A DNA stretch of 64,000 nucleotides from Octopus sinensis. Its lineage: Eukaryota. Location: positions 36,952,001 through 37,016,000 of the forward strand of contig NC_043002.1 of NCBI RefSeq assembly GCF_006345805.1, given 5' to 3'. Each line of letters starts with the position of its first letter. The first letter of the stretch is position 1. A program made the position numbers and the translations under genes. A model generated the notes under the pieces. It ran no database searches. It worked only from the letters and a program-made list of their open reading frames with translations, and was not told the origin of the DNA. Of this stretch, positions 1-64,000 are shown in pieces.

Positions 1-900
1 TATCAAGATTTCCTGTTTTGGTAATGTAAAGAAGTTATTCCCTCCCTAATTCTAATTTGCTCCCTAGTTTTGGCATTTCCTTTGAATCTGTTCCCTATAG
101 AAATTGGTTTTTGCACTTGTTCACTTTGTACTAATTTACCATCTTGTATCTGTTCTCCAAGCTTAATTAATAAATCCTTCCTCTTCTAATGAGTCTTTCG
201 CTAATAATTAAATCATTTTCTTAAAAAACTAAACAATGATTTCTGTTATCTTTTCCTCTCAGAAAGTGAACATCTCATTTTATTACTTGCGCTAAAGTAA
301 ACATTAGGCCATAGCAACACAAAAAGAAATGTGTCTGCATGCACACACACACACACACATACACTCACACACACATATGCTCACACACACATACGCTCTC
401 TCACACATACACACGCACACGCATGCGCACATACCACACACACACATGCATACACACCAATGTGCACACAAACAGACGGACAGAAATGCTTGGGATATCT
501 TTTTTTATTGATGTTCTTCCATATCTTAAGATTATGGTAAAGCAGTTTCTGCAGTTCACTTTTATCAATCTACATGTTAGTACACTACATAAATTCTTAA
601 CATTATCTGATTAAGAGTAAAAAAAAAAAAACCCACTAAAGAAATATCAGCTTAGAATTAAACCAGAAGATACCTGAAAAAAAAACAAGATAAAATAAAC
701 ACAAATTAAAATCAATGTTTTGAAAGTTTTTTTTTTTCTTTTTCTGCTTAAAGCTATTTTTGATATGGATCCAGATTTCCAAAACTCATTCCTCATTCGT
801 TTTTACACACTAGTTGAATTATTCTGGAAATCTGCATGAGTTGTTGGAGAAGATCTATGGCTGAATTATCATTATTTTTGTTTTTCCATATTTCAGTCAA

Positions 901-1640
901 GAAAGAACAGCAGTGCTCAAGACACTTTCCAGAGCCCCCAGGACTAGTGGGCTGACCCAGAGCTTATTCATTCCTCTGAACATTGCTGCTGCACAGTTCA
1001 CACCTGCCTCAGTACCCCACTCTAGCAGTTCACACCTGCCTCAGTACCTCACTCTGTGGAAATAATGACGCTCTGAGAAGTGAAGTTGGGACATCTTTAG
1101 TGGATTTTTCATTCACAAGAATTTGTATCTCTCCTTTACCACTAACCTGCATCATGCGTTCACTCATTAGATTACACCCACCCCTAATTCTCACTCTCTT
1201 TTTGCAATCTTGTGAACTCTCCCACCCATTCACCATATCCAGTCTCCAGACCACTTTACTATATACACCTCCCTGTAACACTTGGGTGAAAACCTGCTGC
1301 CTTCTCCCCATTACATCTTCATCAGCTTCTCTCTACCCCTCTCTCTCCGTCTATGGTAGCCATGTTTTTCTTCTAATGCAAGACACTGTTCTGTCCCTCA
1401 ATACTATTTCACACCCTCTTTAAGGGGGTCTTGGACCTGCAAGTTACTTGTGATCACACTGTTACTGGTGTCACATATAAAGCATCTAGTACACTCTGTA
1501 AAGTAGTTGGCATTAGGAAGGGCATCCAGCCATAGGAACCATGCCACAGCAGACAGCAAAGCTTGGTGCAGTCTTCTGATTTGATAGTTCCTGTCAAACA
1601 GTCCTACCCATGCCAACAAGGATAATGGATGGCAAATGAG
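901..1640 (+). mobile_element. Decayed LINE 3' region plus RTE-tail repeat
   Basis: GC-richer block with a weak SHPFTIS-like remnant, followed by the common tail ...gcattaggaagggcatccagcc...acccatgcc. Contains a 32-bp tandem duplication at 994-1056. Confidence 0.45.
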
Positions 1641-3564
1641 GATAATATTGATGAGAAGCAGAATTGATCTTGGTGAATTATCGAACTCATGATACTGGAA
1701 GCCAGAACAAATGCCATAAGGTATTTTTACCAATGCTCAAATCCTTCTGCCAACACCTCGCCCAATGTTGTTCCTAAAGCACAATAGTCAGCATGTGATG
1801 AGTTCAAACTTTGTATGAAATGTTTTGAGACTGAGGTATTCAAGAATGGTTGCATAGTTGATATAGTGAACTTTATTACTTATTTTTTTATATATGATAT
1901 TGTAAGTTTATTATATATTGTAACATATATTTACTTACATATGTTAGGAAAAAAAGGAATGATTGAAGATGAGGAGTCTGCAAGCAGCAGTACAGGCAGC
2001 TTGCTGTAGGAAATCAGTAACTGTGAAAAATAACCTATAAGGGTTGAGGGGACAATTTAATCCTATCTTATAAGGGTTGAGGGGACAATTTAATCTTATC
2101 CTTATAGTCTTCCTAGTGCTGGCTGCATGATAATATCTGCCCAGGCACTCTGTAAAGTGGTTGTTGATAGGAAGGGTATCCAGTCATAGAAACTATGCTT
2201 AAAAGCATCATGAACAACAATAGAGATTAGTGTTATTTTTCTCTAATGCAGTGTTTCTCCAATGACAAAACATTGTAATCGGAGACTAGATGCCATGTGA
2301 TCATCCAACTAATTGTTTCTCATAGGGCAGCAGAGAGAGCTGTATGGGGCTGTAATGGGGTGACCAAATTGCAGTGTCTGTTCAAAACCGTGGCAAAGGA
2401 AGATGAATTATACGGAAGCAAAGAGTATTTTATCTTCTTGTTAACTAAGAGAAAAGAGGCAAAGAATTTTGTGAAGTGGGTAAGCTGGTATTTGTCAGCT
2501 GAAGAATCATTAATCTGATCCATGATGCCAGCATGGAAAACAAAGATTTAGAATGATGATAACACATATATAAGACAGGCTTCTGAAGTTTCTGTGCACC
2601 TAATTTCACTCACTGGGGCATTGATCAAACCCAGTCTGTGGTACTTGCCCAAAGTGTTTCCATGTGGGATTGGATGTACAAACCACATGATTGCAAATCA
2701 AACTTCTCCACTACACGACCATGCTTCATTAATAATAAATCCTTTAAAAATCTGAATCTTTGTTGGTCTATTGAAAGTTTTGTTTCCATGCAGTAATATA
2801 TGAAAGGCAATTTTTTTTATTTGTCTCTAACCCTCTTCCAACACACTCATACACATTTTAGTGTAAGGCAACCTTTTTCACTATGTGTTTTCATATGATA
2901 AGATAATTGCGCAGGAAATTGTGTAAACAAACATTTCCCAAACACAGTATCTCAGAAGCTAATATGCCAGATTACTGAGTAGTTATATTACTAGAAATAG
3001 CCTTTCTTTCGGTTGTCTGTACAAATTCAGGTTATTGGTATTTTTTACTTGTATCAGCCTTTGGAGAAAATAAATAAACAAACAAACAAATGAAGAAATA
3101 AATAAAGAAAGAAAAATAAGAAACAACTCTCTTTTAGATGTAAATAATTTCCTTCAAAGTTTTCTCATGTAAGCACTGAAAATTTGCACATCTTTCCAAC
3201 CCATAATAGTATATATAAACAAACAAAAGAAATTAAAGAACTACAGCATCAGAAAAGATGGTCTTTACATTCAAATTATTATTATTATTTTTTTTTTCCT
3301 TTCAGTTTTCATTTGCAGACATTCAACAGGATAACGAGGCCAGTTTTATTCAAATGTTAGTACAGGTATGATGAAATGGTTAATTTTGGTTTAAACTAAT
3401 CAAGCACTAAATAGACAACAACTGTAACAACACTAACAATAACAACAACAACATTAAAAAAATGGAGAATACTGAAAGGTAGAGGAAAAAAAACAAAAAA
3501 AAATCCCAAAATCCAAAGCATGCAAAACTGCTACCCCAATGAAAGCAAACAAAGGAATGGTTAC

Positions 3565-3883
3565 CTGAAAGGTTGTTATAAATGCCCAGAGAAGGGAATC
3601 AAAGTTAGCTCTTTTGCAGTGACAACTAAGATTGCTGGTAGCAGGTTTCCAATTTTGTAGTGATGGGAATGTAGTAGTGGTAGTAGTAGTAGTAGTACTA
3701 GTAGAATTAGTAGTAGAATTAAAAATGTTGGTGACAGTTGTGGTAATATTGTTGTTGTTGTTATTGGTGGTGAAGATTGGAATAGCAGTGGTACTAGTAG
3801 TGGTGTTGATGGTGTAAATGGGTTCATCGTTCTGCTGATGACCTTCACAGAATTTGCCGCCGAAAAAACACATGCCTAAAACA
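3565..3883 (-). CDS. Cav3: Cav3 domain II S5-turret-P-helix alternative exon, long form (exon 12b equivalent) with a Thr/Asn-rich expanded turret
   Basis: (S)VLGMCFFGGKFCEGHQQNDE...TTTTTTTTTFPSLQNWKPATSNLSCHCKRANFDSLLWAFITTFQ. GGKFC start and CxC-x-R-A-N-F end are 12b hallmarks. Acceptor ccccacctgcatgtag, donor CAG|gtaacc; 319 nt, same phases (2/0) as 12a, no stop codons. Confidence 0.93.
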
Positions 3884-4062
3884 CTACATGCAGGTGGGGA
3901 GATAAAATAAAGTGACACAGTTGGCAAACTTGGGTAAAGAACAGTTCTAGTATTAATGGTTACATATCTTCTGACTACATTGTTAGACAACAACTACAAT
4001 GGCAGGTGAGGTTGAAGAGAGAATTAGTAATTACATAAAACTGGTAACATGGAGAATACATA

Positions 4063-4316
<254 letters not shown>

Positions 4317-4543
4317 AATAAAATCTTGGCTGATGCATTAATGCGCTGCAGTTCTTGTAACAGCTGCTACTTAATGATAATGATGATGATGATGATTGAT
4401 AATGATGCTGGATAAAGCGCATGGAATTATTGCAGATGACAATAAAGAGAGCAAGGTACAGAAAAAAACATTGCCTCCCAGATTGATGCCAGTAAGCAAC
4501 AGAACTATACTAGCAAAAGCAATGTCAATATAGATGTTGTTGT

Positions 4544-4586
<43 letters not shown>

Positions 4587-7500
4587 CTTGTGAGTTGTTG
4601 ACTGTGATAATATTGCTGGAAACTTAGGACAAAATGCAGTTGCAAGGCAAGATATTTAGCTGCACAATTAAATCTACTCATTAACCTTTTCACTGCTGTA
4701 ACATAATGTACCACAAATCAAGAGATTTTACTTTTAAATTCTGTCAAGTTAATATTATATTTTAGCATAGGGACACTGGTGCATGGACAATAACAAATTA
4801 GAATTCTTTAAAAAAAATGTTGGGTTAAACATTATTCTCTCTCTTATATTCTAATAATCTAAACCTATTGATACTAATCCTTTAAGCTTTTGTAAGATGG
4901 AATCAGCCTCTGGTTCCTTCATACAGACCTTATAAAATTTTAATTTAAAAATCTTCCATCATATTTTTATATAATACTCTTTTGTTACATTCTAAATATA
5001 GTGAAATATAGTGAAAAAGTTATTTATTTTACTAAATACACCCAAATTCTTAATTATTTTCGAAATTAATTGAAAAATAGTGTATTTCATTAGAAATATA
5101 TCCATGAAAGGGTTAAAGAGATATACAAGACATAACTAGTTTCATGTCTACGAAAATATTGCATGCATGTTATTTATAGCTGTTGAATGATTTGTCAATT
5201 ACATAATTTAAATTATGTTCTGACTCTTTGCACCTTGAGTTCAAATTTTATCAATGTCAACTGAGATTTTATCTTCTTAGGATCAATAAAAAATCAACCA
5301 ATCCAGTGTAGGAGATTGGCAGAACTATAAGGATATAGCCTTGCAGTATTTGTTTCTACACTCTATGTATCTTGAGTTCAAACCCCATCATGGCCTATAA
5401 GGAGGGTTTATTTAATTCATTACCTAGTTTAACTCCACAATGTGGCAACTTTGGTGACTTTAGCAGAGTCCACCCAGTTGCAAGAGACACCTAGTTTGTG
5501 GATATACTACTCTCTCCTTCCCACCAGTTTCATTGACCCTGTCATGGGACAAGGGTACTGCCTTCTATTCCAATTAAAAAATAAAAAATAGAAAACTAGG
5601 CTTGAGAAGGTTAAGTTCCTTGAGCAAAATGAAATAGTTTTTTTGGGATTATCACCTCACAGAAAGAAGAATGTGAGCCTACTTCATTTTTTACCTACTG
5701 AAATTATAAATATATCATGTGATCATGTGACTGACCAGGCTGTCAGATGTTACACATCACTGGTTACAATGTGCTTTTGCAGCATTGTTTTAGCTGAAAT
5801 TATATATATATATATCATCATCATCGTTTAACATCTGCCTTCCATGCTGGCATGGATGGGAGTATACATATATATATACTAGGAGTATATATATTAGTTT
5901 TTAAAGTTGGTTTCATGCAACTTAAAGTTTTGTAGGTTCGCCACTCAAACCTAGCAGCTCAGGCCTAGGTGAGCAAATATATATATACAATATGTGTATA
6001 TGTTTATATATATATATACATACAAACATACATACATATACATAGATAAATTTTAGTATTCTTAGAAAGACAAAACAAAGGCATTCATATATCTGTGTAA
6101 CTTCTCTTATGCATATATATTTGAGAAAAAACTCAGTGAAGTCTTATTCATTAATATATGTGCCAAACTATAATGATTGCCTTTTATGTTTGTAGGTTTA
6201 GCTACATTGCATAACATGCTCAGTATAGTGAGGCACTGCAATGCTTGCAGCAAAATTCGAATGCATCCTTATTCTTTTTAATCACTTAACTACAGCAGAT
6301 AAATATCAGGTTAACTGAGTTGTAAGTCAACTCAAAAGAAAAAATCAATATCTCTTGAAATTAAGAGTAAAATATAGCTTGGCAGAAAACAAGGTGAAGT
6401 TATAAATATTCTAGTTAATTTTATACTTGAAAATGTGAACATGGAAAAAATTTTGAAGAATAATGAATTATCTAAAATAACTTTAAACAACACAATAATT
6501 GACTTACAAATGTTAATTGAAGTATTATCATGGAATAATTACTGTATATGAACACTAACCAAGAAAGATACCAAGTCTTACAAGGTTAAAACATGTCTAG
6601 GGCTGTCATGTTAACACCAACAGACTCACTCCCTACTACATTGTACATGAATTTTACATTTAATTAATTTTGATTAATTTAAATTCTGAGATTGTCTACC
6701 TCGCTTTTTCTTGTTCAGAATTTATAATTAAGATATTGCAGGTTTCTAATATCATTTAGAGTGTAATAATTTTAATTAATAATTTGTTTTTACTACATCA
6801 AGTATATTACCGCCCGTTTTATTATTTGTTTCATGCAGCAGAAATTTCTGGGAATAATTCTTTAGTCATTTTAGAAATATTATTCTGTTAGTCCTTATCA
6901 TCTTGGTTGAAAAGTGGCATTGTTCTATCATGAAAAACACTATAGTATCCATTTGTAAGATATTTCCCTAGAATTTTGTATACAAGAAAATGAAGTTGCA
7001 GAACATTCCTATCTATGTTATAAGAGAATAAAAAAAATTGCTTTTAAAATGACAAAAATAGCTATATTATTTGTTTTAGAATGATAGAAGATTATATATT
7101 TCATAATTCATATTCTAAAGGTAAAATAAATGTTGAAACATTAAAGATATTTGAACTGTTTCCCCTACTGAAATTCTCATTAGAGAATTGATAATGGTTA
7201 AAATATAAAGAAACAATGGGATTTCAGGTAGCAGTGGTGGTGATGGTGGTGGTGGTGGTGGTGATGGTGGTGGTGGTGGTGCAGGGGATGTTTGGGAAAA
7301 TAAACATTTGGTACAGCATTGGAAAAGTTAATGTGGTTCAAGAACAATGCAATGGTGCATGCTACTACTGAAGTAGATGCAAATAAATAGTACTTCCTGG
7401 CGGCCTGTATTGGAAAGCTAAAACAATTTGCATTACTAAGATTCTAAGACATGCATTACAAGAAATGGGTGGAGGGTGAAAAAAAAAATTAATGCAAAAT

Positions 7501-8234
7501 TGAAAGGAAAAAAAGTTAATTAAATTTCTGAAAAATAAATGTTTTCCTATTTTATTTTATTATTATTAATTTTTTTTTGTTTTTCAAGAAAAGTTAGTTG
7601 ATAAATGCAACAAAAGAAATTAAGAAATTAAACTTTGCCAAAAGCGCTGCCAAGATCAGAAGACATTGCCACACTTCAGAGCATTTCAGAGTAATGTAGA
7701 TATAATTTTTTCTTGAAGGATGATGGTTTGTTTTTCGCTCCCAAACTGGGAGTTTATCATAGGAGAAAATAGAACATAGATGTATTATTTGTCCCCCACA
7801 TAAAGTTTAATTGAGTCAACTATTTAACTTTCCATGATCATAGATACAAATAAATGAATTGTCATTCCTATTGATTTCAGAAGATTGGTGATCAGATTTA
7901 TGACATTTATCCCTATCCCAAAGGCATTTGTGGAACAAGTTAAAAATAGAAAGGGAAACTACTTCTAGGAACTAAACCTATTTTGTAGGCTCAGTTTCCC
8001 AGAAACTTACCACTTGTACTTCAGCCTATGTTACAGAGAGAAACAAAAAAATATGGGTTGATGATTAATTTACATCGTTTCTGTATCTGGCCTGAAAGAT
8101 TCTTTATGAGAATTTGTGTGTTGAAACAAATTTTGTTGTGTCTGGGGAGTCATACTGCCACAGTTTATATATATGTACACACACACACACACACACACAT
8201 ACATATACATACACAGACACACAAATACACACAT

Positions 8235-8274
<40 letters not shown>

Positions 8275-9169
8275 GGAGGGAGGGAGAGAGGGAGATTTAG
8301 GGCTGCAGCATAGATCAAGAAATAGTCATATATTTTATTTAGTTTAATCAACTAAGAAAGTAGATATAAATTGATATTCTCAATTTATGATAGATTATTT
8401 TGGAATTGAAGAAAAAATAAACATGCACTTTTGTTTGTGAAATCAATTCATGACAACATGTGTATATGTGTGTGTGTGAGTGCACATGTGTGTGTATGTA
8501 TCAGTATGATTGTCAGGATATATGGATATAAATAAATATTTATCGTCTTCAACTGTTAAAATTATGTATTAAATAATTCTTATGAATGGTAAACAAGTAA
8601 AATATGTTCAAACTAAATTAAACTCAACGGTTTTAGTTGTTTTGGAACCCTTACATTTTTCTAAACCAAATTTCATGTGCTGTCCTTACATATTATCACA
8701 TCAATTATACATTTTTTACTTTCCACAAGTTCAAGAAGAGTAAAGAAGTTTTCTATACACTAAATTTTTCCAAATTCAGTATGTATTATACATTCTATGT
8801 TTACTACACAAAAAATAGATAAACACAATTAAACTGAATTTCTTTAAGCACAATGGCTGTTGTGTTTAGGTACAGAATTCAATTTATCACTTGGTCAAAA
8901 CAGAAAATATACCGTCTTAAAAATGAACATCATGGAAATAAAAATCAGTCCTGTTTATATTATACTAGTAAAAAAAAAAATAAGGTGGAATGGTTCTGGT
9001 TGAAATCCTGTTTGAATGAGAAGAAAATAGATCATCTCTGAACATGAAGCTCAGCTAGACACAATCTCAATTGAGGAATATTTATATATGTGGTGTGTTG
9101 GATCTGTGAATCAGGCTTTACTTGGACAACACAACAGAAACAACTACGGAACAACTGTTGCCATCAATA

Positions 9170-9720
9170 TTATAAATGAAATACAAGCAATGCGTAAACT
9201 AATAAGGAGAGTACAGGAGGCGGTCGAAAAAGCCAGCTTCTATATATGGCTGAAGCGGGAAGACTGAAAATGGTTTGAAAGTCATAAACACGCCGGCGGG
9301 AAATAGCATCACTAGGTGAGACAAGCTGACGGTCGTTTAGAAAAAGCATGGGCTAAAACTACGTGCCTTCACTAGTCAGTTAAGGTGAGACAGTGTCACG
9401 TGACAACTTGCTGGGGCTGCCTGCTGGAGCCTATGCGGCAGGTATTTAAAGGAAAAATTTGACAAGACAGTCAGTCACCGGCTGACACTCACTGACGATA
9501 CATTGAAGAGGCCAGGGAACAGAAGAAAGAAGACATACACCCAACACCAGATCTGAAGACATCTCCGAAAGTGGGGGCCCTGCCATGTCAAAATGGTAGA
9601 GGAGTAGGGGCCGAAACCGGACGTGGTTCCTTCTGATGATGTCTTGAGCTAACTGGATCCTATAAAGGAGCTGTACCGGTAGCAGACCACGAAACACGGT
9701 TGTAATTCCCCCTTACAAAA
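9170..9720 (+). mobile_element. 3' fragment of an RLE-type non-LTR retrotransposon (HERO-like) with 3'UTR
   Basis: Frame NEIQAMRKLIRRVQEAVEKASFYIWLKRED*KW resembles the C-terminal EAAEKASxWLWLKR motif of HERO-like elements (from memory). Followed by about 430 nt of GC-richer sequence. Confidence 0.5.
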
Positions 9721-10602
9721 TACTTCTCTTCTTACTATCATAAAGAATCCACCTCCAGTTTTCACTAGTTGTCTTCATAGGTCAAATCCACTCTAATCAA
9801 CATTATCTATACTCTTTAAAAATTTCATGCAACTGAGCTTATAGGAATTATCTCCCCTGTTTGTTGCTTCTATATACTAAGCATTTTTAGAAGAAATTTT
9901 TGTTTACAAATTGCTTTGATAACCTCAATTTACTAAAGTTTTTTTGACTGTCTATATTACTTCATATGTGAGACCCTATTATATTAGTAATTAATAAGCA
10001 GAACACTCCCCTGGGGTATTTTTCTTTAACCATATTTATGAGGCAAAAACTTCAGTACTAAAACAACAAATATACAAGTGAAAAGTGAACAGAGCAGTCA
10101 AATACATATTACCTCCAAGCATTATGAATGAAAACTAAAAGAGTAATTAGTCGATGAATTAATTTTTTTCTTGAAGAACATTACTGTTCTATCTACGTCA
10201 CCTTACTACTTCAGACTGCTCATAGTTTCTATGTAATTATAACAATCACTTCTTATGAAGAAACCGTAATTATAGAGGCCAATTACTAATGAGTAAAATG
10301 TAATTATTATGGTTACCAATAAAGCTGCTTACTTTCCTCAAAGTCAAGAAAAAATAGTTACACAAGTAATTCTGATGGTTAAAAAAGGAAAAATACAAAT
10401 ATTAAGAAATGTTGAGAAAGATATCTTAGAATGGTTATTTCTGAAAATATATGGATAGCATAATATATACAGATATAGATATGTATCTATGTATAAATAA
10501 ATGCATACACACACACACATATGTATATATATATATATATATACATATATATACTTGCATATCATAATAGCCACATAATTCTATTAACCCATATATTACA
10601 TT

Positions 10603-10650
<48 letters not shown>

Positions 10651-11119
10651 TCACCATTACTATCGTTTTTCTATCCATTTTTCCTTTCTTGCATGGGTCA
10701 AACAAAATTTTGATGATTTTCTTCCTAAGTTATGAACATTATTTTCCTGCCTATATTCTTCTAACTACTTTTACTCTTTATTCCTCTATTTTACTCCTTT
10801 ATTCTTCTGTTTTATTCCTTATAAACTGTGAATTTTATTCCTTATAAACTAAATTTCCCTCTGTCTAAAACATTCATACCTTGTCTCTGATGATGGAATA
10901 CCCAGTGCATGGACACATGCTAACTTACCACTTGGATTATCCCAGAAACAGCTGTAAGACTCCAAATTGAATTATTCTAAATGACTTGTGATACTCGTTC
11001 TGCCTTGGTTTTGATTTTTCCTCTAATATAATATAATATAACATAACATAATATAATATACATATATATATATATATATATATAATATATATATATATAC
11101 ACACACACATATGTATATA

Positions 11120-11411
<292 letters not shown>

Positions 11412-11415
11412 CCTG

Positions 11416-14005
11416 CATAGCCTGCCACGACTCTCGACAAGAAAGGCAGGGTGCTGCGAAGGTGCCATCACGGCGGCGGAAGTGCGGGAAGCGATGGCAG
11501 AATGCTCGAGGGACAAATCACCGGGTTTGGATGGTCTACCCTACGAATTTTACTATTGTATGCCAGACTTGTTTGGAGACGTCTTGGCAGCGGTATACTG
11601 CAACTGGCAGCAAAACGGGAGCATACCCGGTTTTGTGAGTCGAGGAGCTGTAACTCTGCTGAAGAAAGATCCAAACAAGGGAAACATTATAGATAACTTT
11701 AGGCCAATCACTCTGCTCAATGCAGACCTGAAAATTTTGACAAAGGTGTTAGCCAAGAGGTTGGCGCTTGTCATGGAGAAACTGGTTGACAACGCACAAA
11801 CGTGCGCCGTGCCGGGCCAGAGCATCCATGACAACCTCCATCTGATGCGCTACATCATAGACAGGGTAGTTAACGAACCTGGCATGGGTGGGGCCCTGAT
11901 CAACTTGGATCAATCGAAAGCCTTTGATAGGGTAGACCATCGATACTTGGAGGCAGTCCTGAGAGCGGCTGGTTTCGGTCCCGTCTTCCGCGGCTGGATA
12001 GCTGCCTTGTACAGAGGCATCCGTTTGGTAATTCGCGTAAATGGACATCTATCGAGACCCTTCGACATTGCACGTTCGGTCCGTCAGGGATGCCCCCTCT
12101 CGGCGCTTCTATACGTATTGACTCTTGAGCCACTACTGCGGAAGCTGGCGACTCTGAGGGGCATCCCGCGAGAATTAGGATGCGGGACGAGCGTGTCTGC
12201 ATACGCGGACGACGTCACCGTCATAGTGTCAAGCCACGAGCACATCGAGCGGGTCGGCGAGACACTGAAAGACTACGAAGCGGTGACAGGAGCAAAAATC
12301 AACCGGGAAAAGTCAGTGGGCTTGCGGCTCGGCACCTGAGAAGCAAGCCCATGCCGTCCACCAGTACCTCCGTCGTGGGACGCTGGACAGACGGCCCGGT
12401 TGAGTTGCTCGGGGTCTGGTTCGGTCCGGACCTCCAAATGGAGAAGAACTGGAACGAGATAACGAGTAGGGTGGTCACTCTCGCCCAGCAATGGGCCGAG
12501 AGGAAACTGTCCCTAAAAGGTCGGGCGGAGGTGGTGAACGCGTACATCGCGTCCATCATCTACTACCGCCTGACCGTCGTACCTTGTCCCGACCCTACCA
12601 TCACCAAACTAGAACGCATCCTCTTCCGCTTCTTGTGGAAAGGATGCGTCCCGATGGTCAGGCGATCCATTTGCTGTCAACACCCGTTAAAAGGAGGGCT
12701 GGGCATGCCGTGGTTGATGATGCGCAGACACGCGCTGAGACTGCGACATCTCTGGCTCTATGTAGACGACGGTGAACAGATGTGGTCGCCGTTTGTGAGG
12801 CACGCATTCCCGCAACTCGTCTCCATGACCGAACTACAGTCGTGGATCAAAAAGAGGCCGAAGAAGGGCGAATGGCACCGCGAGTGTCGCGTTGCTCTCA
12901 AGCAACTCTGCCGTCCCGGGTCGACCTTGAGTGACTTCAACACAACCAAAGCATTCTATAGGGGATTAGTGGAGGGGAGGTACGACGACGAGCTCGGGGC
13001 AAACCTGGGTGTCGACGAGGAATACCTGACCCGCCTGTTTCAAACGACTTTCGGCCCGGGACCTATGGACAACTTCCAGAGATCCCTGGCCTGGCGGTGC
13101 TACCGAGAAGCGCTACCCGTTCGGGATAAGCTCTATAGGCATGGCTCGAGAAACACGGGGCCGACCTGCCCGAGATGCGGGCAGAGCGACGAAACCGCTC
13201 TGCACGCAATCGTGCAGTGTCCAGCAATTTCCCACCTGTGGGCTTATGTCGAACGACTGCTGTCACGTGTGGGACGTGTCGGTTTATCAGCCGAGTCTAT
13301 CGTTAATATCGTCACGCCTCCTTCCTTCAAATGGGAAGGAAGAGCTATTTTTATCATACTTGTGGCTATGGCGAAAGAATGTATCTGGTGGACGCGTCTG
13401 AAAGGATTAGAGACAAACACTTTCCTCTCTGGTCAATCTCTCATCAACTTCTTCAAGTATCACTTGAAGAAAAAAGTGAGAGTAGAGAGGCAAGTTTTGT
13501 CTAGTGAATGTTTTAAAAAAGATGGGTGAATGTAGCAAGGATGGCACGTATGAATGACGAAGCCACCTTGACTATGATTCTATGAACCGTAAAAATTAAT
13601 ACAGAGAGTTGCTTATTTGCAAAAAAAAAAAAAAGAAATATAACATGTGACTTCATTGACCGAGGTTACCGTGGTCTTTTCCGTAGGCTTTTCTTTCCAC
13701 GGGTAAACCTCACCTGTCCCCCCCTTTACACTTCATATTGACATTTCTGTGATAACGATCCCTATTGATCAATTTTTTTCCTCTCCCCCTTTTTTTTAAC
13801 CCCCCCCTTTTTTTTTGTCCTCTTTCTCTCCTTTTACGATCCCTTTTGATCGACCCCCCCTTTTTTATTTTATTTTTATTTTATTTTATTTTTTTCTTAT
13901 TTTTTATTTTTTTATTTTTTTATTTTTTTTAAACCTTCAAAAGAAAAGCTCTACCTTGTAATTTGTTCTATCTGTGTGCAGCCCTGTGTGGCTAATAAAG
14001 AAACA
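11416..14005 (+). mobile_element. 5'-truncated non-LTR retrotransposon, L1 clade / Tx1-like ORF2 (RT + C-terminal CCHC finger) with 3'UTR
   Basis: RT motifs KSPGLDGLPYEFY, NFRPITLLNADLKIL, LDQSKAFDRVDH, VRQGCPLS and YADD; C-terminal CPRCGQSDETALHAIVQC. There are two apparent 1-nt deletions, at about 12337 (GTW>GT*) and in the A-run at about 13515-13520. Restoring the second gives FKKRW...MIL* with TGA at 13583-13585. Pyrimidine-rich 3'UTR and AATAAA at 13994-13999. Visibly GC-richer than the flanks. Confidence 0.93.
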
Positions 14006-14063
14006 TATCTACCTGTCTGTCTATCTATCTACCTGTCTGTCTATCTATCTATCTATCTACCTG

Positions 14064-14116
<53 letters not shown>

Positions 14117-14129
14117 ATCTATCTACCTG

Positions 14130-14168
<39 letters not shown>

Positions 14169-14170
14169 CT
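14006..14170 (+). repeat. (TATC)n array with CCTG/TCTG interruptions immediately 3' of the Tx1-like LINE
   Basis: Directly visible. Confidence 0.95.
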
Positions 14171-14194
14171 ATATATATTTATGTAACAGGCACA

Positions 14195-14570
14195 TAAAGA
14201 ACATCTTTTGAATGTTGGGACTCATGGAGGCAATGACTAAGACCTTTGGCATTATGCCGTGCTTCAGAAGAAGATCCATCAAGCTGAGCAAAATTGCAGT
14301 TGTGGTAAATACTGGTGTCACATAGCCCTGGCACATAAACGAGCCTCTGTGTCATGCAAAAGGCACCTGTGCTGGTGACATGTAAAAGTACTCATCACAC
14401 TCTCAGTCCACCCTTCGGGGTGTTTGGTGATAGGAAGAGTATCCAGTTGTAAAAAATGTGCCAAACGGACACAGAAGTCTGGTGCAGTCTTCTGCCTGGC
14501 CAGCTTCAGACAAACTGTCCAACCAATGCCAGTATGGGAGGTGGACGTTAAACGATGATGATGATGATAT
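14195..14570 (+). mobile_element. RTE-type LINE 3' end / RTE-tail repeat ending in (GAT)n
   Basis: Decayed ORF end resembling ...LGLMEAMTKTF..LCRASEEDPS, followed by the recurrent tail ...ccaaccaatgccagtatggg...ggacgttaaacgatgatgatg seen many times in this window. Confidence 0.65.
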
Positions 14571-14573
14571 ATA

Positions 14574-15347
14574 CAAGGTGCAATGGGTAAATTGTTGCCA
14601 TTTTATATTTTTAATTTAGTGCATGCGCATAGTTTGTTTTTGATTTTGTCAACTACACAATATAGTAGGGTCAGTTGGGCACCATCTGTGAGAAAAGCAA
14701 CTATATGGCACAATTCACTCTACCAGAAATTTGGAAATGAAATGCTGTACTGCTTGGTATTCATGCCAGAAGCTCCAATATAAAAATTTCAGAGTGTTTG
14801 GGTATTAATCTGAGGACAGTGTAATCTGAGGGCGTGCACTGAGAGTGATAAAAATGAAGGAGGTAGTACTATTCTAGGTCAAGAGGGTGGCTGCCAGAAG
14901 ACCCTATGTCTAGCAACAGGACTATGCACCATTCCACAGAAGCAGGAGAACCCAGAGATGGCTGTCAGACAATTTCTGCGACCACACCACCCCTAACATC
15001 TGGCCACCTAACTCCTCAGACTGCAACCCCTTTGATTATTATGTGTGGGGCACAGCTGAGTGAGAAACGAACAGAACTCCTTGTAACACCAAAGATGAAC
15101 TGAAGGCAAGGATTATGGCAGCATTCACCAACTTAAACATGGAGACCATCCAGAAGTGTTGCAGGAGATTCTGAAGTTGTCTAGAGGCCATGGTTGAAGC
15201 CAATGGCGAATTTACTGAATAAATTTACTCTTTAGTATTTCAAGATATTTTTATGTAATTTTAGTATATATATATTTGTTAAAATGGAATATCATTGTTA
15301 TTTCCATTTTTGCATAATTTAGAGGGCATTTTATTCACCACACCCTG
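14574..15347 (+). mobile_element. Internally deleted Tc1/mariner-superfamily (maT/DD37D-like) DNA transposon
   Basis: TA-flanked termini ta|caaggtg... and ...caccctg|ta. Internal WPPNSSDCNPFDYYVWG matches the WPxxSPDLNPxDY catalytic motif; stops and frameshifts present. Confidence 0.8.
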
Positions 15348-15460
15348 TATAGGTGTATATATATATATATATATTATATATATATATGTATATATATATA
15401 TCTTCACATATCCCTGTAATTAATACTAGGTTTTTAACTCTTTATCCACTATCACTCACC

Positions 15461-15558
<98 letters not shown>

Positions 15559-15622
15559 GCATATACATATGCATACATACATACTTACATACACACTCAC
15601 ATATATATAATGTGTGTATATA

Positions 15623-16523
15623 CTGGGTCATCCCATAAATAATGCATTTTTTTTCAATGCATTAATTAAAAGTCGGGGGTGAAGGGATAAACTACCTGCA
15701 TCAACTTTTTATAAAAGTTGGTAGTAATTTTACCTTGTCCTCATTCTAAGTGTAAGTTTTGAAGAGTGCTATTTGATTTTAACTGTTATTTTCTCAAAGC
15801 TATAATAGAAGCGACAAAGGAGCATATTCAGCATATGAGTTCATTAAAGGCAACAACGCAATGGAAAGTGCGAGGAATATTAATGCAGTATAATGGGATC
15901 GGACAATAAGCATAAGCCAGTGTCAACGGTTGTTCCAGAAATTCTGAGCTGGAAGCTACAGCTTAGATGATAAGCCTCATCCTGGAAGATCTGTAGATCT
16001 CGATATGGATGTCCTGACAGAACAAAATCCGATCATAACTCTTGAGGAACTAGCAGACAAGTTTGGATTTGGTCATTCAATCAGTCATTCAAGTCAGTAC
16101 TAAAAGAAAAATGACAATCTTTGGTTTCAAGATGAAAGGTATTCTTCCATCAGGATAATGCTTAACCACATACAGTGATGATGAAATTCCAAACGCTGGA
16201 GCAGTTTGAATGGGAAACGATGTCCCACCCACCATATGCACTGGACATGCCCCATCTGATTATCATTTATTCCACAGTCTTCAAAATCATTTGGATGGAA
16301 AAAATATGAATTCTGTAGACAAGGTCAGAACAGTAGTGGAGGAGAATTTTTTGTCACTGATAAGTGAATTTTGGAAGAGGGACCTTGCAAGTGTATCAAA
16401 TAGATGGAAGAGCATTCTAAAAAATGAAGAAGAGTATATCTTAGATTGAAAAAAAACTTTGTGTATCTTAATTTTGAAAAATAAAAGAAGTATAAAAAAT
16501 GCATTAGTTATGGGATGATCCAA
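15623..16523 (+). mobile_element. Decayed, internally deleted mariner (DD34D-type) element
   Basis: About 28-bp TIRs ctgggtcatcccataaataatgcatttt / aaaatgcattagttatgggatgatccaa with TA on both sides. Remnant APSDYHLFHSLQNHLDGK...NRWKSILKNEEEYILD. Confidence 0.9.
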
Positions 16524-16598
16524 TATATATTTATAAACACACATATACACGCACATACACACACACACACACACACACATAAAATATCGAATGTATAC

Positions 16599-17290
16599 AA
16601 ATTAATTTATTAATTAATTAACATATTCACCTGCAATTGTTTTATTTCACAAACAAAATTAAAATTACAAAACAGATAAATATATAATTTTGCATTTTAA
16701 ATACCTCGTATGGAAAAGCTTCAAGTTGTACAAAGGGCAAAACAAGGATTACATTAAGACACATTTGGAACATTCAGAATATATAGACATGTTTATTATC
16801 TGTGTATATATGTATGTGTGTGTGCACATTTGTTAAAATCATTACTCTTATTTTTAATCCAATAACAATAATCTTGAATAATGGGTTATAAGTATATAAG
16901 AGTTAAGTAATAAAATGAAAGTAAAAGTGAAATAAAATTTGTTTCACTTTCACTTTCTTCATTATATTGCTTTACCCTTATATACTATAACCCATCATTC
17001 ATGATTATTGTTATTGAATTAAAAATAAAAATAATTTTAATACATGCATGCACACACACATACACACACACACATATACATACACACATAATAAGCATGT
17101 CTATATATTCTGAGTGTTCCAAACGTATCCTAATGTAATCCTTGTATTGTCCTTTGTACACCCTGATGCTTTTCCATACAAGGTATTTAAAATGCAAAAT
17201 TATATATCTATATATGTTTTGTAATCTTAATTTTGTTTGTGAAATAAAACAATTGCAGGTGAATATGTTAATTAATTAATAAATTAATTT
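16599..17290. repeat. 692-bp imperfect palindrome (fold-back) with about 335-bp arms and a loop of about 10 nt
   Basis: Left arm aaattaatttattaattaattaacatattcacctgcaattg... is the reverse complement of the right arm ...caattgcaggtgaatatgttaattaattaataaattaattt. Centre near 16933-16942; arm identity about 85-90% by eye. Confidence 0.93.
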
Positions 17291-17524
17291 CTATCCATTA
17301 GATCTCCCTGTTTTCTAACTCAATAATGATATTTGATATTTTATGATATTTTATACAATATATTCATTGAAGAAATACCTATTTAAAATGTATTAAACCA
17401 GTGTAATTTGAATAAAATATCCCTATAAGAGGTTTAAATATACTCATTGTGACTATATATATATATATATATATATATACATTCCAAAATGTAACTACAT
17501 TTGGATTGTTGGTGATTTTTAGCT

Positions 17525-17942
17525 CTCTTTCTTTTACTCTTTCACTTGTCTCAGTCATTTGACTGTGGCCATGCTGGAGCACCGCCTTTAGTCGAACAAA
17601 TTAACCCCAGGACTTATTCTTTGTAAGCCTAGTACTTATTCTATTGGTCTCTTTTTGCCGACTCGCTAAGTGAAGGGCATGTAAACACACCAGCATTGGT
17701 TGTCAAGCGATGTTGGGGGGACAAACACAGACACACAAACGTATACACATACACATACATATATATACATACATATATACGATGGCTTTCTTTCAGTTTC
17801 CGTCTACCAAATCCACTCACAAGGCTTTGGTTGACCCAAGGCTATAGTAGAAGACACTTGCCCAAGGTGCCACGCAGTGGGACTGAACCTGGAACCATGT
17901 GGTTCGTAAGCAAGCTACTTACTACACAGCCACTCCTACACC
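17525..17942 (-). mobile_element. tRNA-derived SINE, family A (near-complete, young)
   Basis: Head gtaggagtggctgtgtagtaag...ggttccaggttcagtcccactgcg (A/B-box-like), internal (CA/TA)n, tail ...ggtgctccagcatggccacagtcaaatgactgagacaag. Confidence 0.85.
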
Positions 17943-18120
17943 TTTGTCTTCCTTTTCTTTTGGACTTCCCTTTGTCGCCTGTTTCTGAAGAAGAGCTCTG
18001 CTTGAAACGTAAAATACCCTTTCTTTCCTTCCCTGAGTGTTTTATTAATACATTGCATTTACCACGTCCTTGCTTTGTTGCTTTTTCTTGTGTTTTTTCT
18101 CCACTATTTTTTTTTATTAA

Positions 18121-18168
<48 letters not shown>

Positions 18169-18739
18169 GCATACACACACACATACACTTATCTACATGT
18201 ATGCACCATGCACACACTCTACTGGGACAGATGCAGTGTAGATATGCAACATAACTACATGACAATAAATGCATCCAATTATGGAAACTTGTCATTAATG
18301 AATGAGCTGATGTTTTGCCACAAATATTTCTAGGTCATCCTTGTGTACACTGTACTATATATAAACCTCATTTAACAAAATTACCGTTATCTATAATTGA
18401 AGTCCTTCGAGCATTTTCTCAATTCTCTATGATGCCATTTGTTTTCTGACACCAAATGTGATCTATATTTACCATTCTCTTGCATTACATCTCTGTCTGA
18501 AGGCTGGATATTTGCAGGGAAACCAAATGAGTCCTCTCCTAAATTATTTTCTTTAGGCATTGGTTTTTGGATATGACTGATTGAGTTTTTCTTAATGGTA
18601 TGTAAACAACGTGGGGAAACAGTCGCTAATAAATATAGCTTAATAATAAGAAATGCAGAGGCGAGTTGACTAGTTTACAAAGAATAAATTTCTAAGCTAC
18701 AGAGAAATAGAAGTCTAGAAGATATTTGGTGAAGCATAT

Positions 18740-18936
18740 CTTTTATCTTTTGTCCTTTACTTGTTTCAGTCATTAGACTGTGGCCATGCTGGGGCACCAC
18801 TTCGAAGAATTTATAGTTGAATGTATTAACCCCAGTACTTTTTTTTAACGCTTGCTACCAATTCCATTCATCTCTTTTACTGAACTGCTAATGTATGGGG
18901 ACATAAACACACAAACAAGGAGTGGCAGGAAGGAGG

Positions 18937-18995
<59 letters not shown>

Positions 18996-19168
18996 CACAT
19001 ATATATGGTGGGTTTCTTTCAGTTTTGATGTACTAAATCCACTCACAAGGCTTTGGTTGGCTTGAGGCTATAGTAGAAGACACTTGCCCAAGGTGCCATA
19101 CAGTGGGACTGAAACTAGAACCATGTGGTTGGGAAGCAAGTTTCTTACCACACAGCCATGCCTGCACC
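18740..19168 (-). mobile_element. SINE family A copy
   Basis: Same head, body and tail as 17525-17942, more diverged. Confidence 0.75.
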
Positions 19169-20241
19169 TGTATATTCTAAGAATATAAGATGACAAAATA
19201 AAAGAAAACTTTCTCAAAACATAAAGTTTCATGCTGAGCCAATGAGGTTACTTTTATGGGTCTACATGATCTACTAGAAATAGCAACTAAATCTTCTTCA
19301 AAACTTACTATTACTGCATGGAAATACCATTGTCTATTGTAGTCCTTAATATACAAGAGACATGTTTGCTATGTTCTTTGATTGTAAATTTCTTTGATCA
19401 GAGCTGACTTGGGGCTGAAGGAGGAGGAAGAGGAGGAGGAGGAAGAAGAAGAACAACAAAAAAATAGCTAATGTCTTGAGAAATGAGCCCTGCAAGGTGG
19501 AGTGGCTGCTGCAGTGAGTGTTGCTGGTCATTCGCCATGGCAACACCATTGTGGCCATTATGACGAGGCACAGCTGAGTGCACCATTTGTTCCAGGGTGT
19601 GGGGCCCATTGCCCCCTCCACTTTTATATTCTGCTGCTTTAACCCTCTTTTTTCTTGTTTTTTCTTTTTCATCTTACCTTTTTTCTGTTTCTTTGTATTT
19701 AAATGTTATAATTTAAATTGTAGTCTGCTGTGATTTGTAGAAATAAAGCATTTTTAATAATCATTTCGCAGAGGGGATTTTGCTAAAGGCATCAAAGTTG
19801 CTAAGATGATGGATTAAGTCTACTGGCCAAGTATAACATGGTGAATTCTGAACTCAGAATTCATTGAGCCAGAAAAATAATGCAAAGCATCTGATGTGAT
19901 ATTTTTACCATTCCGTTAATCCACCATCCAAGATTAGTACTTTTTTATTGCTCCCCGAAAGGCCAGCAAAAAATGAGGGGATAAGTGCTCAACTAGTACC
20001 TATTTTGTTGACTCTAAAAGAATGAAGGCAAAGTCAACCTCGGCAGGATTTGAACTCAGAATGTAAAACCAGATAAAATGCTGCTAAATATTTTGCCTTG
20101 CATGCTAACGATTCCGCCAGCTCATTGCCTGAGAATTGGAAGAAATATTGTGAATCATTCTATACAATGCTCCATCATCTCTGCCAAATGTAAATAGCCA
20201 AGACAAATGCAAATCATGGGCATGGAATTATACTAATTAAA

Positions 20242-20610
20242 AGTGGGTGGGTGATAAGAAGTTTGCTTCCCAACCACAAGATTTCAGGTTCAGTCTCACT
20301 GTGTGGGACCTTGGGCAAAAGTTTTCTACTATAGATACAGGCTGACTAAAGCCTTGTGAGTAGATATGGTGGGTGGAAACTGAAAGAAGCCCATTGTATA
20401 CACGTGTGTGTCTTTGTGTTTGTGCCTGTCTTTCCACTGCTTGATTTGTTTATTTTCTTGTAACTTAGCAGTTTGGCAAAAGAGACTGATAGAATATGTA
20501 CCAGTCTTTAAAAAATGAGTAACAGGGTTCATTTGTTTGACTATAACATTTTAAAGTGGTGCCAAAGCATGCCCGCAGTCATATGTTTGAGACAAACAAA
20601 AAAAAGGATT
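20242..20610 (+). mobile_element. SINE family A copy
   Basis: ttcaggttcagtctcactgtgtgggaccttgggcaaaagttttctactatag...ggaaactgaaagaagccc. Confidence 0.7.
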
Positions 20611-21125
20611 AAAAAAAAATGTGGAAAACTAAACAACTAAATCTCAGTCTCATTATCTTAGCCAATTATTCAGTTTAAGCATGAAAGAAATCAATACGTT
20701 ATAGGTAAATCTTGCCTTATTTCATTTGAACTTTAAACCTAGCACTCCATTAACGCTATAGAGTTAAAGGTTGATGGGATTAGAGATAAACATAAAATGT
20801 TGTTTGAATTTTAAGGCCAATGAGATTTAGAGAGATATTAATTGAACACGTTTTGTTGGCAACACTAAATGGCATTCAACTTCCAGATAATAAATTACAC
20901 GCGCGTACACACACATGCACGCATGCACACACACACACACACATTTATGCATATCATCATCAATAACATCCATTTTCTATGTGGGTATGGGTTATATATA
21001 TGTATGCATGCATGTATGTATGTATGCATGCATGCATGCCTGTATGTATGTATGTATGTATATATGTATGTGTGTATGTATGTGTATATGTATGTAAGTA
21101 TGTATATATATATCTCTCTCTGTAT

Positions 21126-21187
<62 letters not shown>

Positions 21188-21223
21188 TCCATATATACAT
21201 ACAAACACATGCAGATATAGATA

Positions 21224-21265
<42 letters not shown>

Positions 21266-21287
21266 CATACATACATATATATATATA

Positions 21288-21336
<49 letters not shown>

Positions 21337-22109
21337 GGCATTAGAATTTACCAAGATTGCATTCAATTTGGCAATTAATTTGGACCAGATCTCATTTAAT
21401 ATATGAATTGGCATACCTACCTATCTCACATTACTGACAGTGCATGTTTTGGGTTGTATTAATTGATTGTTATTAGCTATTCTTACTATTTTAGTCTTGA
21501 AGAGGTTAATCTGTGAATTTATGATTATAACAAATATTTCATGTATTTTCTTGTAATTAATTTTCTAAAACAAAGTATGGAAACACATGCTCTCACAGAT
21601 ACACAGTTACACACATATCCTACGTGGGTTCACATACATAGACACTATCATAAGCTCACTGACACTTACACTTTTGTACAAACAAATAATCGAGGAAAAT
21701 CAACCAACAGATGCAAAACTGATGAATATGTTGTTTTTGTGTTTTATGTATGCAATTTTAATTGCCTCTATTTACAATGAGTTGTGTACTTAATTCTCCA
21801 AACCTTCTACTTAGCAATAGTCGCTTGTAAGTTAAGAAACATTGCTCCTTAACTTAACTTTCTCAGAATTCTAATTAAATGTAAATAATTTGAAATTATA
21901 TTTATTGAGAGTAGCAGAAAGTGGATTCACCCAGGAGCAGCAGGTTGAAGCACATTGCTTTGATAATATATTATATATAATGGATTATATTTGTACTGGT
22001 GTCCCTCATAATTTTATTCAGATTTACTTTTCTTCTCACCTGGAATGTGTCCTTGTCTTTTTCATACAGAGCTTCATTCTGAGTTACTACTTTCCTAGAT
22101 GGGTCATTG

Positions 22110-22420
22110 TGAAGGCATGCGGCTTAGTGGTTAGGGTATTCGGCTCATGATTGTAAGGTCATGAGTTCAATTCCCAGTGACACATTGTGTCCTTAAGCAA
22201 GATATTTTATTTCACATTGCTCCAGTCCACTCAACTGGCAAAAATGAATAATACCTGTATTTTAAAGGACCAGCCTTGTTACACTCTGTGTCACACTGAT
22301 AGCTACATTAAAGGTACACATGTCTGTGGCATACTCAGACACTTGCACGTTAATTTCACGAGCAGGCTGTTCCACTGATCGGATCAACTGGAACTCTCAC
22401 CATCATAACTGACAGAGTGA
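22110..22420 (+). mobile_element. tRNA-derived SINE, family D
   Basis: A-box ggcttagtggttagg and B-box gagttcaattccc; tail gcacgttaatttcacgagcaggctgttcc. A partial inverted copy lies at about 46120-46290. Confidence 0.7.
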
Positions 22421-22545
22421 GATGGGTTGTTTTCACTATAACTCGTGTTTCTTCACAATGCTGTGAAAGCTGCTCATTGTGTGATGGTAGGAATGGACAG
22501 AAAATTTATGTTAAGCTGGTGTACTGGTGTATTTGTTGGGAGTGT

Positions 22546-22772
22546 TTCACCCTTTAGTATTCAAACTGGGCACAATTAGCCTAAATATCCTACCTGTTTA
22601 ATGTTCCAACCGGCCAGATGCACCCTTTCACACCTACCCTACGATGTCCATCTAAAACGAAGCAATCACATCATGAAAATCTCAAAGCTACGAGATAATG
22701 GACGATTAACTCAAAACAACGTGAATAAATAAGCATTCCAGTTAATGAGTAATCTGTAGGACAAAGGGTTAA
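22546..22772. mobile_element. piggyBac-type MITE copy
   Basis: ttcaccctttagtattc...acaaagggttaa; internal sequence matches the other two copies. Confidence 0.6.
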
Positions 22773-25700
22773 GTTTCTTGATGTGCAAGAGAGGTAATTT
22801 ACTTTAGACATAGGGTAATTAGAATCAAAGTAGATTGCATACTTATTATGATAGGGAAGCTTACATTTCATTAGTAGATTAGGCTGCAAGTGATATTTAT
22901 TATGTAAGGTGAAGCAGAAATGGTGAGGAATCTCACGCTTCTGATTAGATGTATTTGCCAGAGTTTAATGAAACTTATCAGCAGACTGAAAGGAGATATA
23001 TAAGAGAAAGAAGAAAAGAGAAAGATATCTATGTCAAAGACAAAGGTCTGTAGGTAGGTAATAACCAGAAACTAATAAGTGCAGGACTAATAAATATTAT
23101 ACAAATAAAGACAATAATTAATGATTGTAAAACTAATGGTAGTACTTGTAATTGTTAGCATAACACTTACTCAATTTCGGCATTACAAGAGATAGATAGA
23201 TAGGTAGAGAAAGAGGAAGGGAGAGAAAGAAGGAGAGGGAGAAGGGGAGAAAGGGAGAGAGAGAAAGAGAGAAGACATAGTGGAGAGAGAGGGTGGAGGC
23301 AGATATTGAGATGTAAGAAGAAAGAAGTAAAAATATAAAAATTACAATAGGATCCACTATTAGACCTTAAAAAGAAGGATGAGAGAGAGAAAGAGTGAGA
23401 GAGAGAGGAAAGAGTAAGATATGCATATCTACATGTGTTTATATGTGTATGTGTGCGTTTGTGTGTATGTGTGTGCTTGTGTGTGAGAGTGAGAGAGAGA
23501 GAAAGAGAAAGAAAGAGAGAGACTGTGTATACAGACACATACATTCATGTGCAAGTGCACATGCAAGCACACGCAAACACACACACAGATGCAAATACAT
23601 AAATGCACAAGTGTAATTTTCTCTGTGAAAGAGATTCGGGGCAAGGATAAACGGTTAGGAATATATATGCTAAAGAAGTGTGATAAATGCATTCAGACCA
23701 TGACAGAATAGTTTGGGAAGTTAAAGATATGATTTAATTATTTTATTATTTTTTTTTGTTACCATAAGCTGAAAAGAATTTACACTTTTATTGATTAAAC
23801 ATATGATTAATTCTACTACTTAAATATTGGTCAGCTTTTTTTAGCCACACCGTAATACACCTATAATACAAATTTGGTTGTTAATCAAGTTATGTCTGAC
23901 ATACATGTCAGACTTTGAAGAATTAGTTAAACTGAGAAAATATATAATAGAATAATTTTTGCATGAGAAAACCTTTAAACAGACAATTGCCATAATAGAA
24001 TAAATTTTTAGAACAGAAAGGATAAAATTGCATAAGATATATTCAGAGTGGAAAGCTATAGTATTGGTGATCTCAAAACTGTTCGTAAATATCTAAATAA
24101 ATGCCTAAATATTTGTCTATTTGTCAGTATGTAAGTTGTTGTATCAATACTGTTCGTAGAATAAAAAGATATATTGGTAGCTTAGATGGTAGAAAAAAAA
24201 TAAAGTGTTATTGAAACAAATTAAGAATGAGAAAAATATTAATGTTCTACTATGAAATGACATAAGAGAGGAATTTTTATGGTAATTAAATAATAAAAAT
24301 GACAAAGTTGAGTGGGTAGCATGTGATCAAAATCTGGGTTTGCAACTACAAAACAATAATTCATTTTTCTATACTATAAGATATGAAATTCATTATTATG
24401 GAGACAGAAGTGAAAAAAAAAACAAAAACAAAAACAAAAAAAAAACAAAGAAATGAAAACCAAACTCAGTTAATATGCTGTAATATAAAAATAGGTATAA
24501 ATATCAAAGAAATTCAATTCCATTCTTAACGACATGCATTCTAGCTACTTTAAAAAACTGGTAAATTTTGTAAGATACCAATTTACGTGGGCAGGCAGCA
24601 GACGTTCTCAATTTTGTATGCGTGATTGGGATTGTGTGAATGTTCGGAATGCTCATATCATTTTAAAGGAGTTTAAGAGTAATTGAAATGGCTGGGATCA
24701 GGAATTTAAATTGGATTGCTGAAATAGAATGCTAAAAACCTTACTTCTATAATTGTCATAGCTTTATACAATATTGGTTTCAAATTTTGGCACAAGGCCA
24801 GCAATTTCGGGGGAGGGGATATTGCTTACATCAACCCCAGTGCTCAAATAGTACTTATTTTACAGACCCTGAAAGCATGAAAGGCAAAGTTGACCTGGGC
24901 TGAAACTGAACTCAGAATGTAATGACAGCTGAAATACCACTTAGCACTTTGCCCAGTGTGCTAATGAATCTAACAGCTCTTCACCTCATAGTTTTATGCA
25001 ATACTAAAACAGGCATTATGGTTTTCAGAAAGTTGAATTTATTACAGAAATTTACATATGTTTTTTAATATTTACTATTTATTTGTATTTACATTTCTTA
25101 ACATAAACTTTAGAGGAACAGAAATGGGAATTTGTATTGTTAATTCTTTTATATATATAGTGATTTCTGACATTGACACAAGACCATACATTTAGTGGGA
25201 AGGAACCACTTGATCACATTGATCACTGTGTTTGACTGGTATTTTATTTTGTTGACTTTGTAAGAATGAAATGCAAAATCTATCTCAGTTGGATTTGAAT
25301 TCAGTCGCATTTTCATTTGATGTTCTACTATATCTGTCTATAATGTAAATGAATGCTCGCAAGTGTGAATCAGGATTTTTTTTGGAGTTGATTAGTAAAG
25401 GCCCTGTTACATCACTGTACTCTATACATATATATATATGAATAAATATGAACAAGTGAGATATTGCAGATCTGTCAAATGGAGTGTTTTTCAAATTTGA
25501 TTTATATCTCTAAAACTGTTCAACTCTATGTTTTAATAAGGAAATTATAAAATCAAAACCAACAATACCAACAACTTCATTTGTCTATACAAAAGCCAAA
25601 TTTTGAGGTAAATGAACAGACTTTTAACTGCCTCAACTTCAGTATATTATTAATAATTAGTGGGTGATTTCAATAGAAATTATCTGAATTTGAACTCAGA

Positions 25701-26390
25701 ATCCTGTGGTATCAAATTTATTATTCTATATCAGGTGTTTAAATCTCTACTGATTTTTTTCCTTCACTACTGATCTAACACCAAAAATAACAATGATAAA
25801 ATCTCTATTTGTATATAATTATAAATATAGAGACACATATACAGACATATATGTGTGCACACACACATATGCATATGTTTGTTAATAAAAAGATGTCTGG
25901 CATGTTAGTGACTATAAAAGCGTGAGATGTCTACTTAGATTTCTGCCAGACAGATATGCTATTGAAAATCAGTTTTCTATGAAGAAGATGAAGAAGAAGA
26001 AGGAAATAAATGAAAAAACAACCAACAAAAATACCCCAAAACTCAGTCTTGTTGTTGCTGTTGAAGTTGTTTCATTTATATGTGGCACAGTATCAGTCTA
26101 AAAACACCTTGTTATAGACAGTGAATCTTATACAAAGGGATATTTGTCTTCTAGCAAGAAGAAAACAAAGTTCCTACCGAAATGACCAATTCAAGAATGA
26201 AGTATGCTCTAAGAAAACGAGCAATGAATAAGGCTTATGTCAGTTGCAAACTTACAGCACACAAGAAAACTGTCTTTTTCTCTGACATTATTTATATTTT
26301 CTCTATAATGAAGAGAGCGAGAGAAAAAAAACCATCTTCTTTTCAAAAAAACAAATATAAAATCAATTCTATGTGAAGTTTTAATAGCTT

Positions 26391-26785
26391 GGCACAAGCA
26401 TGGCTGCATGGTTAAGAAGTTTGCTTCGCAATCATGTGGTTTCAGGTTCAGTTCCATTGCATGGCAGTGTCTTCTACTATAGTACCAAGCTAACAAAAAC
26501 CTTGAGAGTTGATTTTGTAGATGGAGACAGTGTGAGAGCTCATTGTATATGTATTGAGTGTTTGCACCTGTGTTTGTCCTTAAGCACTGATTAGCAGACA
26601 GTGTTAGTTTGCTTACTTCCCAGTAACTTAACAGTTCGGCAAAAGATACTGATAGAATAAATGCCATCATACTTGGTCATAATTTTAAATTACAAAAATT
26701 AGTGTTGATCTGTTTGACTCAAAATCCTTGAAGACATTGCTCCAGCATGGACACAGCCCAATGAGTGAAACAAGTAAAAAAATAA
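26391..26785 (+). mobile_element. SINE family A copy, about 0.9 kb downstream of the exon 12a donor
   Basis: ggcacaagcatggctgcatggttaagaagtttgcttcgcaatcatgtggtttcaggttcagttcc...ctccagcatggacacagcc. Confidence 0.7.
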
Positions 26786-26982
26786 TAAAAAAATGTTGGT
26801 ATGCTTATTAGACATGTTGCTCTACAGTTTTAATTTTGCATTCCACTGCAGGCCTTTCATGCTTTACAGACAAATATTTTCACTACTTGTTTGACTTTAC
26901 ATCACTGAATCTTTAAGTGAAACTAATTATAATTGACAGTCGATAGTTAAGTTGCTTATTAAGTTGGGAATATGTCAAGGTA

Positions 26983-27052
<70 letters not shown>

Positions 27053-27716
27053 TCAGAATGCAGACTAACTCTGGTAGATCCTTGAAACCCATGTAAACAT
27101 TTTATTTAAATTGTTTCACTGACATTATTTCCCCACAATTGATGTTGTTGAGTATTAAAAATTAGCTAAGGTACTGCAGATATAATTAAGCAAATGTTTT
27201 TGAGCTTAGGTACTGCTTTAGATCCAGATTACAAATTTGCTCTATGTCTCTATATGTGTATTCAAAGAATTGTGTTAAGTGGGTAAGGCAAGTTAATAGA
27301 TAAATAGATTTTCGATTCTTGAGGAAGCAGTTAAATTATTACTTAGTAAGTATAAGAGATTACTAAGTTATGCAAACAAGCTAGTTGGTTAAATTAGAAC
27401 TAAGAGACGACTAAGAAAAGGTAGGGACATCAATGTATACCAGAGATTTCAGCAATAGTAGCAGCTATTCTAGGCAACAGAAAAAAAAAAGAAAAAAAAA
27501 ATATGTGAGTATATATATTTACACATATATATATACATATGTATATAAGTGTATGTATATATATATATAGATATATAGACACACATCTACATATATATAT
27601 GTGTGTGGATGGATGTGTTGACACATGGATTCTGTAAGTTTGAGTTGTGAGTAAAGTAAGGCAAGGATAATGTAAACTACGTATATACTATCATGCAGTG
27701 GGTTGAGATACGATAC

Positions 27717-27858
27717 CTGAAACACAGTAAGGATTGACCAGAGTAAGGAGTCGAAATTCTTTCGACTACAGTTGTGGTGGGCATATGAGTACGTCTGCGT
27801 GGACATTATCCTTTTCTGGCCACAAAATTTACACCCAAATAAGTTCATTCCAAGGATG
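27717..27858 (-). CDS. Cav3: Cav3 domain II S5-turret-P-helix alternative exon, short tri-cysteine form (exon 12a equivalent)
   Basis: (S)[47 protein letters not shown], with CxxC...C pattern and RKNFDSLLW. Acceptor gttttgcttcag, donor CAG|gtatcg; 142 nt, phase 2 to phase 0. Joins exon 60167-60352 in frame (AG|C = Ser). Confidence 0.96.
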
Positions 27859-27925
27859 CTGAAGCAAAACACAAATTAGGAAACATGTTAAACATTGGTG
27901 ATAATAATAATATTTATATTAACAT

Positions 27926-27973
<48 letters not shown>

Positions 27974-28414
27974 GGACGACGACGACGATGATGATGATGA
28001 GGTGGAGGAGGATAAGGACAGCATTTCACAACAGTGCAATATAGCAGCTTGATGGAAACCAAAATTTTTTGGAGAGGATAAAAACAAGAAAAAGGAAGAG
28101 TAGAAATAGATGGGTGAGGGATGACAATAATGATGATGCGACTGATGATATTTAAGGCAAGGCTTAAGAAGAAACTTATGCAGTGAGATGAGGAAAGCTA
28201 AGGGAACAGATGATTGATAATGTAGAAAGAGGCGGAAGTAGAGGACAAGGAAACTAAAGAATGAGTCCTTTTTACTATATACACAAGGCCTGAAATTTGT
28301 AGGGAGAAGTCTAGTCAGTTGTTTCAACTCCAGTGTTCAATAAGCACCTATTTTATTGACCCTAAAATGATGACAGGCAAAGTCAACCTTCGTATGTATG
28401 ATGTATGCATGAGC

Positions 28415-28449
<35 letters not shown>

Positions 28450-28570
28450 CACCCATGCATATATAGACATATGTATATATACAGGGAGAGAGAGAAAATG
28501 CAAACGAGAAACTGAGAAAGCAGGAGAGAGAGGAAATGAAGTTATTGAATATAGAAAAATGGAAGAGTTT

Positions 28571-28635
<65 letters not shown>

Positions 28636-29155
28636 CATATATATATACATATATATACACACATACATATAGACAGATAGATAGATTGATACCTATTATA
28701 TGCAAAAGAATTGCATATTAGATTAAAATAGATATCTGCATATCATACTTATTGCAGATACTTAATGAAAAGGCAAATAAACTGTGGCATTTACCTGGCG
28801 GTAATATTACTTATGAAAGTACTGTAGCAGGCAAAAAATAAAAACCATCCAGTTGCAAAAGTGAGAATGCTAGATGTGCATTTGCCACTGTTAACCACAG
28901 GCTAAGACAAGGCCCATTGCTTAATCTAATATATACATATATATATCTATATAATATGTATATATATATATATATATGTGTGTGTATATATATATTATAT
29001 ATATATATATATATTCTAAATATGTATATTATACATGTCATATCTATAAATATATTTTATAAATACATACACATTATATATATATATATATATATATATA
29101 TCAAAATATATATATATTTATCATAAGAGATATATTATATATATATATCAAAGTG

Positions 29156-29187
<32 letters not shown>

Positions 29188-29199
29188 AAAAAAAAAAAA

Positions 29200-29715
29200 A
29201 TCAAATCAAATCAAAACAAATCAAAATAGATGAACATCAATGGAATTTGTATCTTTGTGGTACCAGTGCCGGTGGCACGTGGCACACAAGAAAACCATCC
29301 GAACGTGGCCGTAGCCAGTACCGCATCGACTGGCCTCCGTGCTGTGGGCACGTAACAAACACCATCCGATCGTGGCCGTTTGCCAGCCTCATCTGGCACC
29401 TGTGTCGGTGGCACATAAAAACACCATCTGAGCGTGGCCGTCTGCCAGCCTCGTCTGGCACCTGTGTCGGTGGCACATAAAAAACACCATCCGAGCGTGG
29501 CCGTTTGCCAACCTCGTCTGGCACCTGTGTCGGTGGCACATAAAATCACCCACTACACTCTCGGAGTGGTTGGCGTTAGGAAGGGCATCCAGCTGTAGAA
29601 ACACTGCCAGATCTGACTGGACTGGTGCAGCTTTCAGGCTCCCCAGACCCCAGTTGAACCGTCCAACCCATGCTAGCATGGAAAGCGGACGTTAAATGAT
29701 GATGATGATGATGAT
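29200..29715 (+). mobile_element. Well-preserved RTE-tail repeat with an internal 62-63-bp tandem array (3 full units)
   Basis: Unit accatccgagcgtggccgtttgccagcctcgtctggcacctgtgtcggtggcacataaaaac starts at 29361, 29423 and 29486. 5' (AAATC)n, 3' (GAT)n tail; CpG-rich. Confidence 0.85.
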
Positions 29716-30160
29716 AAAGAAATAGAAAGAATTTAGAAGAAGAGGGAAAAAGAAGTAGAGAAAATAAAATAAATAAAAAATAGGATGAATAAGATAGAGA
29801 AATATTAAAAAAAATAGAGAGAAATTAGGAGAGAAATGTATGGTATTGATTAAAAGCATGAAACTGTAAATAAGCTGAAGGCAAAAGATTAAAAAATGTC
29901 AGATGACATTTGATAAAATCACTGCAATGTATCCATTGTGAAATTTTATGCATAAAATTATTTAATTCAGAAAAATAGATGTATTCAATGTAGTCTACAA
30001 TTTTCAACGAAAGATATTAAGAAAACATTTTTTTTTTCTGGGAGAAACAATATGATCTAGTTGCCGTCATATGTGATGGAAGTAAAACTGGAACAAAAAT
30101 AAGTTAGTAAAGCACAAAGTATATAAAGACAATATATACAGTATATATATATGTATATAT

Positions 30161-30264
<104 letters not shown>

Positions 30265-30313
30265 CATTATATACATATATTTACTTATATATATATATAT
30301 GTATATATATATG

Positions 30314-30375
<62 letters not shown>

Positions 30376-30459
30376 ATGCATTATATACATATTTACTTAT
30401 ATATATATGTATATACACACATGTTATATACATACGTACATAATTCATGTATGTGTGTT

Positions 30460-30498
<39 letters not shown>

Positions 30499-31033
30499 GT
30501 ATGTATAGTATATGTATATACATGAAGATAACTTGGAAATTATTACACATAGAAATAATGAATTTATGTTTGTGTAATTTATAACTAATTTATTAAATGT
30601 TATAAGAAGTATCGCAATAACATTGATGCTACTGCCATCATCTTCATCATTTATGACACATTAAACCACCTCCATACATACTTTTTACAAAACAAATACA
30701 AGATATATTCAAAGCATTTAAACATATGCAAATTAATTCATATGTATAGCAATAATTCCAATGACAAATAGTAACTGAAGATTAGATAATAAACCAAATA
30801 CACAGAAAATGTTTAATAGATAAAGAAAAAAAATAAATTAAACATGAAATGAGTAAAAAATTGATTGGAAAAAATGAATTTTAATCTATTTTCATTTGTT
30901 ATTTGTTTAGTAGAAGAAATTCACTGAAATACTGCGAGAAAAATAGAAGACATTTCCAAATCAATTTCAAGTGTTGTGTATTTGTTTTATATAGACATAC
31001 ATACATGTATACACACACACATGCATACACATG

Positions 31034-31077
<44 letters not shown>

Positions 31078-31104
31078 CATACATATATACATACATACAT
31101 ATAT

Positions 31105-31148
<44 letters not shown>

Positions 31149-32069
31149 TGTAATATACATACGTACATAATACATGTATGTGTGTTTGTGTGTTTGTGTA
31201 TATATATATATATATATCCTCCTCATCATCATTATTATTTAAAATTCGCTTTCCATACTGGCATGGGTTGGATGGTTTGATAGGAGCTGATAAGGTTGTG
31301 AGCCACACCAGGCTCCATTGCTTTGATATGGTTTCTATGGCCAAATGCCCTCCCTAATACCAACTACTTTACAGAATGTACTAGGTGGTTTTTACATGAC
31401 ACTAGCACTGGTGCTTTTCATGTCACACCAGCACTGGTGCTTTTTACATGTCACCAGTTCTAGTGCTTTATACATGGCAACAGAACTGACAAAACCACCA
31501 TGGCAAAAACTCCCTTAGCTGGGGGAGGGAGTAGTTGTGAGTAGGATGGAAATTTTGTGTCAACTGATGAGAGATTAGTGGTATAGGGGGCAAGGATAAT
31601 TGTCTTGCTGTAGAGGAGATAGAGAATAAGATAAAGAGAGTGGGTAAGTCAGAGAGTAAGATAAAGAGAGCAATAATGAGAAAGATGGGGGTAAAGATGC
31701 ATTAGGACTGCCCTAGAGCAGGCTGCCACCCCCTTGGTTCTGAGGCTACATTCCTAGTGCCCCCAACCCTTGAGGTTGTGAGTTTGATTCCTGGACCGGG
31801 CTGTGTGTTGCGTTCTTGAGCAAGACACTTTATTTTCACGTTGCTCCAGTTAACTAAGCTGTAGAAATGAGTTGCAACATCACAGGCGCTAAGCTGTATT
31901 GGCCTTTGCTTTTCTCTTGAATAACATCAGTGGTGTGGAGAGAGGAGGCTGGTATGCATGGGCGACTGCTGGCCTTCCACAAACAATCTTGCCTGGACTT
32001 GTGCCTTGGGGGATAACTTTCTAGATGCAATCCCATGGTCATTCATGACTGAAGTAGGGTCTCCTCATG

Positions 32070-32400
32070 ACCTTTGTCTTTGCTAAGTTAATCTTAAGGC
32101 CCTTTGGTTCTAGATTTTGCTCCCACACTTGAAATTCTTTTCTAGTTCAGTTACAGAATCTTTGTGACCAAGACCATCAGCATATAGCAGTACCCAAGGA
32201 TAGCCTGTCTTGAATTCCTTTATTATGGCCTGAAGGACAATGGTGAATAGGAGGTAACAGAAAACTGTACTCTGATGAATGCCTACCTATACACTTAATT
32301 CTTCACTGTACTCATAGTTATCTCTCATCTTACTGACAGAACCTCTGTACATGACCTGTACAGCTTTCACAAGCCACTTATCTACCTCTAGCTTCCTCAA
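32070..32400 (-). mobile_element. RTE-clade LINE reverse transcriptase fragment (decayed)
   Basis: Minus strand reads ...IVLQAIIKEFKTGYPWVLLYADGLG..., matching the RTE RT PWELLYADDL segment. Confidence 0.75.
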
Positions 32401-32860
32401 AGCCCACCATGCCACTCAGCAGAGTACTCTGTCAAAGCTTTATCTTTATATTTTTACTTGTTTCAGTCATTAGACTGCAGCCATGCTGGAGCACTGCTTT
32501 GAAGTATAAGGCAAACAAATTGACTCCAGTATTTATATATTTTTTATAGCCTGGTACATTTTCCTTTGGACTTTTTTTTTGCCAAACTGCTAAGTTACAG
32601 GAACATAAACAAACCAACACCGATTGTCAACTGTAATCTAGTAGTTTTGTAAAAGAGACCAGACTTTAAAAAGTAGCAGACTTTAAAAAAATAAGGGTCA
32701 AATTGTTTGACTAAAAACCTGTCAAGGTATTGCCCAAGCATGGACACAGCCCAGTGACTGAAAAAAATTAAAAGGCAAAAACTAAAACTTCAATAATTCT
32801 ATGAACCATGGGAACCCATGCAATACTTGATATATCTTCTCAGCAGGATTATTAGTAAGA

Positions 32861-33103
32861 TAAAGGTAAAGTTTCCTTCTTGAGCTATGCTGACTCATGA
32901 GGGCTGGTTTCCTAGTTTCCATGGTGCATACACATTCCCCAACTAGATGGGATGCTGGCCCATTGCAGGAAGCTGAGTGAACTGGAGCAATGTGAAATGA
33001 AGTGTTTTGCTCAAGAACACAATGTGTTGCCTGGTCCAGGAATCGAAGCCATAATCTTATGACCATGAGTCCAACACACTAACCACTGGGCCATGTGCCT
33101 CCA
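32861..33103 (-). mobile_element. tRNA-derived SINE, family E
   Basis: Minus-strand head ggaggcacatggcccagtggttagtgtgttggactcatggtcataagattatggcttcgattcctggacc with A and B boxes. Confidence 0.7.
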
Positions 33104-34602
33104 CAGCAGGACTATTAGGCATATCTTTGTTGTAGCACCAACTATCTCAAAGAAAATTTTACAGGAAATCTGCTACTAATCACCTCAGACCCTGGTAACT
33201 AACCTGAGTTATTGTTCTTACTTCCAATATATCAAACATGTTAGAGACAGTTATAAAGTACAACACAATGTTGTAATAGAACTGTTTTTTTTTTTGCTGT
33301 AAAACCATATTTCAAATTGTATGCAAATTGCTCTAACAAACTTGACCAAGGCACTGTCTTCGTGACCAAATTCTTGTCAGAAGTTTCGAATGTCAAATTG
33401 AATTGAGTTGAAAATATTCTTCCACTTCAACTAAAATCGTTGCATTGAACTTCTATTAGAACAACAAAAACATCAACAACTACGCAAGCTAATAAAAAAA
33501 GACAGGATTGTCATGGCTTAAACATCTTTGTATGCAGTCAAGGCTATCCTGAAGGTAAGCAATGACAACAACAATATCAACAATGATAGCAACCATTTCT
33601 TGATTCTTTTATTGTTGCTTGAGAGGTTGGTGGGTAAGGCAGGAGGAGTTTAAGGAAAAGATGGAAACTGTTGTTGTAGTCCACCCAGGTTTAAGATCAA
33701 AGGCGCTCCAGCCATGACCATACCATCATTATTTCAGGCAGTGTAGCAAGAATTATCTTAATCATTGTGTCTCTGCTATTTTTTTTTAAAGACAAGTAAG
33801 TTAAGATTGGAGGTTTATTTAGCTGCTATTTCTAGCCAGCCAACAATATCCATAATTGGGTATCTTGAATGGACAGTTACATTTCCTAAATAACTGGTCT
33901 GCTATCATGGATATCCTTTTAGATAAATGATTTGTGTTGGTTGATAACTTATTTAGATAAATGCTGCCATTTCCTCACACTTAAATACAATAGACAGCAT
34001 GAAACTATTCAATTCATGACAAACTGAGTCAGGAAAAGTGATCTTTGACTTGCAGTTAAGACTGTATAATGCCAGATTTTCAGCAGCTGGTTGTTTAGTA
34101 TTATCTCTGAATGTTTACTTCTAAATAAGCATAATATTGAATTCATTTCCACTTTTAATTAATCTTTAGAATTCTCTTTCCTTTGTTTTTCACATTATCA
34201 ATGTCAGCAACCCAAGACACTCACATTTCCCTTATGCCCTTCAGTTCCAATGGAACATTAGCAATCTTAACTGTTGTCAACTCCAGGCTGTCTTTACTCC
34301 TCTCCAGTTAGAGCTCTGCTTTTTCCAGCTCTGCTTTTCTCAGCTCTACTTCAGTTTTATGGTATTTTCTCTTCCACCTTCTTTGTGGTTTCATAAATTT
34401 CCCAGAAGGAAGGCTATCCTTTTTAAGATCTTGGTTTTGAATTGTCATCAATGCTTCTGTAACTTTTCTCTTGGTAGGAATGTTGGTCTTATGCAGACCC
34501 ATTTCTAACCTTTGGAAGGTTGTCCATATTATTTTGGCTTTGCCTTTATTCTTTGATTTGTCCAACATGGAAGCCACTTACCATAAGCTTGTACCTTGCT
34601 AA

Positions 34603-34771
34603 CATAGGAGTGGCTGTGTGGTAAGTAGCTTGCTTACCAACCCCATAGTTCCGGGTTCAGTCCCACTGCGTGGCACCTTGGGCAAGTGTCTTCTACTATA
34701 GCCTCGGGTCGACCAAAGCCTTGTGAGTAGATTTGGTAGGCTGAAACTGAAAGAAGCCTGTCGTATATATG

Positions 34772-34808
<37 letters not shown>

Positions 34809-34947
34809 TTGTATGTCTGTGTTTGTCCCCCAACATTGCTTGACAACCGATGCTGGTGTGTTTATGTCCCGTAACTTAGCGGTTCAGCAAAAGGGACCGA
34901 TAGAATAAGTACTAGGCTTACAAAGAATAAGTCCTGGGGTCGATTTG
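34603..34947 (+). mobile_element. tRNA-derived SINE, family A (young, 3'-truncated)
   Basis: About 90% identical by eye to the reverse complement of 17600-17942. Confidence 0.85.
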
Positions 34948-37900
34948 TTATATAGATAGGGGAGATTTCAGGGTTGCTGCTTAAATGAAATAATGCTATT
35001 TTTTTTTTAAGCTGGAGCCATCATTAACAAGATGGAGCTGAGTTAATATAGTAATATCATGTATAGTTTTAATTAAAAAGAGAAGTAAAATTTTCATAAT
35101 ATACTATTAAAACATAAAATAATGGCTTACAGAGAATAAACAAAAAACAAAAAGGCAAAAAATAAGTGAATTATTCTAGAATATATCTAAATTTGAAGAA
35201 AAATCTTATATAGTGATATAATAGAAAAATATAATAGGAAGCTTCTTATTAAAGATGAATAAAATAAAAAATTATTTTTTAATTGATTTCTTGTAAGTTA
35301 CAAAAGAGTGTTTTTCACTTGTTTTTCTTTCAACAGAATGTTGATATTAACACCATAATTGCTGCTTCTATTATCCCCACAATTGCTATATAATGTAAGA
35401 CACTATTAATTTTACTGAAAATTAGATATAAAGTCTTCACTATTTACAGATAGTCTTTAAAAAAGTATATTCACCAATAAAAACATGGCCTAATAATTCT
35501 TGCAAATGTCCAAATTACCAGGACTATAGACTTTATGAAAAGAAATAACAATGAATAAGAATGTGTTAAGTTAAAAAATAAAAGCAACTCCCCCATCCCC
35601 CACCACACACACACACGCAAATCCAAAATACTAGATAAAGTAAAAAAATGAAAATAATAATAACAAAAAATAAAAACTCAGAATTCAACATCCAGATGTT
35701 ATTTTGAGCATGAACCTAAAGGAATCTTCCAATTATCTATGTTTTACAATGTGAAACTCTGACAGTCTTACTATTTTTAGCTGTCAGGGCCTCAGTTTGT
35801 CATATTTTTCTTATTATAAACTATAATGACACAATTCCAGGAAGTGCATCTCTTCCCATAATTTAGCTTATAACCAGTGAAAAAAAAATGTATAATGGTA
35901 GGCTGCATTAGTTATTGCTAAATAAAATTTATTTCAATGGACATTGTTCCATCAATTTGAGTAGATTCATAGTATATAGACCTATATAGTATAAGCTATA
36001 ATTTAAAAATACTAAATATAGAAATACTTTTATTTGGACTTATTGTAGCGTACTACACATTCTGTAGTTATGTTTCTGAAAGTAAGGAAAAAAAAGAAAA
36101 GAAAAAGAAAACAGAAAAAAAACGCAACTAAAATCCATAATAAATAGCCTTGTCCCAAACAATATAATTTTCCTCTTCTTATTGCACACAAGTATATTTA
36201 AGTCTCTAAACTGTATTTTCTACTTGCTTATGGTAGTATGCAATAAAGAAATCATATCAGGTAAGTTGAACTCCATTTGATATCCAAAGACGTTTTTGTA
36301 TGACCAAAGAAGTATTTGGTGAACTTATAAATATCTATGTGTGCCATTACTGGGTATTGTCTGGTCAATTCTAATCAAGTATCAAGTAAGCAAACCAATG
36401 TACTGGAGGCACCAAAGACAACTGACATCGTACATTTGCAAGATTTTAGGCTAAGAGTTTGCAAGGGCAGCTACTTCTCAATGGAGTGAATTAGGAAAAT
36501 GTGAAATGAAGTGCTTTGCCCAAGGACAAAATGCACCACCCACTCCAAGAATCCAGCTCATAAACATGATCATGAGTTTATATCCTAACCAACTAGATCA
36601 CATTCCTTCACAGATGAAGCAGATCTATGATGACCAAACATGTTTTAACTATGACCATCCTTTTTAGTACTTTAAGGAGTATTATCTAGGACTACATTAT
36701 TCAATGTGCACTTTCTCTTTTTTAAGATAGTAGAGTGTTATTTGAGGTAGATTTGGTTACTACTTCTAGCAAGCTGGACAATGATACAAAGGCTTCATCA
36801 CTGGCTCAAGCTGTGTATGTTGTAGCTTACCTCCAAGACACCTCTGATCGAAAAGACTTATCTATCATCAAAAGTCTGCCAGTTGTGACCTTCCTGTCTT
36901 TTATCTATATGCAGGTAACCCAAAAGATGGTAGAGTGTGATTTTACGGAGGTTTGATCACTATTTCTAACAAGTCAAATGACTATATACAAGTTCCCTGT
37001 TATATTTACTTGTCTAAAGTTTTAATGTTGTTGATAACTAAATTTTCTCAATTGGACAGATTAGTATTTTCAATATTTTATTATTTTTTTTTAGTCTGTG
37101 GTAATTTTGAAGTTAGCTTCAACACACTTTCACCATAACTGTTTTTATTGAATCATAAATTACAATAACAAACAAATTTAATCCAGTTTTATTCTGAGCA
37201 ACATTTGCAATGAACTATAGACAACCAGTTTTGTAGTTAGGTCTAGTTATATCTGTTAAGCCTGAATATGCAAATGATGTTAATTTTATCAACCCTGGAG
37301 AAAAGAAAATCTCCTGGAACTGAATATGTTAGTGACAAATTCTAACTGTATTCTGCCTTTATATAAATAACCTGTCATTTTAGAGAACATGTCACAGAAG
37401 CTACTAACTGTTGCCAAAGCTAAATCTCACTTTTTATAATCTATGGTTTATCTCAGTGTTTTCTGATCCAAATGGATTACAGGAATTCACCCAGCCATGG
37501 CCTTCCAGTCTTATTTTAATATATAGTATATCTAAGACTATCAAATATGCCTTTCCTTTACTTAAGATGGTAGGATGTCATTCAAGTGAGATTTGGATGC
37601 TAATTCTAGAAGGCCAAACAACCATGTACAGGCTTTCTTTTTGATTCTACACCCCTCTTTCCAAGTATACTTATTTTAGTATGAACGAATGCATTTATAA
37701 ATAATAGCACTTAATACATCATCATCATCATTTGACATCCATATTTGATGCTGACATAGGTTGAGTGGATTTACAAAATCTGAAGTGTCTGAGAACTGCA
37801 TTGTACTCCAATGACCGCTTTGATGTGGCTTCTATGGCTGGACGCTCTTCCAAATGCTAAATCCTTTACATGTTCTGAGTGCTTTTTCTATGGTACCAGC

Positions 37901-38726
37901 ATAAATGAGATCACCATGTAATTTGAAACACTACAATCCCCTTTAAGTGAATGGGACTATATTGGGCTAAAAAAAACCTTTGGTCAGACAAAAAGGTAGA
38001 AAAGTTACCCACAGGTTATGGTGGATGTGTAATGCCGGTAACATTTCCACTTTTTCCAGTCCAAACATTTTTTTAAACTCAATGTGTTATGAACTATTGT
38101 TTATAACTGCATTCACATCCAAGATATATAATTAAAAAGACTTATTTTCATTTTTCTAAATGGCTTTAAAATATAGATGTAAATAAAGTGAGAGAGAATG
38201 TTGAGTGATGAGTCATGAAATATATGTGGACTGTTCATGTCGTGGGGAACCTTGTAGGAACAGTTCTGTGATGAATTGGCAGAATCATTTGAGTGTCAGC
38301 TACAGTGTCTTGCAATACTTGTTCTGACTAAAGTGGTGAGCTGGTAGAATCATTAGCACACTAGGCAAAATGCTTAGTGGTATTTCGTCCAACTTAACGT
38401 TTTGAGTTCAAATTCTGCTGAAGTTAACTTTGCCTTTCATCCTTTTGGAGGTCAGTAAAACAAGTTCCAGATGAGCACTGAAGTCAATGTAATCGACTTG
38501 CCCACTCCCTCAAAATTGCTGGACCTGTGCCAAAATTTGAAACCAATGTTTGTTCTAACTTATTGCACCCAGGTATCAATTCCCACTGAAGTCATCTTTA
38601 CATTTTATCTTTTCAGGAGGGGGTCAGTGAATCAAGTGCCAGTCCAGGATTGTAGTGAATGGAATTGTTAAAGTGTGGTTGAGATGCCTTGTAATTTCTG
38701 TTCTGGTTCACTGGATTCTGATGGTA

Positions 38727-38964
38727 ATTCCTATTTCTTTACTACCCACAAGGGGCTAAACACAGAGAGGACAAACAAGGACAGACAAACAGATTAAGTC
38801 GATTATATTGACCCCAGTGCATAACTGGTACTTATTTAATCAACCCCGAAAGGATGAGAGGCAAAGTCGGCCTCGGCGGAATTTGAACTCAGAATGTAAT
38901 GGCAGACGAAATATGGCAACGCATTTCACCCGGCGTGCTAACGTTTCTGCCAGCTCGCCGCCTT
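38727..38964 (-). mobile_element. tRNA-derived SINE, family B (MetaSINE-like core), young
   Basis: Minus strand aaggcggcgagctggcagaaacgttagcacgccggg...tgagttcaaattccgccgaggccgactttgcctctcatcctttcgggg... The core resembles the Meta domain gcctttcatcctttcggggtcgataaa (from memory). Confidence 0.8.
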
Positions 38965-40929
38965 TCTGATGGTAATACCAGCAATGAAACGGGTGCCAAG
39001 CTGTATTGCCTCTTGCCTTTTCTTTGGTCAACAATAACAGTATAGAAAGGGATGTAAGCCATATATGCATAGGCAACTGCTGGTGTTCCATAACAAAATA
39101 TGACAGATATATTGCCCAGACCTGCAACACAGAAAGAAACTTCCTGGATGCAGTTCCATGATCTCATGAGCTATACAGTCCTAGAATGAGTAGTGTTGAA
39201 GGAAACAAAATAAAGATGGTGGAGGTATGTGCCTGTTTTAGCATTTCCGTTGATGTTAGGGAGCAGTCAGAAAGTTCAGAGATATTAAGGAATTGATACA
39301 ACATATTGAGGAATTAGTGAACCAGACATTGGTGATATAGTGAGTAGGTTGATCTGTTGAATGACTTTTCTGAATTTGGCCTGAATTGCTCTTAGTATTT
39401 CTATATAAATTCATATACTGTACATACATGAATTATGTATCTGTATTGTATACCACTATTATATATCTTATACCACCATTATTATTAGTACAGAGAGATG
39501 TGTTTATCAATGCAGATAAAATTTATCACATCAGACTTCCTATATATTAGAGTAAAAAAACAATATCTTTCTTCTGTCTTTCTACAATCATGGACATAGC
39601 ATAATTATTCATATGCATGCAGGCATGTATTTTAGCATATAGATGTGTATACACATATATCCACACTTATATGCACTCACACATGCAAATCTAAACACAG
39701 ATGCACACATACACATACACACTAACGTACACACTCACATATATTCATATATACAAATACAAATTCACATAATTTTTCACTCACATGTAAAGGCAGACAT
39801 ACATGCATGCAGACATACATGCATGCAGACATACATGCATGCATTCATGCATATACAATCATACGAGCACTCACATATCGATTAACATATACATGCAAAC
39901 ACATGTTTACAACCTCATACACATATACATATGTCTATATTATATATGTATGCCTATATATGTCAGAGTGTTTCTTTGTATTATCTCTTTCTACATTTTT
40001 ACCTAATTTACACTCAAGATATTCCATTTCAATAGCATTTCATTGATATAAATGAATCATTCAAAATTTGAACATTTAAAAAAAATCTTTCCTCAAATCA
40101 AACATCATAATGTGTGTCTTTGACAAAGAAGGCAGCTGTTATGAAGATGGTGTCAGAGTTAGAAGTTTATTCTATGAATACTCAGTCCTAGTAATAACTT
40201 ATGTCACCGCAATTACTATGTATCTTAGCAAAATTCTGAAGACGCTAAAGTTCTCAATAAAATCAGAAAACTGTTTGTTGATATAAACAAATATAGAATA
40301 TGCATCAGTTATATTTCTTTTCAGGAAGCTGAACTTTCTATATGCTGAGAGAGAGGATTGGAGATGTGCTGAGAGGATTGGAGATTGCACATATGTATTG
40401 TGCATAAGTGTTACATATTTCTGAGTATGTATGTGTTAGTTGTGATATGTATGTATTATGTCTTATTTATAAAATGTGTTAGGTGTATGAATTAGGTGTT
40501 ATATGTTGCATGTATGTATTTGGTGTTATCTAAGTACATTATGTGTATGTACGAGAAAGAATGATTTATATCAATGTTAAACAGTAGGTCCTCATATCAA
40601 AATGGCTGACAGAAAACAGAACAACATAATATATATTTCTGTTCAAAAGTATTTGGAACACTATTACATTATGTAAAGATCTATGTCAACTGATCTTCAG
40701 GCTTCATAAAATTTTAGTACGGTGATGAGATCTAATAGATGGAAACATATCTATAGTTGTTCCACTTTCTTACATGTAAATGTTAGATTGTTCTTTCCAT
40801 AAGCATGTAAATTAACTTGTGAATTCAGTAAATTTCTTGAAATTATCTCCCTTTACATTGAGAGTTGCTAACAATTACTTCTAGGTTTTTGTTTTCTTTC
40901 TTCAACTAAAAGGAAACTTTCAATTAATT

Positions 40930-41292
40930 CTTATTTTTATATATTTCAGTCATTAGACTGAGGTCATTCTTAGTTGAGCAAATTGACCCCCAGTACATTC
41001 TTTAAAGGCTGGTACATATTCTATCAGAATCTTTTGCTGAACTGCTAAGTTACAGAGATGTAAATGCATCAACACTGATAGTCAAGTGGTGGTTGAGTAC
41101 AAACAGACAAAAATGCACACACATAAATACATATATAAATAATGGGCTACTTTCAGTCTCTGTCCACCAAATCTACTCACAAAATTTTGGTCAACTCGAG
41201 GATAGAGTGGAAGACATTTCTATAAAGTGCCACACTGAAATTGAACTCAGAACCATGTCATCGGGAAGCAAATTTCTTCCACATAGCCATGG
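40930..41292 (-). mobile_element. SINE family A copy (diverged)
   Basis: Contains tttcagtcattagactg and tttcagtctctgtccaccaaatctactcacaa blocks. Confidence 0.65.
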
Positions 41293-41669
41293 AATTTCTT
41301 TGTTTTGCAAATCTCATTCTGTAACTTATTTATATTTTCATAGATTCTTTTTAAATTGATTTTATTTTTAAATGGGATATTATTTTTGAATTCCTATATA
41401 AAGCACAAACATTAATAAACTTACTTCCCAACCACATGAAACCTTGGACACATTTCTTCTACTATAGTTTTTGGCTGAACAAAGCCTTGTGAGTACAGTT
41501 GATTACATCTACCCAGGTACTTATTCTATTATATTAGTTTGTTATTTTCTTGAAGTCACAAGAAGGGAAAGTAAAATGGGTATTGGCAAGATTCAAACTC
41601 TGAATATAAAATTTTATCTGATCATTAATCAATTCTGCTGCCCAAAAATCTGCACATATACGTACAAAT

Positions 41670-41704
<35 letters not shown>

Positions 41705-42250
41705 TACATGCAAATGTACATGCACACAGATAAATGCATGCATGTGCACACACACACACACATAAATGCACGCACACACTTATATAACTACACATGCATG
41801 CACACACATACACACACACACAACTACAACATACCAACACGCATGCAAACATATACACATGATAGTCTCCAGCACAGTTTCTGTCTCATAAGTTCACTCA
41901 CAAATTTTCGGTTGCCCCAAGGCTATAGCAGATAACACTTGTTGAAAGGGTCACATAGTGACACTGTATCCAAAACTACTGTGAAATAATACACATCTAT
42001 ATCTATAACTGTTATCTAATTTATGAGGTAAAATAAATCCAAAGATTCTGGTGTTTGGTCAGAATTGGCAAAGTTTGTATTTGTTATGTCGCCCATTCAG
42101 ATGCCTTCAACTCAACTCTACTCTCGACTCTGTTCTAGTCTACTACTGTGCTCTGACGACGTCTAGACTTCTCCCTCTACATCTACGTGTTGGGCTAGCC
42201 TACTTCATTGTCTGGGGGTATCCACACAACAGTATTATTTGGTAAATATT

Positions 42251-42490
42251 AAGGCGGTGAGCTGGCAGACACGTTAGCACACCGGGCGAAATGCTTAGTG
42301 GTATTTCGTCTGCCGTTATGTTGTGAGTTCAAATTCTGCCGAGGCCAACTTTGCTTTTCATCCTTTCGGGGTCGATAAATTAAGTACCAGTTATGCACTG
42401 GGGTTGATGTAATCGACTTAATGCCTATGTATGTCCTTGTTTGTCCCCTCTATGTTTAGCCCCTTGTGGGTAATAAAAACATAAGTATTA
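42251..42490 (+). mobile_element. SINE family B, young, with an apparent 16-bp target-site duplication
   Basis: agtattatttggtaaa occurs at 42231-42246 and 42484-42499, flanking a full copy. Confidence 0.85.
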
Positions 42491-43814
42491 TTTGGTAAAA
42501 GAGCACATGCCGGGTAGAATGTCCAATGTTTTGGACAGAGTTCTTTGTGGTTATGATGGTAGGAGAGGTGGGAAAGGACAAAAGAGCAAAAGATTAATAA
42601 GGCCACTGTAAGATTTGAACACACAATTCAAAGAACAAAACGTGACCATCTGGTGCTCTAATGATTTTGCCAATGCACTGCTCTATGTGGGTATATGTGT
42701 GCCTGTGTGTATGTAAGTGTGCATGCATGCATACAATACAAATGTAGAATACATTACATTAATCTTTGTTTGAATATGTATATAAATGGTTGCTGGATTT
42801 ATTTACTCATATATGTAAGAGTTTTCATAACAATATGCACATGCTTTTAATGTTTGTACATTTATTTCCCCCTCTCTTCATGTTAGCATACATTTGAGAG
42901 TTCTGAGAATGTATAGAATTGCATGCCCATTCTAATGCTAAATCCTCGAAGGCGAAATTTGATTGCTGGAATTTAAATAATGCACTATGGCAAAGAATAT
43001 GATACAATGTCTGTAATAAATATAAACCTGTAATAACTTGCATTTTTATTTTCTTGCTTGTTTTTATGGATATATTTATGCATGGATAAGGCTGCACAGA
43101 TCAATAGATATTTGTGTGAGCATGCATATTGATAGATGTATATATAATGAAAGCCTTTATTTATTTTTTTACAATGATGGAATGTTAGATTTTTCCAGGT
43201 TACACTGATTCAGTCAATATAGTGTAATGACAATTTTCGTATTAGAAAGACTTTATAAAATGAAACCAAATGTTGCTTCTAATATAATTCATGTAAGAAT
43301 ATACAACAATGAACTATTGTGCTGTTCTTGTTATTATTAAGCTCCCAAGTCAGCCCTGTTTGACCAGACATATGCTCGAAGACGTTTTAGCTGTGACTGT
43401 CCTGTCTTTTTGTATATCCAGGGTTCAACTGCCCAGCTTTTTATGCCTATGATACTTTTCAGGGCCTCTATGACTAACAGAATAGAGGAAGGGTGGTATT
43501 CTCAGAATAACAGAAATATGGCTTAAAGTGAACTCCTGTAATTGAATCTAAGAGATAGGTAGGGATACTAAATTGGTTGACAGATAAAGGATACCACACA
43601 AGTTGGGCATGGTGGGATTTTAGTTCCAAATGTAAAGATATGTGGTTCAATCCCCACTTGTGATTCTGCCCAATTCATAAATGTGCACAGACATAAAAAA
43701 TAAAAACAATTGTTTAGCTATAGTTTCATGGTTAAAAGAAATAAATCACCAACTAAATAAGATGTTAGTCTATCAAAAGTTCCTGATCTCAATACTTATT
43801 CCTGCCAGAATGAA

Positions 43815-44216
43815 ACTAGAAAAGCACTCGGAGAGCACAGACCTCTGCCAAACTCAATTTAAGATAAATACACGAGTAAAATTACTGACAGAGAAATGAA
43901 AATAAACTTTGGAAACAGTAATACCACCATAGGTTACGTGGAAACGATGAATGTGTTTTCAAGGGAGATAATCAAAGAACGTAACATTGTAATACTTCAT
44001 GTAAAGTAAATATAACAAATGAAAAATCCTTCAAGAATCCATAAAAATTCCCAAATCACTACTAGAATTTCATCATCTGTTTCTTGTGTCATTACCAACT
44101 TTTTCTGCAAGTTTCATTAAATACCGTTCACAACTTTTTGAGTTATTTTGCACACAGACGGACAGACGGACAAACCAACGCCGGTGAAAACATAACCTCT
44201 TCTTTGGCAGAGGTAA
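43815..44216 (+). mobile_element. Non-autonomous Helentron/HINE-like element
   Basis: Starts actagaaaagcactcggagagcacagacctctgccaaa. Sub-terminal inverted repeats acctctgccaaa (43841-43852) / tttggcagaggt (44203-44214), a 3' hairpin acctct..agaggt, and an internal (GACA/GACG) repeat. Confidence 0.6.
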
Positions 44217-44822
44217 AAATGCATGCTGGTTCAGAAACATTGGCCAGCACTAGATTTGAACTTATTATACAAAAGCAGTTAGTTCAAAATCTTATCCACT
44301 TGGCCATCTTCTTCTCCTTCACACATACACACACATAGTTTCATTTTTATGAGTTCGTAAAAATATTCTAATCAAGTACAAAAGCGCTTGTATGTGTCTG
44401 TGTGCAAATGTGTTTGTCTTTATACTAGGTGGCCATAAAATCTGAACATTTTATTCAATTATTTTATGTAATCTATTTTAATGTAAACTAATCGAAGTTA
44501 GCATTGATTAATAATATAAAAAAAATAAAATATTATCAAAAACAAAAAAATAATAATTGCATTATTTTCAAAATTTTGAATATTTTTTTTATATCCATCA
44601 GTTCAGTTGATTTAAAGTTATATGTTTGTGAGTGCATTGTTAATTTGGCTAATGTCATTGAAATACTAGCGATTCATGTATTACTTTAATTGTCAAAATA
44701 ACCATAACATTTACAAACTCCCATTCAGAAAAGCTGGAGCCCTTTCAGAGCTTTTTTGTTTGTTTATTTTTATTATTATTAATAGTTTGAGAGAGAATTT
44801 GGATGGGAAAATTACAGTAATG

Positions 44823-44855
<33 letters not shown>

Positions 44856-45262
44856 GTTATAGCAAAACACTATTCAAGGCTGTAGAGTCATTATAGCTAC
44901 TTAGGAGATCAAATACTAATCCCTTTGACTAATGGCTGAGAGGAAGGCCACTCAAAAACAAAATCAGATATCACTACACAAGCATATTTGGAAATATCAG
45001 CCCCAAAATTGTTTTAATTTGATAATTACATCATGAAGTTCTGTTAAATTTTGTATTACTTTTTAACTATCTTTTATCTGTTACTCGTTTCAGTTATAGG
45101 ATTGTGGCCATGCCAGGGCATTGCCTTGAAGGGTTTTAGTTGAACAAGTCAACCCCCAGTATTTATCTTTTTAAAAATTAGTACCTTAGTACTTGTTCTC
45201 ACAGTTTCATGCTATGGGCCCACTAGAATTATTTCCCTTATCTCACTTTTGTAACAATTTAG

Positions 45263-45331
<69 letters not shown>

Positions 45332-45381
45332 AATACAAACGGATTTAACTCTTTATATTTGTTAAACTGTATGTTTTCTAA

Positions 45382-45610
45382 TTAAACCTTTAGCATTTAA
45401 TCTAGCCATATCCAACCTGAAATATTCTACCTGTTTCATGTTAAAACTGACCAGCTCAAACCTCTCACACTTAACCTACAATGTCATTCTAAAAATATAC
45501 GATCACATCATTACAATATTGAAGCTACAAGATAATACCTGATTAATTCAAAGCTATGTAAATAAACAAGCATTATATGTGACAAAGAAATCTGAATGTT
45601 AAAGGGTTAG
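45382..45610. mobile_element. piggyBac-type MITE copy
   Basis: ttaaacctttagcattt...ctgaatgttaaagggttag; internal sequence matches 50291-50503. Confidence 0.65.
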
Positions 45611-47634
45611 CTGGTTTGAGGAGACTTTCCTTCACTGATAAGGTCAAACAAAACCAAAAACTTGTCTATAGCTGTCACCTTACTTTTAAATAAACTTCAA
45701 ATATTCTCTCGAAGCTAGAAAAATTAAATTTTATGTGATATTAATGATTCGTTATTCTTTGAAATTATCTTCTGTTTTCTTCAAGAATTGCTGCTACAAT
45801 ATTATTTTGTTCCCAACTAAAAAGGCAAATTTCAATTCATTGAGAATTTTTGCATATGTTTTTGGTACATCACCTGAATTAATTATTTATATTGGAGATT
45901 ACAAAAGAAAACTTTAAAACTTAGTTAAGTATTTAAATAGTGCTACTGAAATAAAATTTTATTGTTGATTTATTGAAAATATTCTTAAAGGGTCTACTTT
46001 TTATAATCACTCTGAATATATGTAAAATAATTTCTTTATTATTTCCTTCAACATATATATATATATATACATGGGTGTCTGTGTGCATGTATGTGTACGT
46101 TCATGCGTACAAATATAAAGTGGCACTTTGTCAGTTCTGACGAAAAGATTTCCAGTTGATCCAATCAACAGAACAACCAGCTCATGAAATTAATGTGCAA
46201 GTGGCTGAGCACTCCGTAGATACATGTACACTTAATGCAGTTTTCAGGGAGATTCAGCATAATACAAAATGTGACAAGGGTGGCCTTTTGAATGTGGTTG
46301 AGAAACGAGCTTCTTACCATGCAGCCATGCCTGCACCTAATATATATATTAATAACAGTTTGACTCAGATCCACATGACTTAAAGTTTTATGGGTGTATA
46401 GAACCCATTGTTTTCATCAGAAGTCAGAAGCAGGGTAGGAATTTCTCTTAAAATTCTCACACTGTTCCTGGTATTTCATGAGATGGACATATCTCATATG
46501 GCAACATTTACACACACACACACACACATACACGCATACTCCTTACAGTTTCTCATGACCAATTCACTCATGCACAGCACTGATTAGCCTGTGGTTATAG
46601 TAGTAGACATCAGCTGATGGCGACACACAATGCGAACAGTCCCTAAACCATACAGTCTTAAAGTGAATTTCTTTACACAATCATGTCGGCATCTGTCTGT
46701 CTATATATCCATATATATATATATCTGTATATACACACATATGGATACCATGCATAATGTATCAAAAAAATAATGAATAAATTAGTAAGAAGATCTTGTA
46801 GGAAGTAGACCTATGCCAATTGGTTATTACCAAGTGTATTACCATAATAATGTTACCAGTTGTTTGCTGATCCACTGTTTCTACATGCACTATTGGACAT
46901 TTTCATAACATCCTGATAAAACATCACATAATGTCAAAATACAAATAGAAAATGTACACCTAGCAATTGACCTTGTATCTGCTTTCTTCTCTTTATTTCA
47001 AGCAAAATTAGACCCCAACCTCTGCGACTACTATTACAACCACACAGATTAGAATAATAACCATAAAAATTAATAACGAGCTATTTCAAAGGAATACTGT
47101 CCAAGAGTTTCAAGTGCAAGCACTCTCACAGGAGTGAAAGAACAACCTCAATGTAAATGAAAGAAAATTGTTTCAATTTATAATCAAATATGCACCAAAG
47201 ACTTGCCTCATTGAGAATTCAACAACCATATCAAAGCAACTGCTATAAAAGCAACAATACTGAATTTGAACATTGGCACAAGGCAACACATTTGATGGGA
47301 GGGCACAGTTGATTAAAATCAACTCCAATATTTGACTGGTACTTATTTTATTGACCTTGGACAGATGAAAGTCAGGGTTGATCCTCTGTGGATCTAACTA
47401 AATACTTCAAGGCAATTTTGTTCAGCACATTATAAATTCTAATTAACAAAATATTCTTAAAAACAAAGAATATAATAGCAGCCTTGAAACAATCCCTTTC
47501 TCATTTCAGATATGCACTAAAGAAATTTACTGATTCACCAGTGACAAAACAAAGTACACAGCAATAAGAGGCAATCAGTCAGGCTATTTTACCATGCAAC
47601 ACATTGAAAGAAAAGTAAATTATTTTCATTTGAT

Positions 47635-49170
47635 AATGGGAGTAGATTAACAGAATCATTAAAGCATTGTGGTATTTGCTGTGGCTCAATGCACACTGAT
47701 TTCAAATCCTGCCAAGTCTGACTTCACCTTTTATCTATCTGGTGTCAATAAAATAAAATACCACTCAAGTACTGAAGGTGATTTAATCAAATAGCCCATA
47801 CCCTCCGAAATTTTAGGCCTAGTTTGAAATGTTTGAAACAATTGTTATGAATTGATACAATAAGAACCAATCAAGCATTAGGGTTGATATAGCTGAGTGT
47901 TCTTTTCTTCTGAAGTTCTAGACTTTAGTCTATACATGAAATTATTAGTGTGGCAGATTAACAGAACCATTAGAATATTAGACAAAATGCCTTAAATTAT
48001 CAGTTTTGACTCTTTACATTTCAGCTTTAAATCCTGCTAAAGACAAATTTGCTTTTCATTCACTGTGATTGATGAAATAAAATACCAGTCAAATGATTGG
48101 GTCAATATAATCAGCTAGTCCCTCCTCAAGAGTCTGTTATTATTTCTAGAGTTGTGGATTAGCAGAATTGTTTAGCATGTCAGAAAAAATGCTTATTAGT
48201 ATTTCTTCTGGTTTGGCATTCTGAGTTCAAATGGTGTCAAGGTCGACTTTATCTTTTATCCTTTTGGGGATCAATAAAATAAAGTATCAGTCAAGTATTG
48301 AATCTGTGTAGTTGACTAACCCCAACTCCCCAAATTTCAGGCCTTGTAATTATAATAGAAAGAATTATTATTATCATTATTATTATTATTGAGTGAGAGA
48401 GCAGTGCATGCCATCAAAGTGACACTGGGGTAAAATAACGAAGCCCAGTATACCCACCATGACTACCTGTCTGATAACGGTACACCAGGCACATGCATCA
48501 CAACCATATGTGCACGACATGGTGATCTCATATCAAGATAAACAGCGCATGACCTTGCAGGTGGGGCCCAGTTAGAATTTTCTTCATGTTGAGTAGCCCA
48601 TCCCGCTCAAAAGGTCCCTGAATAAAGATTGTTTAAGGATGTTGAACGAAACACCCATGTTTCCAAAAGTGAATAATCCAAACTTCCAAGAATTCCTTTC
48701 AACACACGGCTATGATGCTCCCCCACTACTTCTGCTTGTAATCAGAGATGCACCTATCGTCAGCTACTAAGTGACATGCTCAATTGGTTAAGGTCAAACA
48801 ACTGACAAGCAAATCTGTGGTATTGAGCAGAATATTTGCTGTAGCCCATTTTTTATACCAAGACAAAACAATGTACATGATAGCACTTCCAATCAGTTAA
48901 AATCAGAAGCCATGAGAGCCACTGCCTGGTACTGCATCAGGGCATTTATATTATTATTATTGTTGTTATTGTTGTTGTTGTTGTTATTATTATTATTATT
49001 ATTGGTCTGTCTTTATATTCTGAGTTCAAATTCTGCTGAGGCTGACTTTGCCTTTCATCCTTTCAGGGTCAATGAAATAAGTACCAGTTGAGCACTGGAG
49101 TTGATGTAAGCAACTAGTCCCCCTCCTCCAAATTTCAGGCCTTGTATCTTTAGTAGACAGGATTATTATT
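47635..49170 (+). mobile_element. Cluster of at least four decayed family B SINEs, with a 560-bp dispersed repeat (48391-48948) between (ATT)n tracts
   Basis: Repeated aaataaa(g/a)tacc..tcaa...ggg(t/c)..at.taatc blocks. The 48391-48948 element is well preserved and flanked on both sides by ATT/GTT repeats. Confidence 0.65.
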
Positions 49171-49791
49171 ATTGAGCAGCTGTTGATGGTTATAGTATGT
49201 ATTTGGCTATCAGATGACTCTAAACCAAGAAGGGAATGCAAATTTTCTCTTTTTGGTGACTATGTCAAAATATGTTGTCTAAAAGACAGTGTGAAAAGAT
49301 TGAGGACACATGCATTTCTCTCTTTAGTCAAGCTCTCACCATCTTCATCAAAAACTACTTAGAGAAGGTGCTATGAAGAGATAGGTCTTTTGCTTTAATG
49401 AATTTGCGGAAAGTTGGCAGGCAGTGGTGAACCTAGTCTCAACATGTTCCTGTAGGACAGAGAAGTTGCTAGGAGTGAGGACTTGCCCTTGGCAATAAGG
49501 GTAATTTGATCTGTTGATTGTAGGGTTGTTTTACAATAGGACAAAATTTATATTATTTGCTCTCGACCGAAGCAAGGCTCTATAACCTTACTACCTCCTC
49601 CTGGTCAAAAAAAAAATGTGTAGAGGGGTTCTCTAATAAACCAGCCTCTCAGTCCAAAAAAAAAAAGGCTCGATTCTTTCTCTTCCTTTCGTCTTCTTTT
49701 CTTCAGCTGTGCGACCCATGCTGATCCTTTTCTTTTTCCTAATAGTCCCCTGGGTAAAGCACAGAAGCTCCCTACACACACAAAAACATAA

Positions 49792-51068
49792 ATAGATTAA
49801 TGTTGGGCCCTTACACTTGTCCACAGTCCAGAGTGTTCATATCTTGAGACAGCACCGTTTGATTGTCCCTCAAAAAGCTATTCCATTACTGGGAGATTTA
49901 ATGCCATTTCTTTCTATACATGTTGGTTTTTTACCATATTCATTTCTGTGTAAACTCTCACTGCTTTTGTAATTAATCCTTGTAATTCCCCTGTCATCTC
50001 TTTTCCTGTACATATTCCATAATTCTGGCATAGTTTCAAGTTCATGAAACAAGTCTCATATATATTTTGCTTTGGCTAAAACTGAGCAACCAGAACTAAT
50101 GTGATAAATTGCTTCTTCGTCCCTGCCTCCACCACATTGTTACTATTTGTACTCTGATTCATTATAAATATTTTCTTGTTATTGATGTAACTGCAGGTCA
50201 GCCATGTGTAAGTAGACTTATGGCCAAAAGCATTCTAGCCATGATCAACAAGTCTGCTTAGAAGCATCTAATGATGTAGTCTTTCCTTGTTTAACCCTTT
50301 AACATTTAAACCAACCATATCAGGCCCAAATATTTTACCTGTTTTTATGTTGATACCAGCTAGATCTGACCTCGCACTCCTACCTACAATGCCATTGTAA
50401 TCAATGAAATGTCAAAGCTATGACATAATGCATGATTAATTCAAAACAATTTGAATAAAAAAGCATTATACTTCAGAGAGTAATCTGAATGCCAAAGGAT
50501 TAAGAAGGTAAGAAAAGAAAATTTAGTTGGAATTTCTAGCTGGTTAAACAACCTATTAGAGGTCCCTTCGTTAATTAATATGTATAGTTTTAGTAGTTTA
50601 TGGCAGACTCTTTGGCCTCAGTTTATGTGGTTAAGAGGCTTGCTTTCTAACCACATGGTTTTCAGTCATGCCCCACTGTGTGAAAACTTGTGCAAGTGTT
50701 TTCTACTATAGTCTCTGGTTGACTAATGCTTTGTGAGAAACTGTGGAAGTGAAACAAGGTGGAAAAAAATAGTACTTGAATACCAGAGGTAGAGTAATAT
50801 GCTTTATTAAAAAGCAGCAAAAATATCACAAAAACTGTTAGAGTTTCCCATTCCTGTTCATTAGACAATTTTGCTTAGGATTAATTACAAAAGCAGTGAG
50901 AGTTTACACAGAAATGAATATGGTAAAAAACCAACATGTATAGAAAGAAATGGCATTAAATCTTCCAGTAATGGAATAGCTTTTTAAGGGACAATCAAAC
51001 AGTGCTGTCTCAAGACATGAACACTCTGGACTGCTACCAACAAGTGTAAGGGCCCAACATTAATCTAT
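49792..51068. repeat. Local inverted duplication: about 190-bp arms (49792-49980 and 50877-51068), plus an outer 56-bp pair (49461-49516 / 51104-51160)
   Basis: ...gttgggcccttacacttg...gtaattaatcct is the reverse complement of aggattaattac...caagtgtaagggcccaac; about 94% identity by eye. Confidence 0.9.
50291..50503. mobile_element. piggyBac-type MITE (about 210 bp)
   Basis: TTAA|CCCTTT...AAAGGA|TTAA termini. Same-family copies at 45382-45610 and 22546-22772. Confidence 0.7.
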
Positions 51069-51235
51069 AATTCTATTAAAACAGCTCTAATATCAAGAAA
51101 CCCCAACAGGTCAAATTACCCTAATTGCCAAGGGCAAGTCCTCACTCCTAGCAACTTTCTAAACAAACTGTCCGACAAATGGGAACGTGAAACTCTGAGT
51201 AACGATTTTTGTGATATTTTTGGTGCTTTTTAATA

Positions 51236-51327
<92 letters not shown>

Positions 51328-52074
51328 TGTATGTATGTATGTATGTATATATATGTATCAATGAGTATGTGTCTGTGTTTGTCCCTCATCACTGCTTAAT
51401 TACTGGTGTTGGTTTGCTTACATCCCTGTAACTTGATAACTCAACAGTTTGGTGAAATAAACTAATATTTTGTAGCGATTTATATTAATTCCTCTTTGTT
51501 ATTTATTATTCATTTTTGTAGGTTTATAAAACATATTTTATAACAGTTTTCTTGTTCTAGAAGACCTATATTCTCTTTGTTCATTTCCATTGTTTTGTCT
51601 TTGAGCTTATCTAGGCATTTATTCTGAGAGTAAACGACACTCATTGAATGGAATGCTAATCTGTCACTTGATTAACCCACAGGGTGACACTGGTATTCAT
51701 TTTACTGGAGCAACGTGAAATGAAAATTATGAACTTCTTGTATTCAATGCTCAAGTGTACTACAACTTATCAGAAAAGAGTGAAAGAAGGGACAAGAGAC
51801 AGTAATATGTCAAATGAAGAAAGGCAATAATGATAGCTAAAAGTATATGTACAGTACACTGAATAAGACACAAAAAGAGAGAAAAATTAATAGTAACAGG
51901 GCCATAAAGAAGAAAGGGTGCATGGGCATATAAGGAGCACTTACTTAAGCTCTTTATGCTCTTTGGGAAGTTCTTGACTCTGGGTTGTCTTTCTGAGTTT
52001 CTGTGAGGGAAGGCCCTTTGCTCCCATGACTTTTTCGTTTTAAATTATTTTTGATCTTCAATAATTTTGTATTC

Positions 52075-52265
52075 ATTTTTTACCAAGGTAGGAGTGTTAT
52101 CCCTACACAAACCCACTTGTGCCTCTGGGAAGATATGATCCATATTAGTTTGACCTCTACCCTCTGACTTGTCCTACATGTGAGATCCTGCTGGAAGCTT
52201 GCACTTTACTGGCATAACTCTTTGGATCATTGAGGAACACAAACCACCACACTAGAACAAGTACA
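52075..52265 (-). mobile_element. Decayed RTE-like 5'-end fragment
   Basis: Minus strand cttgttctagtgtggtggtttgtgttcctcaatgatccaaagagttatgcc...gagggtagaggtcaaac...gtagggataacactcctacc resembles RTE 5' termini (recognised from memory only). Confidence 0.4.
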
Positions 52266-53733
52266 GGATCTTGTGGTGGCACATCATGAGTTGTGCTATT
52301 GACTTTTGGGGAGCATGGAGTTTTTGAAGTATGCACGCCCTGATAACCAACAACTAATATGTCTAGTTATTCCTTACTTGAATAACCCTGAATATGATAA
52401 AAATGTTTTCAAAAGTTGATACAAAACACTGCCCAACCTTAAAATTGAACCCATGACCTAACGTTTGTAAGCAACAAAATCTAACCCTTAGTTGACATCT
52501 CTTCACCTATTTGTTCATAGTAAATAGAATTTTCCTATATCAGCATGTTGCATTATAAATATATTTAATATTTTTCTTGTTTTCCTATCTAGTCTATCAA
52601 ATTATCTTAGACTCCAGTGTAGAATATTATAACTACTAGTTATTTTTGGATCAACTAAAGTATTGACACCTATTACTTTATTTTTAGTATCTTGCTCAGA
52701 GTTTAATATTAATCTAATGCATTTTTAATAATCCTTAAAATATTCTTTCATTTGCGTATGCTGTACACTTTCTGGTCTATTAATCCCTAAGTATTTGTAG
52801 TAAGTCAGATTTTGGTTGAATTTCCTTATCTCTAAAACTTTATCTAACATAATATCCTTTTATTCATTTGCTTGTTTCCATCATGAAACTGTGGCTATAC
52901 TGGAGCACTGTTTGGGAAGATCGAGTTGATCAAATTGACACTAATACTAATTTTATTCTCTTTGACTTTTTATGCCAAACCACGAAGTTACAGAGAAGTA
53001 AAAAATCCTAATACCAGTTGCCAAGTGATCCAAGGCAAATATAAAGGTACACACTCACACATGCACAACAAATTTCTACAAAGCTTCCATCTACCAAATT
53101 TACTCATAAGGCACTGCTTGACCCAGGGCCTTAGTAAAATACATTCATATAAGGTGCCATGAACTTGAAACAATGTGGTAATAAGGAAAGCATATATATA
53201 TATTACCCTTGTATTTACCTATAACTTATGAGCATAATATGTTTGCATATGTATACACATGGTTAAATATAGAATATAGGTAATATACTTGAAGTGTAAT
53301 GGATACTTCTATCCCTTAGATGGTTATTTTAACCTCCAACTCAACTGTGTTGTCTTACTAGCACTTGTGCTGGTGGCACGTGAAAAAAAACACATTTTTG
53401 CTGAACTACTAGGTAATGGGGATGTAAACACACCAACAGTGGTTGTTAAGTGATGATGGGGGGAGTGGCAAACACAGACAATATATATATATATATATAT
53501 ATATGCGTTAGGAAGGGCATCCAGCTGTAGAAATGTATATATATATATATATATATACATACGATGGGTTACTTTCAGTTTCCGTCTACCAAATCCATTC
53601 ACAAGGGTTTAGTTAGCCCGAGGCTATAGTAGAAGGCACTTTCCCAAGGTGCCACACAGTGGAACTGAACCTGGGACCATGTGGTTGGTAAGCAAGCTAC
53701 TTACTGCAAAGCCACTCCTGCACCTATATGTAT

Positions 53734-53782
<49 letters not shown>

Positions 53783-55341
53783 TATATATATATACACACA
53801 CACACACAGACATATATATATACACACACACACATATATGTGTATAGATATGTGTGTGTATATACATACATATATGTATTATATATATATTACACATATA
53901 TATATATTATATATGACTCTTGTTTTGTGACCTTGCCAGTGCCATGGTAAAAGCATCTAGTACACTCTGTAAAGTGGTTGGCATTTGGAAGAGCATCTAG
54001 CTGTATAAACCAAACCAAAGCAGAGGGTGGAGCTTGGCTCAGCCGTCTGGCTTGTGAGTTTCTTTAGAGCTATTCAATATATACCAGTATAAAAATAGGG
54101 ACATTAAATGATGATGATGATGATGGCAATGGTGATGATGATGATATATCTTTAAAGCAAAATATAAACTCACACAGCACATATAGCATGAACATAGACT
54201 GACAGTAAAACCAATAATGGAACTATATTCAACAATGGAGGGATTAGGGAAAAAAAATCACCAATTTCAGTTACTTGGGAACATTTCATAAGAAGTAGGA
54301 CTACAAGGTTATTTGACAATCCTTCAATTATTTTACATCAAAAGAAGGAAAATATCTTGGCTTGTTCATTAATCTGTGTTTAATCATTTTACTGAGGAAA
54401 TTATGATAACGACGACACACTGTAATCTTGTAGATAGAGAGGAAATTCTTTCCAAGCAGTAAAAACCTACAGACAAGCAAATGCAAAAGAGAAACCAGTC
54501 ATATTTCAATAGAACAGTCACCGGTGTGTGTAGTCAACTTCTACTCACAACCTAACAGCGACTGGTGATAATATAGAAAAATAAATAAATAAATAAGTAT
54601 ATATAAATAATAAAAAAAAGATAAACATGTACTGATAAATAATCTATCCTTAAGTAAAGATCATTTCAAATAAGAGTTGACAGACAACCTTACTATCTCA
54701 ATGTTAAAACTCCCGTATTGAATTTGAGTATGTGTTTTACAACCGAATTACCTTTTAAACTCTAATCATAGGATGTATGTAAGGAGAGTTAACTACTTAA
54801 CAGGTAGGTTGATTGAGGCAAATGGAATAATTGCTTAACATGGTGCTTACTTTAAATATAAGATGACATTTTTAGTGTCCATTACCAATGAAGAATAAAG
54901 AGTATCATACATTGATGGGGGAAAAGAATGCTTCGGAAGTGATAAAATATAATACTAAACATAAAACATGCATAAAAAAGACCCCCCCCCCAAATGCCTA
55001 TGTAAAGATATATAAGTTGACAGTTGGGCAGGTAATTGAAAAATTAACAGGTAAGGCAGAAAACACAGACATTTAAAAAGATATATATACATAGAGATAC
55101 ATATTAAGGGACATACGGTTGAGACATAATCTGGCATACAGTTTTAGCCGTAAATCTGACATACATTGCAATAAATCTTATGAAAAAAATAGACGTAAAA
55201 TAAATACATACATATGCATATATATACATATATATATACACGCATACATACATATATATATGTATATATATATATGTGTGTGTATATACATATATATAAC
55301 ATACATATATATAATATATATGTATATATATATATATAATA

Positions 55342-55395
<54 letters not shown>

Positions 55396-55512
55396 TATAT
55401 ATACAGATATATATATACATGTATATATATGTATATATATATATGTGTGTGTATATACATATATATAACATACATATATATATATAATGTACATATATAT
55501 ACAGATATATAT

Positions 55513-55596
<84 letters not shown>

Positions 55597-55969
55597 CATG
55601 TATATATATATATACATATATACACACAGATACACACACACATATGTATGTGTGTGTATATATATATATATGTGCATGTATGTATGTATATATGTATGTA
55701 TGCATGTGCATAATTATGTATGCAAGTATGTAGCAGCTAAAATTAAAAGGAAAGAAAAAAGATAAATTAATATTATTTTTATACTTAAATAGAAAAAATC
55801 ATTGGGAAAAACATTAAAAAATTCATTGTCTTTTACAATTTAAAAGAAATCAGGTGTTAATAAACTTTTGACATTGTAACATTAAGCATCCAGTTTCTAC
55901 AGCCTTATGTGAATTTTCCAGAAAAGTTAACTAAAAATTAAAAGAAATTGAACAAAGTAAAACACTTCT

Positions 55970-56165
55970 TAATAATAATAATAATAATAATAATAACAAT
56001 AACAATAACAATAATAATAATAATAGTAATAATAATAATAATAATGATGATGATGATGTTGATCATGATGATAATGATGATGAAGATGCTGCTTCTGCTG
56101 CTGTTGATGATTTCTTTTAATGATAATAATAATAATAATAATAATATTTGTGATGATGACAATAA
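55970..56165. repeat. Compound (AAT)n/(GAT)n/(GCT)n trinucleotide repeat
   Basis: Directly visible. Related tracts: (GAT)n 27925-28000, (ACT)n(GCT)n 45263-45331, (CTT)n 61707-61770. Confidence 0.95.
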
Positions 56166-56569
56166 GGATGGTGGCTTGGTGATGATTTCATAGATTGGCA
56201 AAAATCAAAAATAGCAATAATCATTAAGTAAATATTTAGACAGAATGTTTTATACAGGAAATTACACCTTACAGCATTTTATAAGTTCTCTGTATAGAGT
56301 TTAAAGGAAATTCTTTGTTGAAGATATTTTTTCTTTTCTCAAGTGTTGCAATGATGCTCTGGAATGTATTACATTCTTTTATGATGAAAATATTTAGTTC
56401 GGATTATTACACAATTACTAAGAGAGGGTATGTCTGGATAAATATATTTATGCTAATGAGCACATAACGAAGTACAAACATCAGATAAAATTCCAAAGTT
56501 GAGATGTTTAATCTGCTAGAAAAAAAAAGTCCACTGAGTAAGAAATAGATATTTATTACTTCTACGTAA

Positions 56570-57015
56570 TAGATATTAGCTTCAAAGTTTGGTACAAGGC
56601 CAGCAATTTTGGGGGATAGGTATGTTGATTAACATCAATCCCAGTGATCCACTGGTACTTATTTTATCAATCCTAAAATGATGAAATGTAAAGTCGACTT
56701 TGGTAGAATTTGAACTCAGAACAAATGGATAAAATGCCATTAACCACTTTGCCCAGCATGCTAATGATTCTGCCAGCTTGCCACCTTAGTCAATGTCTAA
56801 TATTGATTTCAAATTTTGGTAAAAGTCCTGCAACTTCGGGGGAGGGGGTTAGTCAATTACTTCAACCCCAAAACTCTAATAGTATTTATTTTATTGACAC
56901 TGAAAGGATGAAAGGCAAAGTCAACCTCAATGGAATTTGAACTCAGAATGTAAAGACAGATGAACTGCCACTAAACATTTTACTTGGTATGCTAATGATC
57001 CTGTCAGCTTCCAGC
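56570..57015 (-). mobile_element. Two head-to-tail SINE family B copies
   Basis: The block ggtacttattttat...gatgaaa..aaagtc...gaatttgaactcagaa...ctaatgat..ctgccagct occurs twice. Confidence 0.7.
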
Positions 57016-58538
57016 TTATTACTTCTACATAACAGATATCACTGTATTTAACCATGCATAAATCACACTCATGTATATGTCACACCCCTACTTTAGTGTT
57101 AAATCTTTGTACAAATTTTTTCCCTTTCATAGTTTTAGTTTTGCCTCATGTATAAAGTATCACTACAGTATTTCCATTTAAAATCAAGTATAAAACAAAG
57201 CAACTTATATATGAATATATACAGTAACTCTTAATTTCTTAAAGTCATCTTCCTTATTTTAATAATAGCAAGGACATAGGGTGAGTGACTATTAGTTTCA
57301 AGTTTTTGCCTTCTTTCTCCAATTTAGAAGCAACTTTCAATATATTTAGAAGTTTGCACATACTGCATTTTCCAGTATACAAGTCAAATTTTTTAGACCA
57401 AAATTCACGGCCAAAAAATAGATGGTTGATTTATACACCCAGACAACTTTGGAGGACCAAAAATTCTATGTGAAATGTTACAGGATTTTGAAAGACAGTG
57501 ATGATGTTTGAATGCTTATAGATACATGTTCACACTGTAAATTATATTGACTTGTCTACTAGAAAATATAGCATGTCCCTCAGTACATCACCATCTAACA
57601 GGCATAGCTGTTCCTAAAAATGCTGTAAAGTGTTATTTACTGAATGAAAAAAACTGAGAATCTTTATTTTTCATTGATTAGAAAATGGTTTTAAGGAAGC
57701 AAATACATAAAAACAAAAATAAAACAAAATTTGAAATATTAAGAAAATATATTACATAATGATATATCATTTTTAGAACTCACATGAATGCAATGGTATC
57801 AATTTTCATATTCTTTCTTAGCTAGGATTGGGTTTTGACCTGTGATCTTTACTTGTACAATAGTGACCAGGTTAATATTAGACATAACTATTTAAATTTA
57901 AGGTAAAGGTGAAGTGGTTAAGTCCTGCTGTAACAAATATCTGATAAGGTTAGGATGGGAGTGGGGGGGTGTTATAATTTCTACCAAGGTTCTTGATTTG
58001 TATTAGTGCTTAAGAAAATATATAAGAAGTCTTATCTAAGTTATTTCATTCATGATGATCAACTCCCTCCACACACAAACCTATATATGTATACACAGAA
58101 GTGCTAAGTTCCATGTCAGATATGAGTCTTCCTCTCTTAGGAACCAGAAAATTCTACAACTCCTATCAGTTGCTGATCATCTGCAAAGCTATATTAGAAT
58201 ATCAAAGAAGTAATGCTCCAACATTTGGTGCAGTATTATTGCTTGACTCGACACAATGTGGCAGTTGTAAAACTAGAGTCTCCATCATGCAAATAGTGTC
58301 CTTCATTTTCAATCTTTCATGAAAACATGTCCAACCACTGGGAAGAATTAACTTGTTTGGAAACAGGTGAGGATTGGCAGCAGGAAGGGCATTTGGCTGT
58401 TGATTTTGTCTAACTCATGTAATCAAGGAAAAGTGGACAATAAAATAATGAAGATACTAATGATGTACTAAGATCTAAACTGTGAGATAAAAGAGTCAAA
58501 GGAAAGTTTGATGTTTCTGAAACCCATTTGAAAGTATA

Positions 58539-59639
58539 TGAGGGGATACCTGAAAGTAACTGGAATGTTCTCTGTTGGACAAGCCATCGTCCCACAATTG
58601 TGGTTCAGGCTTCTGCTGGTAGAAGCCACTTGATGCAACCCTCAGGCATCAGTCTACCAACTGGCATCATCAAGTGGAGTCTTACTGCCACTTGGTGCGT
58701 CTTTGTTTGGCAGTGTTTCTCCTCTGTTTGTCGATCTTTGTGATGGCTGAAAAGAAGGGATAGCATACTTCTAGGAAATTCTGTTTTCTGCTGGGGAAAA
58801 TAGCTGCTGAAACAGTTGTCCTGTTTCAAATAGCTTATAAGAACGCTGCCATGAGAAAAACAAGTTTCTGAGTGGTTTCCATGCTTTAGGAATGGTCACT
58901 TATTGCTTGAAGACCAACCTCATTTAGGGCAACCAACAACCTCCCAAATGAATGAAAGAATCATGAAAATTAATGAACCGAACATAGAGGATCATCACCG
59001 AACAATTGACAAATTTATTGATATGACTGGTGTGTCCTGAAGCTCCTGCCAACGAATTTTGAATGAGGAATTGCGAATGAAAAGAGTTGCAGCAAAATGT
59101 GTGCCTCACTTGCTCATGGAGGATCAAAAACAGTCATGTGCGTCATGAACTGAAAGAACAGTTGGAAGTTGATCTGAACCTTTGTGGTGACAAAAGCTGG
59201 TGCTACGGCTACGATCCAGAAACAAAGCAGCAATCGAGTTAATGGAAGCATTCAATGTCACCATACCCCCCCAAAAAGTGTGTCAAGTGAAGTCTAGTGT
59301 CAAGATGATGTTGGTTTGTTTCATCAATGTGAAAGGAATTGTCCACCTAGCATTTGTTCCTCCTGGTCAAACAGTTAACCAGACATTTTACTGAATGAAA
59401 AAAGTTCTTAAAGTAAAATGTTTTGCAGATGTGGAAGAGGTGAAAGAAAAGATGATGGGGGCATTAGAAGGCACCACTTTGTAAGGATTCCAGGACTGCT
59501 TCGAATAGTGGGAAGTGCTTCTTGGCTAAGGCATTACTTGAAATGGAGAATACTTTGAAGCCAATAAAAGTGAGAACATGTAAAAATAAGTGAATAAAAT
59601 AATATTTCAAAATTCTGGTTTCTTTTGAGTACCCCTTCG
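58539..59639 (+). mobile_element. Decayed mariner transposon, about 530 nt into the intron after exon 11
   Basis: TA-flanked imperfect TIRs tgaggggatacctgaaagtaactgga / ttctggtttcttttgagtaccccttcg. Remnants include SCQRILNEELRMKRVAAKCVPHLL and KMMLVCFINVKGIVHLAFVPPGQTVNQTFY. Confidence 0.85.
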
Positions 59640-60166
59640 TACATGCATCTTGACATAAGATACTTCATGACAGAGATAAAAATCAACTGAAACATAGTAA
59701 AGAAATAGATAAGAAAAAAAAAAGAAATGGAGAATATTCATCTCTAAAAGATGAAGGTAACTCTACCCCAAATTATAATCTCATGAACAATAACTTATCT
59801 CAGATACTTAAATAAAATTCCTATCTACCTTATGCATGTGTGTTAGAGTGTATCTATGTATTAGCAGTAGTAGGGAGAGAGAAAGAGGAAGAGCGGGAGA
59901 TTTAATGTAAAAGAGTAATAGAAAAACATATATGAATAAAAAGCACTATAAAATTGAGAACCTTGGTAATCATGTAGCTATTGAAAAAATATCTTCAACT
60001 TAATTTAAGCAAATGATGTTTGTGTATGAAAGGAACATTATAACAATTTTGTTGAAATTTAATATAAAGTCTAATGTGAAATGGAAAAAAAAATATTTAA
60101 CATTAAATGGAAACAAGGAATGAAGATTCATGGTGAACCAAATATAGTTTAAATTAAATAACTTAC

Positions 60167-60352
60167 CTGAATATAAACATAAATAAAATAAGTAGTGCAA
60201 AGAAAGTAGCAACATTATCCATGGTTCTTAACATGACGATGAGTTGTCTTCGGAGTGCAGGAAGGAAGCGTACCAATTTCAGAATCCTCAGTAATCTGAA
60301 TGTACGTAAAACTGATAAACCACCAGCACCGTCTTGTGCAAGTTCTATGATG
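60167..60352 (-). CDS. Cav3: T-type voltage-gated Ca2+ channel alpha1 (Cav3; CACNA1G/H/I co-ortholog), constitutive exon for domain II end-S3, S4, S4-S5 linker and start of S5 ('exon 11' in Lymnaea numbering)
   Basis: Manual reverse-strand translation gives (S)[61 protein letters not shown](S). It has the S4 R/K-x-x periodicity and the Cav3 domain II motif [18 protein letters not shown]. Acceptor tttctttctactgcag, donor AG|gtaagt; 186 nt, phase 2 to phase 2. Not in the ORF track. Confidence 0.97.
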
Positions 60353-62611
60353 CTGCAGTAGAAAGAAACAAGATAGACAATTTATATTAAATTGTTACTG
60401 GGCAATCCAAATCAGTTAGCTATCCTTTAAAACAGACAATATACTATTAGTCAAGTACTTAAATTGGTCTAATAATGTATTAGGCCATTTTAAGTACATT
60501 AGAATGTACTTAAACTGGTCTAATAAAATATATTTAAACAATCAAAATTATACTCATAATGAAAAAAAAAATATTAGCATTAATGATAATTCCTGTTAAG
60601 AAAGACAAAGGAGAACACTAAGAAATCTAAATTGATGGAAAATACAGTCGGAGAATGAGTGTTTAAACTGAATAGGAGTAGGGAGTATTACATATTCCAT
60701 TCATGATAGATCTTCTCAGAGAATCATAGTCTGACTAATACTACTCGACTTTAGAACGACTGCAAGAATAGATAGATTTTTAAATGAAAACCACCTACCA
60801 ATTGGCCAATTCAAATAACGACTTGGAGGATAATTAGCATAAAGATAACTGAAAGGAAAAAGGCTAATGACAATGAGGGCTTAAAATGACAACATTTTAG
60901 CTTTGATTTGCTTTTGGTTCACTTAATCTTTATTGTTATTAATTTCTAGTTTTATAATCTCTGTATGAATGTTGAGCTACAATAGGATGTTATTTCTTAT
61001 TTGTTAAACTCTTAAGCAAAGATATTTTGTGTTTTGTTGAGGGTAAAAATTAAGCCAGTAAACCTATGATCAATGTTAGTTCACCCGGGACCATCCTGTT
61101 TTTCTCAAGCATTGTACTATCTTGGACTCTAAAACTTAATATGTCTTCTCTTTTCAAGATAGTAATGTGTATTTTGAGGGAGATTTGATTGCTATTTCTA
61201 ATAGCTCAAATGGCCTTGTTGAGATACTCTTGTTGGTTAAGTTTTCATAAACGTATTAAGCTCTTGTTGAAAATTGTATCAAGTCACCTTCACCACATTT
61301 GAGTAAGCTATACACTTAAAATTCAAACAGACTGAAAAACCTTTTAGTTACATTTAAAACACTTGAGGCCAACTTGTTTGAGACTGCCTCCTATTTCAGT
61401 GATACTTGTTTTTAAAGTATTATAATATTTAGATTAAAAACTTCCAATATATATTTATGTAAGGACCCTTTCTTATGTTCTGCCATTTGTGTTGCATCCC
61501 AGTTGATTTGATTACACCAAGGAAATTATATTTCCATTGGTTTTTCAGTAACTGATACTATCAGTTGGCTGCAACTCCTGATAAAAGTGTCATTGATATT
61601 ATTATTATGGTTTTCAAGAGTCAGGAGGCAGGATTTGAACTTGGAACACATAGAAATGAAACAGACACGACAGGAAATCATGCTTTATGCTCTAAGTCAC
61701 AGTCCCTTTCTTCTTCTTCTTCTTCTTCTTCTTCTTCTTCTTCTTCTTCTTCTTCTTCTTCTTCTTCTTCGTCGTCGTCGTCGTCATCGTCATCATCATC
61801 ATCGTCATCATCATTTAATGTCCGTTTTCCATGCTGTCATGGGTTGGACAGTTTGACAGGAGCTGGCAAGACCAGGAGCAACATCAGGTTCCATTGTCTG
61901 TTTGGGATGTTGGTGCTGCACCTGGACTTGCCAGCTCCTTTATCTATTTAAAAAGATGAAAGGCAAAGTTGATGCTGGTAAGTTTTGAAATCAGAGCACA
62001 ATGATTTAGAACAGATACCATAAGTAATTCTATCCTCCATCGTTGTCGTTGTCATCATCATCATTGTCATTGTCATCGCTGTTGCCGCCACCGCTGCCAC
62101 CGTCATCGCTGCCACCGCCGTCATTGTCGTTTAACATCTGTTTTCCATGCAGACATGGGTTGGACTCAATCAGTTTGATTTCTTAGATTATGTTCTAAGC
62201 ATCAACTTAATAATTACAAAGTTAATTACTTTACAAAATTACTCTAAATTCTTGATTATTTCCCAAAATTAGCTGAAATGTGTAGGCAGTTTCTAAAAAA
62301 GATGTTACAAGTGACAAACTATTTGTTCTTGGAAGCCTCTGTGTGTGTTTACTTGACTTACTAGTAATAGCAGTCAAATATCTTTCAAATGACAGCAAAC
62401 GTGGTGCAGAGTCACTCCACCCATAAATTTCATTAGAAATATGGTCAGAAAAAGGTTAAACCAACAAAAGACATGTAGTTCTGTTGTGAAAACAACTGAG
62501 ATAATTAAATAAAATTTCAATGTAACCTTTGCTTTTTAAAAGATGGTAGTGTGTAATTAATAACTATTACTTCTCATAAGTTTAAGTGACTTATGTAGAA
62601 ATTCCTATGTT

Positions 62612-62826
62612 CTTTTCTATTCTAGGCACAAAGTCTGAGATTTTGGGGGAGGGGGGGCAGTCGATTAGATCGACCCCAGTACACAACTGGTATGTAATTT
62701 ATTGACCCTGAAAGGATGAAAGGCAATGTCGACCTTGGCGGAATTTGAATTCATAACGTAAAGACAGACAAAATACTGCTAAGTATTTTGCCTGGCATGC
62801 TAACATTTCTGCCAGCTCATCACCTT
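62612..62826 (-). mobile_element. SINE family B copy
   Basis: gaccctgaaaggatgaaaggcaatgtcgaccttggcggaatttgaattc...ctaacatttctgccagctcatcacctt. Confidence 0.75.
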
Positions 62827-63612
62827 ATAGAGATTCCTATATTGACTAACAATAGTTTACAGCAATATACATGGCTGCAATATTTTCTAATAATTAAAAA
62901 AAAAAAACATTTAAAATATTTGATAATGGATCGAACTGAAGTAATTTTTTTCTTGTGTGAAATACTTTACTTAATTGTCATTGATGGTATTTTACTGTGC
63001 ATGTAGGTAAAATCTTATAAGAGATCAAAAGTCAGCAACAAATTTCTAAATAGTTGCTTAAAAAGGGGTTACAAACTACATGCTATCTGCTATTATGAGC
63101 CTCTGTATATTTGCTTGATTTTCTAGAAATAGCAGCCAAATATCCCTCAAATCAAACTCTACATTCTCACCTTCACCCACACATTGATAAGACACAATGT
63201 CTGAAAAAAATAGGTAGTTTGGTCATGACTAGAATGCCTTTGATTGTTGTACATCTTACGTAATCAGGGATGATCTGAGCTAAACAACAATTCTTTCTAC
63301 TATAGGCACAAGGCTTGAAATTTTAAAGGCGGGACCTAATTGATTACATTGATCCTAGTGCTCAGCTGGTACTTATTTTAGTGACTTCAAAAAGATGATA
63401 GGCAAAGTTCATCTTGGTGGAATTTGAAATGCTGCTAAGTATTTTGCCCAGTGTGCTAATAATTCTGCCAGCTTACTGCCTTAACAACAACAACAATTAT
63501 ATTAAGATAATTGTTTGAATTTGTAGAAATGTCTAACCTCCAAACTGATATTGAACTTCTGTACTCTTAGAATAAAATCAAGCCTCTGAATTTGTTCTCA
63601 TATTTAATATGT

Positions 63613-63832
63613 GCACTGGTTTGGTCATGTGATGAGTAAGGATATAAACAGTTGCATACAGAAGTGCCAGTCATTTAAAGTGGATGGAACTTAGGGAAGA
63701 GGGTGAGCCAGGAAGACATGGGATGAAGCACTGAAGGCTGATCTCAAGACACTGAGCCTTATGAAGGAGATGACAAAGGACCAAGTTATCTGGCTCCTTG
63801 CTGTACCCAAGAAGACTTCTATGCCACAGTAG
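63613..63832 (+). mobile_element. RTE-clade LINE C-terminal fragment
   Basis: HWFGHVMSKD...KCQSFKVDGT*GRG*ARKTWDEALKADLKTLSLMKEMTKDQVIW is the typical RTE LRWFGHV...GRPRKTW tail. Confidence 0.75.
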
Positions 63833-64000
63833 AATTTGAAGCACTAATTTCCTAGGCTGGTGAGATAGATGTCATTAATGTTCCACTTGAATCTTTGCAG
63901 GAAAAGATATATGCAAAGAAAAAATTCCTTCTGAGAAGGAGACACTGAGCACAGTGACCAGTGCAGGACTGGAAGAAGAAGTTTGATGAAAAGGAGAGAG

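Follow-up and report, generated by a model that had tools for sequence, protein, structure and literature searches.

Alternative exons 12a and 12b of the Cav3 (T-type) calcium channels are the best-studied case in which an extracellular turret, and not the selectivity filter, sets the preference for Na+ or Ca2+. In Lymnaea, exon 12a carries a lysine (K1067) at the position where exon 12b has an alanine, and swapping the two exchanges the Na+/Ca2+ preference (Guan et al. 2022, PMC9694082). The position of K1067 is 20 residues ahead of the filter aspartate D1087, and in all molluscan and nematode Cav3 genes the equivalent position is occupied by Lys in 12a and by Ala or Met in 12b (PMC9694082). 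Length and cysteine content also distinguish the two exons: exon 12a comprises 38-46 aa with a CxxC...C pattern, whereas exon 12b is always longer than 12a, in the range of 48-55 aa, and has a penta-cysteine pattern, C...CxC...CxC (Guan et al. 2020, PMC7382465). In the models of Lymnaea 12b, disulfide bonds connect C1 to C5 and C3 to C4, and C2 is bonded to a Cys of voltage sensor I (Guan et al. 2020, PMC7382465).

The molluscs in the supplement of PMC7382465 are the gastropods Lymnaea, Lottia, Biomphalaria and Aplysia, considered there with nematodes, arthropods and annelids, and cephalopod terms have zero occurrences in that paper, in its supplement and in related Cav3 papers. As far as the searchable literature shows, we found no description of a long, Thr-rich cephalopod 12b. 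Here we analyse a 64-kb stretch of Octopus sinensis DNA (the window), in which an earlier inspection of the letters alone, hereafter the sequence-only reading, had pointed to a 12b exon with a turret expanded by microsatellites.

An alternative exon of the 12b type in a Cav3 gene

The window contains exons 11, 12a and 12b of a Cav3 gene on one strand and in tandem order (Table 1). Exon 11 ends in AG, and its last Ser codon is completed by the first base of either 12a or 12b, so that the two exons are in shared phase. Both exon lengths (142 and 319 nt) are 1 mod 3, and the inclusion of both exons, or of neither, shifts the frame. Given this shared phase and these lengths, a productive mRNA can carry just one of the two, which by its layout is the design expected of mutually exclusive exons. 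The window introns are 24 and 32 kb long, the one between 12a and 12b measuring 23.8 kb, and exon 13 (QEDWN) was not found downstream of 12b within the 64-kb window. These long introns, the AT-rich, microsatellite-laden sequence and the molluscan Lys/Ala pair are compatible with an octopus source.

The peptide encoded by exons 11 and 12b matches Pfam Ion_trans (E 7e-18), and its best PDB matches are to human domain II of Cav3.2 (E 4e-41), Cav3.3 (5.5e-39) and Cav3.1 (2e-36 to 3e-36), followed by Cav2.1 at E 1.2e-24. By these matches, the domain II S4-S5-turret-P1 segment is nearer to Cav3 than to Cav1, Cav2 or Nav, the Cav3 assignment resting on exons 11, 12a and 12b, the only exons within the window. 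The exon under study follows 12a in the same phase, starts with FGGKFC, and has Ala where 12a has Lys before NFDSLLW; together with the Cav3 structure matches, these features identify it as the 12b member of the alternative pair in a single Cav3 (T-type) calcium channel gene, in agreement with the sequence-only reading.

The Lys/Ala pair before NFDSLLW fixes the identity of the two exons, the window having GCKFC...CSR-K-NFDS in 12a (Lys at 27761-27759, the selectivity-switch position) and GGKFC...CKR-A-NFDS in 12b. The switch position was matched to Lymnaea by residue arithmetic and not by direct alignment: A1078 equals K1067 + 11, which is the length difference between 12b and 12a, and it is the same position when counted from the 3' end of the exon. 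By analogy, this argues that the pore-facing end of the window's turret works as in Lymnaea.

Table 1. Positions of the exons and of the turret features in the window and in the orthologous locus L001.
Feature	Source	Positions	Strand	Details
Cav3 exon 11	window	60352-60167	minus	domain II S4, S4-S5 linker, most of S5; AG/GT splice sites
Exon 12a	window	27858-27717	minus	142 nt, 47 codons + 1; AG/GT splice sites; tri-Cys CxxC-17-C
Cav3 exon 12b	window	3883-3565	minus	319 nt, 106 codons + 1; AG/GT splice sites; same phase as 12a
Extra Cys at extracellular S5 end (LGM-C-FF)	window	3868-3870	minus	kept in L001; His in canonical 12b and vertebrate Cav3
12b turret interior	window	3625-3846	minus	74 residues between first turret Cys (3849-3847) and CHC (3624-3616)
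Tyr TAC at canonical second turret Cys position	window	3814-3816	minus	TGC (Cys) in L001
N6 run	window	3765-3748	minus	AAT(AAC)4AAT; inside segment missing from L001
(ACT)n-derived array	window	3670-3716	minus	encodes NSTTNSTSTTTTTTTTT; homologous (ACT)n in L001
Conserved turret base C-H-C-K-R-A	window	3607-3624	minus	canonical fourth and fifth Cys; Ala (3609-3607) replaces 12a Lys
Intronic (GTT)n-rich arm	window	3428-3456	minus	complementary to exonic N6 region 3744-3772; membership in feature uncertain
Exon 12a	L001	1701-1842		conserved splice sites
Exon 12b	L001	9991-10231		80 aa; conserved splice sites; 12a then 12b, as in window

Anatomy of the expanded turret

Exon 12b begins at ...ccacctgcatgtAG/T, the slash marking the exon boundary (acceptor AG at 3885-3884, minus strand; exon start ccacctgcatgtAG/TGTTTTAGGCATG), and ends at CAG/GTaacc (donor GT at 3564-3563; exon end ...ACCTTTCAG/GTaaccatt). 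Its first base finishes a codon and is followed by 106 codons without a stop, and it is open in the coding frame only, the remaining two frames containing 10 and 2 stops. The translation is (S)VLGMCFFGGKFC EGHQQNDEPIYTINTTTSTTAIPIFTTNNNNNNITTTVTNIFNSTTNSTSTTTTTTTTTFPSLQNWKPATSNLS CHCKRANFDSLLWAFITTFQ, with the layout ...FGGKFC-74 aa-CHC-KRANFDSLLWAFITTFQ. The 74-residue loop comprises 25 Thr, 13 Asn and 7 Ser residues. Thr and Ser make up 43% of it and Pro 4/74, and the Thr excess (25/74) has P ~5e-13 against a 6% background. Five N-glycosylation sequons (NTT, NIT, NST, NST, NLS) are present. The loop length, the residue counts, the sequons, the N6 and T9 runs, and the intact frame and splice sites are thus all as first described, whereas the fourth Cys of the exon, at the S5 end, had gone uncounted.

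An AlphaFold2 model of exons 11 and 12b assigns pLDDT values of 63-82 to S4-S5 and of 41-50 to the insert, in which it places one hairpin at low confidence. The run used a 17-row alignment and a fragment without the rest of the pore, for which low confidence is weak evidence of disorder; the values are consistent with the insert being a flexible loop.

Departure from the published 12b rules

As comparators for a canonical 12b we used metagenome contigs carrying invertebrate host DNA and a representative protein library. In 11 independent loci and proteins the canonical exon comprises 50-54 aa with the spacing C-8/9-C-1-C-7..10-C-1-C-3, and the annelid-type loci and protein P0122 have a 12b of 50-54 aa. 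The published length range of 48-55 aa is broken by the window exon (106 aa, about twice that length, as the sequence-only reading had it) and by its ortholog in locus L001 (80 aa). The penta-cysteine pattern is likewise absent, being C-74-CxC in the window (three turret Cys) and C-9-C-38-CxC in L001 (four). With a common measure of the loop, taken from KF to the two residues that precede NF, canonical 12b exons have 24-28 residues and 12a-type exons 10-36 (median 13, n=140), compared with 21 for the window 12a, in which 17 residues separate the second and third Cys, and 80 for the window 12b. By this measure the window 12b is a clear length outlier.

The closest described system is the 12b of Lymnaea LCav3 (Senatore et al. 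2014; PMC7382465; PMC9694082), which is likewise the second same-phase alternative exon after the IIS4-S5 exon. Both exons start with ...LGMxxFGGKFC, with Gly where 12a and the vertebrates have Cys; both end with CxC-x-R-A-NFDSLLW...FQ, with Ala in place of the 12a Lys, and both have the first, fourth and fifth Cys. However, the Lymnaea exon has 50 aa against 106 in the window, it contains the central CxC, at which the window has Tyr and Ile, and it separates its first Cys from the terminal CxC by ~18-20 residues, whereas the window has 74, mostly Thr, Asn and Ser. The S5-end Cys of the window exon is extra relative to Lymnaea 12b.

The domain II S5-P1 region of vertebrate Cav3.1-3.3 (PDB 6KZO, 7WLI, 9AYG) has homologous S4-S5 and P1 flanks and the FGxKF motif, but it has ~10 residues between FGCKFS and the next conserved segment, no alternative exon, and one turret Cys, which forms a disulfide to VSD-I (PMC7382465). 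Low-complexity expansions of the 12a turret occur in other invertebrates, for example in P0124, where the loop CKNEDIFVNKPITTLSYDNKSNDNNSNISIIKRC contains an Asn/Ser-rich, repeat-like insertion between the conserved turret cysteines. This expansion is in 12a and not in 12b, has a loop measure of 36 against 80, and keeps every cysteine. As read from its sequence, P0124 shows that low-complexity growth is tolerated in this turret loop.

An orthologous exon with a shorter Thr-rich loop

A protein search with masked 12b returned a single ortholog, P0121, which corresponds to locus L001, from a diverged relative, on the 617-kb contig ctg123201l of ENA ERZ21867824. No further ortholog was found in protein searches with exon 11+12b, masked 12b and the 12a ORF or in a metagenome-contig scan, and a HMMER scan of 1.84 billion representatives returned no ortholog beyond P0121/L001. 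The remaining matches are canonical 12b exons of other invertebrates, none of them transcript-derived. Locus L013 ('SLSCHCKRANFESL') was considered as a 12b and rejected as a pattern-forced match, having no GGKFC and no Thr tract, and its following sequence is truncated. Cephalopod-like Cav3 transcripts are absent from the protein collections for 12a as well as for 12b, and the missing 12b transcripts are therefore uninformative.

The L001 12b exon is VLGMCFFGGKFC EPQQNSDSNCHTTTTTTSTTTTSSTTTTTTTTTTQTSLQNRTSVWQPR CHCARANFDSLLWAFITTFQ, with a loop of 48 residues that includes 22 Thr and one sequon. Its flanks, VLGMCFFGGKFCE and CHCxRANFDSLLWAFITTFQ, are identical to those of the window exon, and the two exons share the Thr-rich (ACN)n tract, the loss of the third Cys and the Cys at the S5 end. 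They differ in that the second turret Cys is present in L001, 9 positions on from the first, which is the usual 12b spacing, whereas the window lacks it, and in that L001 is without the N6 run and the AIPIF/TVTNIF segments of the window. The loss of the central CxC noted by the sequence-only reading is therefore borne out, with L001 as an intermediate: the TAC (Tyr) codon of the window corresponds to TGC (Cys) there. The window exon is ~26 codons longer, the N6 run included, a net difference of 78 nt that is in frame. The intron between 12a and 12b is 8.1 kb long in L001, compared with 23.8 kb in the window.

Selection was estimated between the window and L001 from Nei-Gojobori counts. The 12a proteins are 89% identical, and 12a shows dS 0.67 and dN/dS 0.075 (12.5 synonymous and 5.5 nonsynonymous changes, Fisher P 3e-6). 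The 12b flanks (33 codons) show dS ~1.2 and dN/dS 0.027 (11.5 synonymous and 2.5 nonsynonymous changes, Fisher P 2e-8), and by these values strong purifying selection acts on the base of the 12b turret (FGGKFC ... CHC-x-R-A-NFDSLLWAFITTFQ). The two loci can be aligned over the exons and ~50 nt on either side, the introns beyond being unalignable. In both species the coding frame is the sole stop-free frame of 12b, and since both flanks are constrained in one frame, the interior must have remained in frame as well. As judged by selection, with flanks at dN/dS 0.027 and conserved splice sites, the dead exon that the sequence-only reading had allowed for is effectively excluded, at least as a long-dead one.

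As the Thr tract is shared with L001, it is a lineage trait and not private to the window genome; the suggestion that a long Thr-rich loop is peculiar to this genome does not hold, L001 having a Thr-rich 48-aa loop at dS ~0.7-1.2. The retention of the Thr tract at dS ~1 could in itself mean selection for the tract and not mere tolerance.

Repeat origin of the insert

The interior of the loop, which takes the place of the canonical CxC-(7-10 aa)-C segment, is built on ACN and AAC trinucleotide repeats and their point-mutated derivatives, confirming the proposed microsatellite expansion. Tandem Repeats Finder reports a period-3 array of 15.3 copies at 3671-3716 and a 12-nt period across the NSTTNSTS stretch, while the (AAC) run, being too short, goes unreported. 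The T9 run (3696-3670) reads (ACT)5 ACC ACT ACT ACA. The interior codons are ACT, ACC and ACA together with their one-step neighbours AAC/AAT, AGT, TCT, ATT/ATC, GCT and CCA, with perfect (ACT)5 and (AAC)4 runs and a 12-nt duplication among them, and the repeat unit of the insert is a single codon and not a peptide repeat. The window is microsatellite-dense, with 60 Tandem Repeats Finder rows in 64 kb, some being overlapping descriptions of one array; the rows include an intronic (ACT)14 at 45263-45304 and further triplet arrays. In L001 the tract is nearly pure Thr and Ser, whereas Ala, Ile, Pro, Phe, Val and Asn break up the window tract. From this make-up we read the insert as the product of slippage-driven growth and of point-mutational decay; any selection for a hydrophilic, Thr-rich composition would be weak at most.

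A codon-position test for selection on the L001 tract, in which third-position changes, by our count, exceeded those at first and second positions, was dropped, as the variant codons lie in blocks (ACC x3, ACA x3) and amount to too few independent events.

Cysteines and putative disulfides

The disulfide assignments discussed here are those of the Lymnaea models, transferred to this protein. The window keeps C1, C4 and C5; C3 is lost in both the window and L001, and C2 in the window only. The insert occupies exactly the former C3-C4 sub-loop. In the outgroup locus L011, C1 and C5 are both missing, a joint absence that fits the C1-C5 pairing. C4 is kept in both species despite the loss of its modelled partner, which calls for a new partner or for another pairing scheme; we speculate that the S5-end Cys could be the replacement partner for C4.

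Discussion

The explanation that we consider probable is that 12b is a functional exon, in which the C3-C4 sub-loop has grown by in-frame slippage while the turret base and the Ala were kept, so that the isoform would remain the more Ca2+-selective one, with an insert that is tolerated and probably glycosylated. C3 would have been lost first, since it is absent in both species, and its loss would have lifted the length limit on a disulfide-closed C3-C4 sub-loop. Replication slippage in a microsatellite-rich genome may then have extended the sub-loop in frame, and the window lineage would later have lost the second Cys through a TGC to TAC change; with one comparator species, the proposed succession is read from two sequences and the outgroups. 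C1 and C5, both retained, probably still staple the base, so that the insert would stand out from it as a flexible lasso. This lasso would probably carry O-glycans on its Thr clusters and N-glycans at part of the sequons. The 12b isoform is most likely still the more Ca2+-selective form, because the Ala and the entry of the P1 helix are unchanged. The effects of the insert, if any, would concern surface properties, blocker access or trafficking, and not the selectivity mechanism itself. Altered Na+/Ca2+ selectivity, one of the effects put forward by the sequence-only reading, is unlikely to be the main one, given that the selectivity residue of Lymnaea is kept (PMC9694082) and that the flanks are under strong purifying selection.

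An adaptive reading of the same loop, along the lines of the sequence-only one, makes it a mucin-like canopy above the outer pore, densely glycosylated and kept by selection, through which the 12b isoform would gain new properties such as a changed Na+/Ca2+ selectivity, a changed block by metals or toxins, or different trafficking or matrix contacts. Homology places the loop outside the cell, the Thr-rich tract has persisted in two lineages at dS ~0.7-1.2 and is encoded by mixed ACT/ACC/ACA codons, and Ser is the sole interruption of the L001 tract. Molluscs also have the enzymes of mucin-type O-glycosylation, the snail ppGalNAcT preferring Thr over Ser (PMC4245494). This enzyme, however, has a strong preference for Pro-adjacent sites (PMC4245494), whereas the loop is Pro-poor, and the match to Pfam Mucin reaches 19 bits against a cutoff of 34.7 bits; we rejected it as an identity, the sub-threshold match reflecting composition only. 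The description of the loop as mucin-like therefore stands for its composition, but not for its Pro content or its domain match. Nor do the five sequons add to the case, although they had been singled out as notable: when the loop is shuffled, the mean count is 5.25 (P(>=5) = 0.68), equal to the composition expectation, and we rejected the sequons as independent evidence of glycosylation. Moreover, the loop diverges strongly between the species (74 vs 48 aa, 5 vs 1 sequons), the heavy interruption of the window tract is as expected of a decaying repeat, and the known selectivity determinant is unchanged. We regard a canopy of this kind as unlikely, though not implausible.

A more far-reaching version, which we hold to be a decidedly doubtful proposition, is that in cephalopods the Ca2+-selective Cav3 isoform has acquired a rebuilt domain II turret. 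A glycosylated, Thr-rich stalk would replace the small C3-C4 loop, and the disulfides would be rewired, with the lineage-specific S5-end Cys pairing with C4 and the link between C2 and voltage sensor I lost in the window lineage; the Asn run might in addition be A-to-I edited by way of an exon-intron duplex. If this were true, the result would be a T-type isoform that differs in its gating-pore coupling, in its sensitivity to redox state or metals, or in its extracellular interactions.

We also considered that the tract might be removed or recoded at the RNA level, either as an exitron or through A-to-I editing guided by an exon-intron duplex. Cephalopods edit neural channel mRNAs extensively. 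The exonic N6 region and the (GTT)n-rich arm in the downstream intron form an inverted repeat of 29 nt, 83% complementary, with arms ~290 nt apart; (GTT)4 is rare, occurring at 4 places in the window, and the MFE and centroid folds both contain a 17-bp stem, so that an exon-intron RNA duplex could form according to these predictions. Against this, the fold reaches a z-score of only -1.69, the genome is rich in repeats and the two arms are themselves simple repeats, and the duplex was not found in L001. As for excision, an internal intron was rejected: the one plausible GT...AG pair, checked by eye (GAAG/GTCATC ... CTTAG/T), would remove 217 nt, out of frame, and its donor is missing in L001. 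A change of the tract in the RNA, by excision or by recoding, is thus very improbable.

Least probable of all is a decaying or unused 12b, with Cys loss and microsatellite invasion reflecting relaxed constraint and 12a alone in use: two of the five Cys that define 12b are gone, low complexity marks the interior, transcripts were not found in the protein collections and some species are reported to have 12a only (PMC4436565), but the constraint on both flanks (dN/dS 0.027 at dS ~1.2, P 2e-8), the conserved splice sites, the in-frame 78-nt difference, the coding frame being alone stop-free in both species and the retained Ala all speak against it, and the databases are without 12a transcripts too.

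Judged from its coding sequence, the window exon breaks the published length and cysteine rules yet keeps the selectivity switch. Its loop at the outer pore has about three times the length usual for it, a lineage trait and not a new kind of channel, reached through microsatellite slippage that reshapes an ion-channel pore loop. As a mechanism the expanded turret is not new, and its physiological effect may be small. It does, however, offer a natural experiment, in which the Lys/Ala switch has been strongly selected while two of five cysteines were discarded and the exon length doubled. The lineage would thereby separate the essential parts of the turret, namely its base and the Ala/Lys site, from the dispensable ones, namely the C2 and C3 bridges and the length of the sub-loop, and it may serve as a ready-made construct set for testing the roles of cysteine bridges, loop bulk and glycans.

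Cysteines of the 12b exons

At the extracellular end of S5, both cephalopod-type 12b exons, that of the window and that of L001 (the orthologous locus of a diverged relative), have a cysteine (LGM-C-FF), whereas canonical 12b and human Cav3 have a histidine. This cysteine may now form a disulfide with the fourth turret cysteine, which has been left without its original partner. A 12b-type exon of another invertebrate (L011, JAAUYG010023055.1, approximately 2900-3070) retains the central CxC, and is missing both the first and the fifth turret cysteines (GGKFS ... DCKYE), a joint absence that agrees with the C1-C5 disulfide modelled for Lymnaea 12b. An ORF in L013 (Ga0126336_10046978, 1436-1477; SLSCHCKRANFESL), with 86% identity to the base of the window 12b, has neither GGKFC nor the Thr tract, and was rejected as a 12b relative, the match being probably forced by the search pattern.

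Possible splice signals and repeats around exon 12b

Eight nucleotides into exon 12b there is a second AG (TGTTTTAG followed by GC), kept in the window and in L001. Its use as an acceptor would shift the reading frame and lead to a stop after 10 codons, and it may simply be part of the Val-Leu-Gly codons.

The exonic (AAC)n tract encoding the six-Asn run and an intronic (GTT)n tract approximately 290 nt downstream form an inverted repeat that is absent from L001; (GTT)4 occurs at only four places across the window. In pre-mRNA folding, the MFE and centroid folds alike contain a 17-bp stem between the arms (z -1.69). The pairing may act as an editing-complementary sequence for ADAR or as an element in splicing, or it may have arisen by chance.

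The intron between exons 12a and 12b measures 23.8 kb in the window, to which a non-LTR retrotransposon contributes, against 8.1 kb in L001. One of the two retrotransposon ORFs matches RVT_1 (E 8.5e-32) and the other zf-RVT (E 4e-8). Beyond the exons, the only alignable sequence between the window and L001 is an interspersed repeat of approximately 80 nt (79-86% identity), which suggests that the two genomes are related.

Coordinates of features (window positions unless stated)
Feature	Position	Strand	Remarks
Intronic (GTT)n arm	3428-3456	minus-strand gene	29 nt, 83% complementary to exonic arm
Exonic (AAC)n arm	3744-3772	minus-strand gene	six-Asn run
S5-end Cys codon	3868-3870		
Internal AG	3876-3877		
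~80-nt repeat	11051-11113; 55569-55646; L001 897-977		
(TATC)75 array	11110-11411		overlaps retrotransposon 5' end
Non-LTR retrotransposon	11131-13529	+	degenerate; overlapping ORFs
63-nt tandem repeat	29347-29545		3.2 copies; GC-rich, surroundings 34% GC
(ACT)14 microsatellite	45263-45304		perfect, intronic; unit identical to exon 12b ACT repeat

Low-complexity turret loops in other animals

Five 12a-type exons (P0124, from a Logan contig, P0130, P0131, P0139 and P0140) encode Asn/Ser/Ala-rich loops of 31-36 residues, against a median of 13, all longer than the published 12a range, indicating that low-complexity growth of the domain II turret is tolerated elsewhere among animals.
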